A stretch of DNA of 64,000 nt. Origin: a virus (lineage: Duplodnaviria > Heunggongvirae > Uroviricota > Caudoviricetes). Below, piece after piece: positions 1-64,000 of the stretch. Positions within the stretch are counted from its first letter, which is position 1. The number at the start of each line of letters is the position of its first letter. The notes below the pieces were generated by a model, which saw only the letters and a program-made list of their open reading frames with translations, ran no database searches and was not told where the DNA came from. The stretch lies in the IMG/VR virus record IMGVR_UViG_2654587674_000003; one strand, 5' to 3'. The position numbers and the translations under genes were made by a program.

Positions 1-27
1 TTTGAAAGCGACTGATCTCATGTCTCA

Positions 28-71
28 CCATTTGTGTTAGAAAATACATATTAATTATCTAACACAAATGG
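28..71. promoter_or_regulatory. palindromic pair of TTTTCTAACA-type boxes (candidate C1-type operator)
   Basis: ccatttgtgttaga-N16-tctaacacaaatgg perfect inverted repeat; the same 10-mer recurs at 12 or more intergenic sites in this window. Confidence 0.4.
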
Positions 72-80
72 GTGCATTTT

Positions 81-734
81 CTATCCTTTCTTGAAATCGA
101 AGTTGCCAGCAGTGGCCTGAAAGGTTCCTCCTGCCTTGAAAGCTATGTCTCCGTTAGCGGTGACAGCAATATTTTCCCCATTAACATTGATGTTGTTGGC
201 TGATTTGACGTTAACACTCCCTCCTGCATTCACGATTACATCAGCCGGACCAATGATATATATCTGCCCAGACTCATTTATGCCAATCCTTGAGCCTGCT
301 GCCGTATTGGCAATTTCATAGCCGCCACCAGCAGTTCGTACTTCAAGAATATTGTTGCGGTGAATAACGAAGTCTTTCGTTGCTGAGATTTGGGGGCGGG
401 GAGGTGCTCCATCTACTTCCGGCGGCGTCCAGCCGTTGCCTTTGCCAGATGCTTCTGGTGCAACGTTTGGAATTCCTCCCGGTGCATCCTGAGCGGCACC
501 AACTATCATTGGGCGTCTGGTGTCTATTCGACCGTTAACATCTAAATAAGGAAACTCCACCCAGACCAGGTCACCTTTGACTGTAGGTACAAAAGCGTTC
601 CCGATGGGTAACTGGTATTCCGCCCAGGGTAGATCGTCATCAGGAACGCCATTCCAGTCAGGTAAAACACGGACTTGAGCACGCATAAGCCCTGCCGGGT
701 GCACAGTTCCAACAATTTGCGCTCTACGCTTCAT
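81..734 (-). CDS. baseplate spike/hub-like structural protein (gpV/gp45-like)
   Basis: 217-aa ORF; N-terminal region followed by Gly/Asn-rich repeats (NINVNGENIAVTANGDIAF) typical of spike proteins; first of four minus-strand ORFs with overlapping stops and starts. Confidence 0.4.
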   Translation of the reverse strand: MKRRAQIVGTVHPAGLMRAQVRVLPDWNGVPDDDLPWAEYQLPIGNAFVPTVKGDLVWVEFPYLDVNGRIDTRRPMIVGAAQDAPGGIPNVAPEASGKGNGWTPPEVDGAPPRPQISATKDFVIHRNNILEVRTAGGGYEIANTAAGSRIGINESGQIYIIGPADVIVNAGGSVNVKSANNINVNGENIAVTANGDIAFKAGGTFQATAGNFDFKKG

Positions 735-1711
735 TTGTTCGGCACTCCCAATATCATTCGTGTTGTGTAGCCTACGCGGTCCTCAAAGTGCGCAACATTT
801 TTTACTATCAGCTTACGGGGCATTGATTCATCAATGCGGTTTTCCTGGTCATAGCGGTATACGATAATCTCTATCACCATTCCCGGTTTTATATCAGGAT
901 TGCCTGCGACTTCTATATCCATTTTGGGGACGAGAGACAGCTGCATATTGCGAAGAGTTTCCATATCAGAGTCGGATATATAACGCACTGGGAGTGAGCT
1001 ATCGCCATATTCGACGTAGCCATCGGTCATGGAATACCCAACAAAACGATATTGATTCTTTGCTGTTGTCGCATGTTCCTGTTGGAGTAGGCGCATTTTT
1101 GACAAAGTGTATTCTGCTTTAGGGTTATTCCCCTCGTAGGTAAATGATGGCGTTTGCTTCATCAGATCAGCCAGGGTGTAAAAGTTAAATTCCCCCCGAC
1201 ATACCCAACACAATGCACCTTTGTCTCGCGCTATCTCCGAAAGCATTTTTGACGGTTTGTCACCGGCATTCAGATGATATGTAACTGCGCGTTTTAGCAC
1301 GCTGCTGGTAATTTTAAGTTTGCCGGAATATGCCTTGAATATAGCGTCTGGTGTTTTGTTGGTATGTAAATTTGTGCGCGGGGAGGGGATCTTAAACCTG
1401 CGCACGTCTTCACTGACAGCAATAACGGTAACAACATCACCAGCCAGCATTGCAGACGTAACAAAGAAATCTGTTTTAAAAGTGCCTGCATTACCGTTTG
1501 GATCGCCCATTTCAGCCACCAGCGATGCACCGTATTTGGCTTTCCAGTCATCAATTACGGTGCCGGTAGCGTCATGAATTTCCAGTTTTAGCAAAGGGGC
1601 TTTGAGGCTGGTTTTTTCTACATATACTGCGGTAAAAATCCAGTCTCGTGGCACTTTGTTATCGTTAATGAGCACTGACTGTAGAAAATATTGTTGTAAC
1701 TCCTGGGCCAC
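731..1711 (-). CDS. phage tail/baseplate-module protein, function unknown
   Basis: 326-aa ORF, 4-nt overlap with the downstream spike-like gene; no recognisable catalytic motif. Confidence 0.35.
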   Translation of the reverse strand: MAQELQQYFLQSVLINDNKVPRDWIFTAVYVEKTSLKAPLLKLEIHDATGTVIDDWKAKYGASLVAEMGDPNGNAGTFKTDFFVTSAMLAGDVVTVIAVSEDVRRFKIPSPRTNLHTNKTPDAIFKAYSGKLKITSSVLKRAVTYHLNAGDKPSKMLSEIARDKGALCWVCRGEFNFYTLADLMKQTPSFTYEGNNPKAEYTLSKMRLLQQEHATTAKNQYRFVGYSMTDGYVEYGDSSLPVRYISDSDMETLRNMQLSLVPKMDIEVAGNPDIKPGMVIEIIVYRYDQENRIDESMPRKLIVKNVAHFEDRVGYTTRMILGVPNK

Positions 1712-1714
1712 TTA

Positions 1715-2482
1715 TCACCCCATAGATATCGAGGTTTCGGTAATAATACGTTTTGCGTCCAACTCCCATGCTGTGATCACGTCTGCAATCACACTTATCG
1801 GCGCTTGTGTGGCATAAATACGCTCTTCTCCAATTGGTGCTGAAACATCCGTAAAGCCGACTTCTTTGGCATCCTGTATCGAGCAAATCAGCGGGACCGG
1901 GACACGAACAAGGTGAGTGGTTGCTTCAAATTGTGTACCTGTCATCAGGCGAAGCCGTGCGCCCAGCGAATTACACATCAGACTCATGGTCGCTTTATCA
2001 GTTGCCATTAACGTAACGTCATACGTCAGAATGGCCTGGGTGTATTCCAGTTCTGCTAAAGGCATTCCGGTATCCGGTTCGCAAAAACTGGCTACTTTTT
2101 TGCGGTCAATCTGCTGATCATCGTTGATATAATTGATATCCATAGTGCGTGAGATATTGACCAGGGGGAGAGCATCCCGGTTAATGTTCTGGTTTTCAGG
2201 TTTTCTCCCTTGCCCGGCATTTGCGCGACGAACTGCTTTAAGAAACTCGATCGCATTGTCGAAACGGGCCACATAGACACGCTCTGCTGGTGGACGATTC
2301 AGGAATGACGCAAAGCGTTTTTCTTCCGGCGCGGGGGCCACCAGTAAGATATCAGAAAAAATGTTGCTGATTAGCGTCGCAAACGCGTTATCCACGTTTT
2401 CAAAGCCCGTGGTCTGGAATTTTCCTGTGCGTGAGGTTTGCCATTCACCTGTTCGCGCCAGGAGGGTTTTATTTGAAGTCAT
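1715..2482 (-). CDS. phage structural-module protein, function unknown
   Basis: 255-aa ORF in the same co-oriented block; position only. Confidence 0.3.
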   Translation of the reverse strand: MTSNKTLLARTGEWQTSRTGKFQTTGFENVDNAFATLISNIFSDILLVAPAPEEKRFASFLNRPPAERVYVARFDNAIEFLKAVRRANAGQGRKPENQNINRDALPLVNISRTMDINYINDDQQIDRKKVASFCEPDTGMPLAELEYTQAILTYDVTLMATDKATMSLMCNSLGARLRLMTGTQFEATTHLVRVPVPLICSIQDAKEVGFTDVSAPIGEERIYATQAPISVIADVITAWELDAKRIITETSISMG

Positions 2483-3282
2483 TCGATCACTCCGTTTTGA
2501 GTCGTATCAAAATTCCTGGCAGGTATGCAGTAGTAAAGCGAACCAACATGCTGTGTGCCGTAGCTAAAAATACGGTGCACGTACCACCAGCGGCGCGCTA
2601 CGCCGTTTACCATCTCTTCATTCCATTCAAGAATTGAGCCGACGGGGACGTTATTTGCTGCAATACGCAGAATCAGAACATCATCGGTTAAGCCATCCTG
2701 CTCACCGTCTGCGTCAATCGCATGGAAAGAGTCACGCCCGTCAGGGTTATCCAGCACATAAACGATTTCAGGTTCCTGGTAAGTCAGTTCGCGTTGGTTG
2801 TTATCCAGTTCAGTGAATGACTCTTCTCCTGTTTCGTCGCTGACTACCCCATATGTGCCAACATCTGGTCGATATAAGAGAGCCTGAAACGCGTCTGGGC
2901 TGGATTCAATAATCAGCATCCAGTCTGCGCGGATTTGGTCGTTAAAGGCTTTATGCCCGTTATAGCGTGCTTTTAACTGTGGAGTCGGTTCTCTGCCAGC
3001 CAGGGAAGATGGAAGTATGGCTATATCTGATTCGCCAGCATCCGGAGTAAGGCCACCGTTGCTATCAGCAAAATTATCATGGCTATCAGCTTTGGCGGCG
3101 GGTTGCTCTTCCAGAATGCTGAATGAATCCGAACCGGTATTGCCATGTTCCGGCGCGCCTCCTGCATTCGCTTCAATCGGCGCTGGCGTTTCTCTCTGCG
3201 TGCTGTCATGTTCTGACTCCTTACTTGCCAGGTTTGCATCGTCAGCAAACCATTCGTCAAAACGGCCCATAAGCATCCTCAA
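2479..3282 (-). CDS. acidic phage protein, function unknown
   Basis: 267-aa ORF with a very acidic N-terminal half; overlaps the downstream gene by 4 nt. Confidence 0.3.
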   Translation of the reverse strand: MRMLMGRFDEWFADDANLASKESEHDSTQRETPAPIEANAGGAPEHGNTGSDSFSILEEQPAAKADSHDNFADSNGGLTPDAGESDIAILPSSLAGREPTPQLKARYNGHKAFNDQIRADWMLIIESSPDAFQALLYRPDVGTYGVVSDETGEESFTELDNNQRELTYQEPEIVYVLDNPDGRDSFHAIDADGEQDGLTDDVLILRIAANNVPVGSILEWNEEMVNGVARRWWYVHRIFSYGTQHVGSLYYCIPARNFDTTQNGVIE

Positions 3283-3432
3283 AGGTCGATCTGTCAGGTA
3301 TCGAAAGGAAGATTTTCGGGAGATTGTGATTTTGGATGAAGGAGGGGGAATTCATAAAATGCACTTGCGCACAGTGCAACGGTGCGCTATAGTTATGGCA
3401 TTCGGTAATCATCACGGAGGATCAAATGACTA

Positions 3433-3735
3433 ATGACCAAAAAAATTAACATAAAGGATTTCAGGGATGCGTGGCTTGATGATTTTTTTGAATTTTCAAC
3501 ACCACATAGAAAGATACCTCCTGATATTCATATGACATTGTCACGGAAGTTGGACATTATCAATGCCGCAACTACCTGTAAGGATTTAAGATCACCACCA
3601 GGTAATCGGTATGAGGAACTGTCAGGGAAGCTAAATGGCTATTCATCAGTAAGGGTGAATAAGCAATATAGGTTAATTTTTAAGTGGGTTAACGGAAAGG
3701 CCGAGGACTTGTATCTCGACCCTCACAAATACTAA
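3433..3735 (+). CDS. higB: HigB-family toxin (RelE/ParE fold, plasmid maintenance killer)
   Basis: 100-aa ORF; C-terminal YSSVRVNKQYRLIFKW..GKAEDLYLDPHKY resembles the HigB motif as recalled; toxin-first order with an adjacent HTH antitoxin. Confidence 0.7.
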   Translation: MTKKINIKDFRDAWLDDFFEFSTPHRKIPPDIHMTLSRKLDIINAATTCKDLRSPPGNRYEELSGKLNGYSSVRVNKQYRLIFKWVNGKAEDLYLDPHKY

Positions 3736-3805
3736 AACAGATACCCGGTTACGGACCGGGTTCTGACCAGAGTCCACTTAATACGCACGCTAGTAAGGGC
3801 AAAAA

Positions 3806-4144
3806 ATGAAACAGGCAACCAGAAAACCGACGACCGTAGGTGATATCCTGCTGTACGAATACCTGGAGCCGTTAGAGCTGAAGATCAACGAGTTAGCAGA
3901 AATACTTCATGTTCATCGTAACACCGTAAGCGCTCTTGTTAATAACAATCGTAAGCTAACGATGGATATGGCATATCGCCTGGCAAAAGCATTCGATACT
4001 TCTGTAGATTTTTGGATTAATCTTCAGACCGCAGTAGATCTGTGGGAAGTCGAAAATGATATGCGCGTCCAGGAAGAGTTAAGTCGTATCAATACTGCTG
4101 AAAAATTTATTTCTCAGCGGAACCTGAATAAAAAAGCAGCCTGA
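3806..4144 (+). CDS. higA: HigA-family antitoxin (XRE-type HTH)
   Basis: 112-aa ORF with HTH LAEILHVHRNTVSALVNNNRKLTMDMAYRLAKAF; immediately downstream of higB. Confidence 0.7.
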   Translation: MKQATRKPTTVGDILLYEYLEPLELKINELAEILHVHRNTVSALVNNNRKLTMDMAYRLAKAFDTSVDFWINLQTAVDLWEVENDMRVQEELSRINTAEKFISQRNLNKKAA

Positions 4145-4170
4145 TATAGTAAAACACATACAAAAAGCCC

Positions 4171-4197
4171 ACTTAGCAAGTGGGCTTTCCTTTGTAA
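4171..4197 (+). terminator. intrinsic terminator-like hairpin after higA
   Basis: aaagcccactt-agc-aagtgggcttt: perfect 11-bp stem followed by cctttg. Confidence 0.45.
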
Positions 4198-4200
4198 TTA

Positions 4201-4401
4201 ATGAACATTAAACCTATCCGTACAGAACAAGATTATGAGGCCGCACTGCGTGCGGTCGAACCGATGTTCGATAACGAACCGGAAATGAATACTCCGGAAG
4301 GTGATTTCTTTGAGGTTATGAGTCTTCTCATTGAGGAGTACGAGAAGAAACATTACCCAATTCAACCACCATCACCTGTTGAATCTTTTAACTATCCATA
4401 A
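4201..4401 (+). CDS. small protein resembling the N-terminal half of a HigA2/VapI-type antitoxin; possibly a truncated remnant
   Basis: 66 aa; pattern EQDYEAAL..V..MFD..PE..TPEGD..E.LIEEYEKKHYPI matches the non-HTH N-domain of such antitoxins; ORF stops where the HTH would begin, at the edge of an AT-rich insert. Confidence 0.35.
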   Translation: MNIKPIRTEQDYEAALRAVEPMFDNEPEMNTPEGDFFEVMSLLIEEYEKKHYPIQPPSPVESFNYP

Positions 4402-4422
4402 TAAAAGTAATCAGGATAAGCT

Positions 4423-5151
4423 ATGATGTCAGAAAAAGTTAAAGATAATCCGTCTATAAATGAAACAGAACTAAAATCATTTTCTGAAATAATAAAAGAT
4501 AAAATATTTAACAAGGTTTTTGCATATGTTGTCATTTCTTTTCTAATTTTTAACTGGAAGGATATTTTAATTATATTAAAGTCAAAGGACGACATCCTAT
4601 ATACATTATCTATTGTTTCTGTTGGTGGTAATGTCCCGTTCATTGATAATTGGATTGTATCCCCGTGGGTTTATCACGTTGTAATCCCATTTATTTATGG
4701 AGTATTTGCATCTGTGTTAGCTCCTGTTCTCACACTGAAGATATCTAAGCTAACAAGTAAATTATACACTGAAATAAGATATTTAGATGAAGTTGCTGAT
4801 TATGATAAAAGAATAGAATTGCAAAGAAAGAAAACAAAGTTAAATCAAGCAACCAATGACGCTAAATATTCAAAACAAATCTTAGATGAAAATGAAAATA
4901 AACTTAATGACTTGGTTACGAAACAGCGAGAAATTTGTGGCGCGATAAAACTATTGCATACTGATGTTGGCAGTATTATTGAACTATATAAAAATAAGGG
5001 GGTTAGCATTGAATCTCCGCAAGATTTATGTGATTTTATAGTCGCTATAAAAAGCACATCATTCTATAATGATGACAAGCATTTTAATAAATTGGTGTCT
5101 GATATTTCCAGTTTGTTTGATAATACTGGAATTGATCTTTCAAAAAAATGA
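4423..5151 (+). CDS. membrane protein with C-terminal coiled coil, function unknown (candidate defence or exclusion factor)
   Basis: 242-aa ORF; two predicted TM helices (VFAYVVISFLIFNW; WVYHVVIPFIYGVFASVLAPVL); coding region is strikingly AT-rich compared with flanks; own terminator. Confidence 0.5.
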   Translation: MMSEKVKDNPSINETELKSFSEIIKDKIFNKVFAYVVISFLIFNWKDILIILKSKDDILYTLSIVSVGGNVPFIDNWIVSPWVYHVVIPFIYGVFASVLAPVLTLKISKLTSKLYTEIRYLDEVADYDKRIELQRKKTKLNQATNDAKYSKQILDENENKLNDLVTKQREICGAIKLLHTDVGSIIELYKNKGVSIESPQDLCDFIVAIKSTSFYNDDKHFNKLVSDISSLFDNTGIDLSKK

Positions 5152-5157
5152 AAGCCC

Positions 5158-5197
5158 AGCATAAACTACTAGGCTATGTGTGGTTTATGCTTTTTTT
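5158..5197 (+). terminator. intrinsic terminator
   Basis: agcataaac-N16-gtttatgct stem followed by T7 run. Confidence 0.55.
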
Positions 5198-6378
5198 ACA
5201 TACTCCATGAACATTTTTTCAGCTTGTGCTGGTGGTGTTCCAGCCATGACAAGCGCATCAATGAACGCCTGCTTCTTCAGTGCGAACTGATCGGCAAGGC
5301 GTTGCTGAAGCTCCTTGTTTTTCTGTTTCTCACGTTGCAAGGCCGCTTCTTTTGCTGCCGCCCGTTTTTTCTGTGCATCTGACAACTTTCTGGCCTTGGT
5401 CAATTGGTCACGTAGTTTGTCGATCTTGCCGTTGTCCTTTGCCAGTTTTGTACTTAAAGCTGCCTGGCGCTTCTGATAGAGCCTCCATTCGCGTTTGGCG
5501 GCTTCAACGTTCGTTTTACTGCTACGATTGCGATTAAACTCCTTCTCGTCTTCTTTTGAGAAGTGTTTGGTTGTACGGCGGCGATCGTCACCAAATGCAA
5601 TTTGCGTTGCAGCCTTTTGTAGCGCACGAGCAATACTCATTTGCCAACTGGCGGACTGTAACCGCGTCATTGAGTGGATCACGTGTTTACAGGCGACGCC
5701 TTGCAGCTTCGGGTTGCGAACTTTTGGATAGGCGTATTCTTTTGGCGGTGCCAGGGCAAAGTTACCCGCAGTGGCGATGTAACGATACCAGTATTGATGA
5801 CGACCACAGTCACAATCGAAAGACACTCGCCCGGCGCACAGTGATTTAGTGATTTTGAGAGCTGATTTATCGTCTTCTGCGATGTCATCAACCATCTGAT
5901 CCCATTCTTCAAAGCGTATCCGGACGATATGGTGCTGGTGGACGGATATATCCGATGCTTCTACGCGGATATTAATCACATTGTGGCGAAGAGATACGGG
6001 TGTAGCTCTTTTGATACCAGATCCGTCATCCACGGCGTTATTTGCACGCTTAATATCGATTGCCTGGCTGGATGCCACCAGCTGGGCGTATGTGATGCCA
6101 GCCGTCTTGCTGTCATATTTTTCGCGCGTTTTACTCCGTAGCTTTTCGAAACCTTTCAGGTCGTCTCGCGTGAAGAACGTGCCGCCTTTTTTCTTCCCTA
6201 ACTTGAGAATATCTTCGGCGGATTTGTTCCTCAGTCTACCTGGCGTCAGCGTCCGGTGAGCTTGTCGGCGCTTACGGGTTTGTTCTTTCCTGATAAGGTC
6301 GAATAAACGCGTGAAGTCCTTAGAGGACAGGCCGTCAGTGATATAGCGCCCGTCCTGGTTTTTCAGGAAATCAGGCAT
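5185..6378 (-). CDS. SWIM zinc-finger protein with basic coiled-coil C-terminus, function unknown
   Basis: 397 aa; CxC-x(n)-CxH motif (FDCDCGRHQYWYRY...QGVACKHVIHSM); Lys/Arg/Gln-rich C-terminal third. Confidence 0.5.
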   Translation of the reverse strand: MPDFLKNQDGRYITDGLSSKDFTRLFDLIRKEQTRKRRQAHRTLTPGRLRNKSAEDILKLGKKKGGTFFTRDDLKGFEKLRSKTREKYDSKTAGITYAQLVASSQAIDIKRANNAVDDGSGIKRATPVSLRHNVINIRVEASDISVHQHHIVRIRFEEWDQMVDDIAEDDKSALKITKSLCAGRVSFDCDCGRHQYWYRYIATAGNFALAPPKEYAYPKVRNPKLQGVACKHVIHSMTRLQSASWQMSIARALQKAATQIAFGDDRRRTTKHFSKEDEKEFNRNRSSKTNVEAAKREWRLYQKRQAALSTKLAKDNGKIDKLRDQLTKARKLSDAQKKRAAAKEAALQREKQKNKELQQRLADQFALKKQAFIDALVMAGTPPAQAEKMFMEYVKKA

Positions 6379-6700
6379 TTTCTATCTCCGGTTCCGCGCT
6401 TGCGTAATCACGGATCTTGTTCCTCAGCCATGCCACATCAGGAAGAGTTAACGTGGTCCCTGCGGGCATTTCTTCAATTTCTGACTCATGGCCCACCAGC
6501 ACCCGGAATACCCAGCGCAAATCTGCATTGCCATACGCCCTGTAGGCTGCAAGGTCTGAACGATATACTTCATCAATCTTTATCGTGTACTGGAAATTAT
6601 CAGAGTGATACTCCGATACCCGCTTAATCATTTCCTGGTGAAACAGCGCACGAAAAATATCGTCTTCAATGTACCTATCGTCGAGTCTGCTATAGCCCAT
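6371..6700 (-). CDS. hypothetical protein, translationally coupled to the SWIM protein
   Basis: 109-aa ORF overlapping the start of the downstream gene by 8 nt. Confidence 0.4.
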   Translation of the reverse strand: MGYSRLDDRYIEDDIFRALFHQEMIKRVSEYHSDNFQYTIKIDEVYRSDLAAYRAYGNADLRWVFRVLVGHESEIEEMPAGTTLTLPDVAWLRNKIRDYASAEPEIENA

Positions 6701-7028
6701 AACAAAGCCTCTCAGTCATAACCTGGGGGAAACTGTATGCAGGGTGTGAAATGCGAGAAACAGACAGGCCACCAGTTCAGGGGGATGTGGTTCATAAATC
6801 CCCTCACTGGTGACAAGTGACTTTCATTAATCTTTATGCGGGGGCCAGCTTCATTTGCTGGCATTAGATTAAAAATCAAACGGAGTAAATGACATGGATG
6901 TTATCTTCGAATTATTAATGCTAATTGATCTGTTTATGAACGCTTCATTGACCACTCAAATACTCGCGTCAATATTTTTGTTACTCTTCTACCTGGTATT
7001 GAGGGAGTTAACAAAGCTACTAATGTGA

Positions 7029-7682
7029 TCAAAGTATCACGGTATCTTCATCAACTTCTTTCCCAGTCAGCGACTTTGGCTGGGAGGTGCCTGCTTTAAC
7101 TTTTTCATGCCCAATAATGGACAGGAACGAAGCGAGTATGCCTGTTTTTTGCTCTTTCTCGACTGTACCGGTCATCTGCTCTACGTAATCCGCACTGGCA
7201 ACATTGTGGTATACGGTCGCGTAGCAACACAGGATCATCAAAATATGTTCCGGCCTGATATCCTGCCAGTTCACCCGGTAAACTTCTTCTCCGTTACCGT
7301 TGTATTCGGTGTCAACGATGGAGTCGGGAATTTCGAAAGCACCTTTATTGTTTTGCGGCAGGGATAATAGCTTCTGGAGTTTTAGCTCTCTGTATCTTTC
7401 CATCCCTACGATGATCGCAGCTCTGCCGTCGGCATGACGTGTCTTGAGTGTTACCTGGCTTGCTCCGGTGCCAGCGGAGATCGTTGGCGTAATTTCGTCT
7501 ACCAGCACCTTAAATTTGCTTTTCCGCAGGGCTGCTATAGCTGGAGGAATCTTTTGCTTTTGTTCCAATGCTGACGCGGGAAGGGGTTTTACTTCGTTAA
7601 TCACGAGAGCACCGTCTTTCAGTATTGCAGTGAGCATTTGCGGTTTGCTGGTGGTCAGGCTGAATATTGCTATCTTCTCCAT
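7029..7682 (-). CDS. hypothetical protein
   Basis: ATG at 7682 preceded by ggaggaagg RBS (track ORF extends to 7724 from an upstream alternative start); 218 aa. Confidence 0.45.
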   Translation of the reverse strand: MEKIAIFSLTTSKPQMLTAILKDGALVINEVKPLPASALEQKQKIPPAIAALRKSKFKVLVDEITPTISAGTGASQVTLKTRHADGRAAIIVGMERYRELKLQKLLSLPQNNKGAFEIPDSIVDTEYNGNGEEVYRVNWQDIRPEHILMILCCYATVYHNVASADYVEQMTGTVEKEQKTGILASFLSIIGHEKVKAGTSQPKSLTGKEVDEDTVIL

Positions 7683-7708
7683 TGTCCTTCCTCCACGGAT
7701 GACGGATA

Positions 7709-7734
7709 CAAAAAAAGGCCGCACATGGCGGCCT
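7709..7734 (-). terminator. terminator-like hairpin
   Basis: aggccgc-acatg-gcggcct stem with A7 run on plus strand (T-run on minus). Confidence 0.3.
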
Positions 7735-7950
7735 GCTTTGGCGTTATGACTCCCTACCGCGCTTCGGCTGAAAGTTAATCGTCAAAAGAACCTTCAACGG
7801 GAGCCGTTAGCGCGATGGATTATGTGCAGTTTGTGATTTCCAGAATAGTGTCAACCACTTTTTGAGGATTTTATTATTTGACCGAAACTTGGCCTAAATC
7901 ATGTTGATGTAGTTGATTGTTTTTATAACATAAAACTTCATTTTGTTTAC

Positions 7951-8574
7951 ATGAAGGATGGTGTAGTGAAGTTAAGGGTTTTAGGGGCCGCGCTCGCGGC
8001 TATGTTGGGATGCGTATCTGCTAATACTGCCAATGCAACTGCGTTACCTGCACAATTCAGGGCAGGGCAGCAGGTTATGAATAACGCTGTTGGGGATCAT
8101 TCACAAGCGGCCATTATGGACTTTTGCAAGAGGGAGGGCATTCCATTACGGCCTGTTGGAACTCAGTTTATTGGTAAAACTGACTTTTGCGTTTTTGCAT
8201 ATACAGCATATCTGACGGACAAAGCTATAACAAAAACAGGTTATTCAACCAAAGATACTCTTTCCAGATTAAGTCAGGGATGGCAGCAATTCGAAGTGTA
8301 TCGCCAGCAAGGATTAGGTGAGTTATTGCAACCACTTTTTATGCTTGCGTTGGTGCCAGAGGGGCAGCAATTTTTGGTTAAAAAGGGAATGCTTCGCCAA
8401 AGTGATATTGCCGGGTTCGATAGCATGATGGCTTATGAGCGCAAACTAACCGAGCAGCGAAATAAAAAACCATCTGCTTCATGTGTGCAAAGTAAAACAG
8501 CAGAATACAGTGCAGTAGCCGGGCCTTTAGCCAAACAAATGGCAGAGCAATGGTGTAAAAAATACGGGCAATAA
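7951..8574 (+). CDS. exported protein or lipoprotein, function unknown
   Basis: 207 aa; N-terminal signal peptide LGAALAAMLGCVSANTANA with possible lipobox. Confidence 0.45.
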   Translation: MKDGVVKLRVLGAALAAMLGCVSANTANATALPAQFRAGQQVMNNAVGDHSQAAIMDFCKREGIPLRPVGTQFIGKTDFCVFAYTAYLTDKAITKTGYSTKDTLSRLSQGWQQFEVYRQQGLGELLQPLFMLALVPEGQQFLVKKGMLRQSDIAGFDSMMAYERKLTEQRNKKPSASCVQSKTAEYSAVAGPLAKQMAEQWCKKYGQ

Positions 8575-8594
8575 GTTACGCAGCGGAGGCAGAA

Positions 8595-8987
8595 TTGAAC
8601 AGATTGGCTATTGCTTTACTGGCGTCTTTCCCTTTGATCGCGAGCGCCGGAAATTTACAAGTTAAGTGCGGTCGGTTTGATATAAAAATCTATCCAGATG
8701 CCATATTTCTGAATGGGAATAAGGTTGATAACGCACACCGAAAAACTGAATCTGACGTAATGAGCTATGTGTTCCAGGAGTATGCGGAGATGGGGGGAAC
8801 TTACACGCTGTACTCGCTGGATGTTCCTTCTCGCGGTGATATGACATTATCCCATCAATGGCAGAACGCCGATGGCGAAGCTCTGCGCGAGGTTAAAACA
8901 GAAAAATGTGGCACTTTCCATTCTTTTAAAGGGAAAGCGCCAAATGTTAAATCTGTGCTTGAAAAACAGCGCGCAGGTGAGCTTTAA
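8595..8987 (+). CDS. secreted protein, function unknown
   Basis: 130 aa; signal peptide MNRLAIALLASFPLIASAGN. Confidence 0.45.
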   Translation: MNRLAIALLASFPLIASAGNLQVKCGRFDIKIYPDAIFLNGNKVDNAHRKTESDVMSYVFQEYAEMGGTYTLYSLDVPSRGDMTLSHQWQNADGEALREVKTEKCGTFHSFKGKAPNVKSVLEKQRAGEL

Positions 8988-9295
8988 ACACCTTTAACCA
9001 CGGAGATGCCGTTCCCTGCACGATAGCTGCGGGGAACGGAATTCTCCATCAGGTCACGAATTACTCCCGCCTCATGTAGTTCCTCTGTTTCCCAGTATCT
9101 GTTTGTCACCAGATCCAGGCTGGCTATGACCTTGTGCCGGTCATTCGGCATAGCCAATTTTTCTGCTATAACCATCAGTGAAAACTCTTCATCCAGTAGG
9201 ATTTGATACCAGACTTTTGCCAGTTCCAACTCTCTAATGAGGGTGAAGCGCCGCTCAAGTGTGGCGGCAGAATAAGTGAAATCTATTTTTTTCAT
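8984..9295 (-). CDS. hypothetical protein
   Basis: 103-aa ORF convergent with the exported-protein genes. Confidence 0.35.
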   Translation of the reverse strand: MKKIDFTYSAATLERRFTLIRELELAKVWYQILLDEEFSLMVIAEKLAMPNDRHKVIASLDLVTNRYWETEELHEAGVIRDLMENSVPRSYRAGNGISVVKGV

Positions 9296-9354
9296 CGTGC
9301 GGATAATCCGATTATTTGGCAGTTAAATCCCCGGCGTCGCCGGGGATGCAGCAT

Positions 9355-10296
9355 TTAACTAACAATCCAGTCCATAGCAATAACATCCTCTGGAGCTAAA
9401 TCAATAGCATGGATTTTCCCGTCACGGATGGTGCGCCAGTGCTTTCGTGATCCACCTTCGGGCCACACCCATATACCTTCAGGCCAGGAAGAACGACGAC
9501 ACACTGTTGCGTATCCAGTCCTGATCTTCTCTCTGACGGTATGTAGTGACAGATTATCCTTTGGGCTTTCAGGCACAGGATGGTGGATTGCCTGAAACAT
9601 CCCCATCTTTGGATGATACCAGCGTTTATTGCGTGGTTCTGCCTCCGACATCACCTGCTTAAAGGCTTTCCGGAAGGGGGCCAGGGCCACAATGGAACGT
9701 CGCGCAAGCAAACCGTCGGGAGTTAAAAACTCATGCGTATCTGTGGGGATCCGGTAAGCGTTGACCAGGTTGCGGCATTTGGCTTCAGTCAGGCCGCATT
9801 TCGCCGCTAACTGGCGATAGCCAATGTAGCCTTCCGGAATATTGCCTTTCTTTATTTGCTCGACGGTTTCAGCGACTTTGGTCACTTGTGCCGATACTTC
9901 GGCTACCTGGGCATTAACGGCGTTGATCCGGCGTTCATGCTCAAGATGCATTTGCGCCATTTCAGCCAGAATTTCGGCTTTTGATTTTAACTGTACCCGG
10001 GCATTCTCCAGTTCGCGCCAGCGGTCCACCAGCCGGGCGGTGAATTCGGGAGAGAGCTGCGCGACGACGACAATACTATCGCGCTTGCCTTGCTCGCCTT
10101 CGAAGAAATAGGCTTTTGTGTATTTATTAGGGCTAAGTGATTGATTATTCTCAACTGTAGCCAATGGCGTATGTTGGATAACTCCTTTAGCAACAAGTCT
10201 TTCGATGCTGCGTTTAACATCAGAGTGACGACTTCCCACCAGTTCCGCGATCTCAATGCTGGTCATTGTCGCTTTTTGAGAGATGGACAGATTCAT
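9355..10296 (-). CDS. antirepressor-like protein (Rha/Ant-type N-domain), immI-like cassette 1
   Basis: 313 aa; N-terminal MTSIEIAELVGSRHSDVKRSIERL DNA-binding motif; ATG overlaps the stop of the upstream small ORF (TGATG); paralog at 49495..50202. Confidence 0.6.
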   Translation of the reverse strand: MNLSISQKATMTSIEIAELVGSRHSDVKRSIERLVAKGVIQHTPLATVENNQSLSPNKYTKAYFFEGEQGKRDSIVVVAQLSPEFTARLVDRWRELENARVQLKSKAEILAEMAQMHLEHERRINAVNAQVAEVSAQVTKVAETVEQIKKGNIPEGYIGYRQLAAKCGLTEAKCRNLVNAYRIPTDTHEFLTPDGLLARRSIVALAPFRKAFKQVMSEAEPRNKRWYHPKMGMFQAIHHPVPESPKDNLSLHTVREKIRTGYATVCRRSSWPEGIWVWPEGGSRKHWRTIRDGKIHAIDLAPEDVIAMDWIVS

Positions 10297-10511
10297 CAGT
10301 GCACCTCCACGCAGTTCATTGGCAGATTCCAGTAATTGAGGATCTCCATCGCATCAAGAGTGAAGCGAGCAGCAAAAATGCAGGGTTCTTCGGGAAGGTA
10401 TGAGCGCGCCTCTGCTTCGGTAGCAGCCATTACGCAGATATAAAGGTGTTTTTGGCAGGAATAGAAACGCCAGATAAATTCAGAATGAGTTGGGGTAGGG
10501 ATAGTAGCCAT
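10296..10511 (-). CDS. Icd-like small protein (candidate cell-division inhibitor), immI-like cassette 1
   Basis: 71 aa; shares EFIWRF.S.QKH...AATE.EARS motif with ORF 50202..50426; directly upstream of the ant-like gene. Confidence 0.45.
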   Translation of the reverse strand: MATIPTPTHSEFIWRFYSCQKHLYICVMAATEAEARSYLPEEPCIFAARFTLDAMEILNYWNLPMNCVEVH

Positions 10512-10696
10512 ATTGGCAGCCTCCTTTGACTAAGTTAAGGAGCTACCGCGTGAGGTTCCAATCTCAATGGCGGTAGCACTGACTGGGTTGGAACTACCGG
10601 CGTCAAAGGGAACCGGCCTGCCTTTCGGCAGCCCAGCCAGCACTACCATTGATCTCTGAGCTAAACGCTAAGTATGGCTGTGCGATGGCATGACAC

Positions 10697-10785
10697 AAAA
10701 AAAGACGCGTTCGGCGTCTGTGTCGCCTTTGACATTATCCGGGGTTCCAATCCCGGCACCCGTTTTTCTAAGGTGCCGTAGAAAT
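10697..10785 (-). ncRNA. candidate c4-like antisense regulatory RNA of cassette 1
   Basis: minus-strand promoter-like TTGCGC-N18-TATATT near 10793..10826, hairpin whose loop carries GGTTCCAATC, then hairpin plus U-run terminator (10697..10718); same 10-mer and a near-complement lie in the icd leader. Confidence 0.3.
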
Positions 10786-11313
10786 ATACCCCACGATAAT
10801 GCCATGGCGCAACAGTCAGTATTTTATGCTTTGGCGGATTTCTTCCGGGCTTGCTTGCAGGCGTAGGCCATTGCTTTAGCTTTCACTTCATCCAGCTTCC
10901 CGGTGATCACTTCTTTTCCGAGAGTGACAAACCAGTCATAGCAACCGCCAGTAATGTTCTTGATTTGAAAGTTGAGGTAGCGAACAGTCATTTTGACACC
11001 CCCAGCGCGAGTAAAGAATGCAGATTATCGCGTGAGTGGTGGACGACGAGTGATGGGAAAAGACTGTAGTTGTTCATAGTGTAGTGACTCCTTGCTTTCG
11101 GAGCCGCCATTGACTGTTCCACGGTCTGGTGGCGGCGCAATAAAGGCTGGAACACCGTGAGTCAACGGGGGCTTTTCAGCCACCTATATTGCACCGCCAT
11201 AGGTATAGCGGCGGCAATAATACGAAAAACTAAACAGTTTGTCTCAAAAAGTTGACCGGTGTGCCAATCGGTAGTGAATGTACATCGGGGAAATTTACAA
11301 TTCAACTTAAAAT

Positions 11314-11327
11314 GTTAGAAAACTAAT
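11314..11327. promoter_or_regulatory. TGTTAGAAAA box
   Basis: tgttagaaaactaa at the 3' end of ref. Confidence 0.3.
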
Positions 11328-11901
11328 TTATCAATTCAATCGCCATCTGATACAACGCCATTTCATCGGCATTGTGCCGTATGAAATCTGCTTTTCCGCC
11401 TATTTTTCCATCAGCATGAACAGGGACCAGCCAGGGATATTGTTCTCGGACCTCGGCTGGCGCTGCGTACTGGTGGTGCCATTTACACAAAGGGAGGACA
11501 TATTTATGCGCGTTCTCTGCCGTTCTCCCGAAGATATGGTGCAGGGATACTACTGGGCTATGTTGCCCGTGAATATGGCAGGCAATGCAGGGGAGAGTAC
11601 CGATAGCGGTCTGTATCCGGCGTTCATCGGCTGTGAGTGATCTGCCCTTCAGGCCGCGTGACGTGCGTGTTTTTTTGGGCGGAGCGGATACAGCTTTATC
11701 TTTTCTCCGCTGTTCATATTGCTTTGCTTTTTCAATTTTCTTTTGCCGATATTCAGGCGATGCGGCTTTTTCTCTCGCTCGCTGCTGCTGGCGTTGAGCT
11801 TGTTGAAGGCGCTTTGCCCTTTGTTCCTCTCGCCAGGCCGGGTCAGCCAATTTTTGCATGGCTTTTTGTCTCTGTTTCTCCCAATAACTCTGTTTCTGCA
11901 T
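11323..11901 (-). CDS. ref: Ref-like HNH endonuclease (recombination enhancement function)
   Basis: 192 aa; long basic Gln/Arg/Lys-rich N-terminus then HNH-type motif LPCIACHIHG..VSLHHIFGRTA..HKYVLPLCKWHHQYAAPAEVREQYPWLVPVHADG, the architecture I recall for P1 Ref. Confidence 0.7.
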   Translation of the reverse strand: MQKQSYWEKQRQKAMQKLADPAWREEQRAKRLQQAQRQQQRAREKAASPEYRQKKIEKAKQYEQRRKDKAVSAPPKKTRTSRGLKGRSLTADERRIQTAIGTLPCIACHIHGQHSPVVSLHHIFGRTAENAHKYVLPLCKWHHQYAAPAEVREQYPWLVPVHADGKIGGKADFIRHNADEMALYQMAIELIN

Positions 11902-11950
11902 GATGGCAGTCTCTTACTTTTCAACGATTTTTCTATGATTGATCAAAATG

Positions 11951-11982
11951 GTTAGATATTCAAAATTGATTTTCTAACATAA
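11951..11982. promoter_or_regulatory. TTTTCTAACA box pair upstream of ref
   Basis: gttaga-N16-tctaac inverted pair; about 60 nt upstream of the ref start codon. Confidence 0.4.
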
Positions 11983-12173
11983 AACATTAATATCATTCCT
12001 GATAACTGTTTGGAGGACATGATGCTTATAGCTTTAAGTGCGATCCACCAGCCATCTGTGAATGAGATTGGCCTGTTCTATGTGTTGGTTTTCGGGGCGT
12101 TGGCGCTACTTGAGCTTGGTATTGAGCTTTTCGCAGTGCTTATGTTTTGCGTCACGATTCTGGGGAAATTTTG

Positions 12174-12797
12174 ATGGTGAAACGTGTTTTGAAAATTTAC
12201 ATCGCGGGGCCGATGACTGGTTATCCAGATTACAACCGTGCGGCGTTTAATGCGAAAGCGAGCGAGCTGATGTCTGAAGGGCATATCGTTCTGAATCCAG
12301 CTGTGTTACCTGGTGGCCTTTGCCAGAGTGAATACATGGATATTTGCCTGGCAATGGTGCGTTCTGCTGATGCGATCTATCTGCTCAATCAATGGGAAGA
12401 ATCGGTTGGTGCTCGCGCAGAGCACGCGCTGGCTGAAAAGCTGGGGCTGACTGTAATTTATGAGTCACAAACCAACATTGAATGCCAGGTTGCTCCGCAT
12501 ATTTACCGTGAACTGGTAAATGCGTTACGTGATGTTGCTATTGAATGTCACGGCACGGATCAGCTTCGCGCCCGCTTAAGCAAAACCCTTTCCAGTTACC
12601 TGTCTTTGGCTGAAGGATACAACCTCCGGCAGCGGAGAATGGTCAAATTAATCACGCGTTTATCTCAATCCCTGGCAAATGCCGAACCAACTAATCCGCT
12701 ACCTAATGACGCAATGAATTACCTGAAGTCATGCGGCGTTGTTTCTGAAGATGCAGTTCGTTTTGTGGAGTTTATGTCTCAGAGGATGTCAGCGTGA
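12174..12797 (+). CDS. DUF4406-like (nucleoside 2-deoxyribosyltransferase-fold) protein
   Basis: ATG at 12174 with ggggaa RBS; N-domain KIYIAGPMTGYPDYNRAAF...IVLNP; C-terminal 35-aa motif shared with ORF 20740..22356. Confidence 0.45.
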   Translation: MVKRVLKIYIAGPMTGYPDYNRAAFNAKASELMSEGHIVLNPAVLPGGLCQSEYMDICLAMVRSADAIYLLNQWEESVGARAEHALAEKLGLTVIYESQTNIECQVAPHIYRELVNALRDVAIECHGTDQLRARLSKTLSSYLSLAEGYNLRQRRMVKLITRLSQSLANAEPTNPLPNDAMNYLKSCGVVSEDAVRFVEFMSQRMSA

Positions 12798-13111
12798 GCT
12801 GGCGGGGATGGGGAAGGGCGGAAATCATGATACTCCGCCAGTGCGCCGGGACTATGACAGTCGTGAGTATTGGGAGGCTGATCGGGCGTACCGGTAGTGC
12901 TGTCAGAACCAAAGCGCGGCAACTGCGGATCTGCATGATTCTGAAAGGAGACTTTCACCCGTCAGCCAAATACCGGCAGGGCGATATAGAACTGGCACGG
13001 CAGCTTCATCGGTGTGGTGTTCCCCGCCGTGAGATCGCAGAAAAACTCGAAATGCCCTTGAGCATGATTAATCAGTACGTTTATTTCGAAAGGAGAGTAC
13101 ATGAAGTCTGA
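12794..13111 (+). CDS. hypothetical protein
   Basis: 105-aa ORF, overlapping stop and start with both neighbours. Confidence 0.35.
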   Translation: MSWRGWGRAEIMILRQCAGTMTVVSIGRLIGRTGSAVRTKARQLRICMILKGDFHPSAKYRQGDIELARQLHRCGVPRREIAEKLEMPLSMINQYVYFERRVHEV

Positions 13112-13604
13112 AGGTTTAACGCCAGCACAACTGGCAGAGCGTAACGCTGAGTATGTAACGGAAATTTCCCGACTTGAGAAAGAACGCTCGGCGCTGGCGG
13201 CGGAGAATGAACTGGCTCGTAAGGCAGTTCAGGCATTCTGCGATGTTGTTGGCGACAACACCGAGGTTATCGCTGAGGAGGTTGGGCGAGATGGCGTTCT
13301 GGTTATTTTGGAGGCCATGAAGGCAACAGGAAATATGCCAGCCACCGATGCTTTCCTGGCTGAAATTCGTGCGGAGGCTCGCAACGAGGGGATTAACTAT
13401 ACCGCAAGCCGTCTTGCTGCTGCTTTCAACCACGGATTTATCAATAAGTCTTTACGTGAAGTTTTCGACGTTACACGCATGATTCTGTCAGCGAAAGAAG
13501 AGTTGGCTAATGAACCGCACCCGATTGATGGCCTGTCCGGTGAATATGCGGAGAAATCCCTTGAAGAATGGGCGGAACAGATTCGCAAAGGAGCTGACAA
13601 GTGA
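13101..13604 (+). CDS. coiled-coil protein, paralog family member 1 (Ead/Ea22-like)
   Basis: 167 aa; ALAAENELARK coiled coil and PATDAFLAEIRAEAR motif; C-terminal EQIRKGADK; four paralogs downstream. Confidence 0.5.
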   Translation: MKSEGLTPAQLAERNAEYVTEISRLEKERSALAAENELARKAVQAFCDVVGDNTEVIAEEVGRDGVLVILEAMKATGNMPATDAFLAEIRAEARNEGINYTASRLAAAFNHGFINKSLREVFDVTRMILSAKEELANEPHPIDGLSGEYAEKSLEEWAEQIRKGADK

Positions 13605-14011
13605 AGAAGATGATTTTTGTCGCGGCATTGTTGGTGAATATCCAACAAGTGCATGCTTCAGCAGCTATTGTAGCCTCTACCGCCGCGACTACGGCTGCTG
13701 TAGCTGCTGCGAACTCTGCGAATATCGCAAACCAACAGGCACAGCGTGCTGCTAATGCATCAGCCAGCGTTCACTCAATCACCATTAAGAGCAGTAAGCA
13801 AAATCTGGGATTCATAACGTGCGGCACGCGTTCTAATGAAGCTGTAGGTTCACTTGGATGTACGGTATATGGGGGTAGTGAGAATAGAGAAATTCCATGG
13901 AAAACGTGGCCCGGATACGTTCTTGGCTCGAAGCTCCCGGCCAGTTATGAAGTAAACGCCGTATCGTTTGATCACTATAACGGCGTGGCAACGGTCTATT
14001 TTGCATATTGA
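13601..14011 (+). CDS. exported Ala-rich protein, function unknown
   Basis: 136 aa with signal peptide MKKMIFVAALLVNIQQVHA. Confidence 0.4.
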   Translation: MKKMIFVAALLVNIQQVHASAAIVASTAATTAAVAAANSANIANQQAQRAANASASVHSITIKSSKQNLGFITCGTRSNEAVGSLGCTVYGGSENREIPWKTWPGYVLGSKLPASYEVNAVSFDHYNGVATVYFAY

Positions 14012-14805
14012 GGCTCCGCATGAAATTCTCCAAATTTTCTGAGTTGGTGAATCGTATTTTGTCCAACAACCACAGCCATCGTCGCGATATGGATGTAACG
14101 ATCGTTGTTCATTCGCCTGGCAGCATTGGTTCAACACCCTCAGTTGAGGTTCAGTCAATTCACGCTGGTTTTGATTGGGATTCCGGGAAAGTGCTGATTT
14201 TCCCAGCACAGCCACTGACCACGCTAACACCAGAACAGATTACTGATATTACTGATAGTGTGCGCAAAGGTCAGTCCTGGCACGCATATCAGGAATACAA
14301 GAAGCATAAAGAGCAGTTGGAAAAATTATCGATTGAACTTGATACCGCAAAACAGCGCATTGCAGAGCTGGAGGGTAATCGCGCGGCGCTGGCTGCGGAG
14401 AATGCGAGACTGAAGGCGATATGTGAGGATCGCCGCACGTTCATTATGAATGGCGTGCAGCTTGGTTTTATCAAGGTGCCAACAGTGGAAATAGATCCAG
14501 CTCTTGAAACAATTCGTATCGCCCTATCACCACAAAAAACCACTCCTGCGACCGACACTTTCCTAGATGAAGTGAAGACTGAAGCACGCAAGGAGGGCGC
14601 TTACTTTGTGGCGAATAGAATGCTGGCTGCCTGGGAAGCTGGTTTTATTGATGATACTGCGAAGAACGCCGCGGATATTGCCCGGATGATTCTTACCTCT
14701 ACTGAGTTTATGGCTAATGCGCGGGAAGGCGATTTTGACCGCTCATTCTCTGATGGTGTTCTCGAAGATATCGCTGAACAGCTTCGCAAAGGAGGCAGCC
14801 AGTGA
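14008..14805 (+). CDS. coiled-coil protein, paralog family member 2
   Basis: 265 aa; LEGNRAALAAENARLK, ATDTFLDEVKTEARKEG, C-terminal EQLRKGGSQ. Confidence 0.5.
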   Translation: MRLRMKFSKFSELVNRILSNNHSHRRDMDVTIVVHSPGSIGSTPSVEVQSIHAGFDWDSGKVLIFPAQPLTTLTPEQITDITDSVRKGQSWHAYQEYKKHKEQLEKLSIELDTAKQRIAELEGNRAALAAENARLKAICEDRRTFIMNGVQLGFIKVPTVEIDPALETIRIALSPQKTTPATDTFLDEVKTEARKEGAYFVANRMLAAWEAGFIDDTAKNAADIARMILTSTEFMANAREGDFDRSFSDGVLEDIAEQLRKGGSQ

Positions 14806-15443
14806 GCGAGCTTTACTATCAGACGTTACGTGAACGTTTTTCACCGAAACCAGCGCCTAAATGCTCTGTTTGTGGCGAGGAAATGTCAATGCAGCGCATA
14901 TCTGGATCACATGTTGTTTATGCCTGTTCCGGCATGGAGGACGACGGATGCTTCAAAACTGGACGAACTTATGCTGACGAGCATTACAAAAAATCGCGCA
15001 TAACAGTAGTTGATGATAGCGATCCTGATGTGATTGAACTGCTGGAAGAGAACATGGAGATGGCTCTAACGCTTGAGAAGCTGCGTGTTGAGCTGGAGGC
15101 TGCTAAACAGCGTATTGCCGAATATGAAAGCAATTGCGGGGCGATGGTGGCGGAATGCCAAAGCAAAAAAGCAGCTCTTGAGGCAATTCTTAGCCATTGC
15201 CCAATTAATCATCCAGATATAGACATCGCATGTATAGCGAACATCGCTCATAACGAATTAGGCGGGGCGAAAAGCACTACATCTAAGGCATACCTTGTAG
15301 AAATACAGGCACAAGGGGTGGAGGCATTCGCTTTGACGATGCGCGATACCGGAGATGATCCATTTTTTGATTCCGTTGCTTCTGCTTGCGCGGATGCAGC
15401 TGATAGGTTCGCTGCCCAGCTTCGAAAAGGAGGCAAACAGTGA
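14802..15443 (+). CDS. coiled-coil protein, paralog family member 3
   Basis: 213 aa; N-terminal CSVCGEE Cys pair; C-terminal AAQLRKGGKQ with embedded aaggagg SD for the next gene. Confidence 0.5.
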   Translation: MSELYYQTLRERFSPKPAPKCSVCGEEMSMQRISGSHVVYACSGMEDDGCFKTGRTYADEHYKKSRITVVDDSDPDVIELLEENMEMALTLEKLRVELEAAKQRIAEYESNCGAMVAECQSKKAALEAILSHCPINHPDIDIACIANIAHNELGGAKSTTSKAYLVEIQAQGVEAFALTMRDTGDDPFFDSVASACADAADRFAAQLRKGGKQ

Positions 15444-15688
15444 GTAATACCGCACGACTACAGCTTGGTTTTTTACCGCTATCAAAAACCATCGTGTTGG
15501 CAAAAATGCGTGACTTAGGGGATGGAACAAAACGTCGTGTCGGCAATGATCGCGGTCGTGATGTAACCAACGAGGCCGCACAACTCGTTTGGCATCTAGT
15601 CATGGCTGAAGGCGGTGAAATTAATTGGGAGCTGGATGATGGTTCTCGCATGGTATTAAAGGCAGAAAAGCAGGAGCCACCACAGTGA
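15440..15688 (+). CDS. hypothetical protein
   Basis: 82-aa ORF, overlapping stop/start. Confidence 0.3.
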   Translation: MSNTARLQLGFLPLSKTIVLAKMRDLGDGTKRRVGNDRGRDVTNEAAQLVWHLVMAEGGEINWELDDGSRMVLKAEKQEPPQ

Positions 15689-15978
15689 ATATCGACACCA
15701 CGATAACGATTGATACGGCCCTAAATACCGGTCTGGCACTTCTCGGTTGGCTTTACATCATGTCCAGTACATGGCGATGGCTGGGTTCCATTTTCCTGAA
15801 ACAGTGGAAAAAACGGCGCAAACAGGAATTACGCCAGAAGGCATTAGAAGCGTTCTATGACGCATTTGAACTTAGCCGCATTGAACCAGGCACAACAGCC
15901 AGGATAGCGACAAAAGGCGACCTGATGATAGTGATGTTCCGACAGGAGAAAGCAAATGGCAGCAAAGCGAATGACTAA
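15685..15978 (+). CDS. hypothetical membrane-associated protein
   Basis: 97-aa ORF with hydrophobic N-terminus. Confidence 0.3.
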   Translation: MNIDTTITIDTALNTGLALLGWLYIMSSTWRWLGSIFLKQWKKRRKQELRQKALEAFYDAFELSRIEPGTTARIATKGDLMIVMFRQEKANGSKAND

Positions 15979-16180
15979 TCGCGAACTTGTTGATGCCGCG
16001 ATTGAACTTGCTGGCGATTTTTATTCCATGATGGGGTACACGCATCGCCCCGGCTTCAAATATTGGGAGTCTCCGCACCCGCAAGAGCAACGGGTATTTC
16101 AAATGGCCTGTCGCGCTTTTGAAGTTATTCGCGGTTCTGATGTGATGGACGCGGTTGCTGATTTGGAGGATGAAGAGTGA
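15956..16180 (+). CDS. hypothetical protein
   Basis: 74-aa ORF. Confidence 0.3.
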   Translation: MAAKRMTNRELVDAAIELAGDFYSMMGYTHRPGFKYWESPHPQEQRVFQMACRAFEVIRGSDVMDAVADLEDEE

Positions 16181-16488
16181 ACACAATTAAAGAAATGCCG
16201 GTAGAACGTGATGAATATGGCTGCTGGACACATCCGGAGTATGAAAAGTTTTGCGCAGGTCGTGAATATATATCCACTGAGGAATTTGACGCCTGGATGA
16301 AGGAAAATAATCTTCAGTGGACTATTCGCAGTATGGATGAAGATGATTTTGGTCTGGACGCAGCTGGTCCCGATATTGCCGCCTGGGAACCGGAGCGACC
16401 AGAGGGTGAAGGCTGGTTTGTTGGCTCTATTCATGACACTGAAGATGGTCCGGTTTGTATCTGGCTGCGGGAGAAGGTTGCCGCATGA
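16177..16488 (+). CDS. hypothetical protein
   Basis: 103-aa ORF, ATGA overlap with ppp. Confidence 0.35.
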
Positions 16489-17177
16489 TCCAGGCTATGC
16501 ATGAAATGAATTTATATAGCCGTATTGATGGTTCTGGCTACAGAAACATATGGGTTGTTGGTGATCTGCATGGTTGCTACACCAGACTGATGTCCGAACT
16601 CCATCGTGTGGATTTTGACCCGACGCAGGATTTACTGATATCGGTTGGCGACCTTATCGATCGCGGTACTGAAAATGTCGAATGTCTGGAACTATTGCAG
16701 ATGCCCTGGTTCAGGGCAGTAATGGGGAACCATGAGCGGTTGATGCTTGATGCGTTAAGTCCTGATGGCAACGTGAATAACTGGCTAATGAATGGCGGAC
16801 AATGGTTCTTCATGCTGGACACTGATCAGGAAATATTAGCCAAGGCGCTGGTGGAGCTGGTAAAGCGTCTGCCATATATCATTGAGTTGAACACCGGGCA
16901 TGAAACTATCGTTATAGCCCATGCCGACTATCCAGGTGGAGAGTACCAGTTCGGTAAGGATGTGTCGTTTTTTGATGTTGTCTGGTCGCGCAGTCGCGTC
17001 GGTGATTCGATAGATGGCATTGGTGGAGAAATCACAGGCGCAGATCGCTTTATCTTTGGGCACACACCGGTACGAAGACCAAAAGCATACTGGAATCAGC
17101 ACTACATAGACACGGGCGCGGTTTTTTGCGGAAATCTGACGCTAATGCAGGTGAAGGGAGGGCAGCTTAAAGTCTGA
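16485..17177 (+). CDS. ppp: Ser/Thr protein phosphatase (lambda PPase-like metallophosphoesterase)
   Basis: motifs [20 protein letters not shown]; ATG at 16485 overlapping upstream stop. Confidence 0.75.
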
Positions 17178-17203
17178 TCAAATCATTTACGCACTCAAAA
17201 TGC

Positions 17204-17233
17204 GTTAGAACATTGATTTTAGTTTTCTAACAT
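17204..17233. promoter_or_regulatory. TTTTCTAACA box pair followed by TATTAT
   Basis: gttagaa-N13-ttttctaaca-tattat, about 45 nt upstream of ORF 17275. Confidence 0.4.
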
Positions 17234-17274
17234 ATTATTTTACCGCTCGGAACAAAACAGAGTCGGTATACATT

Positions 17275-18270
17275 ATGAGTGCAATAATCACACCTCATTT
17301 CGTGAACGGAGCTGGTGTGGCTGTCTTTCCGGTAGACAAGCCCACCAGTAACTACATTGGCGCAGGCCGCCGTTTCATTATCTCCCCACTTCCGCGTGAA
17401 CAGGCTGAAAACACGCCAGATGGCGTAGTGGATCTGAACTATTCGCTGGTTGCCAACCAGTCTCTGAAACCGTTTTTTCAAAGCGAGCGCGTATTTAACG
17501 CGTTGGGCGGTGAAGATTCGCTTGTTCATTGGGTAAGTTCCAATATCCACGATTGCCAGGCGCACGATAAGCGCGATTGCAGCCACCAGCTAACCACTCA
17601 TTTCTATAACGGCTCTGCCGTTCGCCTGTGCTGGAAGCATGATGCGGAATACATGATGAAGGGGTACAGCAAGCTGGACGACCAGTTATCCCTGAATCGT
17701 GCCAACTGGGTTATGAACTGGGCTGCGAGCGAGTTAAAACTACCGCCAGAACGCGATCTGAGCATGGTTGAACTCACTTTTTGGGCCATTCGCCGGAATC
17801 TGAAAGATGAGCTGCCAGATGAAGCCGGTCGCATTGCATTTTGTCAGCCAAAAACTGAAATCCCTACCGGTACGCTGAAAGAATCAGATATCACCTGGGA
17901 GCACAGTACCCGCGAGCTGGTGGACATAACCGCAGAGCAGATCGTCAACCTGTCTGTAGATGAGGATTCCGGCCTGCTTTATATGCGCCGACCAAAAGCG
18001 GTCCTCGGTAAAAGCCCGGCTTATCTCCGGTTTGTGGTTTCTCGTCCGTGCATCGGATGCGGTGGCAAAGTTAACCACCCGTTCATGTACCGCGCCCGCT
18101 CGTTAAACGAACACGACCGCTGGGCTGTTCCTCTTTGCGATGACTGCGCCAGAAGCGCAGAAAACGATGTCCGGGCATGGGAAAAAGCACATGGCATACG
18201 CCTTTACGTAGCCGCTAACCAGCTTTTTGACTTCGCCATCGAGCGCGGAGTGATCACTTTCAATAACTGA
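17275..18270 (+). CDS. hypothetical protein with C-terminal Cys cluster
   Basis: 331 aa; CIGCGG...CDDC motif. Confidence 0.45.
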   Translation: MSAIITPHFVNGAGVAVFPVDKPTSNYIGAGRRFIISPLPREQAENTPDGVVDLNYSLVANQSLKPFFQSERVFNALGGEDSLVHWVSSNIHDCQAHDKRDCSHQLTTHFYNGSAVRLCWKHDAEYMMKGYSKLDDQLSLNRANWVMNWAASELKLPPERDLSMVELTFWAIRRNLKDELPDEAGRIAFCQPKTEIPTGTLKESDITWEHSTRELVDITAEQIVNLSVDEDSGLLYMRRPKAVLGKSPAYLRFVVSRPCIGCGGKVNHPFMYRARSLNEHDRWAVPLCDDCARSAENDVRAWEKAHGIRLYVAANQLFDFAIERGVITFNN

Positions 18271-18274
18271 TGAG

Positions 18275-18976
18275 GTGGATCAAAAAATGAAAGAACGCGG
18301 GATGATTTTTAACGATGAGATGGTCAGGGCCATCCTCGAAGGAAGGAAGACGCAGACTCGCCGACCTGTAAAAAATGTCAGGGCCGATAACTGCCTGGTT
18401 ATCCGTAAACCGACAAAGAAACGCAATGGTATCTATACCCACGTTATGGATGCACCTGAACATGGTTTATGCCCGTTCGGTAACGTTGGTGATCGCATAT
18501 GGGTCCGTGAGGCGTGGGCGATATTAGGCAATGAGGATGGTTGCAGTGTGGACTGGAACGACAACCTTTGTCGTGGCGATGAGAAGAACGCAGCAAGGAT
18601 TTATCGGGCCAGTTGTGAGCAAAAGCCGGGTGATTACGGCTTGTGGTCGATACCCGATGATGCCGACTGGAAACCTCACACTGTGAATGAAAAATTTGAT
18701 GGCGGGTGGTGTCCATCAATTCACATGCCGCGCTGGGCATCGCGCATTCTTCTGGAAATTACCAACGTGCGCGTTGAGCGGTTGAACGATATCAGCGAAT
18801 GCGATGCAAGGGCTGAGGGCGCACCAACAGAATCGACCCTCATTGGCGATAAGCATTACCCAAGTTTCCGTAGCCTATGGAAATCAATTTATGGCGAAGA
18901 TAGTTGGAACGCTAATCCTTGGGTGTGGGTAATCGAGTTTAAGCGTATTCAGGGGGCAACCAGTGAGCAAAATTAA
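18275..18976 (+). CDS. hypothetical phage protein
   Basis: 233 aa; N-terminal MIFNDEMVRAILEGRKTQTRR. Confidence 0.4.
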   Translation: MDQKMKERGMIFNDEMVRAILEGRKTQTRRPVKNVRADNCLVIRKPTKKRNGIYTHVMDAPEHGLCPFGNVGDRIWVREAWAILGNEDGCSVDWNDNLCRGDEKNAARIYRASCEQKPGDYGLWSIPDDADWKPHTVNEKFDGGWCPSIHMPRWASRILLEITNVRVERLNDISECDARAEGAPTESTLIGDKHYPSFRSLWKSIYGEDSWNANPWVWVIEFKRIQGATSEQN

Positions 18977-19145
18977 CTATCAAGAACTGCGCGAGGCGGC
19001 GGAACAGGCAACGCAAGATGAATGGGTAGCATATATTTTGCCGGTCATAACGGCATTTATCCTGCGCGCACGTCTGAGGGTAGGCATTGCGGATACTTTA
19101 TTGACTGGCCTGGCGTCTGTCAGGGGCGGGAGAGCATCAGCATGA
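18963..19145 (+). CDS. small ORF with paralog-family N-terminus
   Basis: 60 aa, alternative start; MSKINYQELRE matches the N-terminus of ORF 19552; ATGA overlap with next gene. Confidence 0.3.
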   Translation: MSKINYQELREAAEQATQDEWVAYILPVITAFILRARLRVGIADTLLTGLASVRGGRASA

Positions 19146-19555
19146 GCATCAGAACCTACGCAGTGAATTGCAATGACGCATGGCTAAACACCGAAGGTGA
19201 TGACATCTCCGGCTCATACGTTAAGTACAAAGACCATCAGGAAGTGGTTGCCGCTCTTGAGGCCAGGTGCGCGGCGCTGGCAGCGGAGAATGCGGCGCTT
19301 AAACAGTCGGAGAAGGAATTTAATAACTTCTGTCGTCAGGAGTACTACGGTTGGGAGGACAACTTCACGGAAACCCCAGCTACCGACGCTCTCCTGGCTG
19401 AAGTACGTGCGCAGGGGGTGGATATGGCTCGTAACGCGATGATTGATTTTGTTGATGGTGAAGTTGGGCCAAACAAGAACGTTCCGGGGCTGATTAGAGG
19501 CGCAGAGATATGCGTAAGTATTGCTGAACAGCTTCGCGAAGGAGGCAACCAGTGA
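19142..19555 (+). CDS. coiled-coil protein, paralog family member 4
   Basis: ATG at 19142; ALAAENAALK, ATDALLAEVRAQG, C-terminal EQLREGGNQ. Confidence 0.5.
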   Translation: MSIRTYAVNCNDAWLNTEGDDISGSYVKYKDHQEVVAALEARCAALAAENAALKQSEKEFNNFCRQEYYGWEDNFTETPATDALLAEVRAQGVDMARNAMIDFVDGEVGPNKNVPGLIRGAEICVSIAEQLREGGNQ

Positions 19556-19998
19556 GCAAGATTGATTATCAAAAGCTTCGTGAAATCGCTGAAAAAACAA
19601 AAATTGCTGGTGAAGCACCTGTAATGCCTTTCGATCAGCGAATTAATGCGCTTAACGATTTTATGAAGCACTTTTCGCCAGATATCGCGCTGGCATTGTT
19701 GGATGAACGGGAAAGAAACCAGCAATACATCAAACGCCGCGACCAGGAGAACGAGGATATTGCGCTAACGGTAGGGAAGTTGCGCGTTGAGCTTGAGGCA
19801 GAAAAACAGCGGGCAAAGGATCTGTTTATGGAAAATACTCGGCTTAAGTCAGGTATAGCCGGTCTGATACACCTCGGTATTCGATATGCAGATGTTGATG
19901 TCATGAAAATTGCTGGAGATGCCCAGCTTTCTACCCCATGCACTGACAGCATCATAAACAGCATTGCAACAGGCATTCGCATCAACGGAGGTGAGTAG
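19552..19998 (+). CDS. coiled-coil protein, paralog family member 5
   Basis: 148 aa; LRVELEAEKQRAKDL coiled coil. Confidence 0.45.
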   Translation: MSKIDYQKLREIAEKTKIAGEAPVMPFDQRINALNDFMKHFSPDIALALLDERERNQQYIKRRDQENEDIALTVGKLRVELEAEKQRAKDLFMENTRLKSGIAGLIHLGIRYADVDVMKIAGDAQLSTPCTDSIINSIATGIRINGGE

Positions 19999-20171
19999 TG
20001 CGTGTGGCATGTATTGGCTTGTTACCGTACCCGACTCGTTTTTGGGCTTCTGCGCTAATTGCAAAGCCGTATGTCCTGATGGCTGACAACATCATCCCGG
20101 CACCAAAGCGCCGCCATACCGGTATTGCAGCGGCACGACGAGCAGCAAAGAGACGCAGGAGAGCAAAGCGA

Positions 20172-20348
20172 TGAAAAACCGTAAGGCAAAACGACTTTTT
20201 TTACAGCGACCTGTGCGTGTGGTGGAGCTGGTTATTAGCAACCATAAGATAGCGGTACTCCATCCATTTGGTCAGGTGGCTTTTGCCGCAAAGCGTAAGC
20301 CTACTGCGTCACAGAACAGGCGGAAGAAAGGGTACGCTGTAAGATGAA
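20172..20348 (+). CDS. small basic protein, tandem paralog a
   Basis: 58-aa ORF (not in track) starting MKNRKAK; same N-terminus as the next ORF. Confidence 0.25.
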
Positions 20349-20532
20349 AAACCGTAAAGCAAAGATTCTGTTAGTTCGTAGAAACGCTCCTGGCGTCTGG
20401 CAGTGGGTGAGACTCAGCAACCGACGGATGGGGTTGATGAAATATTACGGGATGATGGATTGTGGTTTTTGCAAAAAGCCCAGCGCGGCGCAAAACCGCT
20501 GGAAAAACCACTTGCGCACTAAAGGAGAGTGA
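20344..20532 (+). CDS. small basic protein, tandem paralog b
   Basis: 62 aa starting MKNRKAK. Confidence 0.3.
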   Translation: MKNRKAKILLVRRNAPGVWQWVRLSNRRMGLMKYYGMMDCGFCKKPSAAQNRWKNHLRTKGE

Positions 20533-20533
20533 T

Positions 20534-20743
20534 ATGGCTATTGCCGCAAGTTACACAATGCATCTCTATTGTGACTGCCGCCAGTGTACGGAAGGTGTAT
20601 ATCCAGTGCCAGACTTCGGTGAGTATATAGGTACGTCATGGGCTGGCTGTGCAAAAGAGGCGCGCAAGGATGGCTGGCGAATAAGCAAAGACAAAACGCG
20701 TGCTTTTGCGCCCGGGCATAAAGTTTTGAGGATTAACAAATGA
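20534..20743 (+). CDS. small Cys-rich protein
   Basis: ATG with aaggag RBS; CDCRQC motif. Confidence 0.35.
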   Translation: MAIAASYTMHLYCDCRQCTEGVYPVPDFGEYIGTSWAGCAKEARKDGWRISKDKTRAFAPGHKVLRINK

Positions 20744-22356
20744 CCACTATTACCAGAGAACAAGCTCTGAAAATTATTGAGGCAGCCGATGAGGTTATTA
20801 GTGCGCTTGCCGGAACTAACGAGGATGTTCACCCTGGTAGCGATAACATGCTACGCCTGTGGGATGACCTGAATGACCGTTACGCGCCGCCGGAAGTTGT
20901 GCGTGAGCTGGCACGAATTGCACTGGCATCGCTGGAAGCAGAACCAGTTAAACGAGTTAACTCAGATCAGATGCGCCGAGTCTGCTTAGAAGCTAATCGC
21001 CATTTAGATAAATATGACGCGATGGCGAAAGAGGTAAATAAGTTGCTTGGACGCATCGCCCCGCCAGCACCGGTAGTGCCTGAAGAAGCAACTCCGGAAA
21101 ACGTAGAAATGCTCTCTGGCTATGTTTCAACGTACAAATTAACCGATAGCGAGCGCGATATTGCTGCCGAAATATGGAACGCCTGCCGCGCCGCCATGCT
21201 TCAGTCCGGAAACTTTCGGGAAAACAAGAATTCGTCAACCAATAATTTTCGGGAAATCGCGGAAACGTCAACCAGCTATCCGGCAATTCCTAGTGAGGTG
21301 TTGTCCGCAATCCTGAAGGTTGCCAGGATTCGTGCCGATTTCGATGATTTTGACGGTGACAGGCGAGGTATCGGTGATTGTCTGGATGAGGCCGAGCAAG
21401 AGCTTATCGTTACCATTAACAAATATGCCAGTCAGTTGGCAGCAGAACCGATAGCGGCTAATGACGTTCGAGAGCAGCAGACAGCCGTTCCGCCAGTTCC
21501 AGAAATACAGGCTGATGTCGCGCAAGCAATTGAAAATCTCAAGCAGAAGTTAGTGGAATGCAATCGCTATAACTACTGCGCAGATGCAGTTAAAGGCGTA
21601 GAGGATGCCAGCCGCGTCTTGGCACTCCAAAATCAAAATATGTCAGCACCGGTAACGCCGGAGGCCATTGAAAACGCAATTGAATATATCCGCAGTATCG
21701 CTTTTCACATCGATGAAGACGATTACCACGGCAAGCATATTGCGTATTTCATGCGACAAGCATTGGCCTGGCTGGAAGGGCATTCATGCAGCGACGACAG
21801 GCTGGGTAAGGCCGACAATCAACCCGCATCTGGTAACCAGGCTGCCGAATCCAATCGCGGTAATGAGTGGACCGGCAATCCTGATATTGATAACGCCATC
21901 ATCATGCTCGACCGCATAGATACGGCGGAAAGTTGCGATGATGACCGTATTGAGGCCGTTAAGGCTGTGTTGCGTAGACTGGCAGGCAACTATCCGGATA
22001 TTCCGGATAGTTCGGTGCCAGCGCCAGGAAAGGGCGTCACCGGTGAACGTATCCGCATTAAGCCGCATGTTTATCGCGAACTGGTTAACCGTCTCCACGA
22101 TACAGCGATCAAGTGTGCTGGCACCCAGCAATTACGAGAAAGAATTAGCCGTGTTTTGGGCGACGTTATTACACCAGATCATCATAAACAAGCCGAGAAA
22201 AGTGGCCTGGAAAGGTGTCGCCTTGAGGCGGCATTAAACATTAAGCCGGGGCATACGCTTGGCATTATTGATGCACTATTGGTTCATAAGATGGCCAGGG
22301 CTTTATTGCCGCTGGTGGCTGAAAAGCATGAGGTGGACCATGCCAACGAAAGCTGA
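20740..22356 (+). CDS. hypothetical protein
   Basis: 538 aa; C-terminal PHVYRELVNRLHDTAIKCAGTQQLRERIS motif shared with ORF 12174..12797. Confidence 0.45.
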   Translation: MTTITREQALKIIEAADEVISALAGTNEDVHPGSDNMLRLWDDLNDRYAPPEVVRELARIALASLEAEPVKRVNSDQMRRVCLEANRHLDKYDAMAKEVNKLLGRIAPPAPVVPEEATPENVEMLSGYVSTYKLTDSERDIAAEIWNACRAAMLQSGNFRENKNSSTNNFREIAETSTSYPAIPSEVLSAILKVARIRADFDDFDGDRRGIGDCLDEAEQELIVTINKYASQLAAEPIAANDVREQQTAVPPVPEIQADVAQAIENLKQKLVECNRYNYCADAVKGVEDASRVLALQNQNMSAPVTPEAIENAIEYIRSIAFHIDEDDYHGKHIAYFMRQALAWLEGHSCSDDRLGKADNQPASGNQAAESNRGNEWTGNPDIDNAIIMLDRIDTAESCDDDRIEAVKAVLRRLAGNYPDIPDSSVPAPGKGVTGERIRIKPHVYRELVNRLHDTAIKCAGTQQLRERISRVLGDVITPDHHKQAEKSGLERCRLEAALNIKPGHTLGIIDALLVHKMARALLPLVAEKHEVDHANES

Positions 22357-22624
22357 ATTACAGGTGCGCGTAGATGAGCTTGAAAAAGAGAACGCGAGCC
22401 TCAAAAAAATGCTGTCGCGGGCGGAAAGGGAATTATCAGGCAAATTATTGCCAGAAGAACTGCCACCAGCAGATATACCTGATCGAGTGTCCTGGTGGAT
22501 GAAGTATTTCCGTGCACCGTGGGAGGCGTTTTGGTGCTACGACCATCGCAGATGGTGTGATGAACTTGATAGCAATTTTCCCTACTTTGCGGAAGGGAAC
22601 ACCTGCCCTCAATGCAGGGGATAG
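22340..22624 (+). CDS. coiled-coil protein with C-terminal CPQC
   Basis: ATG at 22340 overlapping the upstream gene. Confidence 0.35.
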   Translation: MPTKAELQVRVDELEKENASLKKMLSRAERELSGKLLPEELPPADIPDRVSWWMKYFRAPWEAFWCYDHRRWCDELDSNFPYFAEGNTCPQCRG

Positions 22625-22959
22625 CATTTGACGAAATCGATCACCCTATCCTGAACTTCAGAAAGAAGGTCTTTTTCACGCGCCAGGACGTCAGGATATT
22701 GACGTTCTGGCCTTACCAGATGCCGGAGCTTCCCATTAAGCAGAATGGCCTCAGAAAACACTTTTACGCTGTGCTTTATCCCCTCTGTTTCACTTTTCAG
22801 CGTCAAAATAAAGCGCAATTGCTTATTAGCCTGATTCGGATTCAATACACGAATTTGCAGTTCGTCTATGCTGTTTCGCAATGGGATTGATGCCACCACA
22901 CTGGTGCAGTCTCTGATTGTCTGAATTGAACGGCTAACATTGAGAACGTTATTGTGCAT
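22609..22959 (-). CDS. hypothetical protein
   Basis: 116-aa ORF, divergent from ORF 22992. Confidence 0.3.
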   Translation of the reverse strand: MHNNVLNVSRSIQTIRDCTSVVASIPLRNSIDELQIRVLNPNQANKQLRFILTLKSETEGIKHSVKVFSEAILLNGKLRHLVRPERQYPDVLAREKDLLSEVQDRVIDFVKCYPLH

Positions 22960-22991
22960 GTGCCTGATCCACTAACTCCTGGAGGTTTCTT

Positions 22992-23243
22992 GTGTCAGAT
23001 CGAAATATAGCAGCTAAAAGCCAGGAAGAGCGAGACAAGGTGAACGTAGACCTTGCCGCCAGCGGCGTTGCTTACAAAGAACGGCTGAATATACCTGTGA
23101 TTGCAGAGCAGGTGGCCCGTGAGCAACCGGAAAACCTGCGCGCCTATTTCATGGAACGGCTACGGCACTACCGGCAGTTAAGCCTCCAGTTGCCAAAAGG
23201 GAGCGATCCGGTGTATCAGAACGAGGATGCACCAAAAAAATAA
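22992..23243 (+). CDS. hypothetical protein
   Basis: 83-aa ORF. Confidence 0.3.
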
Positions 23244-23328
23244 CGGCAAGATGGGGGAGAAATGTGATTAGCCCCCAGCGTGGCGCGCCTACAAACCCCG
23301 CTTTCACAAACTATGCCTTTTCAATGTA

Positions 23329-23348
23329 TACTGTATGAATAAACAGTA
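23329..23348. promoter_or_regulatory. LexA (SOS) box upstream of humD
   Basis: tactgtatgaataaacagta fits CTGT-N8-ACAG; about 20 nt upstream of the humD start. Confidence 0.65.
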
Positions 23349-23366
23349 TCATTGAGGTAAAACGCT

Positions 23367-23756
23367 ATGGGCTTCCCTTCTCCTGCGGCGGATTATGTTG
23401 AAAGCCGAATTTCTCTTGATCAGCAGATAATTAGACATCCTTCAGCGACCTACTTCATGCGGGCAGCTGATAGCCATCACCGTGAGGGAATATTGCAGGG
23501 TGCTTTGCTGGTGGTTGATTCCTCGCTTACTCCGGTTGATGGTTCTCTGCTTGTGTGCGCTATGGAGGGTGAATATCGCATAAAGAGATACAGGAAGTAT
23601 CCGCGCCAGCACCTGGAGGACTTAAGCACCGGGAAGAAAGAGGCGTTACCAGTAGATGACGATGGATACACGGGCAGTAATGCTGTTTTTGGTGTGATCA
23701 CTCATGTCATCAATGATGCCCGAAGTGGGGAATTTGATGATTGTCCGGTTATTTAA
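23367..23756 (+). CDS. humD: UmuD-like protein (HumD)
   Basis: 129 aa; GFPSPAADYVE motif and S24-peptidase-like core; LexA box upstream. Confidence 0.7.
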   Translation: MGFPSPAADYVESRISLDQQIIRHPSATYFMRAADSHHREGILQGALLVVDSSLTPVDGSLLVCAMEGEYRIKRYRKYPRQHLEDLSTGKKEALPVDDDGYTGSNAVFGVITHVINDARSGEFDDCPVI

Positions 23757-23828
23757 GCTGCAAAGTGCTGGTGCTTTATGCCTGTGAAGTTTATAATTGT
23801 GTACACATAACGAGTACACGAGGTGTTT

Positions 23829-24050
23829 ATGCAATCCATTAACTTCCGTACCGCGCGTGGCAACCTTTCTGAAGTGCTCAACAATGTTGAAGCCGGGGAA
23901 GAGGTTGAAATCACCCGCAGAGGCCGTGAGCCAGCAGTAATTGTCAGCAAGGCTACTTTTGAAGCCTACAAAAAAGCGGCGCTGGATGCCGAATTTGCAT
24001 CCCTGTTTGACACCCTGGACTCCACCAACAAGGAACTGGTTAACCGATAA
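23829..24050 (+). CDS. phd: Phd antitoxin
   Basis: [49 protein letters not shown] matches P1 Phd as I recall it. Confidence 0.85.
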
Positions 24051-24430
24051 TGAGGCATATATCACCGGAAGAACTTATTGCGCTTCATGATGCGAATATA
24101 AGCCGCTACGGCGGCCTGCCGGGAATGTCAGATCCGGGTAGGGCAGAGGCCATTATCGGGAGAGTTCAGGCCAGAGTTGCCTACGAAGAGATCACCGACC
24201 TTTTCGAAGTCTCCGCCACCTACCTGGTGGCTACGGCGAGAGGGCATATATTCAATGATGCCAATAAGCGTACCGCGCTAAACAGTGCGCTGCTATTTCT
24301 ACGCCGTAACGGTATACAGGTATATGATTCTCCCGTGCTGGTGGAACTTGCGGTGGGGGCCGCAACTGGTGAAATCCCCGTATCTTCAGTAGCGGAAAAA
24401 CTACGTGAATTATTTGGTTCCAATATTTGA
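24050..24430 (+). CDS. doc: Doc toxin (Fic-fold kinase)
   Basis: [40 protein letters not shown]...[15 protein letters not shown] matches P1 Doc as I recall it. Confidence 0.9.
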
Positions 24431-24433
24431 AAA

Positions 24434-24459
24434 GAAGCCCGCTCAACCAGGCGGGCTTC
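24434..24459. terminator. bidirectional terminator hairpin
   Basis: gaagcccgc-tcaaccag-gcgggcttc, 9-bp stem between convergent genes. Confidence 0.5.
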
Positions 24460-24465
24460 CTACTA

Positions 24466-25560
24466 TCACTCAATGATTTTTTCTGCTGTCAGCCAGCTAA
24501 TTTCTTGCCTGTCTTTCGGCGGTTTTAGCATGTGGGCGTATTCAGCGACATTCTCCCACGAAATTGTTTTTGCCCACTCAACGATAGCATTGTGATCTGC
24601 AGTGAAGAGTGGAATGGTGTGCGATTTCAACCATTCTAATGTCGTGACGCCATGTTTTTTGGCGTGGTGCTGCGCATGATGCCGGGCTATCACTCGTAAT
24701 GGTATTGTCCATTCACTACCATCAGGCATCGAAAAGCGCATTGTCTTCGGCATATCTGATTCAAGAACAGCCTCCCTAATACCAGGGAACTCACCAAGAA
24801 TCATACGACGATAGTCATCACTATTTCGCCCGCCATACCTTTCGGCAAAATGATCAAGATATTCTTGGGTAATAAATGGTGAATCCTCCGCACTCAGCTT
24901 AATGGCTTTATATACACCACTCGGATTATCTTCAGCTAAAGCACGTCCATGATGTGAATCATAAAAAAAGCCTATTTCCTCTGGTGACGGAATTGAAGTG
25001 AGCAATATGCGTGAATCACCACTAGTCATGCTTGCCCACACAATGCTGTATGCCTGATCGCTGATATGTGCGGAATCCACAATAATGAATAAAAGATGGT
25101 CGGCGTAGTGACCTGCAATGCTATCTTCATAGTTAAGGCGGAAGTTACAAAAGCACATTCCCCAAAATTCATTGAACATCAGACCGCTATCACCGACCTT
25201 AAAATACTCAATGATAAAAGGTTGTTTTTTCAGCAATGCCTCCCAACATTGCCACACATATGCAACAATTCCTCTTTTGCAAACATTTGATTTTGGATAA
25301 ACAATTACTGTCCGGGAATCAGGATACATAATCGTATAAAGGGTACTAATAACAGCAAGCACTTGCGGTCGTCCGATCCCATACGGAGTGGTGACAGTAG
25401 CTTTTGCATTATTGGGCTGTATAGCTTCAACAATTTGTTGTTGCTGGTGGCTTAAATCAATATCAAACAATTCTTTTGCTGCCAGTACCCAATTGTCTTT
25501 ATATTTCTCCACCAGCGACAGCCAGCGCGGATCTTTATAAATATTGCTCTTAGTCGCCAT
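24466..25560 (-). CDS. terminase large-subunit ATPase-domain paralog with degenerate Walker motifs
   Basis: start MATKSNIYKDPRWL parallels the PacB N-terminus; FFYDSHHGRA..DNPSGVYKAIKLSAEDSPF aligns with PacB FYDSHHSRA..DNPKGIWTAIVLNSEESPF; Walker A replaced by PYGIGRPQ; no nuclease-domain length. Confidence 0.5.
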   Translation of the reverse strand: MATKSNIYKDPRWLSLVEKYKDNWVLAAKELFDIDLSHQQQQIVEAIQPNNAKATVTTPYGIGRPQVLAVISTLYTIMYPDSRTVIVYPKSNVCKRGIVAYVWQCWEALLKKQPFIIEYFKVGDSGLMFNEFWGMCFCNFRLNYEDSIAGHYADHLLFIIVDSAHISDQAYSIVWASMTSGDSRILLTSIPSPEEIGFFYDSHHGRALAEDNPSGVYKAIKLSAEDSPFITQEYLDHFAERYGGRNSDDYRRMILGEFPGIREAVLESDMPKTMRFSMPDGSEWTIPLRVIARHHAQHHAKKHGVTTLEWLKSHTIPLFTADHNAIVEWAKTISWENVAEYAHMLKPPKDRQEISWLTAEKIIE

Positions 25561-26317
25561 CTGCCACTTCCTTAACTTCTTCTTTGGCCTGTTCTGCAAT
25601 CGCCGCACGGCATTTCGCCCTGGCTGTAGCGATTGCTTCAGCTCGCACATCGTCTGGAATCGTTGACGTGATATACATATCCAGTTCTTCGGCACGGAAT
25701 ACTGTTTGGTCCAGATATTCGCGTAGCATCCAGGTAAATTCGAAATCACACGCGATAATCTCTGCGCTACCTTCTGCACCATTTGGGAAATGAATAAATG
25801 CCTGTTTAGCCAAACCGATAACACGACATGCGGTTGCCAAAACAGCGACAACCAGGTTTACATTTTCACACGCTACGGGCTGGTTAACGCCGGAGATTAC
25901 TCCATTTAACTGTCGGTTATATGGAAGGTAGTTTGAGATGCGTTCTACGCGCCATGTGCCAGTCAGGCTGCCATTTTTAAATATAATTGGTGTAACGGAT
26001 AGCCCAAGCTCGCGTATAAGTCGTTGCGCTATAGCAGGATCATTAAACAGGTCTAATGCTACACATTCGAAAGACTGCGCAAGGGCAAACAGTTCTTCCA
26101 GAGAGTAGTCTTTGCCCCTGGCGGTGATGTAACGACGAACGCCGCTGTCTGCATCACTCCATATAGCTACGCCATGCTCTTCATTCAGCTCTTCATTAAA
26201 GCCGAGATACGTCATGATAGTGCGTTCAATCGTGTCAAACGGCAGTGACATGTCGGCGTTAACAGCCACCAGCAGGCCATTACGCAAGCGGTATTGAATT
26301 GTTTTAGTGCTTTCCAT
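25550..26317 (-). CDS. hypothetical protein
   Basis: 255-aa ORF, overlapping stop/start with the terminase paralog. Confidence 0.4.
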   Translation of the reverse strand: MESTKTIQYRLRNGLLVAVNADMSLPFDTIERTIMTYLGFNEELNEEHGVAIWSDADSGVRRYITARGKDYSLEELFALAQSFECVALDLFNDPAIAQRLIRELGLSVTPIIFKNGSLTGTWRVERISNYLPYNRQLNGVISGVNQPVACENVNLVVAVLATACRVIGLAKQAFIHFPNGAEGSAEIIACDFEFTWMLREYLDQTVFRAEELDMYITSTIPDDVRAEAIATARAKCRAAIAEQAKEEVKEVADGD

Positions 26318-26323
26318 GTCAAA

Positions 26324-26764
26324 TCACTCCACAACAAACCAGTCACAGGCCAGCAGGTCGCCAACTGAAGGCACCCACGGAACAACTACACCTTGTGCAT
26401 TTTTTAAGGCGAAATAAGCACCATACGGAACGAGGTCGCCGGGGAAATATCCCTTAATGGCTTCCATTCGTGCCGGGTACTGTCCTTCAGGAACCAGCCA
26501 GCAGAATTGGTTTTCGCCGTTCCACCCGCGTCGAGCAACTTTCTTGCCTTCCTTCAGCCACATCAGCGCGTCTGAAAAGTCGGCTGCTTCAAGGTCGATT
26601 TCTTCTTGCTGGGTGGTGATGCCACCAGCAGAAATAGTTACGCTCCCGGTAAGATTAATCATCACGCCGTTGTCATCCGTAATGATGACCGTGGTTCCAT
26701 TTTTTTTGTGAGCTTTGTATTTGGGACGGAACTTAAAAAGCTCTTTCGTTGCCATGTTATTCAT
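26324..26764 (-). CDS. DUF2829-like protein (candidate anti-defence sponge family)
   Basis: 146 aa; FSDALMWLKEGKKVARRGWNGENQF motif characteristic of DUF2829 as I recall. Confidence 0.4.
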   Translation of the reverse strand: MNNMATKELFKFRPKYKAHKKNGTTVIITDDNGVMINLTGSVTISAGGITTQQEEIDLEAADFSDALMWLKEGKKVARRGWNGENQFCWLVPEGQYPARMEAIKGYFPGDLVPYGAYFALKNAQGVVVPWVPSVGDLLACDWFVVE

Positions 26765-26778
26765 AGTCTTTTCTCTGC

Positions 26779-27273
26779 TTATAACTTTTCGTACTGAAGC
26801 GGTGAACGCTTAATTTCAAAGTGGCCTTCCGATGTGCTACCAAAGCCACCAGCACCACGCTCCGTTTCGTTGAGTTCCTCAACCTCGACTAGTGAGACTT
26901 GTTCAACACGCTCAAAAATTCCTTGCATGACAGCCATTCCAGGCTTGAGACAAACGCCTTCCCCGCCTGGATCAGTAATCAGTTTTGCCATGATTTCGCC
27001 GCGATAATCGGAGTCGATAATTCCTACGCAGTTAGCCAGGCGAGTATGTTTTTTGCAGCCCAATCCTGATCGCGGATAGAGTTTCAGACACCAGCCGGGC
27101 GGGATCTCCATAGCCAGTCCGGTATACACCCACCAGCTTGAGGAAATTGCACCATTGCTATCGACGCATGGTTTTATTTCAACAGCCTCAAAATCCATCG
27201 CCGCCGATCCGGAGGTGGCATAAGCTGGAAGTTTTGCTGCCGGATGTAGGCGTTTCACTTTTACGTAAATCAT
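26779..27273 (-). CDS. dut: dUTP diphosphatase
   Basis: YATSGSAAMD, PRSGLGCK, GIIDSDYRGEI, GGFGSTS motifs. Confidence 0.7.
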   Translation of the reverse strand: MIYVKVKRLHPAAKLPAYATSGSAAMDFEAVEIKPCVDSNGAISSSWWVYTGLAMEIPPGWCLKLYPRSGLGCKKHTRLANCVGIIDSDYRGEIMAKLITDPGGEGVCLKPGMAVMQGIFERVEQVSLVEVEELNETERGAGGFGSTSEGHFEIKRSPLQYEKL

Positions 27274-27746
27274 TGTTTTTTAGCTCTCTGCGTGAAGGTG
27301 TAAACCCGACGTTTGATATGTGGAACGGTAGGAACAGGAAGACAGGAACTTTCAATAACTCCTTGCTCCTCCAGCGATCGCACCGCCCGCAAGAACTGCG
27401 ACGTGTCGCCGCCAAACTGGCGGGCATAGGTGCTGCCGTTATGAAGTATTTGAGCTATTACCCGAGCTTTTGTCTGGCTGTCACGATATGCGAATAGCCG
27501 CACGGCCTCTTCTGGCGCAATCGCTAACTGATAGCCTTTCCCGGCACGGTGTCGAATGAATCCATGCGCCAGTAGGTTTTTGAGTTCGTTACGAGTGCGA
27601 ACAGATCCGTAACCCAGGAAGTGTGGATTGATAACGACTGGCTTAAACCATTCCGTAGGTGCTTTAGCTAATAGAGCTAACAGCTTCCCGGATAATTCTG
27701 GATAGGAAGACGGGTAACAATTCAGAGATGGGTAATAAGTTTTCAC
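27270..27746 (-). CDS. hypothetical protein
   Basis: 158-aa ORF, co-oriented with recombinase operon. Confidence 0.4.
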   Translation of the reverse strand: MKTYYPSLNCYPSSYPELSGKLLALLAKAPTEWFKPVVINPHFLGYGSVRTRNELKNLLAHGFIRHRAGKGYQLAIAPEEAVRLFAYRDSQTKARVIAQILHNGSTYARQFGGDTSQFLRAVRSLEEQGVIESSCLPVPTVPHIKRRVYTFTQRAKKQ

Positions 27747-28087
27747 CGACGCCCCCTTGCAGGATATCGACCGGCATTAGTATCCGGTGCAATAAAGCCG
27801 GTAGTGGGGCGAGTGAAAGCGAGATTAATCTTCTCGACCATAGTGCGATAATTTTCCTGATAGTGGGCCAGGAGTTTTTCGGCGGCAATGATGGTTACTT
27901 TCCGGACGTAGCTTTCTGCTTCCTCCAGATTTCGCCAGTTTTTTTCGAGGGTAAACACAGGGACGGCCTCAAGCCCGGTCATGATGCCGAACACAACGAC
28001 AGCATGACTGTTCTTAACACCAGCGGCGAAGGTTACGGTGTAACCATCCACCTTGAAGCGTCTTGATTCCGTGATTTGACTCTGCAA
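27743..28087 (-). CDS. hypothetical protein
   Basis: 114-aa ORF directly downstream of the recombinase gene. Confidence 0.4.
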   Translation of the reverse strand: MQSQITESRRFKVDGYTVTFAAGVKNSHAVVVFGIMTGLEAVPVFTLEKNWRNLEEAESYVRKVTIIAAEKLLAHYQENYRTMVEKINLAFTRPTTGFIAPDTNAGRYPARGRR

Positions 28088-28132
28088 AGCACCCTCCTAA
28101 ATAGGCGAGGGTACTTTACAGCAAAGGCGTTA

Positions 28133-28158
28133 ATCTAAAAAGATGTGTTAGAATTTTA
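28133..28158. promoter_or_regulatory. TGTTAGAA box pair
   Basis: tctaa-N8-ttaga between recombinase stop and next gene. Confidence 0.3.
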
Positions 28159-28160
28159 AT

Positions 28161-29189
28161 TTACGAATCCATCAGGCGGCTATTAGCCCCCACAGACACG
28201 CCGCCACGGCGAAGATACCGCATAAGTGTTTCCGGTTTCTTCCAGGTTCCTTCCTGCATGATCTCCACCATAGACACCTGCTTTTCAGCCATATCAATAG
28301 CGGCCCCGACGCGTGCACTATGCCCAGTCCACGTCCGGTATCTTCCTTTGTTTGGCGTAGCATCTCTTTTATTCAGCAACACCCAGGCGTCGCTGAATAT
28401 TTTCTCCATTGCAGGTGCAGTAAGGGGCGTTGTCGTAATCCTGGCCTTATTGCTACGGTGTATCGGCGGGAACAGCACCGCGTCAGGATGTTCACGAAGC
28501 CCGGAAACATCCAGCCAGTCATTCAGCACAGCAGTAGTGCGACGGGAAAGCACCTTATCAAGCCCGGCGGCGGTCGTTATTGTCTTCGTGTGTGAAATAT
28601 GTAGCGTGACAGTGTCACCTGTTTGGTCCAGATCTCCTACACGAATACGCGAGATTTCCGACATACGCATCAGCGTATTGTATGCAACAAAGAGAAAAGC
28701 CCGGTTGCGCTGGTCCACCAGCCGTTCTGACCTGGACAGCAGGACGTCGAGCAGTTTCAGGTCGTCCCACCGCAACGGTATAGCCTGGCCTGTTCGCTCG
28801 CCTTTTTCCGTTGCCGCTTCACGCCGGATGCGCCGCATGGCCAGAGACACACTTTTATCGTCCGACAGCGGCGGGAGGCCACATTGCGAAAGCAGCATGT
28901 TAAGCATGGCATAGTGCTTATCAATGGTGGTCGAAGCCAGATCAGCATCATGCAGCTGAAGAAAATACTCGCGGGCCATCTCTGGTGAGATCGGGAACCA
29001 GGCGAGCTGGCGAGCGTGACACCATCTCGCCCAGGAGTGAAACACTAACCGGAGATCGCGCAAAGTATTCGGCGCGTAAGCCCCCTGGTCATTCATGAAC
29101 CGCATAAAGTTTTCTGCGGCCTCCTGGTACTCTTTGCCAATGTTGCGCAGAAAACCACCGGAGCTGCCAGAGATAATTAATTTACTCAT
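28161..29189 (-). CDS. dre: Cre-family tyrosine recombinase (Dre-like)
   Basis: 342 aa; VSLAMRRIRRE, NRAFLFVAYNTLMRMSEISRIRV, WTGHSARVGAAIDMA...EIMQEGTWK align with Cre catalytic core; rox-like site 150 bp upstream. Confidence 0.85.
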   Translation of the reverse strand: MSKLIISGSSGGFLRNIGKEYQEAAENFMRFMNDQGAYAPNTLRDLRLVFHSWARWCHARQLAWFPISPEMAREYFLQLHDADLASTTIDKHYAMLNMLLSQCGLPPLSDDKSVSLAMRRIRREAATEKGERTGQAIPLRWDDLKLLDVLLSRSERLVDQRNRAFLFVAYNTLMRMSEISRIRVGDLDQTGDTVTLHISHTKTITTAAGLDKVLSRRTTAVLNDWLDVSGLREHPDAVLFPPIHRSNKARITTTPLTAPAMEKIFSDAWVLLNKRDATPNKGRYRTWTGHSARVGAAIDMAEKQVSMVEIMQEGTWKKPETLMRYLRRGGVSVGANSRLMDS

Positions 29190-29341
29190 GAAACTATTTA
29201 ACCTCTATATACAGATGACGCTACGCGAAAAATATAAAAATGACAGGGTAGCTATAAGTTAATTTTCAAGATTCAAGCCTTTGATCCGAGGCACGTATTT
29301 TCAGTGATGTCAACACTGATCATCTACCCATGATTATAGCC

Positions 29342-29373
29342 TAACTTTAAATAATGCCAATTATTTAAAGTTA
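29342..29373. other. rox-like lox-type recombination site
   Basis: taactttaaataat-gcca-attatttaaagtta: perfect 14-bp inverted repeats with 4-bp spacer; arms share ATAACTT...ATA with loxP. Confidence 0.85.
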
Positions 29374-29556
29374 TAAAATGCCGATTTTTTTTAATCCATC
29401 ATAGATTGATGATGACCAGTAACACGTTGCCTTCATGGTCTTTAATTTGCGAAGTGTGGTTTCTACGGTTGGTTTTCTAAAATTGATGACAAAAAATCAC
29501 AGTTCGATCCTTTACTCACTCTGTTATTCGACATAAATTTGTCATAGTAATTTTAT

Positions 29557-29570
29557 GTTAGAAAACTAAA
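29557..29570 (+). promoter_or_regulatory. TGTTAGAAAA box
   Basis: tgttagaaaactaa 14 nt upstream of the RBS of ORF 29584. Confidence 0.4.
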
Positions 29571-29583
29571 TCGAGTAGGAATA

Positions 29584-30621
29584 ATGAGTAAGAAGTCGAT
29601 CGAGAAAGAGTACAAACGGTTCCTGCAAACCGCTGAACGGTGGAAAGAGCTGGTGGTCGCAAACTCTGTTTTCCATGATACCAGTTATGCTGGCGAGGAA
29701 TTCCGCCATGTTGCATTAACGCATGACCAAAACATATTAGAAGAAGCTGAAAAATGTCTTGCTGAATGGAAAGCCTTCGTTGACATGTGCCGCGATGCCG
29801 ACGGCAAAGCGTCGAACATTGTTGAGTCTGTATATTCTCCGATCCCATTCATCATTGAGGACACCAATCAAAGCACGCATGTCGTTGTGCAAAGCGCTAC
29901 AACAACACGTACATTTACACGTGAACAATTGCTAAAAAAATACGACAAAATCATAAAGAAAAGCCTTAAAAATAGGGTTTTTTCTCAAATCGTAGGTGAT
30001 CTTGAAGAAGAACAGCGCTTCTTTGAAGCTGAGCCTGAAGGCGAGATCTACCGGGCGCGTAAAGAGGCATATACAGATGTTGTGCTGACAACAAACATCG
30101 AAGGCAGCAATGCCCTTTCTCGCTTTAGAGTTGGCGCACATGGTGCATTGGTTTTCGCAAGACTACCGAAGACAACGATCCCCGTTGTCAATAATGTTGG
30201 TGAACGCCGGAGCATTACAATTTATTCTGGCGTCGAATCGGTACCTTGCAGCCTTCTCGGCGATTTTAACTTATATCGTGTTCGTGACCTGGAAAAACAC
30301 CAGCCAAGCTATGTTGCGAAGTCGTACATCTTAAGGAACATCGATATTCGCAATGAAAGCCTTAAGCAGAAATCCGCTAAGATGCTGGAGGATGCCGATC
30401 CGGCTATTCGCCATATCATTGAGCGTAAGATACGTACATCACGTGAAGCAATGGCAAGGCTGGATAAAATGGATCTGGAATTGTTAGACGTAATGATGGC
30501 CTCTGGAGACGACCTGACCGGCATTAAACTGAATGAAGCTCGTAAAAAATACGGCAAAGCAATCGAAGAACGTTACGGATACACATTCCCCCAAACGCAG
30601 TACGCCGCGAAGCTCTGGTAA
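29584..30621 (+). CDS. hypothetical protein at the immC-equivalent position (possible immunity repressor)
   Basis: 345 aa; between the rox site and the 3' end of pacB, convergent with pacB, where P1 carries c1; no sequence motif recognised. Confidence 0.3.
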   Translation: MSKKSIEKEYKRFLQTAERWKELVVANSVFHDTSYAGEEFRHVALTHDQNILEEAEKCLAEWKAFVDMCRDADGKASNIVESVYSPIPFIIEDTNQSTHVVVQSATTTRTFTREQLLKKYDKIIKKSLKNRVFSQIVGDLEEEQRFFEAEPEGEIYRARKEAYTDVVLTTNIEGSNALSRFRVGAHGALVFARLPKTTIPVVNNVGERRSITIYSGVESVPCSLLGDFNLYRVRDLEKHQPSYVAKSYILRNIDIRNESLKQKSAKMLEDADPAIRHIIERKIRTSREAMARLDKMDLELLDVMMASGDDLTGIKLNEARKKYGKAIEERYGYTFPQTQYAAKLW

Positions 30622-30630
30622 TCACAACCG

Positions 30631-30654
30631 GCCCCGCATCGCGGGGCTTTATAT
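30631..30654 (+). terminator. intrinsic terminator
   Basis: gccccgc-atc-gcggggc followed by tttatatat. Confidence 0.5.
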
Positions 30655-32157
30655 ATCCAGATCCGGCATTTCGATATCCGCCAGAACCTGATCTCGGAAA
30701 GTTGCCATTTCGGCACCAATATCTTCATTAGCAGGCACATAGTCCACCAGCATAGTGAAGCAGTAGGTATCCCATCGGTCAGGCGATTTGATGTTTAGCT
30801 TTTGCCGCATGTGCTCTTTGCGCATCATCGCCATTTTCCCTTCTTCATTCAGTAAAAAGGGGATTTTTGACGCTTGCTCTGCCGTTTTAGGGTCACTGTC
30901 TATCCGCATACGCCCTGACTTTATGGCATCACGCGCCATAATGTTTGCGTAGGCACGCTGATTAACAAATCGCTCCCTGTCTTTGTTCGCAAACATGGGT
31001 TTTCCCCACCGAATACGTACCGGGTTCGCACCACGACGCACCAACTGCGCACACGTATCAGAACCAAAACCATCAGCATCAACCGCGATTGTTATATTCG
31101 GGTATTTTTCCGGCGTACATTCGTTATATATGAAGTCAGCAAAGGCCAATGGGTCCATAGTGCCAGGCATCTCCATTACCTTAAAGTTAACAACGCGCCG
31201 CTTATCCCTGTGACCTGATACCTTGCAGATGTTGAGGACCGACTTATCTCGCCCATTACCAACGTCAGCCGTTGCCACCCATCCCCAGTTTTTCTCCAAC
31301 AACACCTTGCGGCGAGCAGAGCGATCGCATTCATCACGACCAAGCAAATAGCCGTTAATTTCTCGTGGGAACTGACCAAGCACCTTGACCATGTACTCAA
31401 TAGAATCGCGCCCACCATATTCCAGAAGCTTCTCCTTGATGAATTGTGGTGTGACGAACGGTGATTCTTCCGAGTTAAGAACAATTGCTGTCCAGATCCC
31501 TTTCGGGTTGTCTGGGGTTTTTGCTCGAGAATGGTGCGAATCGTAGAAATAACCACTTGGCCTTGTTGGCTGGGATAGCATCAACATCCGGTTATCTTCT
31601 TCAGTAAGAGCACCGGTCATTACGCCGATCGCCTTATCAGATATACCAGATGCTTCATCCAGAATTAGAAGCAAATGTGCCGCGTGTTCCCCCGCCAGCG
31701 CTTCTTCGTTGCCGAGTCGATAACCTTTGCAGAGAACTTCCCAAATCCCCTTACGGGAGCGCTCATAAAACATGGTGTCAGAGAGGACAAAATAGGTCTG
31801 CAACCACCCATGACGCTTAACTGCATTCGCCCAATACTGTTTAACGTATTTGAATACGCCTGTTTTTACCTGGCCTATCTTGTTAGCAACAATGATGACA
31901 CGGGCATCGGGGAACAGGATCATAAAAATCAACAGCAACATCGCGGTAAGGGACGACTTCCCCGTTCCGTGTCCGGACGTGACGGTCGTCCTACTCCCCG
32001 TTTCCTGCACTGACTGAATGATCTGCTGCTGCTGGTGGGAGGGGAACATCCCAAAAATATCGACTACAGCCTGGGTAAAGTTGTAGCGGTATTTGATTAC
32101 CATATCGCGCCAGCGTGGATCGCTGGTGACGCATTTAATCTTGCGCCCGCCAGCCAT
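30649..32157 (-). CDS. pacB: terminase large subunit (PacB-like)
   Basis: 502 aa; Walker A TSGHGTGKSS, Walker B LLLILDEASG, C-terminal nuclease-length domain. Confidence 0.75.
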   Translation of the reverse strand: MAGGRKIKCVTSDPRWRDMVIKYRYNFTQAVVDIFGMFPSHQQQQIIQSVQETGSRTTVTSGHGTGKSSLTAMLLLIFMILFPDARVIIVANKIGQVKTGVFKYVKQYWANAVKRHGWLQTYFVLSDTMFYERSRKGIWEVLCKGYRLGNEEALAGEHAAHLLLILDEASGISDKAIGVMTGALTEEDNRMLMLSQPTRPSGYFYDSHHSRAKTPDNPKGIWTAIVLNSEESPFVTPQFIKEKLLEYGGRDSIEYMVKVLGQFPREINGYLLGRDECDRSARRKVLLEKNWGWVATADVGNGRDKSVLNICKVSGHRDKRRVVNFKVMEMPGTMDPLAFADFIYNECTPEKYPNITIAVDADGFGSDTCAQLVRRGANPVRIRWGKPMFANKDRERFVNQRAYANIMARDAIKSGRMRIDSDPKTAEQASKIPFLLNEEGKMAMMRKEHMRQKLNIKSPDRWDTYCFTMLVDYVPANEDIGAEMATFRDQVLADIEMPDLDI

Positions 32158-33521
32158 TAATCATCCTCCGGCGGTTCTATCGCGATATCATCATCTCCGG
32201 CGTCATACCCTGCATCAGATGCATCATAATCACCGTAAATTTCAGCCGTTGCCGAAGGGTCAATATCCAGCTCTTCGTCGTTGGCCTCGAATTCTCCAGC
32301 TTTACGCTCGCCATTGCGGTCGTAATCTCCGCACCCCAATTCTTCAACAATGGTTGCCACATCCGCCCGGCGCTCTGCCAGCCATTGCGGATGGTTAGCC
32401 TGAAGCGTTGCAAACTCCCTTGCCTCTTTGTCCAGCTGTTCATCATCAACATCATTGACGTCAGAAACAGGTGGTTCGAGAAGAGTGATAGCTTTCGCCG
32501 CGCGCGCCGCGAGGATAGCCGGGACGCTGACACCCTGGCGCTCGATGTATTCAGCAACACCGATATCATCCAGTTCCTCGCGCTCACGCATACGTATAGC
32601 GGCGGCGATAACTCTGGCTGCGCGTGCGTCAGCGCCAATGCGATATTCAATCTCTTTGCCACGCTGTTCGGCCTGTAGGCGTGCTAATTCGAGTTTTTCT
32701 CTGGCCTCAGCCTCTTTGAATGCTTGCTGGCGAGCGCTCTGACGAAGCTTTTCATCCCCCTGTCGCAGCTTTTGTTCGGACTGATATATAGCTGCCAACC
32801 TACTGATAAAATCATTCATGTAGTAGGCCGCGTCACTGATTAGACCGAGAAGGCGCTGCCCAGGGTGCATTCCTTCTGGCTCTTTATCGCCCAAGGCGTC
32901 TATTTCCGCCTGTAGACGTTCGGCCTCCTGATCAACAATGCTTTGATACTGAAGTGCGCGCTCTTGCGCCATTTGAATTGCTAACCGCAGGTGTTCTTCT
33001 GCGCCGTTCTTCATCATATCGCGAGCCACATTCGTAGTTGGCAATGTGGCACGCTGCACAGCACCGTCAGGGATCATTGCAGAAGATCCCTCAATTTTTG
33101 GGGCGTTTTTATCTTCTTCGGGGATCATTTTCGCCATTTTTTCGCGCAATGATCTCCTGACAGATTCTTTTATCTCATTGTTATTATTTGAATTATTTTC
33201 ATGATCCGAAGTTTTCTTTCTCGGCATACTTCGGAAAGAACCTGCGCCCTGCGAATTGTCAATTTCTGTAAATTTTGTTTTTTCTGCACCCTCTTCCAGC
33301 TTTTTTGTTGCTCTTCCCGCCCGTTTTTTTTCAGGTGATTTGGTGCTTTTTTTTGTTGTCTTTACCTGCGACCGCACCTCATTTTTTTTCATATTGAGAT
33401 GCTTTCTGGCTGTATTGAAGCTAAGGCCATGCTCCTCACAGTATTCCTTTACAGTGATCCCTTTTTCTTCACGCAACGCTATAAAGCGGGCGCGGTGCTC
33501 CTCCCAATTAACCAGACTCAT
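32157..33521 (-). CDS. pacA: terminase small subunit (PacA-like)
   Basis: 454 aa; N-terminal HTH (ITVKEYCEEHGLSFNTARKH), acidic C-terminus; stop overlaps pacB start. Confidence 0.55.
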   Translation of the reverse strand: MSLVNWEEHRARFIALREEKGITVKEYCEEHGLSFNTARKHLNMKKNEVRSQVKTTKKSTKSPEKKRAGRATKKLEEGAEKTKFTEIDNSQGAGSFRSMPRKKTSDHENNSNNNNEIKESVRRSLREKMAKMIPEEDKNAPKIEGSSAMIPDGAVQRATLPTTNVARDMMKNGAEEHLRLAIQMAQERALQYQSIVDQEAERLQAEIDALGDKEPEGMHPGQRLLGLISDAAYYMNDFISRLAAIYQSEQKLRQGDEKLRQSARQQAFKEAEAREKLELARLQAEQRGKEIEYRIGADARAARVIAAAIRMREREELDDIGVAEYIERQGVSVPAILAARAAKAITLLEPPVSDVNDVDDEQLDKEAREFATLQANHPQWLAERRADVATIVEELGCGDYDRNGERKAGEFEANDEELDIDPSATAEIYGDYDASDAGYDAGDDDIAIEPPEDD

Positions 33522-33910
33522 AAAGCAACACCACGCTTTTTAACGGCGGCATTCCACAGCTTATTCGCCATGTCCACCAGCTCTCGTTGCTCTTTTCGCG
33601 CCTGTTCGACTGATTTCCTGCTACAGTTTTTAACCAGTAAACTGCCATATTCAGGGGTTCGCCCACGCACCTTGAACTGATATCCGTTCAGGCCATGCAA
33701 CCAGTATTTTCGTGGGTAAACACGATCATCAAGCTCACAGATTGCCCTGCTTGAACGAACAAAATGACGAATGATGTTAGTTACACTTACTCGTGAAACA
33801 TGGAGATGAGGGTATTTTTCTTTGGCGAGAGTGGTAATTTCAGTGACTGTCAGATAGCAGTCAGCCCTGATCATGATATCCGCAATTTCTGCGCTGCTGA
33901 TTTGTTCCAT
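33518..33910 (-). CDS. candidate late-gene activator (Lpa position)
   Basis: 130 aa immediately upstream of pacA, as lpa is in P1; positional inference only. Confidence 0.3.
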   Translation of the reverse strand: MEQISSAEIADIMIRADCYLTVTEITTLAKEKYPHLHVSRVSVTNIIRHFVRSSRAICELDDRVYPRKYWLHGLNGYQFKVRGRTPEYGSLLVKNCSRKSVEQARKEQRELVDMANKLWNAAVKKRGVAL

Positions 33911-33988
33911 TAATCCCCCGGGCAGGAAATGACCGAGGGGATGATAATGAGAATGTTAAAACTGTATAGACTGGTAAAAAGATGATTG

Positions 33989-34017
33989 TATTAGAAAATT
34001 AATACTAAATATCTAAT
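33989..34017. promoter_or_regulatory. TTAGAAAA box pair upstream of lpa-like gene
   Basis: attaga-N16-tctaat about 80 nt upstream of ORF 33518..33910. Confidence 0.4.
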
Positions 34018-34018
34018 G

Positions 34019-34411
34019 CTACCAGCGAGACAAACGAACAACATGTTTCACTTTTGCGATCCACTGTCCGCGATAACTATTGATTACGGCCTGTGCCAGC
34101 TTCAAATTGGCTTCAAAATCAGCCTTACTACCATCAGACTCCACCAGCATTCCTCCATCTATTTCTGGTAAACATAGATAATCCTGCTCAACCTGCAGCG
34201 GCATTGATGGCTCTCTGAATGGGGTTACTTGCTCTGCTTTCCAGCGAAATCTAACCCTTATCCCCCTGGTGGTCATTACTAGATAGCCTGTTATAGTGCT
34301 TTTATGGCCCACATCAGTACGCGTGGCATTGCATGACACGATCTTACAGTTAGCGATAGACCACTCCATATTGGTGGCCTGTTGAGTGCTTAATTTGGTA
34401 GTCCCGTACAT
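34019..34411 (-). CDS. hypothetical protein
   Basis: 130-aa ORF. Confidence 0.4.
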   Translation of the reverse strand: MYGTTKLSTQQATNMEWSIANCKIVSCNATRTDVGHKSTITGYLVMTTRGIRVRFRWKAEQVTPFREPSMPLQVEQDYLCLPEIDGGMLVESDGSKADFEANLKLAQAVINSYRGQWIAKVKHVVRLSRW

Positions 34412-34986
34412 CAGAAAGCCTCCCAGTCAGTCGCGATAATATCCACACCAGTTGCAAACCAGTCTGTCTGCGCCTGTAAATCCCCATTCATCATTACCAG
34501 GCGAGGCATCACCATCACATCGCACCCTTCCACAATATCGAATGCCTCTTCCGGCAAGAATTCGAAGAGCTTTTCTTTGCTGCCAATACTGCCACGGAAC
34601 ATCGATATATAGCTCCCTTTGGGCCATGATGTCCGCCGGGCATCAAGCCCTTTCATCATCCAGTAAAAAGCCGAGGAAAAAGGGATATTCTTTTTGCCAA
34701 TGATTACATTATTCGCTTCTGTGTACTTCAGGAACTTAACTAACCTTACCATTGACTCGGATAACGCAACGTATGGCTCATGATTGATTGCTGACACGCT
34801 TACACCGTGCAATCCAACGCTTACCACTGTCATATCGCCGCTCTGTGCGGTTTCGATATTGACGCCTTTGCGAACTAATGAGGCGTAAAGTTCCTCTCGC
34901 TTTTGGGTCCAGCGTTCCCGCTTCCCTATGAAGTCACTCAAAATGAGATCTTCTTCTGCATATGCGTTATCGTTCGCCATTAACAT
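34411..34986 (-). CDS. hypothetical protein
   Basis: 191-aa ORF. Confidence 0.4.
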   Translation of the reverse strand: MLMANDNAYAEEDLILSDFIGKRERWTQKREELYASLVRKGVNIETAQSGDMTVVSVGLHGVSVSAINHEPYVALSESMVRLVKFLKYTEANNVIIGKKNIPFSSAFYWMMKGLDARRTSWPKGSYISMFRGSIGSKEKLFEFLPEEAFDIVEGCDVMVMPRLVMMNGDLQAQTDWFATGVDIIATDWEAF

Positions 34987-35190
34987 AACGTCTCCTTTTT
35001 ACACGCGCGACCATCTCTCGGTTAAACCGATAGAGATGTCGAAACTTCGTATTAATTAAGGGTTACAGCCTGAGCGGCTATATGATGAATTGAAAGGAGT
35101 TGTGGCGGTGGTGCCTCCACCTGCCAGGTCAGCCACGCCCGGCGACGACACTTATCAGAACCTCAATGAATGAAAATGGCTTCGTCACGA

Positions 35191-35260
35191 GCGCATAGCC
35201 GCAATTACCACAACGGAAACGGCGCTCGCGTTAATTAAACGCCTTTTCCTGTTGTGCGCC
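35191..35260. repeat. hairpin repeat family, copy A
   Basis: gcgcatagccgcaattaccacaacggaaacggcg...cgccttttcctgttgtg; stem covaries with other copies. Confidence 0.45.
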
Positions 35261-35440
35261 GTACTCTTCCGGCTGTCACACCGAATCGCCAGGATGGTGA
35301 GTCCTCGGTCCGACGATATGAACGGGGCTTGCACATTCCGGCTACCTGGTTTGTTGCCTGAGCTAGGGGAAAAGGTAACCCCTTTAACGTCACCAGACCG
35401 CTAACGACGCATGTGCCAGACGCCGTGTTACAACCAAATA

Positions 35441-35516
35441 TGGTGGCCCCTACCGGACTTGAACCGGTGACCGTGCGATTATGAGTCGCCAGCTCTAACC
35501 ACTGAGCTAAGGGGCC
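35441..35516 (-). tRNA. tRNA-Ile (anticodon CAU; Ile2/lysidine type)
   Basis: GGCCCCTTAGCTCAGTGGTTAGAGC...CTCATAA...GGTTCAAGTCC...GGGGCCACCA; near-identical to E. coli ileX as I recall it. Confidence 0.85.
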
Positions 35517-35525
35517 AATTAGTTT

Positions 35526-35639
35526 TTATTTTCGACGCCTGAGATTCTTCGCTACTTGTTCTACTCCGTATACGATCACAAGCAGAAATAGCAAAGACCA
35601 TCCAGGGTTCTTATCAATATACGTCCAAAAATCCATCAT
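35526..35639 (-). CDS. small hydrophobic peptide
   Basis: 37-aa ORF MMDFWTYIDKNPGWSLLFLLVIVYGV..., ATGA-coupled to upstream small ORF. Confidence 0.2.
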   Translation of the reverse strand: MMDFWTYIDKNPGWSLLFLLVIVYGVEQVAKNLRRRK

Positions 35640-35800
35640 GAGTTCCTGAACGCAGCTTTAATAATCGGCAATAGCAATACCACAGCTACTGAAACCAGTG
35701 CCCCATCAGCCAACACCGACATCACTTTGCTGGTGAAATCCACCAGCACGGACAAAACGAGAAAACCAATGGCGCACGCAATACGCGCCTTGCCAATCAT
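35636..35800 (-). CDS. small membrane peptide
   Basis: 54-aa ORF MIGKARIACAIGFLVLSVLVDF..., start overlaps the TerB-like stop (TAATG). Confidence 0.25.
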   Translation of the reverse strand: MIGKARIACAIGFLVLSVLVDFTSKVMSVLADGALVSVAVVLLLPIIKAAFRNS

Positions 35801-36234
35801 TACAGATAATCTTCCACACGAAGGCCCAAACGACGGCCTACTTCTTCCAGTACTTTGTGTTCTGCTGGCTCGATTTCACCGTCCGCTTCTGCAATCGTCA
35901 GCATGTTAACGAATACTTCTTCCGCTTCTTTTGGATCATTTTTGATATCTTCAATTTCGCGAAGGATATTCATGCGACCAACACGGAAACCAGCTTCCAG
36001 TTGCTCAGTAAAACGGGTGATTGTTGCGGTAATTTCGTTGCCAAAATGACTTAAGCGAGGATTAGAGCGGACAAGCTGATCAAGTTTCGCTGTTTCTTCC
36101 TTTTCGATTTCACCATCTGCGGCAGACACCAACAAACAGCCACCGATAATGGCCTCCATCAGATCGCGATTCTCAACCCTTTTCAGCTCTACTTTTGCTG
36201 AAGCGACTTTCTTACCGAAAAATTTACCGAACAT
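35800..36234 (-). CDS. TerB-family protein (TciA-like)
   Basis: 144 aa; duplicated AADGEIEKEE / AEADGEIEPAEH motifs typical of TerB. Confidence 0.6.
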   Translation of the reverse strand: MFGKFFGKKVASAKVELKRVENRDLMEAIIGGCLLVSAADGEIEKEETAKLDQLVRSNPRLSHFGNEITATITRFTEQLEAGFRVGRMNILREIEDIKNDPKEAEEVFVNMLTIAEADGEIEPAEHKVLEEVGRRLGLRVEDYL

Positions 36235-36370
36235 TGGTTATCCCTCAATAAACATGACGTATTTATTAGGTTGCGGTGCCTGGTGCCTCCAGGTGACGTT
36301 AACCAGTTAACAATTAACGCCGGGATGTTTGACTTAACCACTAAGGAGGATTGTTTTAACTGTTCCGCGT

Positions 36371-36405
36371 GCGCATAGCCGCATTCACCGCAATGGTAAG
36401 AGCAC
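36371..36405. repeat. hairpin repeat family, copy B (5' motif only)
   Basis: gcgcatagccgcattcaccgcaatggtaagagcac. Confidence 0.35.
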
Positions 36406-36501
36406 TTGGCTGGCTGGGCGGCGATGACGCCTGTACGCATTTGGTGATCCGGTTCTGCTTCCGGCATTCGCTTAATTAGCCAAATACTCTTAACGTTGCA
36501 C

Positions 36502-36588
36502 TGGCGGAGAGTAATGGAATCGAACCATCATCGCTTGCGCAATGGGACGGTTTTCAAGACCGTTTGAGCACCATGCTCCCTACTCTCC
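36502..36588 (-). tRNA. tRNA-Ser (anticodon UGA)
   Basis: minus-strand GGAGAGT...anticodon loop CTTGAAA, long variable arm, GGTTCGATTCC T-loop, ACTCTCC-G-CCA. Confidence 0.75.
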
Positions 36589-36666
36589 AGTGATTGTGAT
36601 GGTCGGTGCTGAACTCCGACACAGGGTTGTAGCAAGCCCCGCAAAGCGCGCACTACTGTAGTTGCG

Positions 36667-36786
36667 GCACATCAGCCTGTGCATTCACCACAATGTTGAG
36701 AACACTGGTTGTCACGCTGCAACGCAACATTTATTCGTAGATTGGGATATGACCCCGTTACGCCAGTGTTCTCAACGTTGTAGTGC
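36667..36786. repeat. hairpin repeat family, copy C
   Basis: gcacatcagcctgtgcattcaccacaatgttgagaacactgg ... ccagtgttctcaacgttg (17/18 complementary). Confidence 0.45.
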
Positions 36787-36910
36787 CGGTTACGGTTCCG
36801 GCCAGGCCTCTTCCTCAACGGGGTGTTCTCCATACGGACTACCGTTTATTGGTCGTTCCTGCGGTTTATGTTGTGAAGCCAGATGCTTATCTTCTGGTTG
36901 CTTCAAAGAG

Positions 36911-36989
36911 CTGCACTTCATCACAACGGTAAGAGCACTCGATGCATTTAAGCCAAGCCCCATAAGGGAGAATGCCCTTACCTGTTGTG
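36911..36989. repeat. hairpin repeat family, copy D
   Basis: ctgcacttcatcacaacggtaagagc ... gcccttacctgttgtg. Confidence 0.45.
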
Positions 36990-37094
36990 TTGTGATGACC
37001 GGTGCTGATCTCCGGCTTGCGGTTATTTCAGACTCTCACGGGCGTTTAATTGCCCCGCCGAACAGCTCTTTTCCGCAATAGCTGCAATGTCTTT

Positions 37095-37202
37095 CGCGCA
37101 TCAGCCTGCGCATTCATCACAACGGTAAGGGTACTTCGTAGGGATTCGAACCCTCTGCCAAGCTCGGCGATCTCCGACGTCGCAAAATACCCTTACCTGT
37201 TG
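37095..37202. repeat. hairpin repeat family, copy E, with embedded tRNA-like T-arm
   Basis: gcgcatcagcctgcgcattcatcacaacggtaagggta ... tacccttacctgttgtg; interior carries GAGGGTTCGAATCCCT on minus strand but no D or anticodon arm. Confidence 0.45.
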
Positions 37203-37205
37203 TGC

Positions 37206-37281
37206 TGGTGCCGATTAACGGACTCGAACCGCTGACATCCTGCTTACAAGGCAGGCGCTCTACCAACTGAGCTAAACCGGC
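37206..37281 (-). tRNA. tRNA-Thr (anticodon UGU)
   Basis: GCCGGTTTAGCTCAGTTGGTAGAGC...CTTGTAA...GGTTCGAGTCC...ATCGGCACCA. Confidence 0.8.
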
Positions 37282-37283
37282 AT

Positions 37284-37359
37284 TGGCGATGGTGGATGGA
37301 TTTGAACCATCGACCCGTTGATTAACAGTCAACCGCTCTAACCGCTGAGCTACACCATC
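37284..37359 (-). tRNA. tRNA-Asn (anticodon GUU)
   Basis: GATGGTGTAGCTCAGCGGTTAGAGC...CTGTTAA...GGTTCAAATCC...CACCATCGCCA; 2 nt upstream of tRNA-Thr. Confidence 0.8.
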
Positions 37360-37559
37360 ACTTGCCGGGTACGTCTCCGGCGAGGGCTTCCACCTCCGTA
37401 TGCTTTTCGGCGCACCGCGCCCTGGGTGCAATTCGGTAACAGGGGATGCACAACCCTGGCTTCCAGCGTGATTAGCGCCTTCAGCATGACGGGATATACC
37501 CGTAGTAGGATGTTATCCCAGAAAGCCATTAACCAATGGCTGTTACGCGGGAGGGACGT

Positions 37560-37636
37560 AACAGGTAAGGGCGCTGACCAGAAAGACCTGACCCTTCTCA
37601 TTCATCTGGTTAATCACACCAGCGCCCTTGCCTGTT
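37560..37636. repeat. hairpin repeat family, copy F
   Basis: aacaggtaagggcgctg-N43-cagcgcccttgcctgtt. Confidence 0.4.
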
Positions 37637-38575
37637 ATGCCTCCCCGTTCCCTAATACACAGACGGGGACACTCTGCGGTCGATTTTTTGACGGGGGACG
37701 ACTCATACCCCGTGGCGTCAGGCTTCTTAGGCCGCTACCATCATCAGATCATCGTTTGCATTTACTTTAATGGTCGGGTTCTAAACCGCCGCAAAGTCGC
37801 TAACCATGACGAAAACCCTAAAAAAGCCCACCCGAAGATGGGCAAATACGCTACATCTCACACAAGAAAGAAGCCGACTGCCTGAGCTGGATTCACTTTC
37901 AAATGCCCGCTGAAAGGGATCACAAGTCGGCTTCTTTCTTGATGCGGCACTCTCTCCGCCCGTCACCGCTCTGTCTCGGTTGTCGCGTTTGCCACGCCAG
38001 CCGTAACGAGGTTTAAAGTCTTTGCACGTTTCCATCACTCGACTGCCGTCTGTGGCTGTTCGTTGCAGCGGGGGTGCCTCCCCCTGGGGATATCCCCGGC
38101 CTTACCCCATTCTTTCAAGACACAATGCAAGGCCACATCCGCATAGGTGCATTACCGCAACATTAAGGAGACTCAGGGCAAAAGGTAACCGCCACAAAAA
38201 TCCCTATGCCTCCTTAATGTTGAAGATGTGCATTGATGATTAGATGCAGCATGTACCGTTACTCTCTGCCGGACCATCATCAATGAACACCTTAAAAAGA
38301 CCTTCCGTGGCTCAACATGTATTGTCGTTTACTCCGCAAAGTGCTCTCTCTGAAACCACTTTCCGCACTAAACCTGTTGAACTTTGGTCTGCTCGGTGCC
38401 AAAGCGTGCTCTTGGTTTACTATACTTTTCTAACACTTTAATTTGTTAATTGCTGGTGGGCATACAATAACCAATAAGTGACTATCAAGCCCAGCAAGCG
38501 AAACGTGGGTACCGCCCACCAGCAAGGAAAATTCTATGTTAAGTCATCTTCACAATCAATACATTCAAATTGTGA

Positions 38576-38597
38576 TTTTAGATTTCTAACACATTAT
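38576..38597 (-). promoter_or_regulatory. TTTCTAACA box facing the 1.2-kb noncoding region and tRNA genes
   Basis: ttttagatttctaacacatta; on the minus strand reads TGTGTTAGAAATCTAAAA toward lower coordinates. Confidence 0.35.
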
Positions 38598-39802
38598 TTC
38601 CCGTAAAGATCTTCTACACCCCCATTCTTCTTATCCCATTCGTTCGCCCATACCCGGCAAGCGTCAATGATTTCCTGACGACGATCTCCTTGCATGAACG
38701 GAATGCTTTCATGGAAACAGCTTGGAATGCAGGCCACACTGAATACAGTATCAAACTCCGTCTGCTTGATTGCCTCCAGCGTCTCCGGACGCATTTTTAA
38801 TTCATCGATTGGCGCATCCTTAGAGTCCATAATCCGGCGATATAAGCGCGGAAAATCCGTCTCCAGGTACGCCATAATTTTATCTGCGAGACATTCGTCT
38901 ATGTCGGTATTCCAGTCCTTTTCGAAGCCCGGCAGGCGATAGTAAAGCGGCGTTCCCCATACCGATGGGATCACATCCATCGTTAACAGGCGATTAGTTC
39001 TGATTTGTTGATGGTAATTAGCCGTCAGCAGTGCTTCGCCACGCTGCCCAGTTTCCGCAACCAGGCCGTGCGGATACTCATGGATGTAGGCAATGGCATC
39101 CCTTCCATCATACATAAGTGGAAATGTCTCTGGTCTTTGTCCCATGCCACAAGCACGGTTCAGATCGTGACCAAGCTGTGAACACTCTCGCTTTAATGTT
39201 TCGATAATGCTCTGCGCTGTAGCCAACTTTTTACGCAGTGTGACGCCTTCGCCTTGATAATCAATGCATTGCTGATTGAGCTTGGTTAAACGCTCTTTTA
39301 GTTCCCGGCGCTCTCTTTTCAGCGTGCGGTTATCCTTCTCCGCAACATCCAGCCGCTTTGTCAGGCTTGGCGGATAGTCTTTTTTGTAACGGTTCAAATC
39401 GGCTTCGGCAGATTTACGCAGTGTATTTGCCTGTTCAAGACGCGCTTCCAGATTGCCGATCTCATTACGCATATTCGCGGCAAATTGATTAACTGCATCG
39501 CCCAGGCTTTCAACTGTCGCTGATACGCCTGTGACTTGTGAAAAACGGATCAAGCCATCATTAACGGCTTGTTGGTATTCCTCAAACTGATCCACCAGCT
39601 TATTGTAATCAACTGCCCCATCATCAAGCAGCTTGTTGATTTCCGCCACTAGGTTATCTGTAGTGGCAATGACACTCTCGTGCAGTCGCTTTGACAGGTC
39701 ATCACCCGGATTCCGTTTCTGTATAAGAGCGATTTGTGTGCGCAGCGTTTCAATTGCTGTCGAGATAATTTCCAGATTAGAAGTATCAGTGTGTTGACTC
39801 AT
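38594..39802 (-). CDS. coiled-coil protein, function unknown
   Basis: 402-aa ORF; box 30 nt upstream of start. Confidence 0.45.
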   Translation of the reverse strand: MSQHTDTSNLEIISTAIETLRTQIALIQKRNPGDDLSKRLHESVIATTDNLVAEINKLLDDGAVDYNKLVDQFEEYQQAVNDGLIRFSQVTGVSATVESLGDAVNQFAANMRNEIGNLEARLEQANTLRKSAEADLNRYKKDYPPSLTKRLDVAEKDNRTLKRERRELKERLTKLNQQCIDYQGEGVTLRKKLATAQSIIETLKRECSQLGHDLNRACGMGQRPETFPLMYDGRDAIAYIHEYPHGLVAETGQRGEALLTANYHQQIRTNRLLTMDVIPSVWGTPLYYRLPGFEKDWNTDIDECLADKIMAYLETDFPRLYRRIMDSKDAPIDELKMRPETLEAIKQTEFDTVFSVACIPSCFHESIPFMQGDRRQEIIDACRVWANEWDKKNGGVEDLYGK

Positions 39803-39830
39803 TGCTATTCCCGTTACTTTGTTAAATTAT

Positions 39831-39846
39831 TTTTCTAACATATATT
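39831..39846 (-). promoter_or_regulatory. TTTTCTAACA box
   Basis: ttttctaacatatatt about 30 nt upstream of the start of ORF 38594..39802. Confidence 0.4.
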
Positions 39847-39882
39847 ATTAGTTTGATGACAGTATCGAAAGATGCAATAAAC

Positions 39883-39910
39883 AAAAAACCCGCTAATTGG
39901 CGGGTTTTTA
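39883..39910 (-). terminator. intrinsic terminator
   Basis: aacccgc-taattg-gcgggtt with A6 on plus (T-run on minus), just after the stop of ORF 39916..40230. Confidence 0.55.
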
Positions 39911-39915
39911 TGCAA

Positions 39916-40230
39916 TTACTGTGTTGCAGCCTGATAAATAAGATACGCGATAAATACAGGTACGATGGCCAATTGCAGCAATGAAAGTAGCCTCATTACT
40001 GTTATTGGGGTAACTCCATCCACGTATTGTTTCTCTGACATTTTCCCGAACCAACTAACCGACAACAGTGCCGAGTTTTCCCCCAATTCCAGCTCTCTGA
40101 GAGCTTCACGGATTAACGGCGCTGTCACAGCCTTAACCGGTGTGCTCAACGTGATACTCCGCGTCCTCCCCGCATCGTCAGCGAACGCCAGACTCACATA
40201 ATATTTTTTGCTCAATGTACAAACTCCCAA
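39916..40230 (-). CDS. small membrane protein
   Basis: 104 aa with C-terminal TM segment LLSLLQLAIVPVFIAYLIY. Confidence 0.4.
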   Translation of the reverse strand: MGVCTLSKKYYVSLAFADDAGRTRSITLSTPVKAVTAPLIREALRELELGENSALLSVSWFGKMSEKQYVDGVTPITVMRLLSLLQLAIVPVFIAYLIYQAATQ

Positions 40231-40412
40231 TCATCAGCGCTTGCACTTTCCGGGGTTATGTGAACCTTATCGCCAGTAACAATATTGCGAGCTTCAAAAC
40301 TTCCATTGATACGTTTCGAGATCTCAATACATAGAGCCTGCTGCCATGAGCGACGACGAGCGATAGCATTAGTTCCTGCAGGGATAAGTTCTGCCACGTT
40401 AAGTAACCGCAA
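40212..40412 (-). CDS. hypothetical small protein
   Basis: 66-aa ORF. Confidence 0.3.
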   Translation of the reverse strand: MRLLNVAELIPAGTNAIARRRSWQQALCIEISKRINGSFEARNIVTGDKVHITPESASADDWEFVH

Positions 40413-40426
40413 AACGATTTCTCCGT

Positions 40427-40735
40427 TTAATCAAGACAAACATACTCCGTGATAGCTTTTATGGCTTCAGCGGCACTGCGCGCCTCAAAGCAGTAGTAAC
40501 CGGCTTCTGTGAGGCGAGTCATCCAGACGAGTTGTTCGGGAGTCAGGCGATTTCTCCCATGTTTCATCTCAATGCGCATTCCGTGGTATCCCCCACAAGC
40601 AAGGTCTATAGAAAGATCGGGATATCCCTTCTTTTGGCCCTCTGCCACCATTTTTATTGCCGTCCTTATGCCTCGCAGGCCACCGTTTGGAGTGGCGTGA
40701 GTATGCTCATACACATAACGCATATTGCGATACAT
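40427..40735 (-). CDS. VRR-NUC-like nuclease domain protein (start uncertain)
   Basis: GYPDLSIDLACGGYHGMRIEMKHGRNRLTPEQ matches VRR-NUC pattern as recalled; track ORF extends to 40921 through a box, so an internal ATG was chosen. Confidence 0.4.
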   Translation of the reverse strand: MYRNMRYVYEHTHATPNGGLRGIRTAIKMVAEGQKKGYPDLSIDLACGGYHGMRIEMKHGRNRLTPEQLVWMTRLTEAGYYCFEARSAAEAIKAITEYVCLD

Positions 40736-40873
40736 CCAGTCCAGGACGCGAACCTGCTCGTAATGCTCATGGTTCCTTTTGATTAGATCTGGGTTTTTCT
40801 CCAGTTCTCTAAGAGCTGCGGCATGTGGGGATGTTTCAGAATATTCACTGCGACGCCTTCTCTTTCGCGCTAT

Positions 40874-40887
40874 TTTTCTAACACACC
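40874..40887 (-). promoter_or_regulatory. TTTTCTAACA box
   Basis: tttttctaacacac upstream of the VRR-NUC-like gene. Confidence 0.35.
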
Positions 40888-41057
40888 CATTGATAGTAAA
40901 TATGCGAAATAATAACAACAACGTTAGATTTGTAAAACAAGAGAGATACTACTCAAGGATGGTCTATATGCAACAGGTCGGATTTGCTTTTAGAGTAAAG
41001 AGTGACCTTAATCAACAAGGAGGGTAAATCGCATGGCATTTACCCAACCTGTTATTT

Positions 41058-41318
41058 TTAAAGGGTTATTTTATCCTGTTCGGATAATTCTTTGATTGTC
41101 TTGTCGATTGCGATCAACCAACCTTCATAGGTTAAATCATCAACAAGTTCTACCAACTTATCATCGGTGTGAGGAAAGTATATCCAGCTCCAGTTCGCAG
41201 GGTTTTCTGCTTTTCGCAGCGTAAAAACCTTCTTGTATCGGTGGAACTCAAGGATATACCCCTTCGATATGGAATATTCCTTTAGGTCTTCGACCGTAAA
41301 CCTACGATTCTTTCGCAT
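41058..41318 (-). CDS. hypothetical protein
   Basis: 86-aa ORF. Confidence 0.35.
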   Translation of the reverse strand: MRKNRRFTVEDLKEYSISKGYILEFHRYKKVFTLRKAENPANWSWIYFPHTDDKLVELVDDLTYEGWLIAIDKTIKELSEQDKITL

Positions 41319-41320
41319 GG

Positions 41321-41755
41321 CTACCCCATAATTCGATATTTCTCTATAGACTCGTCGTAACTTGTGTACACGTATGGCTCTGTATCATCGGCATAAGGTG
41401 CGACTTCCAGAGCATGAACAGGATTGTTTACCGCGTCATTTTCCAGGCGATCGCTCGAATACAGATGCCCAGCCAAAACCGTAAGCGCCGGGCGACTCAT
41501 TTTGTAGATCTCTGCCACATCACTATCTACAACTTGTCCAAATGATATGTCGCCGCGCTCCAGCAATAACGTTTTAAGCGCAGGCCACCACGGCCCATAA
41601 AGGTGATAAAGCTGTGGATCTCGTTTCAGCCTTTCCACCATGCCATTCAGATATGCATCCAGAAACGCCTCTTCACTCCTGCCATTGAGCGCCTGCGGCA
41701 AAATGTCCTCAAGGTAGGATTCCGTCGGTTTTACAGTGTCAATTAATGTCGTCAT
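41321..41755 (-). CDS. hypothetical protein downstream of darB
   Basis: 144-aa ORF. Confidence 0.4.
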   Translation of the reverse strand: MTTLIDTVKPTESYLEDILPQALNGRSEEAFLDAYLNGMVERLKRDPQLYHLYGPWWPALKTLLLERGDISFGQVVDSDVAEIYKMSRPALTVLAGHLYSSDRLENDAVNNPVHALEVAPYADDTEPYVYTSYDESIEKYRIMG

Positions 41756-41791
41756 TCAAATTCGGCCCCAGTTGGGGCCGCTCCTTATCTG

Positions 41792-44700
41792 TTAGGCCGC
41801 ATCGGCGATTATTTTACGCAGTTCATCTACCGAGTAACGCGTAGATACCATCCATGCAGGACGGTCAAAGTTCACATCAGCAACCGGGTTTGCTTCAAAA
41901 TTCCAGAAACGTCCGCCAATCTTCTTAATCGCGTCTTTGGCGTTCCGTATTGTCGAGGAACCTGGTTGGTCGGCAATGAGATAAACCGCGCCAACGTCCT
42001 CGCTGACGCTCCACCAGCGCCCGCGAACACGCGCCTTAGCGCGAATCGGCTTATCATTAACCACAATGATATAGTCATCATTCGCCGCTTCATCAGCTCT
42101 GGCTTCAGCCACTGCCGCCTGCTCTTCTCTTTTGCTTTCAGCCTGCTCAAGCCTTTCCGCGATCTCTGATTCAGTGGCCCCGCCGTTTTTCAGCGATACA
42201 TAGTCCTGCCACGTTGCCGATTTGAGCGTATCCGGCAACTCATTCACATAGTCGCCGTCTTTCAACTCACGGGCGCGGCGGGTAGCCATTTCTACCAGGC
42301 GATTAACAGAAACAGCATCAGCAAAATCGTCCTTACTAATGTGTTTTTCATCAAATGCATTGATGACAGCCCCCACCTTAATCCACTGTGCTGCCGGTGA
42401 TTCCAGGGGGTTATCAGCCTGAACAATGGCGAGTTTCGCTCCATCTACCCCATTATTCGCCAGCTGTTCCAATGCCGCCCATCCATCTGCATCACTGAGT
42501 GATTTATATTGCTCAAACAATGCATCGCGCCAGGCCACCAGCGCAGAACGTGTTTTTTCGATCTTCGCCTTAATTTTCGCGATCTTGACCTGATTAAACA
42601 TCCGTTCAATATCATCGATATTGCTAAAGGCTTTCATCCTGCCCTGGAATAAACGGTATGCCAGCACGGTCCTCCAGAATGATTCCAGACCTTCTCCGGA
42701 CGGTTTGCGGAACAAGCTAAGAATATCTTCAGAAGTGACTTTATTAAGCGAACGACCTGACAGACCACGCCCAGCCATCCAGTTTTCGAACTCATGGGCA
42801 ACATCATCCATCGTTGCCTGTGCGCCCCATGCCTGCATTCCCTGGGTGTAATCATACCCATACAATGCCTGGAGGAATCCCTCGCCGTCCACGATATTCA
42901 GCGGGTTATCACTGGCTTGTATTTTTGCCACTTCACGCTTCAGCGCCTCGTCGTTGCCATCAGGATATATCCATCGCTCAGGTGCTATATCCGATGCTCG
43001 CCCGATTTTTTGGCCTATCACGCCATCATAGGCCGATGACAGCGCGATCTGACCATCATCTGTGCGATATGCCCAGTATTTAATAGCTGACCCACCGCCC
43101 CATGCATTACCAGGTTTACCAGCAATAACATTCATTACCCCATTGCGAATAGCATCATAGAACTGATCGCGAGTAAGTATTGTTGATAGCTGGTGGCACT
43201 GAACACCACGCGCAGCCGTTGCGCGCGATTCAGCTACCCCCTCTTCAAAAGTTACCGCTTCAATCACAGAGTCAAACGGCAATGTAACGATTGACCCCGG
43301 TGCTCGAGCGTAACGACTTGCTCTATCCAGCCAGGCGATACGGCAGAGGTATTGTGCTTTTTCACCGTCAATTTTTTCCACCCGGACAATCGCTGTTGTT
43401 TCGCGATCATCAATGACTGCACGGTAATAACTACCTTTATGCAACAGGATATTCTTGTCAGTGCGCATATATTCCTGTGGGTTCTGAATAACATCGATAC
43501 TGATATCCAGCACACCAGACTTAATAGCGCGCTCCACATCACCACGAGAGCGTTTCATTATGGTATCCGCGTCTTTTGCCCTGGTGATCGCAAACCGCAG
43601 CACCCGCGCACGTTTTCTGTAGCTACTCAACTGCTCAAGCGCGTATTTTTGCCCATTCCTGTTCGTACCCGCTTTTATCAGGTCGTCAAGATTGCGCTGG
43701 TAATACTCTATCTGTTCCATCGCGCTTTTCAGTTCTGTCTCCATCATGCCGATATCTTTTCCGGCGGCGTTTGCCGCTTTCAGGTAGATATCGAGAGCAT
43801 TGTTGGCCTCGCGCTGTGCTTTCAGTTTCAGACGTTCTTCACGCTCTTGCGCCTGGCGAGCCATGATTGCGCGGCGTTCTTCCGGGTTTGCCGCCAGCAT
43901 AATGGCGCGTTCATCAGCATCATCCGCATCACCATTGGCGATCTCTGACATGTCGGATGTCATCACCATCTTGATCCAGTCTTTCTTACGTTTCAGCGTA
44001 TCCAGACGGAAGTCGTCGAATGTGCCTTTGCCACAATAGTAGTGAACATTGACCTTTTCTTGCGGTGAACCTACGCGCGCACCGCGCCCATTTCGTTGGT
44101 CGATACTGGCTGGTGTCCAGGGTAGTGTCAGGTGGTGGATATCGGTTGTCCCGATGTGCAGGTTAATACCTACTTCAGCCTTCTTGTTACAGATTATGAT
44201 GCGCGTGCGACCTTCGTTATAGTCGGCGGCAATACCTTCCATGCCCTCAAGGCCAGCATCATTTTTAGCGGAGAGATAATCCTCATATTGGGCAAGTTTG
44301 CTGTAGTAGGTTTCCCATGTCCCTTCTTTGTATTCACCGTTTTTGTTTGGAGTAGGTTCGGTCGGCTTATTCACCTTCTTCAGCTTGATGCCACCAGCCT
44401 GGCTAACTGTCGTCGCATTGATAATGCCAATCTCCTGCTCCGGCATTTGCAGTGCACTGGCGATAATACGGCGCAGCTTCTGGTGCTGGGCTTTTTCATC
44501 AATAAAGACGATCTGCTTACCGTTCTTCAGACCTTCACGAAGATTTTCGATCAGCGCGGCATACTTCGGCGGGATGGGGTGCGACACCTGCTGCATATCA
44601 ATGCCGGCAGCCGCAATGGCCTTCAGTATTTCAGCTTCCAGTTCAATGCTGGCACGTATTTCAACATGCGTCGGATGTTCACTAAAAGCGGTCTTCACTA

Positions 44701-47700
44701 CCTTGCTGGTACGCGTACTGACCAGCCCGCCAGCGCCGTCTTCCTCGGCCTCATCAACATCATCTGCCACTTTACCGCCAGCTACTTTTGGCAAGGCATC
44801 AGCAATAGCTTTTACCTGGTCTGCAAGCTCAACGGGGAACTGGAATGTAATCGCACTGGCATACAGATCCGGGTCTATAGCAACCTTATCCATGTCACGG
44901 ATGATGGAGAAGATGAAATCATCCGGTTTGTCGTTAGTGATATGCCCGTTTTCATCGACTGTCAGCTCATCATTGCGACTTAACTCCTGAGCACGCTTAC
45001 GAAGCTCTTCATAAGCAGTCTCCTGCTCCCCTGTCATCGGGATCTGCAAGGTGTTCTCGATGATGTCGGGAATTTTAACCGTCGCTCCGACATCTGCAGC
45101 AGTCTTCAGAGTGGTCCAACGATGGAAAATACCACGCAGGCCGTCAAGGTTCTGGAAGCCCACCAGCCCCTGCTTCTCTTCCACTTCCCCGGAAATTTTC
45201 TGGACCTGAACTGTGGCTGTTTTGCCAAACACACGAACGAAATCATCAGGCGTAATGATGCCCATACGCATCCACTCTTCCTGCGGAATGACAGTAGACA
45301 GCATGTTGAAGGCATCAATCGGACTGTTCACCAGCGGTGTTGCCGTCAGCATGACTACACCACGCCCGTTGTTGCGTTTCATCATGTACGCAGCTTTTAC
45401 AGCCATGTCGCGGGCCATCTTGGATACTGCCGGGTTAGGCAAATATGCCAGTTGTCCCGCTTCACGCCCGGCATTAAAGGAGTTGCGGTAGTTATGCCCC
45501 TCGTCGGCAATCACGCTATCGAAGTTCATATCCTCAAAGTAAGGGATATTCTGCTTCTTCGTTGTACCGGTATTCGCGGCCTGATCCTTAATCTTGTTCT
45601 TCTTCTGCGCATCACGGTGTTTACCGGACGCCAGGTCAAGACGCCCCATTTCCACAGCATTAAAGACAGCTTGCTGTGAGTTCTCCTCGATGGTTTTTTC
45701 TCGTAGCGGGATAGACGCGAATTGTTCTTTTGTCATGATGACCGTTCGCCAATTTGACGACGGGATCATGTTCATACGCTGAACGATAACGGCGCTGGAG
45801 GACTCTTTCACAACATTTCTGGTAAGAGGCTGCCCGTTACTGTCGAGGCGTGGTTCGCCATTTTCATCAAGCACCGGCGCGGTCAGAATATTTCCGCTGT
45901 CATCACGAACTTCATCCAAACCGATAAACATCATATTGGCGAAGGCATCAGCACTGTAGAAACTCTGTGCCTCGTGATACCAGTTCTGATAAACCGCCTT
46001 CGGAACAACAATACACGTGCGTTTAGTGCGACCTGTTTCGAAGTTATACGCCTCAAGCGCAAGCGCGGTCGTGGTTTTACCCAGCCCGGTACCAAATCCC
46101 ATGATGCCACGCCCATCTTCTGACAAGCGCCGAACTTCTTCATTCTGATAAGTCAGAGGAATGCGCTTTCCACTAATCCCTTCCAGGCCAAGCGGTGCGT
46201 CAGAATGTGTGAACGGAATGAAACCATTGAATGCGTCGTTATAGTCACGGGCTATCTGATCCGCCTGCGGGTGGGTGCGTAACCAGTCGTTAAAGCTAAC
46301 TTCCAGTTGAGCAATTTTATCCAGGTACTCGTTAGCGTTCTGCCCACGCGGTTTAACACCGTTCAGGTAGTTTTCTAACTGGTTCAGGAAGCCGTCTTTA
46401 TTGTTGGCCTTCTTGAACTCATTCCCGTTTTTGCCGTTTACGGTTCGTAGCTGATAGCCGGTAAATACCCCGTCCTTACCTTCGTAATCGTCCGGAGATA
46501 CCAGAATGCCATCGACGACCTTCAGATCAGGTTCAGTGTACTTAAACTCGTCATAGCCCTGCTCTGCCAGGAACTCTTTTATCAAGCGGCGATCCAGCCA
46601 GCGGGCATTCAGATTAACGGTGACTTTATTTAGTGGCGTGAAAATGCGTTTCTCTTCGATTTTCGCCAACTGACGCTCAAAGTTCGCTTTCTGCTCACCT
46701 GTTGACGCATCACTCCAGCCCACCAGCAGTGCTGTTTTGGTTGCAACATCGCCGCTGGTGGCGCGGTCCATCGGCAGCAGACAGCCATACCCATCAATAG
46801 CGATATCATCAAATTTCGCCAGGTATTCAAGGACCGCGTCGTCGTCCTCTGGCAGTTCACCAGCAAACGCCTCACGAAAGTCGCCCAGCGTTATAGGATT
46901 AAGGGCTACATCACTAAAAAGATGTGCTATCACTTGTTCAGGACGCGTAAAGTCAATACCGGCAGCACCATCCGTTACATCAAGTCGCCCTGCCAGAAGG
47001 TCAGAAGTGGAACCATCCTGTTTCACATTGCCAGTGAACGTCATCCAGTTTTTAGCGCCAGCTTCAGCAAGCCCATTCAGCTTAATCGCGTGCGGTGGTC
47101 CATACTTCGCAACTTCTGCTGCCGCCAAGCGGGATGCATCTGCCAGTTTGTCATCAACGTTCACCCCCAGGTTACGCAAATCAAGTGCCTTGTTGATCAA
47201 CTGACCTATCAGTGCACCGCGCATAACGCGCTCCCTGTCTTTTTCTCGCTGCTTGCCAGCAAAGCGAATCATTGCTGCCACTTCATCACTGACAACCGAT
47301 GGATAGTCAGACGCGATCGCCGATATCTGGTCCCATGACAAAGCCAGAATGCCATTTGTTGACTGAAACGCGATCTGCAGATCGCCAAACGTCGAAACAC
47401 CATATCGACTTACATCAAGCGCGGAGGATTTGGTTGTCGTGTCCTTAACCCATTTCAGACCATCAAACTCATGCCAGATACCGCCTACAAGGCGTTTATC
47501 GCCCACTTTCGCGCCCTGCCATGCCTGAGTAGTTACGCCGAGTAAATCCCAATTGATGCGACTATCAAAGCGACGAGATAGCGCGGTTTTCATCGACTCA
47601 TTGGATACACGACCGTCTTTTTTCACCACCAGGGTATTGCGGAAGCTGGTACGTTCCATGTCGCCGTAAACAAATCGCTTCCCTTCGGTTGTAAACCATT

Positions 47701-48628
47701 TTCCTTTGAGGAAGGTATCCCAAAGGACGTTTGCCGATTTGAGTGTTGAATCATCCGTGTCGGGGATCATCTCCAGGAAGGTTTCCGGGTGTTTACGCAA
47801 TACCCATACGTCCACCACGGTATCTGTACCGGATTCGCTGAACGTACCGGAAGGCATACGATGTGCGCCCAAAAATTCCGCTTTACGGCTGACTTTATCG
47901 CGCAATTTTTTATATTTCGTACCATCGGTCATGCCATTTGGCACCACCAATACGATAAGCCCACCAGGCTTAACCTTGTCGATCGTGCGCAGCACAAAGT
48001 AATTGCCAACGTTCTTCTCGTTTGCATATGCCGGATCAAGCCCGGCGACACCGGAACGCCCTTCACCAAACGGTACGTTACCAACAGCGTGATCATACAT
48101 TGCGTCTTTCGCCGCCAGCGCCTCAAACGCCCCGATATTCACATCGTCTTCCGGGTGCAAAAGCTGGTTTATTCGACCGGAAATCGGAGACAGTTCGGCG
48201 CTGGTCATTATCATGCCCTGCCGTTTTGTCTCCTGGAAAATACCTGTGCCCGCTGATGGTTCCAGTACGTGCCCGCCATCAATACCGTAGTCAGCAAACA
48301 GATCCCATATACCTTCAGCCATAAACTGTGGCGTGTAGTATTCGTATTGGCTGCCCTCACCATCTGTCAGGCCGCCTTCACCGGTATACCCAGCAAGAAT
48401 CTGACGTTGTTTGTCAGTTAATTTCGCCCCATCGAAGCCGGGCGGAAGGGAATTAAGAAGATTTACTGCGGCATTGTTTGCTGCCCGGCGTGTTTTCTGA
48501 ATACTGACGCCATCGGCTTTCCTGACGCCAAAGGTCGCAACAGCACGTAATTTATGCAACCGACTAACAATTTCAATCAGTTCGCCTAAGCTGGAGGCTT
48601 CACTGATTGAATGAAGTAGTTTGTCCAA
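41792..48628 (-). CDS. darB: DarB-like antirestriction methyltransferase-helicase
   Basis: 2278 aa; N-terminal N6-adenine MTase motifs (VLEPSAGTGIF; NVPFG), central SNF2/DEAD helicase (GFGTGLGKTTTA; VIADEGHNYRN), helicase C-domain; size matches P1 DarB. Confidence 0.75.
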   Translation of the reverse strand: MDKLLHSISEASSLGELIEIVSRLHKLRAVATFGVRKADGVSIQKTRRAANNAAVNLLNSLPPGFDGAKLTDKQRQILAGYTGEGGLTDGEGSQYEYYTPQFMAEGIWDLFADYGIDGGHVLEPSAGTGIFQETKRQGMIMTSAELSPISGRINQLLHPEDDVNIGAFEALAAKDAMYDHAVGNVPFGEGRSGVAGLDPAYANEKNVGNYFVLRTIDKVKPGGLIVLVVPNGMTDGTKYKKLRDKVSRKAEFLGAHRMPSGTFSESGTDTVVDVWVLRKHPETFLEMIPDTDDSTLKSANVLWDTFLKGKWFTTEGKRFVYGDMERTSFRNTLVVKKDGRVSNESMKTALSRRFDSRINWDLLGVTTQAWQGAKVGDKRLVGGIWHEFDGLKWVKDTTTKSSALDVSRYGVSTFGDLQIAFQSTNGILALSWDQISAIASDYPSVVSDEVAAMIRFAGKQREKDRERVMRGALIGQLINKALDLRNLGVNVDDKLADASRLAAAEVAKYGPPHAIKLNGLAEAGAKNWMTFTGNVKQDGSTSDLLAGRLDVTDGAAGIDFTRPEQVIAHLFSDVALNPITLGDFREAFAGELPEDDDAVLEYLAKFDDIAIDGYGCLLPMDRATSGDVATKTALLVGWSDASTGEQKANFERQLAKIEEKRIFTPLNKVTVNLNARWLDRRLIKEFLAEQGYDEFKYTEPDLKVVDGILVSPDDYEGKDGVFTGYQLRTVNGKNGNEFKKANNKDGFLNQLENYLNGVKPRGQNANEYLDKIAQLEVSFNDWLRTHPQADQIARDYNDAFNGFIPFTHSDAPLGLEGISGKRIPLTYQNEEVRRLSEDGRGIMGFGTGLGKTTTALALEAYNFETGRTKRTCIVVPKAVYQNWYHEAQSFYSADAFANMMFIGLDEVRDDSGNILTAPVLDENGEPRLDSNGQPLTRNVVKESSSAVIVQRMNMIPSSNWRTVIMTKEQFASIPLREKTIEENSQQAVFNAVEMGRLDLASGKHRDAQKKNKIKDQAANTGTTKKQNIPYFEDMNFDSVIADEGHNYRNSFNAGREAGQLAYLPNPAVSKMARDMAVKAAYMMKRNNGRGVVMLTATPLVNSPIDAFNMLSTVIPQEEWMRMGIITPDDFVRVFGKTATVQVQKISGEVEEKQGLVGFQNLDGLRGIFHRWTTLKTAADVGATVKIPDIIENTLQIPMTGEQETAYEELRKRAQELSRNDELTVDENGHITNDKPDDFIFSIIRDMDKVAIDPDLYASAITFQFPVELADQVKAIADALPKVAGGKVADDVDEAEEDGAGGLVSTRTSKVVKTAFSEHPTHVEIRASIELEAEILKAIAAAGIDMQQVSHPIPPKYAALIENLREGLKNGKQIVFIDEKAQHQKLRRIIASALQMPEQEIGIINATTVSQAGGIKLKKVNKPTEPTPNKNGEYKEGTWETYYSKLAQYEDYLSAKNDAGLEGMEGIAADYNEGRTRIIICNKKAEVGINLHIGTTDIHHLTLPWTPASIDQRNGRGARVGSPQEKVNVHYYCGKGTFDDFRLDTLKRKKDWIKMVMTSDMSEIANGDADDADERAIMLAANPEERRAIMARQAQEREERLKLKAQREANNALDIYLKAANAAGKDIGMMETELKSAMEQIEYYQRNLDDLIKAGTNRNGQKYALEQLSSYRKRARVLRFAITRAKDADTIMKRSRGDVERAIKSGVLDISIDVIQNPQEYMRTDKNILLHKGSYYRAVIDDRETTAIVRVEKIDGEKAQYLCRIAWLDRASRYARAPGSIVTLPFDSVIEAVTFEEGVAESRATAARGVQCHQLSTILTRDQFYDAIRNGVMNVIAGKPGNAWGGGSAIKYWAYRTDDGQIALSSAYDGVIGQKIGRASDIAPERWIYPDGNDEALKREVAKIQASDNPLNIVDGEGFLQALYGYDYTQGMQAWGAQATMDDVAHEFENWMAGRGLSGRSLNKVTSEDILSLFRKPSGEGLESFWRTVLAYRLFQGRMKAFSNIDDIERMFNQVKIAKIKAKIEKTRSALVAWRDALFEQYKSLSDADGWAALEQLANNGVDGAKLAIVQADNPLESPAAQWIKVGAVINAFDEKHISKDDFADAVSVNRLVEMATRRARELKDGDYVNELPDTLKSATWQDYVSLKNGGATESEIAERLEQAESKREEQAAVAEARADEAANDDYIIVVNDKPIRAKARVRGRWWSVSEDVGAVYLIADQPGSSTIRNAKDAIKKIGGRFWNFEANPVADVNFDRPAWMVSTRYSVDELRKIIADAA

Positions 48629-48779
48629 AGGATTTCCCCCTCTAAACCGTAAAAAATTCCGCTATGCGGTACGGTTGAGAGGGTATGGAGAATGTTATTT
48701 TCAGGGGGACGATACTACCGTCAAAATCACATACTCCCCATAGTTTGCCTACTTATTAACCCATGACCGGGAGAAAAAT

Positions 48780-49265
48780 ATGGCAAACATTGAACCTCGC
48801 TGGCTAATTGAAGCCCGTAAGCACATTGGCTTGACTGAAATAAAAGGCGCTAAACACAACCCTGAAATCGTTCAGTTCTGGCGCGACATCAAGCGCGGCG
48901 GAATTAAAGACGATGAAACGCCGTGGTGCGCAGCATTTGTCGGTGCAATGCTGGAACGTGTAGGCATCCGCTCAACAAGATTTGAGTCGGCAAAATCCTA
49001 TCTGGATTGGGGCGAGAAATTAGATACACCGGCATACGGATGTATCGTTGTATTTACCCGCGTAGGCGGTGGGCACGTAGGCTTCGTTGTCGGACGCCGC
49101 GCCAATGGCGATCTGCTTGTCCTGGGTGGGAACCAGGGGGATGCGGTTAATATTCGCGCATTCCCAACATCAAGAGTGTCTGGCTATCGCTGGCCTGCTG
49201 GCGAACCACGCAATACCGCTCTGTTACCAGTCGGAGACGCAGCAACCTCAACTAATGAGGCATGA
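48780..49265 (+). CDS. candidate cell-wall hydrolase (Cys/His peptidase-like)
   Basis: 161 aa; TPWCAAFV...GGGHVGFVVG arrangement. Confidence 0.35.
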   Translation: MANIEPRWLIEARKHIGLTEIKGAKHNPEIVQFWRDIKRGGIKDDETPWCAAFVGAMLERVGIRSTRFESAKSYLDWGEKLDTPAYGCIVVFTRVGGGHVGFVVGRRANGDLLVLGGNQGDAVNIRAFPTSRVSGYRWPAGEPRNTALLPVGDAATSTNEA

Positions 49266-49289
49266 AAAAAGCCCCGGCCATGCCGGGGC
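49265..49289 (-). terminator. intrinsic terminator
   Basis: gccccggc-cat-gccggggc preceded by A6 on plus strand. Confidence 0.45.
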
Positions 49290-49297
49290 ATCACGCT

Positions 49298-49498
49298 TCA
49301 AGTCACGATCCAATCATTACCGACTATATCAGCCGTCGATAAATAAACTTCCCGGATCTTGAGTCCATTAATACAAAACCATCCGGTAGTAGAGTAATTA
49401 TCAGGCCAGGCCCATACATCAATACTCCATGCTTTACGGCGGCACACTTCAGCCTGTCCTTCCCTGATTTTTTTTACCGCCTGCATGATGTCCATCAC
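49298..49498 (-). CDS. small protein homologous to the C-terminal tail of the cassette-1 antirepressor
   Basis: 66 aa; EVCRRKAWSIDVWAWPDNYS / DWIVT aligns with residues about 250-313 of ORF 9355..10296. Confidence 0.35.
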   Translation of the reverse strand: MMDIMQAVKKIREGQAEVCRRKAWSIDVWAWPDNYSTTGWFCINGLKIREVYLSTADIVGNDWIVT

Positions 49499-50202
49499 TC
49501 ACCTCCCCAACCGATCACCTGGAATTGCCCCATTTTGGGGTGATACCAGCGTTTTCCTCGGTGTTCAGCCTCCGACATCATCCGGTTAAAAGCATTCATG
49601 AAGGGAGATAAGGCCACGATGGAACGACGCGACAATACCCCCTCTGGAGTTAAAAACTCATGCGTATCGGTGGGAATCCGGAAAGCGTTGACCAGGTTGC
49701 GGCATTTGGCTTCAGTCAGGCCACATTTCGCCGCCAGCTGGCGGTAGCCAATGTAGCCATCTGGCATGTTGCCCTTCTTGATTTGCTCGACGGTTTCAGC
49801 GACCTGGCTAACCTTTGACTCAACAGCATGAAGCCGCTTTTGCTGCTGAACTGCATTTGCAGCCATTGCGGCGATCATCTCTATTTCGGTCAACGGCTGG
49901 CGTACTTGTTCTTCCAGTTCGCGCCAGCGGTCCACCAGCCGGGCGGTGAATTCCGGAGAGAGCTGCGCAACGACAATAATGCTGTCTCGTTTGCCTTGCT
50001 CGCCTTCGAAGACGTAAGCCTCGACACTACGGCGTAGTCCTAAGTTATTGATTTTTTCGAAAACCTGCAATGCAGGAAGTTGAATAACTCCAGATTTAGC
50101 CAGGCGCTCTATTGATATTTTTACGTTATCTGGACGACTTCCCACCAGCTCCGCGATCTCAATGCTGGTCATTGATGGCTTTTCAAGAATGCAGATATCC
50201 AT
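49495..50202 (-). CDS. antirepressor-like protein, immI-like cassette 2
   Basis: ATG at 50202 overlapping the icd-like stop (TGATG); MTSIEIAELVGSRPDNVK N-domain; long stretches identical to cassette 1. Confidence 0.55.
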   Translation of the reverse strand: MDICILEKPSMTSIEIAELVGSRPDNVKISIERLAKSGVIQLPALQVFEKINNLGLRRSVEAYVFEGEQGKRDSIIVVAQLSPEFTARLVDRWRELEEQVRQPLTEIEMIAAMAANAVQQQKRLHAVESKVSQVAETVEQIKKGNMPDGYIGYRQLAAKCGLTEAKCRNLVNAFRIPTDTHEFLTPEGVLSRRSIVALSPFMNAFNRMMSEAEHRGKRWYHPKMGQFQVIGWGGE

Positions 50203-50426
50203 CAGTGTGCCTCCGCAATTCCGGGATGGGTAATATTGCGATACCAAGGATTAGTGTTTGGTTGTGATGAAGTAGAGAAACGGCCAGTCAGGACGCCATG
50301 TTGATCAGGGATCAGAGAACGGGCTTCTTTTTCAGTTGCGGCAATTGCGAAGTGATCGCAGTGTTTTTGCAGGGAGTGGAAACGCCAGATAAATTCCGGG
50401 CGCGAGCAAGGATTGGCATTAACCAT
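50202..50426 (-). CDS. Icd-like small protein, immI-like cassette 2
   Basis: internal ATG chosen (track ORF extends to 50624); EFIWRFHSLQKH...AATEKEARS motif. Confidence 0.4.
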   Translation of the reverse strand: MVNANPCSRPEFIWRFHSLQKHCDHFAIAATEKEARSLIPDQHGVLTGRFSTSSQPNTNPWYRNITHPGIAEAH

Positions 50427-50583
50427 AGTTACGGCCTCATTCGTAGGTTTAACAACCTGCGCCCCGCTGCTAAACGGGTGGCAGGACGTGACGGGGTTAG
50501 CAGACTGGCACGAATGAAACCAGCAGGCCGAAGCCTCCCCATCACGCCCCACCATAATTCGGGCGTAACGTGGTTTTACGGAC

Positions 50584-50700
50584 ACAAAAATACCGCAATA
50601 TCGGATATCTGCGGTTGTCCGCATTCGTATTCAGGCTGCTAAACCCGGTCGCAGAATTTGCTACGACGACATGAATATAAGCCTGAAAACATGGAAGATC
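50584..50700 (-). ncRNA. candidate c4-like antisense RNA of cassette 2
   Basis: conserved gacacaaaaa plus hairpin terminator (50584..50615) as in cassette 1; loop-candidate GCTGCTAAAC repeated in icd leader (50467..50476) with partner gttagcag. Confidence 0.25.
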
Positions 50701-50757
50701 AACTAAAAATTTCAGCAATGGATGATTTCAGTCGATGATGCAGATCATACATTCCGA

Positions 50758-50790
50758 TTTAGAAACAGCAAATTAATTTTCTAACACAAA
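50758..50790 (-). promoter_or_regulatory. TTTTCTAACA box pair at the head of cassette 2
   Basis: tttagaaac-N10-ttttctaacacaaa. Confidence 0.4.
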
Positions 50791-50840
50791 TTATTGAGAG
50801 AGCATTTTCCGATCATTGGGATGTTTTGTAGACGCACAGG

Positions 50841-51803
50841 TCATCCCCTAAAGCCAGCCGGGATTGACCAATCCTCACGGTCAAATTCAGACCGATAGCC
50901 ACGCTGTTTCATCAGGTCAAAGGCTTCACCAATGGTTGCACACCCCTGGGAGCCAGAATAATCCATTGAGAAATCCAAGGCACTGGATTGTTTAGGCTTA
51001 TTCACTGCGGTAGCGGCACTACGTATCCATGCAAATTTTTTTGCCAGCTTTTCAGCGGTACGATACAGAGCCTGCCGTTTTGCGTGCCCCTCGTCTGAAC
51101 GACGCTTTGCAGCTCTCGCTTTTGCCGCCGCCAGGCAGTGGTTGGTATGTTCTTCCCTGGTTACTGGTTTTTTATCCAGTACCACGTTATCCGTTTGAGA
51201 ACTATCTGCTGGTGAAGCCTTTGGCTGAACCGCGCATGATCTTTCTCTTCTTTTGGCTATAGAGTGACTCTTATTTTCTATTGGCTGTTCATTTTGAACA
51301 TGGGGGGACTTGTTCAATTTGAACAGGGGGGTCCCAGTTTCAAAAAAATAACGAACCTTTGAAATCAACTGCTTAACCAGTTTTGTGGCGTTGGCAAATT
51401 TGATGCCCTGCTTACCCCCTATCTCCATTGCTACATGAATGAAGTGGAGAAATTGTGTCGTAAACCGATATACGTTACACACCTGGGCATTGTTATTCGC
51501 TACCTGATGTTGCTTAACAAGCATTCCGCACTTCGTCGCTTCAGCAAATGCCCGGCGCACAGTAGAAATACTGCGTCCTGTAATCTCGGACATATCAGCA
51601 TATGAGCGACGGATCATGTATTCATCGGTAGACCCTGCCAGGTTGGCGAACTCGGCAATAATGGCGCTATGTGAAGGGGAAAGAAGACCGCTATGACGAG
51701 CAAAAAAACTCAACTGATGACCTTTGATTTTTTTGTGGTATTCAGTGTTGTTTTTATACTCAGAAGTGTTGAAAGTTACTGAAACTGAATTTAAAATACT
51801 CAC
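50841..51803 (-). CDS. HTH-domain DNA-binding protein, function unknown
   Basis: 320 aa; winged-helix-like MIRRSYADMSEITGRSISTVRRAFAEATKCGML; basic C-terminal half. Confidence 0.4.
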   Translation of the reverse strand: MSILNSVSVTFNTSEYKNNTEYHKKIKGHQLSFFARHSGLLSPSHSAIIAEFANLAGSTDEYMIRRSYADMSEITGRSISTVRRAFAEATKCGMLVKQHQVANNNAQVCNVYRFTTQFLHFIHVAMEIGGKQGIKFANATKLVKQLISKVRYFFETGTPLFKLNKSPHVQNEQPIENKSHSIAKRRERSCAVQPKASPADSSQTDNVVLDKKPVTREEHTNHCLAAAKARAAKRRSDEGHAKRQALYRTAEKLAKKFAWIRSAATAVNKPKQSSALDFSMDYSGSQGCATIGEAFDLMKQRGYRSEFDREDWSIPAGFRG

Positions 51804-51977
51804 CAGATAGTTCCGTGAAAAAATCTATCTACCGTATAAATCTATGGCAGTGGATTTATACACCCAAAAAGCCGCTTCTCAGCGGCTTTTGCTTTTTTGG
51901 CAGTCGCTACCGGAGCAGTGACCGCGATCCTACTCGATCCCATCCACCAGGATCAACAGTGTATATAAATACACTAT

Positions 51978-51991
51978 GTTAGAAATTTAAC
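51978..51991 (-). promoter_or_regulatory. TGTTAGAAA box
   Basis: tgttagaaatttaa about 175 nt upstream of ORF 50841..51803. Confidence 0.3.
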
Positions 51992-52003
51992 TTAACAAGG
52001 CGA

Positions 52004-53002
52004 TTACCCCCTTCTGGAAACGAAGAGTAACGGGGTAGTGTTTTTGTTCTCCTTCGGTGATAACTCTGGTTCTTTCTTGCCTGATACCGGTAAGCCATAA
52101 GTAGCATTTGCCCCAAGAGATTCAAGCATCGCAGCCACTATGCGGGCATCATCTTCAGACTGCATACGGCAGAGCGCCCGGCGCTGTTCTGCGCTGATAA
52201 AAACAGGCATTTCCTGGATAGCTTCACGCAAAATCCGGCGGCATTGCTTTGCATTTTCCCCCTGGCTTTCCATCATCGCTGTTTGAGCGCGCAGCTTATC
52301 TCGAAGCTGTATGTTTTCCACTTCAAGGAGCATCAATTCTGATTCCAGGGCTTCACGATGTGCAGATTCGAGCATGGCTTGCTGATTTTTCATTGCTGAA
52401 AAGTGGTGAACCAGATCCGTAGCAGCGTTATCGGTAAAACCTTGTTCGATAAGTGCTGCATGAATAGCCGCATCGCGCTCTTCTGCTGATTCAAGCATCA
52501 GGCTTTTCTTGTCGAGGCTGATATAGTTAGGCACAGTTACGTAATCAAAGCCGTGGAAAGACTTTACCAGGGATACCGATGAATCTGGACCAGATGTAGC
52601 CCACGACCAACCACCAGCACCAGAATTAATCATGCCCTGAACAATACGCCCGGTGTCTGTATCCAGTATTTCCTGCGTATGAGTAACAATGCCGTTGTCG
52701 TCAATCGAAATGTCGATAGTCCTGTTTGACGGCACGTTCTCCAATACAACAGGCTTCCCATCTACCATCACAACAGAGACTTCCGGCAAGTTCAGGCTTT
52801 TCGTTTTGTTATAGTGCATCGCCCGGCGACCATGACCGTAATAACCATACATCTCACCCAGCGCGATACGCTCTTTTGTTTCTGGCGAGTTGAATGTGTC
52901 TCGTACCGACTGAATGACGTAATTTCGGTTGTTCTGCGGTGTGTGTTTGCGGATTTTCTCTACCAGGGAGAAGCGATCCGTAACAGTATTCAGTGATTGC
53001 AT
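52004..53002 (-). CDS. head morphogenesis protein (possible prohead protease/scaffold)
   Basis: 332 aa with C-terminal coiled coil; position only. Confidence 0.3.
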   Translation of the reverse strand: MQSLNTVTDRFSLVEKIRKHTPQNNRNYVIQSVRDTFNSPETKERIALGEMYGYYGHGRRAMHYNKTKSLNLPEVSVVMVDGKPVVLENVPSNRTIDISIDDNGIVTHTQEILDTDTGRIVQGMINSGAGGWSWATSGPDSSVSLVKSFHGFDYVTVPNYISLDKKSLMLESAEERDAAIHAALIEQGFTDNAATDLVHHFSAMKNQQAMLESAHREALESELMLLEVENIQLRDKLRAQTAMMESQGENAKQCRRILREAIQEMPVFISAEQRRALCRMQSEDDARIVAAMLESLGANATYGLPVSGKKEPELSPKENKNTTPLLFVSRRG

Positions 53003-53015
53003 TATTTCCCTCCGG

Positions 53016-54698
53016 TTAATTGCTCATCACAAATTTTGCAAAGTTTATTAACTGTTCTGGCGTCCAGTTTTCCGGATCGTCACCGGACGACAACGGCGCG
53101 GATTCGTACATACCATGCTCGTTGTTTTGCTCTGATTCATTCGCCTTAAACTCTTTGATCATGGTGTTGAGAGTGTCATCGTCGATGTGCAACTGCTCAG
53201 TGAACAGATAACGCATAAACGCGTCGCTACCAGCCAGTTTCGGGTTGTTCTGGATCTGGTCCATAATTTGGGAGATGACAGCAACAAAGTTGGCGCGAGC
53301 ATCCAGTTCTCGGTTTTCCTCTTCCTGGATAGCAGTGTTCATTGAGTTGAATTGCACGTCATAAGGGCGGTTTGTTTCGGTGTAAACCTTGCCGTATTTA
53401 TAAGCGAGGTGAATGTCCAGAAGCCGATAAATAGTTCGCTGGGCGGCCTGTCTGATCCAGTTCGCACGCAATGCAGCCTGGATAGCAGTTTGCTGCCAGC
53501 CGCCTTCTCCAAGCCCTCCGCTCATCTGATCAGCCCAGCCAAGCATTGTTGCGTCAATGCCGAGGCTTGCAGCAAGCTGCCGGAGGTGAAACATAACGTC
53601 TTCAATACCACTGATATCTGCGGGTATGGATTGCGTATCAATGGTGATGCCGTTCTTCCCGTCTCCCATAACAGGTATCAGATGGTTAAGCACAGTCGGA
53701 ATAGCGTTGGCATTAATCGACCTTTGCGCCACCAGGTCACTATGACGCTTCAATGCCTGGCTGACGCCACGCGTATAGTTCGCCGCATTAACCGGGTCCA
53801 GTGTGTTCGTCGTAAGAGCAATCAGGCGGTCAATTTTGGCTGCATTATTTCGCGTTGATTTCAGCGCGGCGAGCGAAGCACATAAATTAAGGTAAGGTTC
53901 ATAGCTGTATTCCAGGAATGAAGTTCCGTAATTCTGCGTCTCCATTAACGGCTTATCAGCCTGATCACTTAACAGTGAGTACCCTTTTGTGCCGTAGCTA
54001 ACCGGAATAACTTTATGCTGTGGCGTCCAATAGGGATTTTTCATGGAAACCAGATTCCACGGTTCGGTTATTACTCTGCGCAAACTATGCGTATCCAGAA
54101 TGTAATCACCACTGAAACCTACCAGCTGGCTACCACGATAAAACTCCTGGACGAAGTGTGGCAGAGTGTAATAACTGGACTCAATGCCTGTTATCCCCCT
54201 GCCCTGTTCAGCATAAGGTCGGACATAAGACACCCCAAAGATCGCCATAATCATGGCCCATGAAGGAAGTCCGTCATTAATCATCGCCCCCAAATCAGCG
54301 GTTAACTCTTCACATCTACTTACCGCCTCGGCATCGGAACCATCCTTTGGCGAAAGGATGAATGCTTGTCCGGTTTTTTTTGAAGGCGCAAGCGCATGTG
54401 CAATGTGAATATTTAAAGCCGTCGAGATAGTCGGGCTTTTAGCCATCGTTTCCAGGATGTTGTACTTTTGCAGGCGCTCGCCGGGCAGTTCAGCGGATAA
54501 AGAAATTGAATCTGCTTCACTCGTCATGCCATCGCTATTGCTCCCCAGGATGCCTGGACGTAAAGCAGACAGGCCGGAACGAGCAACGACACTATGTCCG
54601 CTCGTAAAAACGACCGGATCGGCGGGCGTAACATCACCACCGTTGAAGGCTTTCTTCAATGCTGACAGAAAGCCTTTGTTTTTGTCTTTCGTTGCCAT
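53016..54698 (-). CDS. head morphogenesis protein (possible portal)
   Basis: 560 aa, size and position only. Confidence 0.3.
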   Translation of the reverse strand: MATKDKNKGFLSALKKAFNGGDVTPADPVVFTSGHSVVARSGLSALRPGILGSNSDGMTSEADSISLSAELPGERLQKYNILETMAKSPTISTALNIHIAHALAPSKKTGQAFILSPKDGSDAEAVSRCEELTADLGAMINDGLPSWAMIMAIFGVSYVRPYAEQGRGITGIESSYYTLPHFVQEFYRGSQLVGFSGDYILDTHSLRRVITEPWNLVSMKNPYWTPQHKVIPVSYGTKGYSLLSDQADKPLMETQNYGTSFLEYSYEPYLNLCASLAALKSTRNNAAKIDRLIALTTNTLDPVNAANYTRGVSQALKRHSDLVAQRSINANAIPTVLNHLIPVMGDGKNGITIDTQSIPADISGIEDVMFHLRQLAASLGIDATMLGWADQMSGGLGEGGWQQTAIQAALRANWIRQAAQRTIYRLLDIHLAYKYGKVYTETNRPYDVQFNSMNTAIQEEENRELDARANFVAVISQIMDQIQNNPKLAGSDAFMRYLFTEQLHIDDDTLNTMIKEFKANESEQNNEHGMYESAPLSSGDDPENWTPEQLINFAKFVMSN

Positions 54699-54762
54699 GA
54701 ATCACCGCAAATTGTTTCCAGTTTTGCGGCAGCATAATCAGTATGTGATTTCAGCGGTTGGT

Positions 54763-56160
54763 TTAGTTTTCCGTACGGCAATTATTTAGATCTGTAGAAT
54801 TTTCAAACATAGCAAAGTTCAGACCTTTCCCTTCGCCAAATTCACCCTCAATTTCATCAGATACAGCAGACAAAATACGACGCAGATCAACATCGCCACC
54901 GCCGAACATATCGCCCAATGCCTGTTGTTTATGAGTCAGCTCGTCGTTGATTTTTTGCGCCATTTTTTTGAATGCTGCCCCCATACGCTTCGCACTGCGA
55001 TTATTTGCTACGATGAATAACGCCAATGCCTCAGCTTCCGGTGTACTGTCGCCGAATAACCCCCTTTGGGCGATCACTTCTTCAACGGCCTGACCGTTGT
55101 CTTTGGCTTCACGTACAAGATTAATTGCTTCCTGGAGTGCTGCTATCGCCTGTGTATCCAGGCCATTAACCTGCTCTATACCGTCCACTAAGCCTGTTAC
55201 TGCGTCATGGTGAGCGTCGCCAGACAGCGACTGCATTTGCGCAAAATCGCTGGCTGCCGTATTTAATGCGGTCAGGATATTACGCATTTCCGGATCTGGC
55301 TCTTCCGACACCAGCCGAACAAGCCTTTCATCCTTGTACGCTTTGGCAAAAATTGCATTCTGGATGCGATCGATAAGCTGTTTCGTGGGACGCCCATCGG
55401 CAGTAAGCAAGCCTGCTGTCGCTGTATCGCCAATTTCGCGCAAAAACGCACGAATAAACGCATCATTGGACCGCGCCAGCAGATTTCCATCATCTGAAGG
55501 ATTAAATAGCGCCATGACGCTCTCAGTGAGAAATTGCGCATCCGCATACGCTTTTTCACTTGCTGCCATCTCTTGCAGATCGCTAATGTTTGAATCGCGG
55601 GCAAATTGAGCGCGGTCTACATCTGTGAGTCTTTCTCGCACCAGTACGGGCATAGACATTTGCGAAATTTCGTCAGGATTCAGACCAAACTCTTTCGCAT
55701 GGTCGATCAGGTACTGGCGATACTCATCCGCCTGTCCTTGCTCATAGGCACGCCAGATACCCATACTCCTTCCGTTGCCGGATTCAACAACGTTGTCCGG
55801 ACCAACTATCGGCGCTCCGTGGCTGCTCATACCGGAATCCGTTAATTGTGCCGGGCGTAAATTGGAGGCAATACGGTTAACCTGGAGTTTGCTGGATAAC
55901 CGGGTACGATCTCGTGGTTGGAGTTCTTCCGGGAAGGCCGGGTTAATCGTACCGTCAAGGTTGTTCGAAATGATCAGACTGCTGGCATCAACGACCTTAA
56001 AAGCCGTCTTTACCTCTGCACCTTTGCTGGTGACTACGTAGCTACTTCGCCCCAGGCGTGTTTCTTTCCTCTCTAATGAAGAAACCAGAGCAATGACGCT
56101 GTTAATATCTGTGGCCCCGGAAAGCGCAGAAGTAACTGATTTGTTCAAAATACACTCCAA
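54763..56160 (-). CDS. head-associated protein (possible DdrB-like)
   Basis: 465 aa in DarA-operon-like block; positional. Confidence 0.3.
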   Translation of the reverse strand: MECILNKSVTSALSGATDINSVIALVSSLERKETRLGRSSYVVTSKGAEVKTAFKVVDASSLIISNNLDGTINPAFPEELQPRDRTRLSSKLQVNRIASNLRPAQLTDSGMSSHGAPIVGPDNVVESGNGRSMGIWRAYEQGQADEYRQYLIDHAKEFGLNPDEISQMSMPVLVRERLTDVDRAQFARDSNISDLQEMAASEKAYADAQFLTESVMALFNPSDDGNLLARSNDAFIRAFLREIGDTATAGLLTADGRPTKQLIDRIQNAIFAKAYKDERLVRLVSEEPDPEMRNILTALNTAASDFAQMQSLSGDAHHDAVTGLVDGIEQVNGLDTQAIAALQEAINLVREAKDNGQAVEEVIAQRGLFGDSTPEAEALALFIVANNRSAKRMGAAFKKMAQKINDELTHKQQALGDMFGGGDVDLRRILSAVSDEIEGEFGEGKGLNFAMFENSTDLNNCRTEN

Positions 56161-56242
56161 CTATAGAGAAAGCTGTGAGTGTAAAAAGTGTGTGATTTAT
56201 GTGAGAACAGATAAGTGAAAGGGGCATTTCAGCCCCTTTTGA

Positions 56243-56611
56243 TTACCCGGCATAACCGTTAGCTTTCACCCAGCTTATGGTCTGCTCTTTAGCCTGCTCC
56301 AACGTAAGGAACTCGCCAACATAGTTTGAGATCCCACGCAGCGCATCAATAAATTCCATTTGTGTGGACTTTGTGAAGACACCGCCCAGGAAGTCAGTCA
56401 CTATCTTAGGGACTTCATCTACAACAGGATCAGTCTGTTGTTGCGGTTCCGCTGCCGGTTGCGCGGCAGTCCCCAGGCCCAATTTCAGCATCACATCAAC
56501 AATCTGCTTACCAATGGTGACGCGTTGCAATACTGGCGCAGTTTTCTGCGCCTGCATTAGATCTGATAGCTCTTTACCTAATTTCAGGCGGTCTAAAACA
56601 GAGATGGTCAT
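56243..56611 (-). CDS. small head-associated protein (possible DdrA-like)
   Basis: 122 aa; stop/start overlap with upstream gene. Confidence 0.3.
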   Translation of the reverse strand: MTISVLDRLKLGKELSDLMQAQKTAPVLQRVTIGKQIVDVMLKLGLGTAAQPAAEPQQQTDPVVDEVPKIVTDFLGGVFTKSTQMEFIDALRGISNYVGEFLTLEQAKEQTISWVKANGYAG

Positions 56612-58542
56612 TAAGCACCTCCCTGCTGAATTTCAGCCAGAATGTTGATCAGGTAGTCAACTGCTGCACCAACAGTGGCTTCGTTCTCGTCGTATCGACC
56701 TGCGCTGATTAGAGCGTTTGCTGCTTCCTGCACATGATCAAGTTCAGCACTGATGACCGTCAGATCGCGGGATGTAAACTGCTCCGGCACGGATTTCAGG
56801 TACTCCAGTGCTTTATCTGCCTCCTGATCAGCTTCACTTGCTGATTCACCAGCTTCTTCTGGCTCCGGCTCCTGTTCTGGTGCTGGTTGTGGTTGTGATT
56901 CCGGCTCAACCACATGCTCTGTTTTTACTTCGCTTGAATGATTTTGAAGGGCGTTATACACGTCCATAATGAAAAGGTTCTCCCCATCACCAAGTGGATA
57001 CGCCACGTTTGGAAACGCTTTGCGGAAAAGAATTTTCACTTGCGCCTTGAATGTTTTCAGGTCACTGCCAAACAGGTCTACATAGCCATCAATATGTTTC
57101 GACATGCTGGACACAACCAATTGGCCTGCAAAATCTTTCAGCTCATCTTCATCAGGAAGATAGAGCAACTCGTACTGGCTGACTTCTTCATCTGTCAGTT
57201 TACGGTCATACGTAATGATACCGTGACGAGCATATTCGTAATACTGATCAGCCTGGTCAGGACGATCAAGCACGGCTTTATTTCCATCCGGCACAGCACC
57301 AACACCAGCCGGGCGAGATTGAAGTGCATAGTGGTATTTACCTACATCCTGGCTCTCTGGTTGTGATACTGGGTTCGTCTCGGGGTCTGTCTGTGGTGGT
57401 TCGGGGTCTTCCTGCTGGCCTGGTAACACATCAACTTTATATTTATCTGCGTTATGCTCTCGGTAGGCTTTAAGTAATTTGGTTGCAGCATCTGCCAAAC
57501 TGCCTCCTTTGACAGCACTGGCATCAATACTGAATTTACCTTCAGGTGCTACTATCGTAACGAAATTGTCACTGCCGGACGTGATATAATTAACTTCAGC
57601 GCCATTATCCAGCACTGTTTTTCCGTCAATGGCAAGATTATGTTTTACATGTCGCAGCTGGTCACTAAACGCTCGTTCCTTCGTTTTTTCACCTTTAGCA
57701 GACAACAATTTATCGCGTTTTTCTTGTAATTCCTCGTTGATGGCTTTCTGGGCATCAAGTTTTTTTTGCATCTCCGTAAGAGCAGCACGCTTTTCAGTCA
57801 GCCCACGTTGCGCAACGTCCACCTGATCAATCATTATTGACCGTTCTTCTGCCAGTTTATCTGCTTCATTGAGATAACTCTCAATATCTGCCTTCATTTT
57901 GTCCTGGCGCTCTTTTGCTTTCTTAAATTTTTCGCTGTTACGCTCAATCAAATTAGATAGCGCCTGGCATACCTGGCTTAAAGAAACATCTCTCCCACCA
58001 ATCGGGGCGACAACGTGAGTTACGTTACGCTTATTAAGTAAAAACTGAAATGCAACAAGCTCGTCGTTACTCTTTATTTTTGCACCGTCAGCTGTTGGAG
58101 AGTGGAAAATTATGCTTGTACTCTGCCCGTCAGTAAGCGGTATCTGCGCGGTCAAAACAGGGATATTAGCTACCCGACGTACACGACCGATAATCGCACC
58201 TCCAATACAATTACGTCCATTTTCATCGGTCCCAGCTTCATCAGTCCCTGCCATAATATTCGTACCATTCAGGCCACGATTCAGCGCACGGACGAAAGCT
58301 CGCATTGTTTGAGCTAACCGAATTCTGGTTGTAGTTATGGACTCAAACATAGCTTCGTCAGACACAACCAGAATTTTATTGCCCATATAGGCAAGCTCAA
58401 TATCTTCTAAGGTCGCCGCCTCAAAAATCAGGTCATCTTCGCTTAATTCTTCTGAAGACCAGCGACTTGGCATATAGCCGGGGATCGTATCAGCAAAAGT
58501 AGACTGAATATTAATTCGTAAAGGATTGTTAATCATGCTCAT
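56611..58542 (-). CDS. DarA-like capsid-internal antirestriction protein
   Basis: about 640 aa (track ORF starts 58575); acidic Pro/Glu-rich region; preceded by a smaller ORF sharing a segment with it, as Hdf does with DarA in P1. Confidence 0.4.
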   Translation of the reverse strand: MSMINNPLRINIQSTFADTIPGYMPSRWSSEELSEDDLIFEAATLEDIELAYMGNKILVVSDEAMFESITTTRIRLAQTMRAFVRALNRGLNGTNIMAGTDEAGTDENGRNCIGGAIIGRVRRVANIPVLTAQIPLTDGQSTSIIFHSPTADGAKIKSNDELVAFQFLLNKRNVTHVVAPIGGRDVSLSQVCQALSNLIERNSEKFKKAKERQDKMKADIESYLNEADKLAEERSIMIDQVDVAQRGLTEKRAALTEMQKKLDAQKAINEELQEKRDKLLSAKGEKTKERAFSDQLRHVKHNLAIDGKTVLDNGAEVNYITSGSDNFVTIVAPEGKFSIDASAVKGGSLADAATKLLKAYREHNADKYKVDVLPGQQEDPEPPQTDPETNPVSQPESQDVGKYHYALQSRPAGVGAVPDGNKAVLDRPDQADQYYEYARHGIITYDRKLTDEEVSQYELLYLPDEDELKDFAGQLVVSSMSKHIDGYVDLFGSDLKTFKAQVKILFRKAFPNVAYPLGDGENLFIMDVYNALQNHSSEVKTEHVVEPESQPQPAPEQEPEPEEAGESASEADQEADKALEYLKSVPEQFTSRDLTVISAELDHVQEAANALISAGRYDENEATVGAAVDYLINILAEIQQGGA

Positions 58543-59149
58543 CCTCCAGGCGCGCGATTTCTTCTTTAAGAGCACGTGTCTTAGCTACTTCCTGAGACAA
58601 GGCAGCTTTAACGTTACCCGTATCTTGTATTACTTTGTCTGACTTGCTCTGGAGTTTAGACAGTTTGTCGTTAGCATTAGCGATATCTTCACGGAGTGCA
58701 TCACGTGATTCTTTCGCTTCAGCTAATTTCTGAGCGTTAGATTTAACTCCCTGCCGCTTCTTATTTCCGTCATCAATATTTTTTGCTGCACGAGCAAGTT
58801 TTCGAGCTAATGACTTCTGGAAAGAAGTTGCTCCGCGATTAAATAAAGCCGCAAGAGATTGCCCCAAAGCCGACATTGTTTTTACTGGCTTGAACGGTAC
58901 TGTTTTACCATTCAGTTTGATCCCAGATATATCACCGGTATCGTTAACCTGAACTTCCATTGTCTGTTCATCAATACCAATAAGGGTAAACGTGCGCGTC
59001 ATGATCCCATCTTTCTTCCTGCCATTACTTGCAGGGATCACCCTCGCTATCTTGTAACCACCTTTGCTGATTTCTTTGACGAGTTTTGCCAGCCCCTTTT
59101 CGTTTAACTCATCATAATTAAGAAGAACATAATTATTCTTATTTGACAT
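58529..59149 (-). CDS. Hdf-like protein (homolog of DarA fragment)
   Basis: 206 aa; TMSALGQSLAAL and following coiled coil resemble SLSQVCQALSNL region of the DarA-like ORF. Confidence 0.4.
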   Translation of the reverse strand: MSNKNNYVLLNYDELNEKGLAKLVKEISKGGYKIARVIPASNGRKKDGIMTRTFTLIGIDEQTMEVQVNDTGDISGIKLNGKTVPFKPVKTMSALGQSLAALFNRGATSFQKSLARKLARAAKNIDDGNKKRQGVKSNAQKLAEAKESRDALREDIANANDKLSKLQSKSDKVIQDTGNVKAALSQEVAKTRALKEEIARLEDEHD

Positions 59150-59585
59150 CCCAGTCTCCTTTACGCTTTTCGATCGTAAACTGGCGCTCTATGCAGTCAT
59201 TGATAGGGAAAATGCGATAAAGCGGATTCAGTCGGCAGTTACCGTTAGTCAATGTGACTTTCAGATCCCACTTCGTTGGCTCAAGATATTTCGTATCGAT
59301 GAGCAAATACTCTTCTCTCTCACCGCGTTTTGAGGCGTCAACTGGTCGCGTTTTCCCTGAAATAACCACAGATGGATTTTTCAGGTCTTGCAACCAATAT
59401 TCGATTTGAGCATTGCTGACCCAGCTTCGCTTAACACGTAGCGAAACAGGAAATGCTATAGCGGATTCTTTCACTACAGCGTCACCAATACTCAAAATCT
59501 CAACACTCTTGCGACGAAAAATGAAACGGTCAATGATGGCAACAAATGCCATGATAAAAATGAAATAATTTCCAAAGTTACCCAT
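59139..59585 (-). CDS. membrane-anchored protein
   Basis: 148 aa, N-terminal TM YFIFIMAFVAIIDRFIF. Confidence 0.35.
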   Translation of the reverse strand: MGNFGNYFIFIMAFVAIIDRFIFRRKSVEILSIGDAVVKESAIAFPVSLRVKRSWVSNAQIEYWLQDLKNPSVVISGKTRPVDASKRGEREEYLLIDTKYLEPTKWDLKVTLTNGNCRLNPLYRIFPINDCIERQFTIEKRKGDWDVK

Positions 59586-59911
59586 TATTTCTCTCCACCT
59601 TTTCCCCCATTCGCTATTACGCTTAAGAGATTCAAGACGTTACTAGCTCTGGACTTCAAGCCCTGTAAAATTTCACTACCGTTGTTACTGGCAATCAGAA
59701 CAACGCAGAAAATGATACCTTCAGGCCATTCTCGGCTAACCGCCACCCCATACCCCGCAAGCCCGGCTGTTACCGCAGTAAACAATTCACTCGCAAGATT
59801 GAGCAGGGACGCAGAAATGCGCCCGTCTCTAACTCCGAGAAGGAATACGCCGGTTCCACTTAGTAGGGATGTTATGACTACTACAGCCAGATTTTCATAA
59901 TCTGCAAACAT
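59585..59911 (-). CDS. holin-like small membrane protein
   Basis: 108 aa with three hydrophobic segments. Confidence 0.35.
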   Translation of the reverse strand: MFADYENLAVVVITSLLSGTGVFLLGVRDGRISASLLNLASELFTAVTAGLAGYGVAVSREWPEGIIFCVVLIASNNGSEILQGLKSRASNVLNLLSVIANGGKGGEK

Positions 59912-60004
59912 ACCCCTCCAGAAATAACATCTAATGCGCCACTAACTTAGTCAGTTTGTTATTTCCTTACAGGACATCTTCTAGGATCGTATCCTTAGCA
60001 TACA

Positions 60005-60157
60005 AGGGAGACATATGCTTATTGGATACATTCGCATATCAACAAATGATGATGCGCCGCGCGATAAATGCACTCTATCTTGTGCGATAAATGGCATCCA
60101 CGCGGCGTTTCATTATTTGAAAAAGAATTACATTTCAGGTTGCGTTATGACAGTCCC
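60005..60157 (+). pseudogene. 5' fragment of a second Din-family invertase gene, fused to unrelated sequence
   Basis: aagggag RBS then ATG; MLIGYIRISTND matches the start of the intact invertase (MLIGYIRVSTNDQ), then homology ends. Confidence 0.3.
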
Positions 60158-60700
60158 AACAGGGTGATAGCGGTAGATCGTTGACAGTCCAATATCATAG
60201 ATAATTGCCAGCCGCTTTCTGTCATACCCTTTCTGGAGCAATCTTGCGATCTGCTCATGCTGCTCCTTCGTCAGTTTCGGGCGACGTCCTCCAACTCTTC
60301 CTTGTGCTCGCGCAGCAGCCAGTCCTGCCAGCGTGCGCTCAACTATCAGTTCACGCTCCATTTCTGCCAGTGCACCCATCATATGAAAAAAGAACCTTCC
60401 CATCGGAGTGCTGGTATCGATTGAATCCGTCAGACTGCGAAAATTGACACCTTTTGCGCGTAACTCTTCTGTGAGAGCAATGAGGTGTTTCATTCTTCTA
60501 CCCAACCGATCCAGCTTCCAGACCACCAATGTATCCCCTCTTTTAAGGCACTTTAAAGCGCGTTTCAGGCCTGGTCGTTCCGACTTGGTTCCGCTCATTT
60601 TGTCCTCAAAAATCTGTTCACATCCTGCGCACATTAATGCATTGCGTTGCAAATCTGTGTTTTGGTCATTTGTTGACACACGTATGTAGCCAATCAGCAT
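60128..60700 (-). CDS. Din-family serine DNA invertase (Gin/Cin/Pin/Hin-like)
   Basis: 190 aa from ATG at 60700 (track ORF has a spurious 43-aa extension); MLIGYIRVSTNDQNTDLQRNAL...GDTLVVWKLDRLGR...GRFFFHMMGALAEMERELIVERT near-identical in pattern to Gin as recalled. Confidence 0.85.
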   Translation of the reverse strand: MLIGYIRVSTNDQNTDLQRNALMCAGCEQIFEDKMSGTKSERPGLKRALKCLKRGDTLVVWKLDRLGRRMKHLIALTEELRAKGVNFRSLTDSIDTSTPMGRFFFHMMGALAEMERELIVERTLAGLAAARAQGRVGGRRPKLTKEQHEQIARLLQKGYDRKRLAIIYDIGLSTIYRYHPVGTVITQPEM

Positions 60701-60754
60701 TAAAAATACTCCCTTTTGAGTGGTTAAAGTACTGAGATAATGTGGGGAGGATTT

Positions 60755-60780
60755 GAGAGATAAACGTTGGTTTGGGGGAA
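60755..60780 (+). other. invertase crossover site A (gix/cix-like)
   Basis: gagagataaacg-tt-ggtttgggggaa; right half-site matches gix GGTTTTGGATAA at 9/12. Confidence 0.45.
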
Positions 60781-61233
60781 GGCTCGGCGCTGCCCGTTGG
60801 TGTACCTGTTCCGTGGCCCACTGCCACACCGCCAGCAGGCTGGTTAAAGTGCGACGGGCGCACCTTTACAAAAGAACAATATCCTGTTCTGGCCAGAGTC
60901 TACCCGACCCTCCGTCTTCCCGATTTACGCGGTGAATTTATTCGTGGCTGGGATGACGGACGTGGTGTGGATGCCGGGCGACAATTATTATCTTCACAGG
61001 GGGATGCAATAAGAAATATTGAGGGATTCGCAGATGGCGGGATCGGTATGTCTTTTGATGCAATCAGAGGGGCTTTTTACGATGCAGGAACACGATCAGC
61101 GAGAATGCCGAATAACACAACTACTATAGACAAAACCGATGACCTTGGATTCGACGCCTCTCGTGTCGTGCCAACAGCTAATGAAAACCGTCCTCGTAAT
61201 ATTGCCTTTAATTATATCGTAAGGGCGGCATAA
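60772..61233 (+). CDS. tail-fibre C-terminal cassette A (startless, inverted)
   Basis: reading frame opens right after a stop; encodes LGEGSALPVGVPVPWPTATPPAGWLKCDGR...RPRNIAFNYIVRAA, same ends as the expressed fibre tip. Confidence 0.55.
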   Translation: MGEGSALPVGVPVPWPTATPPAGWLKCDGRTFTKEQYPVLARVYPTLRLPDLRGEFIRGWDDGRGVDAGRQLLSSQGDAIRNIEGFADGGIGMSFDAIRGAFYDAGTRSARMPNNTTTIDKTDDLGFDASRVVPTANENRPRNIAFNYIVRAA

Positions 61234-61255
61234 AAACGTTGGTTTGGGGGAAGGC
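61232..61255 (+). other. invertase crossover site B
   Basis: taaaaacg-tt-ggtttgggggaa. Confidence 0.4.
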
Positions 61256-61717
61256 TCTGCATTGCCTGTTGGTGTACCGGTTCCATGGCCCACCGCCACA
61301 CCGCCAGCAGGCTGGTTACAGTGCAACGGAGCTACGTTCACCAAAGAACAATATCCTGTTCTGGCCAGAGTCTACCCGACCCTCCGTCTTCCCGATTTAC
61401 GCGGTGAGTTTATCCGTGGATGGGACGACGGGCGCAAGATTGACGAGGGGCGTAAGTTGCTTTCATGGCAGAAAGGTACACTGGTCGGCGGTCATGACGA
61501 TAACGATTCTGCGCTTGATATCTCGTACATGAGTAACGGAAATAATATTGACTATGGCGGCGATAAGGTGTTTGCGGGGAATTACCGTAGCGATTATTTG
61601 TGGTACGCAATACTGGGTGGAACAAACAGTCGCGCAAAAGCCGAATTAAACGGAGCATTCTTTAACATAACCCGCCCCCGCAATATCGCGTTTAACTATA
61701 TCGTGAGGGCGGCGTGA
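61244..61717 (+). CDS. tail-fibre C-terminal cassette B (startless, inverted)
   Basis: same conserved N-terminal 70 aa and C-terminal NYIVRAA with different central 70 aa. Confidence 0.55.
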   Translation: MGEGSALPVGVPVPWPTATPPAGWLQCNGATFTKEQYPVLARVYPTLRLPDLRGEFIRGWDDGRKIDEGRKLLSWQKGTLVGGHDDNDSALDISYMSNGNNIDYGGDKVFAGNYRSDYLWYAILGGTNSRAKAELNGAFFNITRPRNIAFNYIVRAA

Positions 61718-61723
61718 TACCGT

Positions 61724-62338
61724 TCAACTGGCAAGTGCCAGTGGCGCTTCCGGCCAGCTGATTTCAGGTGCCGTGCTGATATCCAGTGCGTTCAGCTCGT
61801 CGATATAATCCAGCACGGCGTTCAGTTTTGCCGTTTCTTCTGGTGTCAGACTGCGACCAGCACGCAGTTTGAGGTTGATAAGATCGACGGACGCCATCGC
61901 CTGTTTCACCCGTTGCTGGCGTTGCTGTCTGGCAACCTCCAGTTCTGCGGCTCGCTGCCGTTCAGTATCGGTTACCCACGCCTCACCGTTCCAGGTATCC
62001 CATGGCGTGGCTGGCTGTTTTGTGGTGGTGTCCGCCGGGTAATCACCCGGTTGGGTAATCAGAACAGGGTTACCGTTCTCCGTGCTGTATACCGTCTCGC
62101 CGCGGTGATCAGGCACATGCTCCCACCCGTTCAGCGTGGCAGTCCGGCAAACCACGTAACCCGAAATTGCCTCCGGCGGTGCATCGGCGCACGAATGTGC
62201 CGGAGTACCCACCCCAAGGGCGAGATACTCCACAGAGGATGAGGTGTATTCCCGGGTTTCCTCGTCATAGTGATATACAGTGATATCGCCCGCTACAGTG
62301 GCGATACCGTTTTCATCCAGAACTGCAGTGTTACTCAT
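61724..62338 (-). CDS. tail fibre assembly protein (U/Tfa-like)
   Basis: 204 aa; C-terminal ISTAPEISWPEAPLA resembles the conserved Tfa C-terminus. Confidence 0.6.
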   Translation of the reverse strand: MSNTAVLDENGIATVAGDITVYHYDEETREYTSSSVEYLALGVGTPAHSCADAPPEAISGYVVCRTATLNGWEHVPDHRGETVYSTENGNPVLITQPGDYPADTTTKQPATPWDTWNGEAWVTDTERQRAAELEVARQQRQQRVKQAMASVDLINLKLRAGRSLTPEETAKLNAVLDYIDELNALDISTAPEISWPEAPLALAS

Positions 62339-62856
62339 TAAACTGCCCTCACAATGTAATTAAGTGCAATGCTACGGGGTCTGACAGTGATACCCTTCGC
62401 ATACCCGCTTCTGATAGAGGTCAGAATAGTAGCCTGCATACCATTGTCTGACATTGCTATGACAGGATCGCTGAATGTTGTCCCGTCCGGCATTTTAAAG
62501 CTGCCCTCACGAAGGTCTGTAATGGAATCTTCATTGTTGAATCCCATGCCGACTATCCCCGAGGTTCCCGTAGTGTCCTGGTTATAATAATCCAGCATTG
62601 CTGTTCTTAACAGCGTTGCCCCTTGTGCGGACAGCAACTTACGTCCTGTATCAACTTTGCGCCCGTCGTCCCATCCACGGATAAACTCACCGCGTAAATC
62701 GGGAAGACGGAGGGTCGGGTAGACTCTGGCCAGAACAGGATATTGTTCTTTTGTAAAGGCGCGCCCGTCGCACTTTAACCAGCCTGCTGGCGGTGTGGCG
62801 GTGGGCCACGGAACAGGCACACCAACGGGTAGCGCCGAGCCTTCTCCTAAACCAAC
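62338..62856 (-). CDS. tail-fibre C-terminal cassette C (startless, same orientation as fibre)
   Basis: frame opens immediately after the fibre stop; NVGLGEGSALPVGVPVPWPT...NYIVRAV. Confidence 0.55.
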   Translation of the reverse strand, partial: VGLGEGSALPVGVPVPWPTATPPAGWLKCDGRAFTKEQYPVLARVYPTLRLPDLRGEFIRGWDDGRKVDTGRKLLSAQGATLLRTAMLDYYNQDTTGTSGIVGMGFNNEDSITDLREGSFKMPDGTTFSDPVIAMSDNGMQATILTSIRSGYAKGITVRPRSIALNYIVRAV

Positions 62857-62862
62857 GTTTCT
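62838..62862 (-). other. invertase crossover site C
   Basis: minus-strand aaacg-tt-ggtttaggagaa. Confidence 0.4.
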
Positions 62863-64000
62863 ATGCCGCCCTTACGATGTAATTAAACGCAATGTTACGG
62901 GGACGAATGGTCACATAATTAACCCCATCGCCTCGCGAAGGACCTGCAAATGAAAAACGGGAAAAGCCTGGTTGGTTAGAAACAATTTGGTCATAGTTAT
63001 TGATTGAATGACCAGACCCAATGTCGAAATTACCTCCGTAATGAGAAAAACTTGTACCATCCTGCCCTGAAAGCAGATCGCGCCCTGTATCCACTTTTCG
63101 CCCGTCGTCCCATCCACGGATAAACTCACCGCGTAAATCGGGAAGACGGAGGGTCGGGTAGACTCTGGCCAGAACAGGATATTGTTCTTTTGTAAAGGCG
63201 CGCCCGTCGCACTTTAACCAGCCTGCTGGCGGTGTGGCAGTGGGCCACGGAACAGGTACACCAACGGGCAGCGCCGAGCCTTCCCCCAAACCAAGGTAAT
63301 TGAGGACATCTTTTATACTGCCCTTAGCGATAATAGCGCGACCAATAGCTGTAAGGGTTGTCAGCGCTGCGCGGTCTGCTCCGGTAAAATAAGGCAACCG
63401 ATCTGCTGCAGTGGCAAGTCCTGCCAGAGCAGTGAGCGTGGCATCTTCCGGTTGTTTTCCGTTTGCCAGATCGTATGCAGCCTTGACAGCTTTCGGTGTA
63501 GCGGCCAGCACTTCAGACGTGCTGTTAGTGGCACTACTGAGCTGAGTGATGCCTTTCGCTGTCAATGAAGCTGTTGGCACACCAGTGATCTGATTCCAGG
63601 GATGTATATGATTGGATGGTGCCTTTCCGGCTGCTAGATCGTATGCAGCTTTAACCGCTTTTGGAGTTGCAGCTAATGTTTCAGAAGTGCTGTTGGTGTC
63701 GCTACTGAGCTGAACTATCCCTTTTTGTGTCGTGGTTGCATCCTGGGCTGTGTACTTCCCGTTAGCCAGGTCATATGCAGCCTTGACAGCTTTCGGTGTA
63801 GCGGCCAGCACTTCAGACGTGCTGTTAGTGGCACTACTGAGCTGAGTGATGCCTTTCGCTGTCAATGAAGCTGTTGGCACACCAGTGATCTGATTCCAGG
63901 GATGTATATGATTGGATGGTGCCTTTCCGGCTGCTAGATCGTATGCAGCTTTAACCGCTTTTGGAGTTGCAGCTAATGTTTCAGAAGTGCTGTTGGTGTC
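62861..64000 (-). CDS. tail fibre protein, 3' portion with expressed cassette D (5' end beyond window)
   Basis: repeated LTAKGITQLSSATNSTSEVLAATPKAVKAAYDLANGK units then cassette D; ORF continues past the window edge. Confidence 0.7.
   Translation of the reverse strand, partial: DTNSTSETLAATPKAVKAAYDLAAGKAPSNHIHPWNQITGVPTASLTAKGITQLSSATNSTSEVLAATPKAVKAAYDLANGKYTAQDATTTQKGIVQLSSDTNSTSETLAATPKAVKAAYDLAAGKAPSNHIHPWNQITGVPTASLTAKGITQLSSATNSTSEVLAATPKAVKAAYDLANGKQPEDATLTALAGLATAADRLPYFTGADRAALTTLTAIGRAIIAKGSIKDVLNYLGLGEGSALPVGVPVPWPTATPPAGWLKCDGRAFTKEQYPVLARVYPTLRLPDLRGEFIRGWDDGRKVDTGRDLLSGQDGTSFSHYGGNFDIGSGHSINNYDQIVSNQPGFSRFSFAGPSRGDGVNYVTIRPRNIAFNYIVRAA
63279..63302 (-). other. invertase crossover site D (junction of constant fibre and cassette D)
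   Basis: minus-strand attacc-tt-ggtttgggggaa. Confidence 0.4.
63481..64000. repeat. tandem 300-bp duplication inside the tail fibre gene
   Basis: 63481..63700 is identical to 63781..64000. Confidence 0.8.

Follow-up and report, generated by a model that had tools for sequence, protein, structure and literature searches.

An apparently catalytically dead relative of the terminase large-subunit ATPase domain in the dre operon of a D6-type phage-plasmid

The terminase large subunit (TerL) is the motor required by every tailed phage and a common trigger of bacterial pattern-recognition immunity, with Avs1-3 and Upx all sensing TerL. Accessory proteins can also act on the packaging machinery: SaPI Ppi and PICI Rpp are small proteins, not derived from TerL, that block packaging by binding the terminase small subunit, and dead subunits of oligomeric ATPases are classic dominant negatives. 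On the immune side, Avs2 and Upx sense the terminase ATPase domain, with EcAvs2 reading the bound ATP, and in the modes characterised so far SeAvs3 and EcAvs2 need active sites to recognise terminase (PMC13601566). A phage-encoded protein made up of an ATPase domain of this kind is known from T4: vs.8, as yet uncharacterised, is related to the T4 terminase but has the ATPase part alone (PMC13601566). In P1, isaA is dispensable and the dar anti-restriction operon is adjacent (PMC10695390). Here we describe a 364-aa protein, referred to below as dead TerL, whose gene lies directly downstream of an isaA homolog and whose N-terminal domain is related to the ATPase domain of PacB.

The gene was found in a 64,000-nt stretch of DNA, called the window (Table 1). 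The recombinase encoded in the window is Dre, with a rox site (TAACTTTAAATAAT-TGGC-ATTATTTAAAGTTA), and the element is therefore of the D6 type, a D6-type phage-plasmid of Escherichia. A Shine-Dalgarno sequence, AAGGA, is positioned 8 nt 5' of the ATG at 25560, and the start of the gene overlaps the stop of the upstream isaA homolog by 11 nt. A longer ORF of 461 aa beginning at TTG 25851 (438 aa in P0002) overlaps isaA and was rejected as an over-extension. The same 364-aa protein is present in the RefSeq annotation of related plasmids, where it is labelled 'hypothetical protein', and plasmids that are 98-99.8% identical over this region are common in E. coli, Salmonella and Shigella. The protein matches PHROG 5902 at 3e-164 and PHROG 2, 'terminase large subunit', at 5e-9. 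It gave no Pfam match at E<=0.01, a scan of NCBIfam yielded nothing useful, and searches of PDB sequences with either the protein or the family profile did not find a terminase structure. In PADLOC-DB 2.0, neither dead TerL nor the IsaA homolog matched any family at E<=0.1. The resident PacB is 55% identical to P1 PacB, and the dead TerL gene is located in the dre operon ~5 kb from pacAB, i.e. it does not adjoin pacA.

Table 1. Features of the dead TerL locus and its surroundings, in window coordinates
Feature	Coordinates	Strand	Basis
humD, phd, doc	23367-24430	+	
Intrinsic-terminator-like hairpin (GAAGCCCGC...GCGGGCTTC then TTTTC)	24429..24459	-	begins 6 nt past the dead TerL stop
Gene for the dead terminase-ATPase-like protein (364 aa)	24466..25560	-	ORF with SD and ATG; BLASTP to PacB
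C-terminal ~100-aa domain (residues ~263-364), from a large stand-alone small phage protein family	24466..24774	-	alignments
N-terminal TerL/PacB ATPase-like domain, degenerate (residues 1 to ~262)	24775..25560	-	BLASTP, family alignment, live-versus-dead columns
Mosaic allele segment: ATPase-like domain and last ~45 nt of isaA	24807..25604	-	nucleotide comparison with pCUVET20-PYO4.3
Walker B equivalent, degenerate: LLFIIVDSAH (residues 156-165); PacB LLLILDEASG	25066..25095	-	alignment
Walker A equivalent, degenerate: TPYGIGRPQ (residues 58-66); PacB SGHGTGKSS	25363..25389	-	alignment
IsaA homolog (255 aa), translationally coupled upstream gene	25550..26317	-	48% to P1 IsaA, E 3e-89; PHROG 2326
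Tad2-like/DUF2829 gene	26324..26764	-	PF11195 at 5.9e-23
dUTPase	26779..27273	-	PF00692 at 1.7e-14
Two small genes (homologs of D6 orf116, orf117)	27270..28087	-	D6 comparison
Dre tyrosine recombinase, first gene of the operon	28161..29189	-	Pfam Phage_integrase; D6 dre annotation, 96-97% nt identity
Sigma-70-like promoter, TTGGCA-16-TATAAT, 11/12, overlapping rox; candidate for the seven-gene operon	29333..29360	-	consensus match alone
rox site	29342..29373	-	read in sequence; D6 annotates rox at the corresponding place
C1-type repressor	29584-30621	+	PF27008 in relatives
Resident PacB, functional (502 aa)	30649..32157	-	intact Walker A, Walker B and nuclease domain; comparison reference
Resident PacA (small/recognition pacase subunit)	32157..33521	-	'DNA pacase A subunit' in a 99.1%-identical plasmid copy

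The original prediction, made from the sequence of the window, held that the protein aligns along its length with the N-terminal ATPase domain of the resident PacB. BLASTP confirms that the homology is real (96/258 identities, 37%, E 7e-57) and no short coincidental segment, but confines it to the first ~260 of the 364 residues, residues 7-259 aligning with PacB 10-264. The two motif replacements that had been reported, PYGIGRPQ for GHGTGKSS in Walker A and IIVDSAH for ILDEASG in Walker B, are exact in this alignment, where the Walker A blocks read TTPYGIGRPQ in dead TerL versus TSGHGTGKSS in PacB and the Walker B blocks HLLFIIVDSAHISD versus HLLLILDEASGISD. The live-invariant Asp167/Glu168 pair of Walker B aligns with Val and Asp in the 364-aa protein and is variable across the dead clade, and the SQPTR motif is lost. 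The PacB alignment ends at residue ~260, and the RNase H-like nuclease domain is absent. This absence had also been predicted, but the last ~100 residues are not simply missing nuclease length; they form a well-defined domain unrelated to it.

We compared 11 dead members of the family column by column with 21 live relatives. The positions that at least 86% of the live relatives share, most of them being invariant there, but that are lost or variable in the dead proteins are S61, G62, T65, K67 and S68 of Walker A, H158, the positions D167, E168 and S170 that cover Walker B and the catalytic carboxylate, and Q196, T198 and R199 of the SQPTR motif. The Walker A Lys is found in 21/21 live relatives and in 119/119 top matches assigned by our classifier to the live class, and in none of the dead clade, from all of whose members the Walker A Ser is likewise missing. 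Across the clade R, Q, H, E, M, C, T or I stands in place of the P-loop Lys, and V, T, A, M, P, L or I in place of the Walker B Asp, which is never kept; no replacement residue is conserved at the lost catalytic positions. The features common to live and dead proteins (the Q motif, the P-loop glycines, LAG, GYFYDSHH, ExSP and YGG..Y) are all non-catalytic. As judged from sequence, the 364-aa protein is thus related to the ATPase domain of the terminase large subunit but is catalytically dead and has no nuclease, and its PacB-type fold should no longer be capable of canonical ATP binding or hydrolysis. The proposal of a catalytically dead terminase ATPase is borne out by the clade-wide loss of the P-loop Lys and the Walker B Asp.

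We searched 1.84 billion representative proteins exhaustively with HMMER; matches of TerL length numbered in the hundreds, and the best 150 matches were classified at the PacB Walker columns. Among these 150, 119 retain the P-loop Lys together with the Asp-Glu pair of Walker B, and most of them are as long as a true large terminase (400-600 aa). Another 14 are without the Walker residues, and all of these are 177-444 aa, mostly ~250-270 aa, which corresponds to the ATPase domain alone. In a neighbour-joining tree with 13 of the dead proteins, all except P0043 fall in a single clade apart from the live PacB-like proteins, and the members known so far are all in P1/D6-like elements. The 364-aa protein shares the features of this clade: an ATPase-only core of ~250-270 aa, no Walker A Lys or Walker B Asp, and a position apart from live PacB. 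The dead alleles tested are 33-38% identical to D6-type PacB and to P1-type PacB alike, whereas the two PacB types are 55-60% identical to one another; the dead lineage is therefore old and not a recent duplicate. These relationships place dead TerL in an old, separate clade and run counter to the earlier description of the protein as a paralog of the resident PacB, insofar as a recent copy of pacB was meant. We looked for co-adaptation of the dead alleles with the resident PacB type and saw none. Searches for the genomic context of the distant dead members P0009 and P0013 recovered no loci.

The C-terminal domain of dead TerL is related to a family of stand-alone proteins of ~100 aa, with at least 900 members in a profile search. 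It carries the ~95-aa family pattern, with invariant P22/A27/A31/F54/W64/W70/W91 and the motif string MPDGS.W.VP ... TLPLF ... DWA.NNMNW (hmmsearch E ~1e-30; PHROG 17928, C-terminal region, at 1e-14). Among the 120 members listed, none has a Pfam domain, and no relatives were found by fold for the model, which is a small alpha/beta domain. We considered whether the domain is a remnant of the nuclease and rejected this, because it is unrelated to PacB, belongs to a separate family of small proteins and is modelled as alpha/beta. The stand-alone genes occur as accessory early genes beside int in lambdoid prophages and on other phage contigs, and in the contexts inspected no terminase genes are close by. 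In one protein, P0025, the same two domains are joined in reversed order, which argues that the ATPase-like and C-terminal domains work together. A metagenome scan with P0025 as the query returned stand-alone C-domain genes and nothing else. The domain is missing from the dead members P0007, P0009, P0012, P0013 and P0015, and P0014 has a different tail. Neither this domain nor the linkage to isaA was mentioned in the original prediction.

Dead TerL had been assigned to the recombinase operon, next to a DUF2829-like gene and a dUTPase gene. The operon is correct, but the direct neighbour is the IsaA homolog, the DUF2829/Tad2-like gene being two genes upstream and the dUTPase gene three. The corresponding gene of D6, orf113, is annotated as 'similar to P1 gene isaA'. 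In 6/6 elements inspected, isaA is directly 5' of dead TerL with an overlap of 8-14 nt, and the pair is often part of a Tad2-like/IsaA/dead TerL cassette. Two known variable regions house the pair, according to element type: in D6-type plasmids (the window, L001 and L018) dead TerL ends the dre operon, and in P1-type elements (L002, L019 and L020) it lies between ssb and hxr. On E. albertii pEA36_1, ssb is followed by a DUF2829/Tad2-like gene, IsaA and dead TerL, an order identical to that found after dut in the window. The P1-type position corresponds to the published variable region isaA-IS1-isaB (PMC6906374, PMC9603915). Laboratory P1 has IS1 and an unrelated isaB where its wild relatives have dead TerL, and D6 has nothing after its isaA homolog. 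IsaA occurs without dead TerL in D6, P1 and Klebsiella, Raoultella and Enterobacter elements, and a P1-like contig from IMG/VR has a 263-aa dead member behind a Ref-like HNH gene and not behind isaA; the linkage of dead TerL to isaA is therefore common without being obligate. In an Enterobacter relative, the related operon includes genes for a DNA methyltransferase and a Tad2-like protein. Two candidate relationships were rejected: P1 IsaB is unrelated to dead TerL and is not a remnant of it, and IsaA shows no relatedness to PacA. The model of IsaA (pLDDT 73) gave only weak matches to nuclease-like or dsRBD-like folds.

The seven genes from dre through dead TerL are co-directional, with ends that overlap or nearly abut. 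The sigma-70 match embedded in rox is the sole strong one, no internal promoter being predicted in the seven-gene operon, and the hairpin 3' of dead TerL is the sole convincing terminator. Searches of the window for the P1 C1-operator consensus and for the P1 late-promoter pattern gave no matches, and the timing of expression in the D6-type element is accordingly read from the sigma-70 consensus match. For the P1-type copy, the presumed driver is the P1 ssb promoter, which bears a C1 operator and marks dead TerL as an early gene. P1 pacA and pacB can also be reached from an early C1-controlled promoter, Plpa. We infer that both dead TerL loci are transcribed from non-late promoters, the timing in the D6-type element being a prediction.

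Intact dead TerL genes are present on ~164 plasmids in PLSDB, from Escherichia, Salmonella, Klebsiella and Shigella: 34 copies of the window type, 10 of a second D6-type group and ~119 of the P1 type (~50% identity). Roughly one quarter of the Escherichia plasmids with a PacB-like gene carry it (~148/612), and it is absent from P1, P7 and D6. One copy truncated by IS911 exists. In every informative pairwise comparison, dN/dS is 0.12-0.35 for both domains, and dead TerL is therefore not a fossil. The gene is under purifying selection and is optional cargo of P1/D6-like phage-plasmids. The absence of dead TerL from laboratory P1 and D6 would explain why the family went unstudied.

A comparison with plasmid pCUVET20-PYO4.3 indicates that the ATPase-like domain has been exchanged as a unit. 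The two elements are nearly identical in PacA (99.1% of amino acids), PacB (99.4%), C1 (99.7%), Dre (98.8%), Dut (97.0%) and IsaA (97.6%), and the C-terminal domains of their dead proteins are 95-100% identical. The ATPase-like domains are 30-52% identical per 40-aa window and ~45% identical overall. Nucleotide identity is 97-100% up to ~25604, 43-73% from there to ~24806 and 93-100% beyond, and dS is 1.41 within the swapped segment versus 0.10 in the C-terminal domain. Together, dS and the breaks in identity indicate that the ATPase-like domain is an old allele swapped by recombination, bounded by the end of isaA and by the domain junction. The ATPase-like allele thus varies independently of the resident terminase. 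Because the N-terminal domain alleles are saturated for dS, with dN/dS ~0.3, these data demonstrate recombination and not positive selection.

What might such a protein do? Dead TerL would work by binding alone, mimicking the PacB ATPase domain. It would be produced early or constitutively, before or apart from real PacB, and would occupy proteins that normally engage the terminase ATPase domain. The favoured target would be terminase-recognising host immunity, with the dead ATPase domain serving as bait and the fused small domain as a blocker or adaptor; the loss of the ATP site and the nuclease would keep the mimic from triggering sensors of those sites. Our preferred reading is a binding-only terminase mimic that serves counter-defence, although we hold it tentatively and it may well prove wrong. 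We tilt toward counter-defence because of the Tad2-like gene, the methyltransferase gene in a related operon, the dar operon of P1 and the non-late transcription. The argument leans on gene neighbourhood, in which the Tad2-like neighbour is itself recognised only by homology. The decoy role that had been suggested for dead TerL is possible in general terms, but a simple competitive decoy for SeAvs3 or EcAvs2 would be unlikely, because the characterised modes of these sensors need active sites that dead TerL has lost. Among the 268 known anti-defence proteins compiled in the EVADES preprint, text searching found no terminase mimic acting in counter-defence, and no described terminase pseudoenzyme or decoy was found in the searchable literature. 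A bolder form of the counter-defence reading, which we regard as unlikely, is that dead TerL is the first terminase-derived immune-evasion protein, an ATP-blind early PacB mimic that binds host sensors, or further proteins able to recognise the terminase fold, while the small domain blocks their activation. If this were true, the N-terminal domain alleles would be matched to different sensors, and the stand-alone ~100-aa family, with at least 900 members from diverse phages, would be a widespread unrecognised anti-defence module.

Interference with the packaging of other elements is almost as plausible as counter-defence, and in silico these two conflict readings are inseparable; taken by itself we consider it doubtful. 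Here the target would be a P1-like phage or satellite, either co-resident or superinfecting; the dead domain would bind its PacA-type subunit or enter its terminase ring, acting as a poison subunit that blocks pac cleavage or translocation, and different N-terminal domain alleles would target different rivals. The dominant-negative behaviour of dead subunits in other oligomeric ATPases provides a precedent, and the best-conserved segments shared with PacB (GYFYDSHH, AEDSP, YGGR..YR and the N-terminal ~55 residues) are non-catalytic. Allele swapping against a constant resident PacA/PacB is consistent with such a role, as is the equal distance of the dead alleles from both PacB types, so that none is tuned to the resident enzyme, and loss of the ATP site would hide a constitutive mimic from Avs-type sensors (extrapolating from PMC13601566). 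However, the majority P1-type copy is in a C1-repressed early operon and so would not be made in a lysogen against an incoming phage, the resident terminase would have to be spared, and alleles that are 33-38% identical to any known PacB make no specific target evident. The same PacB homology and retained non-catalytic surfaces would also fit a brake on the element's own packaging, in which dead PacB sequesters PacA early and leaves pac uncut before there are enough concatemers or while the element is in the plasmid state. The non-late promoters agree with this, and the access of Plpa to P1 pacA/pacB means that a timing problem exists in principle. We nevertheless think a self-directed brake improbable, because P1, D6 and ~3/4 of related Escherichia plasmids package normally without dead TerL, ~45%-identical N-terminal domain alleles coexist with 99%-identical PacA/PacB, and the resident PacB type is not preferentially similar. 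The packaging regulator of the original prediction is likewise unlikely as a core function, since the gene is patchy, being missing in P1, D6 and those same plasmids, and its ATPase-like alleles are exchanged, uncoupled from PacA/PacB, while the latter stay 99% identical.

The cassette could instead encode a prophage defence system, with the dead terminase domain as a sensor, or integrated bait, for the packaging proteins of an invader and IsaA as the effector. The translational coupling of isaA and dead TerL, their location in a variable hotspot and the allelic diversity of the sensor-like domain speak for such a system. We rate it low, on a par with the self-directed brake, given the lack of PADLOC matches, the weak fold matches of an IsaA model that is itself of moderate confidence (pLDDT 73), the frequent occurrence of IsaA on its own and the C1-repressed operon of the P1-type copy. 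That dead TerL is a decaying, functionless remnant of a second terminase gene is suggested by the loss of all catalytic motifs and of the nuclease domain, by the IS911-truncated copy and by the P0007 copy without the C-terminal domain. This reading is largely refuted, and we regard it as very improbable: dN/dS is low (0.12-0.35), non-catalytic motifs are conserved among members that are only 23-40% identical, intact ORFs are found in ~164 plasmids of four genera, and both the SD sequence and the translational coupling are present. Least credible of all is that the protein remains an active ATPase through a non-canonical nucleotide site, such as one with Arg64 in place of the P-loop Lys. The P-loop glycines G61 and G63 and the Q motif (Q39/Q40) are kept, but the Lys and Walker B Asp positions vary widely without a conserved substitute.

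Whichever reading applies, the family would represent a new use of a pseudoenzyme in phage conflict, be it to blunt terminase sensing, to poison the motor of a rival or to time the element's own packaging. The family appears to be a conserved, catalytically dead and swappable copy of exactly the domain that immunity recognises. Knowing its function would offer a first way into the functions of IsaA and of the ~100-aa C-terminal domain, both of which represent large families, and the counter-defence and interference hypotheses are directly testable with existing co-expression toxicity and plaque assays.

What is new here is a family of pseudoenzymes that derive from terminase, together with a novel fusion partner. 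The P1 IsaA region has a homologous upstream partner (48%) and, in the laboratory phage, IS1 and isaB in the place of dead TerL. SaPI Ppi and PICI Rpp share with the mode proposed for packaging interference a non-catalytic binding of a terminase subunit. Viral pseudoenzymes in general (PMC7605207) resemble dead TerL in being dead copies of an enzyme that are kept under selection and presumably act by binding or competition, and a terminase-derived example was not found among them in the searchable literature. With PacB, the large subunit of the P1/D6 pacase, dead TerL shares homology over the N-terminal ~260 residues, including the non-catalytic fold-defining motifs and the Q motif. PacB has the Walker A Lys/Ser, the Walker B Asp-Glu, SQPTR and the RNase H-like nuclease, whereas dead TerL has none of these; unlike PacB it has an unrelated C-terminal domain, does not adjoin pacA and is optional. 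The nearest precedent appears to be T4 vs.8, which by its published description is also a phage-encoded accessory, stand-alone terminase ATPase domain without a nuclease (PMC13601566). The two differ in that vs.8 keeps Walker A/B and activates EcAvs2 (PMC13601566), whereas dead TerL has lost the Walker motifs.

The dead terminase, a PacB-like ATPase domain without catalytic motifs, carries a C-terminal domain of ~100 aa. The family of this domain numbers at least 900 small phage proteins; none of the members listed has a Pfam entry, and no relative was found by fold. In lambdoid prophages, the family members are stand-alone genes adjoining int. Two family genes also lie in tandem on one environmental contig (L030, 4416-4703 and 5173-5469).

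Features located in the window
Feature	Coordinates	Strand	Remarks
C-terminal ~100-aa domain of the dead terminase	24466-24774	-	family loci L003-L008, L022-L040
Dre rox site and overlapping sigma-70-like promoter	29333-29373	-	promoter is a consensus match

The longest ORF call for the dead-terminase gene, 461 aa from a TTG at 25851 (24466-25851), was rejected as an annotation artefact that crosses isaA in a different frame, as was a 438-aa nr entry named 'Terminase large subunit', which is the same over-long call through isaA.

The -35 hexamer (TTGGCA) of the region's best sigma-70-like promoter, a consensus match, falls inside the Dre rox site, and recombinase binding there could therefore modulate transcription of the entire operon from dre to the dead terminase. 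The Tad2-like/DUF2829 gene of this operon (26324-26764) has an indel-variable N-terminus relative to a D6-type plasmid (L018, 2539-3201), encoding 146 versus 220 aa, and is 82% identical in the shared part between flanks that are 97-100% identical; by this sequence comparison, it is a second mosaic spot.

The dead-terminase gene is absent from both laboratory phages, P1 (L017, 20751-24852) and D6 (L016). IS1 and an unrelated isaB occupy, in P1, the exact position of this gene in wild P1-type plasmids. In Escherichia albertii pEA36_1 (L019, 3989-6222), an IS911 insertion cuts the gene short inside the C-terminal domain. On an 86-kb P1-like viral contig (L014, 5330-6789), the start of a 263-aa dead terminase-ATPase gene lies in the stop region of a gene for a Ref-like HNH endonuclease, a partner other than IsaA.

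Follow-up and report, generated by a model that had tools for sequence, protein, structure and literature searches.

A Tad2-family gene with the remnant of a Dec-like module in a D6-like phage-plasmid, a probable sponge for TIR-made immune signals

The stretch of DNA analyzed here, 64,000 nucleotides long and hereafter called the window, is about 98% identical (97.9% in the region considered) to Escherichia phage D6, a P1-related phage-plasmid. On its minus strand, at 26324..26764, it carries the orthologue of D6 orf114, a complete ORF starting with ATG that encodes 146 amino acids (aa) followed by a stop codon. A first reading of this DNA, made from its letters and ORFs (the sequence-only reading), had proposed a DUF2829-like gene with a family motif in its C-terminal half and a 60-aa N-terminal extension, located between a hypothetical gene and the dUTPase gene. 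The motif, ALMWLKEGKKVARRGWNG, is indeed found at aa 66-83 (26516..26569, minus strand), where it covers helix alpha1, strand beta1 and the GWNG loop that covers the ligand. The location was also correct: upstream, 14 nt from the start codon, lies dut, which encodes the dUTPase (26779..27273, minus strand; PF00692, E=1.7e-14, and D6 annotation), and downstream, after a 6-nt gap, a 255-aa isaA-like ORF (25550..26317, minus strand; phrog_2326, E=9.7e-134, noted in D6 as 'similar to P1 gene isaA'). Since the long-form homologues of the protein share its N-terminus, MNN(M/K)ATKELF, and no suitable internal ATG exists, M1 was taken as the start. An internal start giving a stand-alone Tad2 domain was considered and rejected: the only internal Met codons are codons 4, 35, 68 and 100, and there is no in-frame ATG just upstream of aa 58-62.

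The gene belongs to a series of seven genes on the minus strand: dre, two small ORFs, dut, the Tad2 gene, the isaA-like gene and a 364-aa ORF (24466-25560). The first of them, dre (28161..29189, minus strand), encodes a Cre-like tyrosine recombinase (D6 annotation 'similar to P1 gene cre'; PF00589 was found in its homologue from the D6-like contig L003). From the first small ORF on, the cluster is tight: neighboring genes overlap by 4 nt or, in one case, by 11 nt, or are separated by gaps of 14 and 6 nt. Upstream of the cluster, a single good sigma-70-type match was found, TTGGCA-16-TATAAT (11/12; 29333..29360, minus strand). It is a consensus match located upstream of dre, and a terminator-like hairpin found by consensus scan just after the 364-aa ORF (24437..24452, minus strand) would mark the end of an operon. 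The gene had previously been placed in a 'recombinase operon'; the same-strand cluster led by dre is real, and co-transcription with dre, for which the evidence consists of consensus scans, is plausible. The promoter match overlaps the rox site (TAACTTTAAATAATTGGCATTATTTAAAGTTA, 29333-29372, minus strand), and binding of Dre could affect transcription of the cluster. Even when up to three mismatches are allowed, the consensus of the P1 C1 operator, ATTGCTCTAATAAATTT, is absent from the window, which is uninformative about regulation since D6 has its own repressor.

Pfam returned nothing for the isaA-like, orf116 and orf117 proteins, PHROGs assign them only to families of unknown function, NCBIfam has no model matching the 146-aa protein or its neighbors, and no functional link between the Tad2 gene and the isaA-like gene was found beyond their adjacency. 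The 364-aa ORF is a paralogue of the N-terminal half of a 502-aa terminase-like protein also encoded in the window (30649-32157, minus strand; 37% identity over 258 aa, E=7e-57). The GHGTGKS sequence of the latter, which we take to be a Walker A motif, is PYGIGRP in the 364-aa paralogue, which judging from this alignment is probably a terminase ATPase domain that has lost its activity. As in P1, a phd/doc toxin-antitoxin pair (23823-24430, plus strand) and humD, which encodes a UmuD'-like protein (23367-23756, plus strand), lie immediately past the cluster.

The membership of the 146-aa protein in the DUF2829 family, previously suggested from the motif, was borne out by profile search. DUF2829 is now PF11195, the 'Thoeris anti-defense 2-like domain' (Tad2-like), to which aa 62-146 (26327..26581, minus strand) belong: aa 62-145 match profile positions 2-73 of 73 with 81.6 bits for a gathering score of 25 (E=5.9e-23), a sequence match far beyond chance. 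A phmmer search against all PDB sequences returned Tad2-family proteins only, namely ModTad2 (9EIB/8V3E, best E=8e-21, about 1e-20), HgmTad2/AcrIIA7, SPO1 Tad2 and SptTad2. Furthermore, the AlphaFold2 (AF2) model, based on an alignment of 81 homologues, has pLDDT values of 88-96 over aa 61-146. The Tad2 fold has helix alpha1 at its N-terminus, an antiparallel beta-sheet in which the beta2-beta5 insert varies, and a short C-terminal helix preceding the final strand. The predicted elements (helix 63-71, strands 75-78 and 87-91, and so on to helix 134-138 and strand 142-145) and the Foldseek comparison both give this fold. All 24 significant Foldseek matches of the model in the PDB are Tad2 structures, the top one being ModTad2 in complex with His-ADPR (9eib, E=3.9e-10), and the target-normalised TM-score against ModTad2 is 0.76-0.88. 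At 146 aa, with a 61-aa N-terminal remnant, the protein is longer than the stand-alone Tad2 proteins of about 80-100 aa. However, small size is typical of the family rather than defining, as shown by the active 151-aa HgmTad2 and by many fusions. By sequence and model, the protein clearly belongs to the Tad2 family.

The N-terminal extension announced by the sequence-only reading is also real, the Pfam domain beginning at aa 62, but it is the remnant of an in-frame deletion of 79 codons and not an added domain. Searches for homologues mostly returned proteins of 216-233 aa encoded by contigs of about 90 kb. On contig L003, a 225-aa gene occupies the identical position, after dut. Protein alignment shows that the window protein corresponds to this 225-aa form minus residues 21-99, its aa 21-61 aligning with aa 100-140 of the long form, and DNA alignment with L003 reveals a 237-bp in-frame deletion that is common to the window and phage D6. 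The junction lies at the 3' end of the N-terminal stub, in an A-run around 26698-26710, and the microhomology CAAAAA is found at both deletion ends. The 225-aa proteins (P0001; J46_0048 of the P1-like phage SJ46; phrog_872) are thus encoded by the same gene at the same locus in D6-like and P1-like phage-plasmids. They share the N-terminal 20 aa, the linker and the Tad2 domain with the window protein (96-98% identity outside the deleted segment) and differ from it by keeping codons 21-99. Their N-terminal module (P0001 aa 1-135; L003 5001-5405; SJ46, L002 about 4704-5110) is homologous to Dec, the capsid decoration protein of phage L (6E3C, profile E=2.6e-9), and the OB-fold domain of Dec type lies in the segment that is absent from the window protein.

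What is left of this module consists of a stub of 20 aa (MNNMATKELFKFRPKYKAHK, 26705..26764, minus strand), recognized as retained from the long form by DNA alignment with L003 and D6, and a linker (aa 21-61; 26582..26704, minus strand). The linker comprises a probable remnant of the Dec-like stalk (KNGTTVIITDDNGVMINLTGSVTISAGG...), which aligns with the start of the Dec C-terminal stalk, and the conserved EEIDLEAA that leads into the Tad2 domain. Through the long-form profile, aa 30-48 (DDNGVMINLTGSVTISAGG) align with about residues 104-122 of Dec ('TARTITLTGAVTGSAS'), a short stretch with pLDDT 59-70. The AF2 model gives the whole linker four short strands at these same pLDDT values and falls below 50 for aa 1-4 and 13-22 of the stub region. 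According to these alignments, the extension is a relic, a 20-aa stub followed by a 41-aa stalk-like linker, without any new domain. In Dec, the OB-fold is the capsid-binding part and the C-terminal stalk forms a trimeric beta-helix. A stalk fragment from a trimerising family attached to a domain of the tetramer-forming Tad2 family could interfere with assembly.

The view that the DUF2829 family includes phage sponge proteins agrees with the literature, in which several Tad2 proteins are experimentally proven sponges. SPO1 Tad2 and HgmTad2 bind gcADPR, and HgmTad2 also binds cyclic dinucleotides. ModTad2 binds His-ADPR, the signal of type II Thoeris, as well as cUMP and cCMP, the signals of Pycsar, and inhibits both systems but not type I Thoeris, while Tad2_71 binds N7-cADPR. 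The solved homologues are homotetramers (dimers of dimers) with pockets at the protomer interfaces, and a single Tad2 protein can hold widely different ligands, using two separate pockets. The form shown to be active in experiments is the stand-alone Tad2 domain. In addition, the 151-aa HgmTad2 used as a control is active against type I Thoeris, and N-terminal extensions are therefore tolerated in the family. Since the ligands are so varied and several tested homologues inhibited nothing, neither specificity nor activity is fixed by homology alone.

The pocket residues of the window protein were therefore compared with those of known sponges. In HgmTad2, W21/N22/G23, W87, S90 and D93 contact gcADPR, T92 hydrogen-bonds the adenine, and mutating W21/N22/G23 reduces binding (Li et al.). 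The contact residues align with W81/N82/G83, W130, S133 and D136 of the window protein, among which W81, W130, S133 and D136 show a conservation of 90% or more in the 81 homologues. For the ADPR-signal pocket as a whole (W21/N22/G23, W87, S90, T92 and D93 of HgmTad2), 6 of the 7 positions are thus kept. The exception is T92, which corresponds to Gly135, likewise a Gly in Tad2_68. Moreover, A78 and T82 of HgmTad2 are replaced by Asn122 and Val126. These three replacements make the affinity of the window protein for gcADPR uncertain. The cyclic-dinucleotide pocket of HgmTad2 is not conserved: R31 is replaced by V91, S47 belongs to an insert that is absent here, and N85 is opposite a gap. The beta6-alpha4 loop is PSVGD. 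Similar loops are found in three of four type II inhibitors (PSIGD in Tad2_68, PSVSD in ModTad2 and PSSSD in Tad2_76), whereas most type I binders (SPO1 Tad2, HgmTad2 and Tad2_70/82/83) carry SQTD or SQAD.

Hadary et al. (2025, bioRxiv 10.1101/2025.08.24.671296) list tested homologues in their Table S2, and alignment of the window's Tad2 domain with these gave identities of 64% with Tad2_68, 47% with ModTad2, 41% with HgmTad2 and 34% with SPO1 Tad2. Tad2_68, from an IMG/VR metagenome, is the closest experimentally screened relative. It aligns over 87 aa without internal gaps, shares ...YPARMEA[IV]KG... and FALKNAQG.VVPW.PS[VI]GD with the window domain, and differs in being an 87-aa stand-alone protein. 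In the same table, Tad2_68 is positive against type II Thoeris in 3 of 3 assay columns. It is also positive against type I in the plaque assay, in a row with a failed 96-well transformation, and negative against type IV Thoeris, CBASS and Pycsar. Among solved structures, ModTad2 (also MoTad2), from a Myroides odoratus prophage (PDB 8V3E apo, 9EIB with His-ADPR), ranks first in both sequence and fold similarity. It aligns over 88 aa with one gap, has a beta2-beta5 insert of the same length class and shares the loops GWNG and PSV[S/G]D. However, it is an 88-aa stand-alone protein, whereas the window domain follows a 61-aa remnant, and it has Ser where the window protein has Gly135. SPO1 Tad2 (Gp34.65) and HgmTad2/AcrIIA7, the founding gcADPR sponges, share Pfam family, fold and the W-N-G/W/S/D pocket residues, but are more distant (34-41% identity) and carry an SQTD loop instead of PSVGD. 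HgmTad2 also has a long insert binding cyclic dinucleotides that is lacking here.

Taken together, these comparisons lead us to consider it likely that the window protein is a cytoplasmic Tad2 sponge for ADPR-type signals made by TIR proteins, and that its N-terminal 61 residues, left by the deletion, have no independent role. The C-terminal 85-89 residues would fold as a Tad2 domain and, by analogy with the solved homologues, would assemble into a homotetramer. The pockets between protomers would bind and sequester ADP-ribose-derived immune signals produced by TIR proteins, so that the Thoeris effector would stay inactive when a D6-like phage-plasmid infects its host or is induced. Judging from the closest tested relatives, the ligands would include His-ADPR (type II Thoeris) and probably 3'cADPR/gcADPR (type I). 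Since Tad2_68 and ModTad2 are close and the PSVGD loop resembles those of type II inhibitors, our best guess is a sponge for His-ADPR and possibly for 3'cADPR. The 237-bp deletion would have removed the Dec-like OB-fold from a 225-aa ancestor, a form that is still present at the locus in sister plasmids.

The protein might instead be a working sponge of another specificity, directed against the cUMP/cCMP of Pycsar, the N7-cADPR of type IV Thoeris, the cyclic dinucleotides of CBASS or an undescribed signal. The ability of single Tad2 proteins to accommodate very different ligands in two pockets leaves room for this, as does the inhibition of Pycsar by ModTad2, the closest solved relative. Variation among the sister alleles of P1-like plasmids in the regions forming the pockets points in the same direction. 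Allelic Tad2 domains of such plasmids (P0010/P0031/P0033 and P0035/P0055/P0058/P0070/P0075) differ there: in one type the beta2-beta5 insert is 8 aa longer (PDKQGASRLTPIKHAANGDLEINFDSPL), and in the other GWNG is changed to GWKG or EWKG and the insert is shorter, a pattern of sequence variation that suggests diversification of ligand specificity. However, Tad2_68, which is nearer to the window protein than ModTad2, showed no activity against Pycsar, CBASS or type IV Thoeris, and the residues of the HgmTad2 cyclic-dinucleotide pocket (R31, S47 and N85) are not conserved. We therefore regard another specificity as unlikely, and a sponge for TIR-made ADPR-type signals as the better reading.

At the D6 locus, the Tad2 domain occurs in three structural alleles, in all of which it is kept at 98-99% identity: the 225-aa long form of L003, the 146-aa deletion form, and a fusion of dUTPase to Tad2. 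This fusion (P0028, 241 aa, in frame), seen in several independent samples, is encoded at 3001-3726 of contig L006 and 2067-2792 of contig L007 and corresponds to 26324-27273 of the window. It results from a deletion different from that of the window, joining '...ERGAGG' of dut to '...SAGG|ITTQQ' of the linker, and its Tad2 domain is 99% identical to that of the window protein. Stand-alone relatives of 86-90 aa (P0080, P0084-88; 65-75% identity) likewise have the Tad2 domain only. The 146-aa protein is 98.6% identical to that of D6 and is found in exact form on 527 contigs, and a gene 100% identical to that of the window is carried by E. coli plasmid p702_18_3 (NZ_CP074704.1). Among 5426 complete E. 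coli genomes, 213 carry a near homologue, which nearly always resides on a plasmid of about 90-100 kb. In these genomes the long form is more frequent; the deletion junction is found in nine of the 213, from human, chicken-meat, horse and pig sources.

This distribution bears on whether the 225-aa Dec-like/Tad2 protein is the functional unit, of which the deletion would have left a transcribed but useless fragment. Besides the rarity of the junction, such a loss would fit the simple microhomology deletion from which the allele arose and the poorly modelled N-terminal remnant. However, the deletion has neither broken the reading frame nor touched the Tad2 domain. The window and D6 genes differ by 8 synonymous and 2 non-synonymous codons, and within the Tad2 domain by 7 to 1. 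These differences arose since the shared deletion, and the Tad2 domain is under purifying selection. The maintenance of one exact protein on hundreds of contigs and the independent reduction to the Tad2 domain in the dUTPase fusion and in the stand-alone relatives also stand against a relic, as does the experimental activity of stand-alone domains. Since it is intact in all alleles and fusions, the Tad2 domain appears to be the unit under selection. These sequence data suggest that the truncated gene is still functional, as expected for a sponge, and make an inactive relic quite improbable.

In P1-like phage SJ46, the gene order is ssb-DUF2829-isaA, the DUF2829 gene being of the long form. P1 has no Tad2 gene, isaA directly following ssb; disruption of a Tad2 gene by IS1 was ruled out there, as P1 simply lacks the gene. 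The Tad2 gene is thus an accessory cassette, always located just upstream of isaA in D6-like and P1-like elements. As annotated, P1 isaA and the DUF2829 gene of SJ46 begin with one and the same stretch of about 56 extra codons (VVQTPTKARTRKQ...; L004 4570-4737 in P1, L002 4536-4703 in SJ46). This stretch, located downstream of ssb, is probably intergenic and not translated, and the true starts of both genes are likely to be internal Met codons. In other contigs, of about 80-94 kb, proteins P0036, P0038, P0043, P0049, P0050 and P0057 combine a Tad2 domain 80-85% identical to that of the window with a C-terminal PF21825 domain. The PF21825 family, recently given the name Sequestin, has proved to be a sponge acting on type I Thoeris. 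These double-sponge fusions apparently reside on related phage-plasmids.

The Dec-type origin of the N-terminus raises the question of an extracellular or structural role, the decoration-like ancestor displaying DUF2829 on the virion instead of acting as a sponge. The part of Dec that binds the capsid, the OB-fold, is precisely what the window protein has lost, while the sponge pocket residues are conserved. The gene also belongs to no late or structural cluster, being located beside dut and dre in D6-like elements and after the ssb promoter in P1-like ones. The P1 annotation gives ssb a sigma-70 promoter controlled by a C1 operator, which fits early expression, as would suit an anti-defence gene that acts early, rather than that of a late structural gene and hence argues against capsid decoration. 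In addition, the fusion partners of Tad2 that were tested, Acb4 and Sequestin, turned out to be sponges themselves. A capsid-associated role is thus very improbable.

Lastly, the E. coli and Salmonella hosts of D6-like elements are not known to carry type II CRISPR-Cas, which counts against the protein being an AcrIIA7-type anti-CRISPR that inhibits Cas9. Although AcrIIA7 (PDB 8kbi, 9kzr) belongs to the same family (E~1e-10 to 1e-11), the anti-Cas9 activity of the Tad2/AcrIIA7 family is disputed in the literature, Yirmiya et al. arguing that DUF2829 proteins are anti-Thoeris rather than anti-CRISPR, and we give this role next to no credit compared with that of a sponge for TIR-made signals.

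The assignment to the family is already public, and in this respect the finding is ordinary and largely known. RefSeq gives the name 'DUF2829 domain-containing protein' to the orthologue in D6 as well as to the identical gene of the E. coli plasmid, and according to a 2025 preprint on phage-plasmids, 'Tad2 AcrIIA7 (anti-Thoeris)' is present in 93% of the D6-like elements and 56% of the P1-like ones. What is new here is the explanation of the N-terminal extension as the deletion remnant of a Dec-like module. The Dec-like/Tad2 architecture had been seen before but not studied, since Hadary et al. excluded homologues with a 6E3C-like or PF21825 domain from their survey, and our literature search yielded no description of the deletion allele or of a Dec-like origin for the N-terminus. 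The one less ordinary aspect is the role of this module in the long form, where it might serve as a decoration, an oligomerisation or another ligand-binding module. One bolder possibility, to which we attach a rather low probability, is that the locus repeatedly repackages one Tad2 domain, in Dec-like OB-fold, OB-deleted, dUTPase and Sequestin forms. By analogy with Acb4 and Sequestin, the OB-fold could then be a further sponge or ligand-binding module, or else one targeting the capsid, and the window/D6 allele would be a naturally domain-deleted form lacking this second activity.

Beyond the public annotation, our analysis places the Tad2 domain nearest to sponges shown to block type II Thoeris, and the structural alleles that preserve this domain provide convenient natural test constructs. 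Pathogenic E. coli, Shigella and Salmonella commonly harbor D6-like and P1-like phage-plasmids. Provided that the protein does act as a sponge, these elements come equipped with an inhibitor of TIR/Thoeris signalling, which could aid their establishment or induction in defended hosts and, incidentally, could weaken the defence of these hosts against other phages.

Follow-up and report, generated by a model that had tools for sequence, protein, structure and literature searches.

A modular two-domain RNA element interspersed with the tRNA genes of a D6/P1-like phage-plasmid

Organization of the locus

The 64,000-nt stretch of DNA analysed here (the window) comes from a D6/P1-like phage-plasmid. 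Seven long hairpins (E1–E7) lie at 35209-38222, interspersed among four tRNA genes (Table 1), all within the untranslated leader of the operon that corresponds to P1 ban. This operon is early and repressor-controlled, and the hairpins are situated in its long untranslated stretches, of which about 2.3 kb of RNA precede terB. They are sense-strand RNA structures, the sense strand being the minus strand as for the tRNAs, terB and the Tad2-like gene. The tRNA content varies between close relatives. E6 begins 2-3 nt beyond the CCA end of tRNA-Ser. A preliminary description had listed six hairpins, all of which were found at their places; the seventh, E1, had been overlooked.

Table 1. Genes and structural elements of the region, by position in the window
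Feature	Position	Strand	Basis and remarks
Tad2-like gene	34411-34986	-	Pfam; domain B7 in its leader
Domain B7	35099-35214	-	Fold; repeats D6, D7, D14
Hairpin E7	35209-35256	-	Shortest, 48 nt; fold -21.8 kcal/mol, z -5.07
tRNA, anticodon CAT	35441-35516	-	ARAGORN: Met; P1 and RefSeq annotation: Ile2
TerB gene	35800-36234	-	Pfam; domain B6 is its 5' leader
Domain B6	36270-36394	-	AGGCA-loop type; fold; Rfam STnc100 match
Hairpin E6	36389-36499	-	Fold -40.4 kcal/mol, z -4.27; lower stem imperfect
tRNA-Ser(TGA)	36502-36588	-	ARAGORN; RefSeq annotation of identical plasmid
Domain B5	36593-36694	-	Fold; closing strand ends 4 nt before tRNA-Ser
Hairpin E5	36689-36783	-	Inverted repeat I2, 91% complementary; fold -41.1 kcal/mol, z -6.76
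Small hairpin GCCGG-AACCGUAA-CCGGC	36785-36802	-	Read from sequence; directly before E5 5' arm
Domain B4	36870-36927	-	Short 58-nt form; fold closes ends, z only -0.73
Hairpin E4	36922-36989	-	Fold -33.6 kcal/mol, z -4.76, both computed with 9 extra 3' nt
Domain B3	36989-37123	-	Fold; exact match to 27-nt 3' block
Hairpin E3	37118-37204	-	Fold -40.3 kcal/mol, z -6.14
tRNA-Thr(TGT)	37206-37281	-	ARAGORN, Rfam tRNA; CCA end 2-3 nt before E3
tRNA-Asn(GTT)	37284-37359	-	ARAGORN; Rfam tRNA 74.5 bits
Hairpin E2	37550-37646	-	Inverted repeat I1; fold z -5.27
Intrinsic terminator	37820-37843		Before the tRNAs, downstream of B1
Domain B1	38062-38161	-	Minimum-energy fold; direct repeats D6, D14
Hairpin E1	38156-38222	-	Inverted repeat I4; fold -31.1 kcal/mol, z -5.75

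The P1 record AF234172 annotates Upl and Plp over the counterpart of E3-E5, and the window has a 139-aa plus-strand open reading frame at 36662-37081. It is nevertheless hardly conceivable that the repeats are coding repeats of plus-strand proteins: the PGAP annotation of the identical plasmid contains no CDS in the upl/plp region, this region has no Pfam match, P1 and the window differ within it by a 196-nt indel that is not a multiple of 3, and the same blocks are found in many non-coding contexts.

Structure and strand of the hairpins

All seven window hairpins fold as long interrupted hairpins (z = -4.3 to -6.8 relative to dinucleotide shuffles). The structure, termed hairpin A, is a helix of 19-24 bp in which a bulge and a U·U mismatch are conserved, and its variable interior spans 25-110 nt. 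E5 has the longest stem in the window (23 bp), and the small hairpin preceding it belongs to the type of hairpin found last in domain B, described below; comparable small hairpins stand upstream of hairpin A at many loci. The stem arms of E1 are CAACAUUAAGGAG/CUCCUUAAUGUUG. E2 is almost palindromic and has neither a tail nor a domain B; its orientation was assigned from the P1 counterpart, which reads CACAACAGGUAAGGGCGCUG...CAGCGUCCUUUCCUGUUGCG. P1 has a canonical hairpin A at the place of E6.

The tail motif CCGTTGTGGTGAATGCGC was matched four times with at most 3 mismatches (0.06 expected) and the 5' arm CACAACAGGTAAGRGCA occurred five times (0.22 expected), all within 35190-37640. The motif of about 30 nt previously ascribed to all six elements is good in E3, E5, E6 and E7, but degenerate in E4, divergent in E1 and missing from E2. 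Moreover, the order given, motif before hairpin, has to be reversed: with the minus strand as the functional one, the motif becomes a 3' tail and not a 5' leader.

In an alignment of 75 distinct copies from unrelated phages 90.4% of the stem cells pair, compared with 36-57% in slid controls, and 15 of 23 pairs have changed on both sides. None of 500 shuffles matched the observed pairing and covariation. Within the window, too, 15 of the 23 consensus pairs are double-changed in at least one of the seven copies, as counted on arm-only constructs. The claim of compensatory change under selection on RNA structure thus holds, and on stronger evidence than the preliminary description could draw on.

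The wobble pairs are compatible with the minus strand only, as G·U pairs on this strand are A·C mismatches on the other. The 5'-arm variants CAUAAC, CGCAAC, UGCAAC and UACAAC each pair with GUUGUG via G·U, and the U·G in CAUUG/CAGUG is retained in 56 of the 75 copies. For five of the seven window hairpins the minus-strand fold is the stabler one. Among 120 viral loci, all tRNAs within 1.5 kb of the motif (44/44) are co-oriented with it, and on either side the longest neighbouring reading frame shares its orientation in 49 of 59 contexts. These observations show that the hairpins are real covarying RNA structures under selection at the RNA level, on the strand of the tRNAs.

One copy had been reported to enclose a T-arm, and the interior of E3 indeed holds the T-arm-like hairpin AGGG-UUCGAAU-CCCU (AGGG-TTCGAAT-CCCT in the DNA); ARAGORN and the Rfam tRNA model call no tRNA there. 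We considered whether the hairpins could be decayed tRNA genes or tRNA-mimic decoys for tRNA-targeting defence nucleases, which would fit a locus with tRNAs and a Tad2-like anti-defence gene nearby. T-arm-like hairpins are found in 13 of 98 distinct interiors and in 0.5% of shuffles, an enrichment of about 27-fold, and at locus L022 the interior resembles a cloverleaf without a D-arm. Yet they are a minority, and "tRNA-derived" does not suit the family as a general label. With the T-arm absent from 85 of the 98 interiors, no match of the tRNA and YrlA models to the hairpins, and a long stem without tRNA counterpart as the conserved covarying part, a tRNA origin or mimicry is highly improbable.

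A composite element of hairpin A and domain B

We found that hairpin A forms the first half of a composite element, of which a second structured unit, domain B, forms the other half. The composite contains three constant blocks. C1 (CACAAC-A-GGUAAGAGCAUUG) is followed by the variable interior V1, C2 (CAGUGCUCUUUCC-GUUGUGGUGAAU-GCGCAGGCUGAUGCGC) is followed by the variable insert V2, and C3 reads GCCGG-AGAUCAGCA-CCGGC-CACCACAAC. The 3' arm of hairpin A continues into GUUGUGGUGAAU and a small hairpin, which open domain B. Domain B is a closed multi-helix unit of 58-250 nt made up of the C2 tail, V2 and C3, its closing helix pairing GUUGUGGUG with CACCACAAC. The sequences of C2 and C3 are strongly conserved across unrelated phages.

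In the window, B1 consists of GUUGCGGUAAU, a small hairpin, GGGGG-AGGCA-CCCCC and the closing strand GCUGCAAC; its minimum-energy fold pairs the 5' end with the 3' end and retains the AGGCA-loop hairpin. B3 consists of GUUGUGAUGAAU, GCGCA-GGCUGA-UGCGC, a variable insert, GCCGG-AGAUCAGCA-CCGGU and CAUCACAAC, which closes with GUUGUGAUG in the fold. In B4, which has a 58-nt counterpart in Salmonella phage Sasha (locus L010), the small hairpin is degenerate and is followed by CCAGA-AGAUAAGCA-UCUGG and CUUCACAAC. B7 has GGUGG-AGGCA-CCACC, then CCACAAC.

The thermodynamic signal of domain B is weak (z -0.7 to -2.6 for the window copies). Its closing helix is present in 110 of 164 cases, a biased test because the helix was found by searching for it, with a low chance expectation. 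The last hairpin is conserved and not covarying; its three double-changed pairs were equalled by 19 of 500 shuffles. The segment GUUGUG can pair either within hairpin A or in the closing helix of domain B. Across 70 composites the median difference between the alternatives is 3.2 kcal/mol, and the minimum-energy folds close domain B in 48 and the base of hairpin A in 22.

By strict criteria, hairpin A is present in 102 of 132 distinct tail contexts, the remainder being mostly hairpins with one base mismatch or chance matches to the short search pattern. The composite is not obligatory, since E2 has no tail and E1/B1 is missing from P1. Upstream of internal domain B copies stands hairpin A. A copy at a lambdoid PL promoter (L063, L038 and others) is without hairpin A and starts at the 5' end of the transcript, 2-5 nt past the predicted transcription start of TTGACA-18-TACATT. 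Hairpin A occupies the place where otherwise a promoter stands.

Relationship of domain B to STnc100

Domain B represents the core of the Rfam family STnc100 (RF02076). STnc100 and PasD are prophage sRNAs of Salmonella and E. coli. The statement that the elements fit no known family is therefore correct for hairpin A, which matches no Rfam family, but not for the adjoining motif, which is the 5' end of the STnc100-like domain. In both STnc100 and domain B the closing helix is followed by GGUGAAU, a 5-bp hairpin and a variable middle; the final hairpin, with its AGGCA loop, abuts the closing strand. The setting is also alike, namely intergenic, in enterobacterial phages and near tRNAs and accessory genes. 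The closing helix is GCAUGGUG/CACCAUGC in 933W and GUUGUGGUG/CACCACAAC in the window family.

There are differences as well. In a scan of the window with Rfam STnc100 scored on B6 only (36272-36392, 40.1 bits, E 1.6e-6), below the gathering score of 47; the other copies had no score. In most family members the 9-nt loop AGAUCAGCA replaces AGGCA, the window family is without the STnc100 terminator, and its members are preceded by hairpin A, which is outside the Rfam model and absent upstream of the 933W copy.

Given this kinship, the elements could encode, or be processed into, trans-acting base-pairing sRNAs of the STnc100/PasD type, with V1 and V2 as target-specific seeds and the constant parts as scaffold and chaperone-binding sites. 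Constant ends around a hypervariable middle are the layout expected of a scaffold with exchangeable seeds, STnc100 copies are expressed by lysogens (PMC5331693), and PasD aligns with STnc100 and has variants with distinct RIL-seq target sets (bioRxiv 10.64898/2026.05.13.724894). However, the window copies lack their own terminator and continue straight into tRNAs or open reading frames, no promoter was recognised ahead of internal copies, and the interiors of hairpin A are mostly buried in structure. We regard this explanation as quite unlikely.

Distribution and mosaicism

The element occurs, unannotated, in more than 120 viral contigs, and domain B3 (at least 95% identity) in 845 of 5426 complete E. 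coli genomes, annotated in none. Temperate phages of Enterobacterales, and some virulent ones, widely carry the composite. A strict scan placed the start of hairpin A 6-10 nt past a terminator T-run in 9 of 80 contexts (control rate 1.7%), and at other loci tRNA genes begin about 4-9 nt beyond the end of domain B.

ERIC and REP are intergenic repeats of enterobacteria that are likewise transcribed, imperfectly palindromic and multi-copy. The window elements differ from them in sequence, in their restriction to phage and prophage DNA and in their composite two-domain design, and to our knowledge no transposase is associated with them.

Enterobacter phage BUCT554 has a copy 87.5% identical to E3, and in Klebsiella phage K751 the E3 arms are the same and the interior is different. 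Parts of the composite also occur in different combinations. B3 and its insert share 96-98% identity between the P1-like window and lambdoid phages amid differing flanks on both sides. The interior of E4 is coupled to a different domain B in L056. P1, L004 and L005 have an exact in-register fusion of the E3 5' part to the E4 3' arm, and L006 has the reciprocal type. These mosaic arrangements, together with the variable tRNA content of close relatives, would suit a primary role at the DNA level, the conserved blocks being recombination linkers by which tRNAs, accessory genes and variable inserts are shuffled between phages. An analogy is provided by the PeSL cassettes of T4-type phages, conserved intergenic stem-loop sequences bordering insertions, deletions and replacements (PMC2839356). 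PeSL has an early promoter, whereas hairpin A and domain B showed no recognisable one, and in the window element selection acts on the folded RNA. Compensatory changes and strand-restricted G·U pairs call for more than DNA homology, and the strict co-orientation with transcription would be left unexplained. As recombination at conserved functional sequences is an expected by-product, we consider a primary linker role very unlikely.

Possible function of the composite element

Most likely the hairpins punctuate long untranslated transcripts, and the earlier idea of processing signals for the tRNA transcript is still the best guess. More specifically, we tentatively propose from the sequence comparisons that the composite may act in cis to punctuate, by processing, polycistronic transcripts that are read through. 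In favour of this count the selection on RNA of this strand, the co-orientation with tRNAs and reading frames, the positions next to tRNA ends and terminator T-runs, the occurrence of hairpin A in place of a promoter and the competition for GUUGUG. RNase III processing hairpins of phage early transcripts, such as T7 R0.3-R18.5 and the lambda N-leader and sib sites, are similar interrupted helices of about 20 bp between the genes of a polycistronic phage transcript, which conserve the lower stem and an asymmetric defect and leave the other sequence free to vary. Hairpin A, a predicted site, differs from them by its large variable interiors, by being tied to a second structured domain and by being common to unrelated phage groups rather than to one genome.

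In the proposed mechanism hairpin A would be cut by a double-strand-specific endonuclease or an adjacent single-strand-specific one, most likely RNase III or alternatively RNase E at the single-stranded GUGAAU. What lies upstream, a tRNA 3' end or a terminated RNA, would thereby be detached from the unit that follows. The cut would also release GUUGUG from its 6-bp partner in hairpin A, so that this segment could close domain B. Domain B would then give the following cassette, be it a tRNA, an sRNA or an accessory mRNA, a base-paired 5' end resistant to nucleases. Stable RNAs do arise from elements of this kind: the 11 STnc100 copies of EDL933 are transcribed, and a Northern blot showed one of them (PMC5331693). 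The neighbouring prophage sRNA PasA is cut out of a longer transcript (bioRxiv 10.64898/2026.05.13.724894). As a precedent, PMC5291269 describes the removal by RNase E of a hairpin directly after the CCA of E. coli proline tRNAs. Against processing stand the weak signal of domain B, the non-obligatory nature of the composite and two further points. A hairpin 2-3 nt past the CCA could hinder rather than help tRNA 3' maturation, and the conservation of C2 and C3 exceeds what a nuclease site needs, which points to a specific partner or recent exchange.

A further possibility is control of termination, in that domain B, with or without hairpin A, would be a cis-acting RNA by which host RNA polymerase reads through downstream terminators or resists Rho, like HK022 put or rrn/nut signals. 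The need for such control would come from the length of the leaders, their lack of translation and the terminators within them. In N-less SfV/CPS-53-like lambdoid prophages domain B is the extreme 5' end of the PL transcript, in the interval between the cI-like gene and yfdP, a place that putL, a cis-acting processive antiterminator, occupies in HK022 (PMC9378689). These phages have no annotated N, and terminator-like hairpins follow domain B: a strict scan found them in 13 of 62 contexts (control rate 6.4%) and overlooked the conserved long hairpin GGCGGUGGCAG...CUGACCACCGCC with U5 in more than 20 others. In the window, B1 is upstream of the intrinsic terminator and a long untranslated RNA precedes terB; the extreme conservation of C2 and C3 in unrelated phages of one host order would fit a conserved host partner. 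On the other hand, put is about 70 nt long with two stems and shares no sequence similarity with domain B, which has a long-range closing helix and occurs in several copies per operon. Canonical STnc100 is found in the Q-antiterminated late operon downstream of stx2 with its own terminator at its end, behaving as a terminated sRNA rather than an antiterminator. In addition, P1 has the same terminator without B1 upstream, and the boxA-like CAGUGCUCUUU in the 3' arm disappears in covarying copies. Termination control appears unlikely.

The composite is a modular RNA element, previously unannotated and widespread in enterobacterial phages, for which we infer a role in endonucleolytic processing and as stabilising punctuation between tRNA, sRNA and accessory-gene cassettes.

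Setting of the hairpin region

The region of the phage-plasmid that carries the seven long hairpins E1 to E7 matches Escherichia phage D6 at 98% identity; with E. coli plasmids of about 92 kb the identity is 100%. In P1 the corresponding stretch is the leader of the ban operon, which the P1 annotation gives in the order C1-repressed promoter Pban, "dicF-like" RNA, tRNA-Asn, tRNA-Thr, tciA/B/C, tRNA-Ile, and ban. All genes of the hairpin region are on the minus strand, and the lack of any annotated CDS over a large part of it leaves about 2.3 kb of untranslated sequence.

Coordinates of the features considered, in the window and in comparison loci
Feature	Location	Coordinates	Strand	Remark
Hairpins E1 to E7	window	35209-38222	minus	interleaved with tRNA genes
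tRNA-Asn, tRNA-Thr, tRNA-Ser, tRNA(CAT)	window, hairpin region		minus	
TerB, DUF3927 protein, Tad2-like protein	window, hairpin region		minus	
Stretch without CDS annotation	window	38594 to 36234		
Tad2-like anti-Thoeris gene	window	34411-34986		behind the tRNA that precedes ban in P1 and an STnc100-like leader
ban after tRNA-Ile	P1 (L002)	1042-2406		DnaB-like helicase; in P1 at the place of the Tad2-like gene
tRNA(CAT)	window	35441-35516		
Stretch just 3' of tRNA(CAT)	window	35330-35440	minus	
PL leader part	mEp460 (L009)	2770-2880		
Variable tRNA array	window	37206-37359		
Counterpart of the P1-annotated "dicF-like region"	window	37820-37945	minus	
Perfect 17-bp hairpin	window	37863-37941	minus	
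Intrinsic terminator	window	37820-37843	minus	follows the 17-bp hairpin
upl, plp	P1 (L002)	3660-4229		on the opposite strand, across E3 to E5
Counterpart of upl, plp	window	36662-37081	plus	
Best STnc100 (RF02076) match	window	36272-36392	minus	model positions 31-147 only
YrlA (RF02553) match	window	37222-37339		over two genuine tRNAs
C4 antisense RNA sets	window	10566-10776 and 50474-50680	minus	about 40 kb apart
Canonical STnc100	933W (L157)	3778-4037		75 nt past stx2B

ARAGORN called the CAT tRNA as tRNA-Met, whereas P1 and RefSeq annotate its homologue as tRNA-Ile2, reading Ile after lysidine modification. The content of the tRNA array differs among near-identical plasmids (L003, L004, L005, and L006 compared with the window): tRNA-Arg(TCT) replaces tRNA-Asn, an additional tRNA-Tyr occurs, and not all of them have tRNA-Ser. 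In the counterpart of the dicF-like region the 17-bp hairpin is followed by the intrinsic terminator GCCCAUCUUCGGGUGGGCUUUUUU, so that a terminator lies within the operon leader, upstream of the tRNAs. The two C4 antisense RNA sets, one accompanied by isrK and the other by the c4 a1/b1 target family, imply two immI-like immunity modules in the window.

The P1 record lists the proteins Upl and Plp across hairpins E3 to E5. PGAP made no call and Pfam gave no match for their counterpart in the window, and P1 and the window differ by a 196-nt indel across this stretch. Probably upl and plp are not genes but rather a mis-annotated structured RNA.

The long hairpins are a family of sense-strand RNAs

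Reading the minus strand, seven long hairpins were obtained, all of them stable with fold z-scores from -4.3 to -6.8. Their common sequence motifs occur four to five times, compared with 0.06–0.22 occurrences expected, and are confined to the hairpin region. The preliminary description had proposed that the stems covary. In an RNAalifold consensus of arm-only constructs of the seven copies, 15 of the 23 pairs show a double change, and a test on copies from the wider family agrees. These copies were located by an explicit arm search and have the layout CACAAC-A-GGUAAGAGCAUUG, a variable interior of 25–110 nt, and then CAGUGCUCUUUCC-GUUGUG; we refer to this unit as hairpin A. A gap-free alignment was made of 75 distinct arm constructs, chosen via the GUUGUG-containing 3' tail and not via the stem. 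Pairing was found in 90.4% of the cells as opposed to 36–57% with the partners slid, both-sided changes again occurred in 15 of 23 pairs, and none of 500 shuffles attained any of the five measures.

Variants of the 5' arm, namely CAUAAC, CGCAAC, CGUAAC, UGCAAC, and UACAAC, all keep their pairing with GUUGUG via G·U pairs. On the opposite strand these would be A·C mismatches, and consequently selection acts on the RNA in sense orientation. This agrees with the orientation of the surrounding genes: among the matches listed, all 44 tRNAs within 1.5 kb of the motif are on the motif strand, and to either side of the motif the long reading frames share its orientation in 49 of 59 contexts. The hairpins therefore constitute a sense-strand structured RNA family.

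The G·U pairs on one strand and the co-orientation also bear on integron attC sites. The boxes CACAAC/GTTGTG are off the attC consensus RYYYAAC/GTTRRRY at one position each, and the examined neighbourhoods of the element carry no integrase annotation. The G·U pairs and the co-orientation would favour RNA over an attC-like folded single-stranded DNA.

A shared motif of about 30 nt does exist, as had been described, yet it is the reverse complement of the 3' tail GUUGUGRUGAAU plus a 5-bp hairpin; the tail is missing from E2 and degenerate in E4. Likewise, the T-arm reported inside one hairpin is real in E3 but gives no match to the tRNA model. Only four true tRNAs were called by ARAGORN and the Rfam tRNA model, and of the tRNA arms E3 has only the T-arm. 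None of the 44 nearby tRNAs among the matches listed is enclosed by hairpin arms. The sole match to YrlA, the bacterial Y RNA-like family with a long stem and a tRNA-like domain (25.6 bits, gathering score 69), does not lie over a hairpin. Readings of the hairpins as attC sites, YrlA RNAs, or degenerate tRNAs were set aside. A boxA-like sequence, CAGUGCUCUUU, is found in the 3' arm; covarying copies carry GGCAGCUUUUC, GUGUUCUUCCC, or GUGUCAUUUCC instead, so it is not a conserved single-stranded boxA of the rrn/nut type.

Domain B is related to STnc100

A perfect 9-nt complement of GUUGUGGUG, either CACCACAAC or a covarying variant, was found 40–280 nt downstream in 110 of 164 tails. It is nearly always preceded by GCCGG-AGAUCAGCA-CCGGC or CCGGG-AGGCA-CCCGG. 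The tail and this complement close a multi-helix unit, domain B, whose middle is highly variable. The minimum-energy folds of the window copies B1 and B3 to B7 all have the architecture of the STnc100 core, that is, a closing helix, GGUGAAU, a 5-bp hairpin, a variable middle, and a last hairpin directly before the closing strand. In the small 5-bp hairpin all five pairs show changes on both sides; the last hairpin is mostly conserved with weak covariation, and the energy z-scores of domain B are modest and unimpressive.

When the window was scanned against RNA family covariance models, the best match to STnc100 (RF02076) reached 40.1 bits (E 1.6e-6), below the gathering score of 47 bits, which no window copy attained; the other copies gave no match at E values up to 10. 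In other loci the commoner AGAUCAGCA subtype of domain B was not detected by Rfam. As a control, the canonical STnc100 of phage 933W scored 207.7 bits. Its layout is the same, with GCAUGGUG/CACCAUGC as closing helix, but it differs in having its own terminator and no hairpin A. The Rho-independent terminator of STnc100 (model positions about 165–200) is absent from the window copies, which continue into a tRNA, the following hairpin, or an ORF. In 933W, AsxR/AgvB follow STnc100 immediately on the opposite strand.

From these results domain B is a core of the STnc100 type and a divergent relative of a known, functionally orphan family. Published work on STnc100 copies shows their transcription in EHEC lysogens (PMC5331693), their location 75 nt downstream of stx2 (PMC12370729), and their alignment with PasD (bioRxiv 10.64898/2026.05.13.724894); none of these three reports gives them a function. 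The preliminary description could not place the elements in a known family. This holds for hairpin A, which has no Rfam entry and of which a literature search with the constant sequences as words found no description and no paper, but not for the adjoining domain B. The analysis thus shows the composite design of hairpin A plus domain B and its kinship with STnc100.

Distribution and exchange of the modules

In a distant blastn search E3 to E5 matched 124 phage records of very diverse kinds, among them P1-like, lambdoid, and Stx2 phages, Enterobacter phage BUCT554 (Uetakevirus), Klebsiella phage K751 (Ackermannviridae), and Sashavirus. The matches lie in non-coding gaps with very unlike gene neighbourhoods. 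The exact tail pattern occurs in at least 120 IMG/VR contigs, and a tail scan of one genome per species gave 20 matches, nearly all in Enterobacterales. Of 5426 complete E. coli genomes, 845 (16%) contain the B3-type domain, the one subtype to which the PL copies described below belong, and in none of them is it annotated. The element is thus widely distributed, common, and unannotated.

In P1 and the two plasmids L004 and L005 hairpin E3 is fused in register with E4, and another phage, L006, carries the reciprocal type. Whole modules are 96–98% identical between P1-like and lambdoid phages whose flanks are unrelated, and, as in PeSL-type elements, conserved intergenic blocks border indels and replacements. 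The in-register fusions, the modules common to phages with unrelated flanks, and the varying tRNA content mean that, irrespective of what they primarily do, the constant blocks serve as junctions for recombination.

The stretch just 3' of tRNA(CAT) is, by eye, about 90% identical to part of the PL leader of the lambdoid phage mEp460. To judge from this similarity, it is a further non-coding module common to P1-like and lambdoid phages.

Context and possible function

The elements sit at boundaries between cassettes. The tRNA genes stand before hairpin A or about 4–9 nt past the end of domain B and never inside either. Hairpin A begins a few nucleotides after the T-run of a terminator in 9 of 80 contexts in a strict scan (control rate 1.7%), and otherwise after a small hairpin resembling the last hairpin of domain B. 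Almost all true copies of domain B are preceded by hairpin A, except in a family of lambdoid prophages. There domain B, without hairpin A, begins 2–5 nt past the predicted start of the PL transcript and lies between a cI-like gene and yfdP; these phages have an annotated Q and no annotated N. In the PL copies and in L145 (Silvania confinis) a promoter is located upstream of the element. In L145 the 5' base of hairpin A gives way to a strong sigma-70-like promoter, TTGACC-17-TATATT, so that the RNA would start within the 5' arm. Within the constant blocks, no sigma-70-like site was noted that would correspond to the promoter of PeSL-type cassettes. E. coli K-12 retains the yfdP operon in CPS-53 and has lost the leader element, which makes K-12 data sets unusable for its study.

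The stems of hairpin A measure 19–24 bp with a conserved bulged A and U·U mismatch, about two helix turns with internal defects, as is characteristic of RNase III signals. The helix is similar in size and interrupted form to the RNase III signals in the early transcripts of T7 and lambda. GUUGUG has two alternative partners, CACAAC upstream in the base of hairpin A and CACCACAAC downstream in the closure of domain B; for 70 composites the median gap between the two pairing states is 3.2 kcal/mol. The simplest reading of this arrangement, which we favour tentatively, is that hairpin A is cut by an endonuclease and so provides the following unit with its 5' end. At internal positions hairpin A would stand where the PL copy has its promoter, and the cut would release GUUGUG, which could then close domain B as a base-paired 5' end.

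The main rival is control of termination, which we consider unlikely. The position of domain B at PL speaks for it, as do the terminator-like hairpins 3' of domain B, which are far above chance; the multiple copies per operon and the fact that STnc100 ends at its own terminator speak against it. Below it we would rank, in this order, a trans-acting sRNA, a recombination linker, a tRNA relic, and coding on the plus strand.

A conserved long hairpin followed by U5, GGCGGUGGCAG...CUGACCACCGCC or GGCGGUACCAG...CUGGUACCGC, stands 40–70 nt past domain B in over 20 prophage loci (e.g. L047, L048, L120, L122, L130, L147, L012, and L038), and another hairpin A comes next.

The cleavage reading could be extended to a processing-coupled RNA switch that would confer a widespread form of RNA-only antitermination unrelated to put, a proposal we regard as more doubtful still. 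The intact hairpin A would lock GUUGUG in its base, and cleavage, or a transcription start just downstream, would free it so that domain B closes. A conserved host component, either RNA polymerase or a Nus factor, might then be the binding partner of the invariant C2 and C3 surfaces of domain B, and in N-less lambdoid and P1-like phages transcription of long untranslated arrays of tRNAs and accessory genes would withstand termination. A blastn-short comparison of 100 elements with the HK022 immunity region gave only chance 13–16-mers and no similarity to putL/putR. Mimicry of 16S rRNA, suggested by the resemblance of some downstream sequences to 16S fragments, was also rejected: in a blastn-short comparison with the rrnB operon all elements together gave only one 29-nt match, in the variable insert of a few loci, and neither the constant blocks nor the rrn leader had a match. 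Over these 29 nt the insert piece of domain B (GGUGGGGUAAUGGCUCACCAUGGCGACGA; L047, L054, L062, and L130) shares about 90% identity with the helix-11 region of 16S rRNA.

The phages that carry the element are very diverse and include P1, lambdoid and Stx phages, and members of Uetakevirus, Sashavirus, and Ackermannviridae. It lies exactly at the sites where phages carry tRNAs, toxin genes, and anti-defence genes, and it accounts for the mosaic borders of accessory-gene cassettes. Through it the orphan sRNA family STnc100/PasD becomes part of a larger modular design and gains a plausible function in cis. For the question of how long untranslated tRNA arrays are expressed without Rho termination, it offers a defined and repeated RNA signal.
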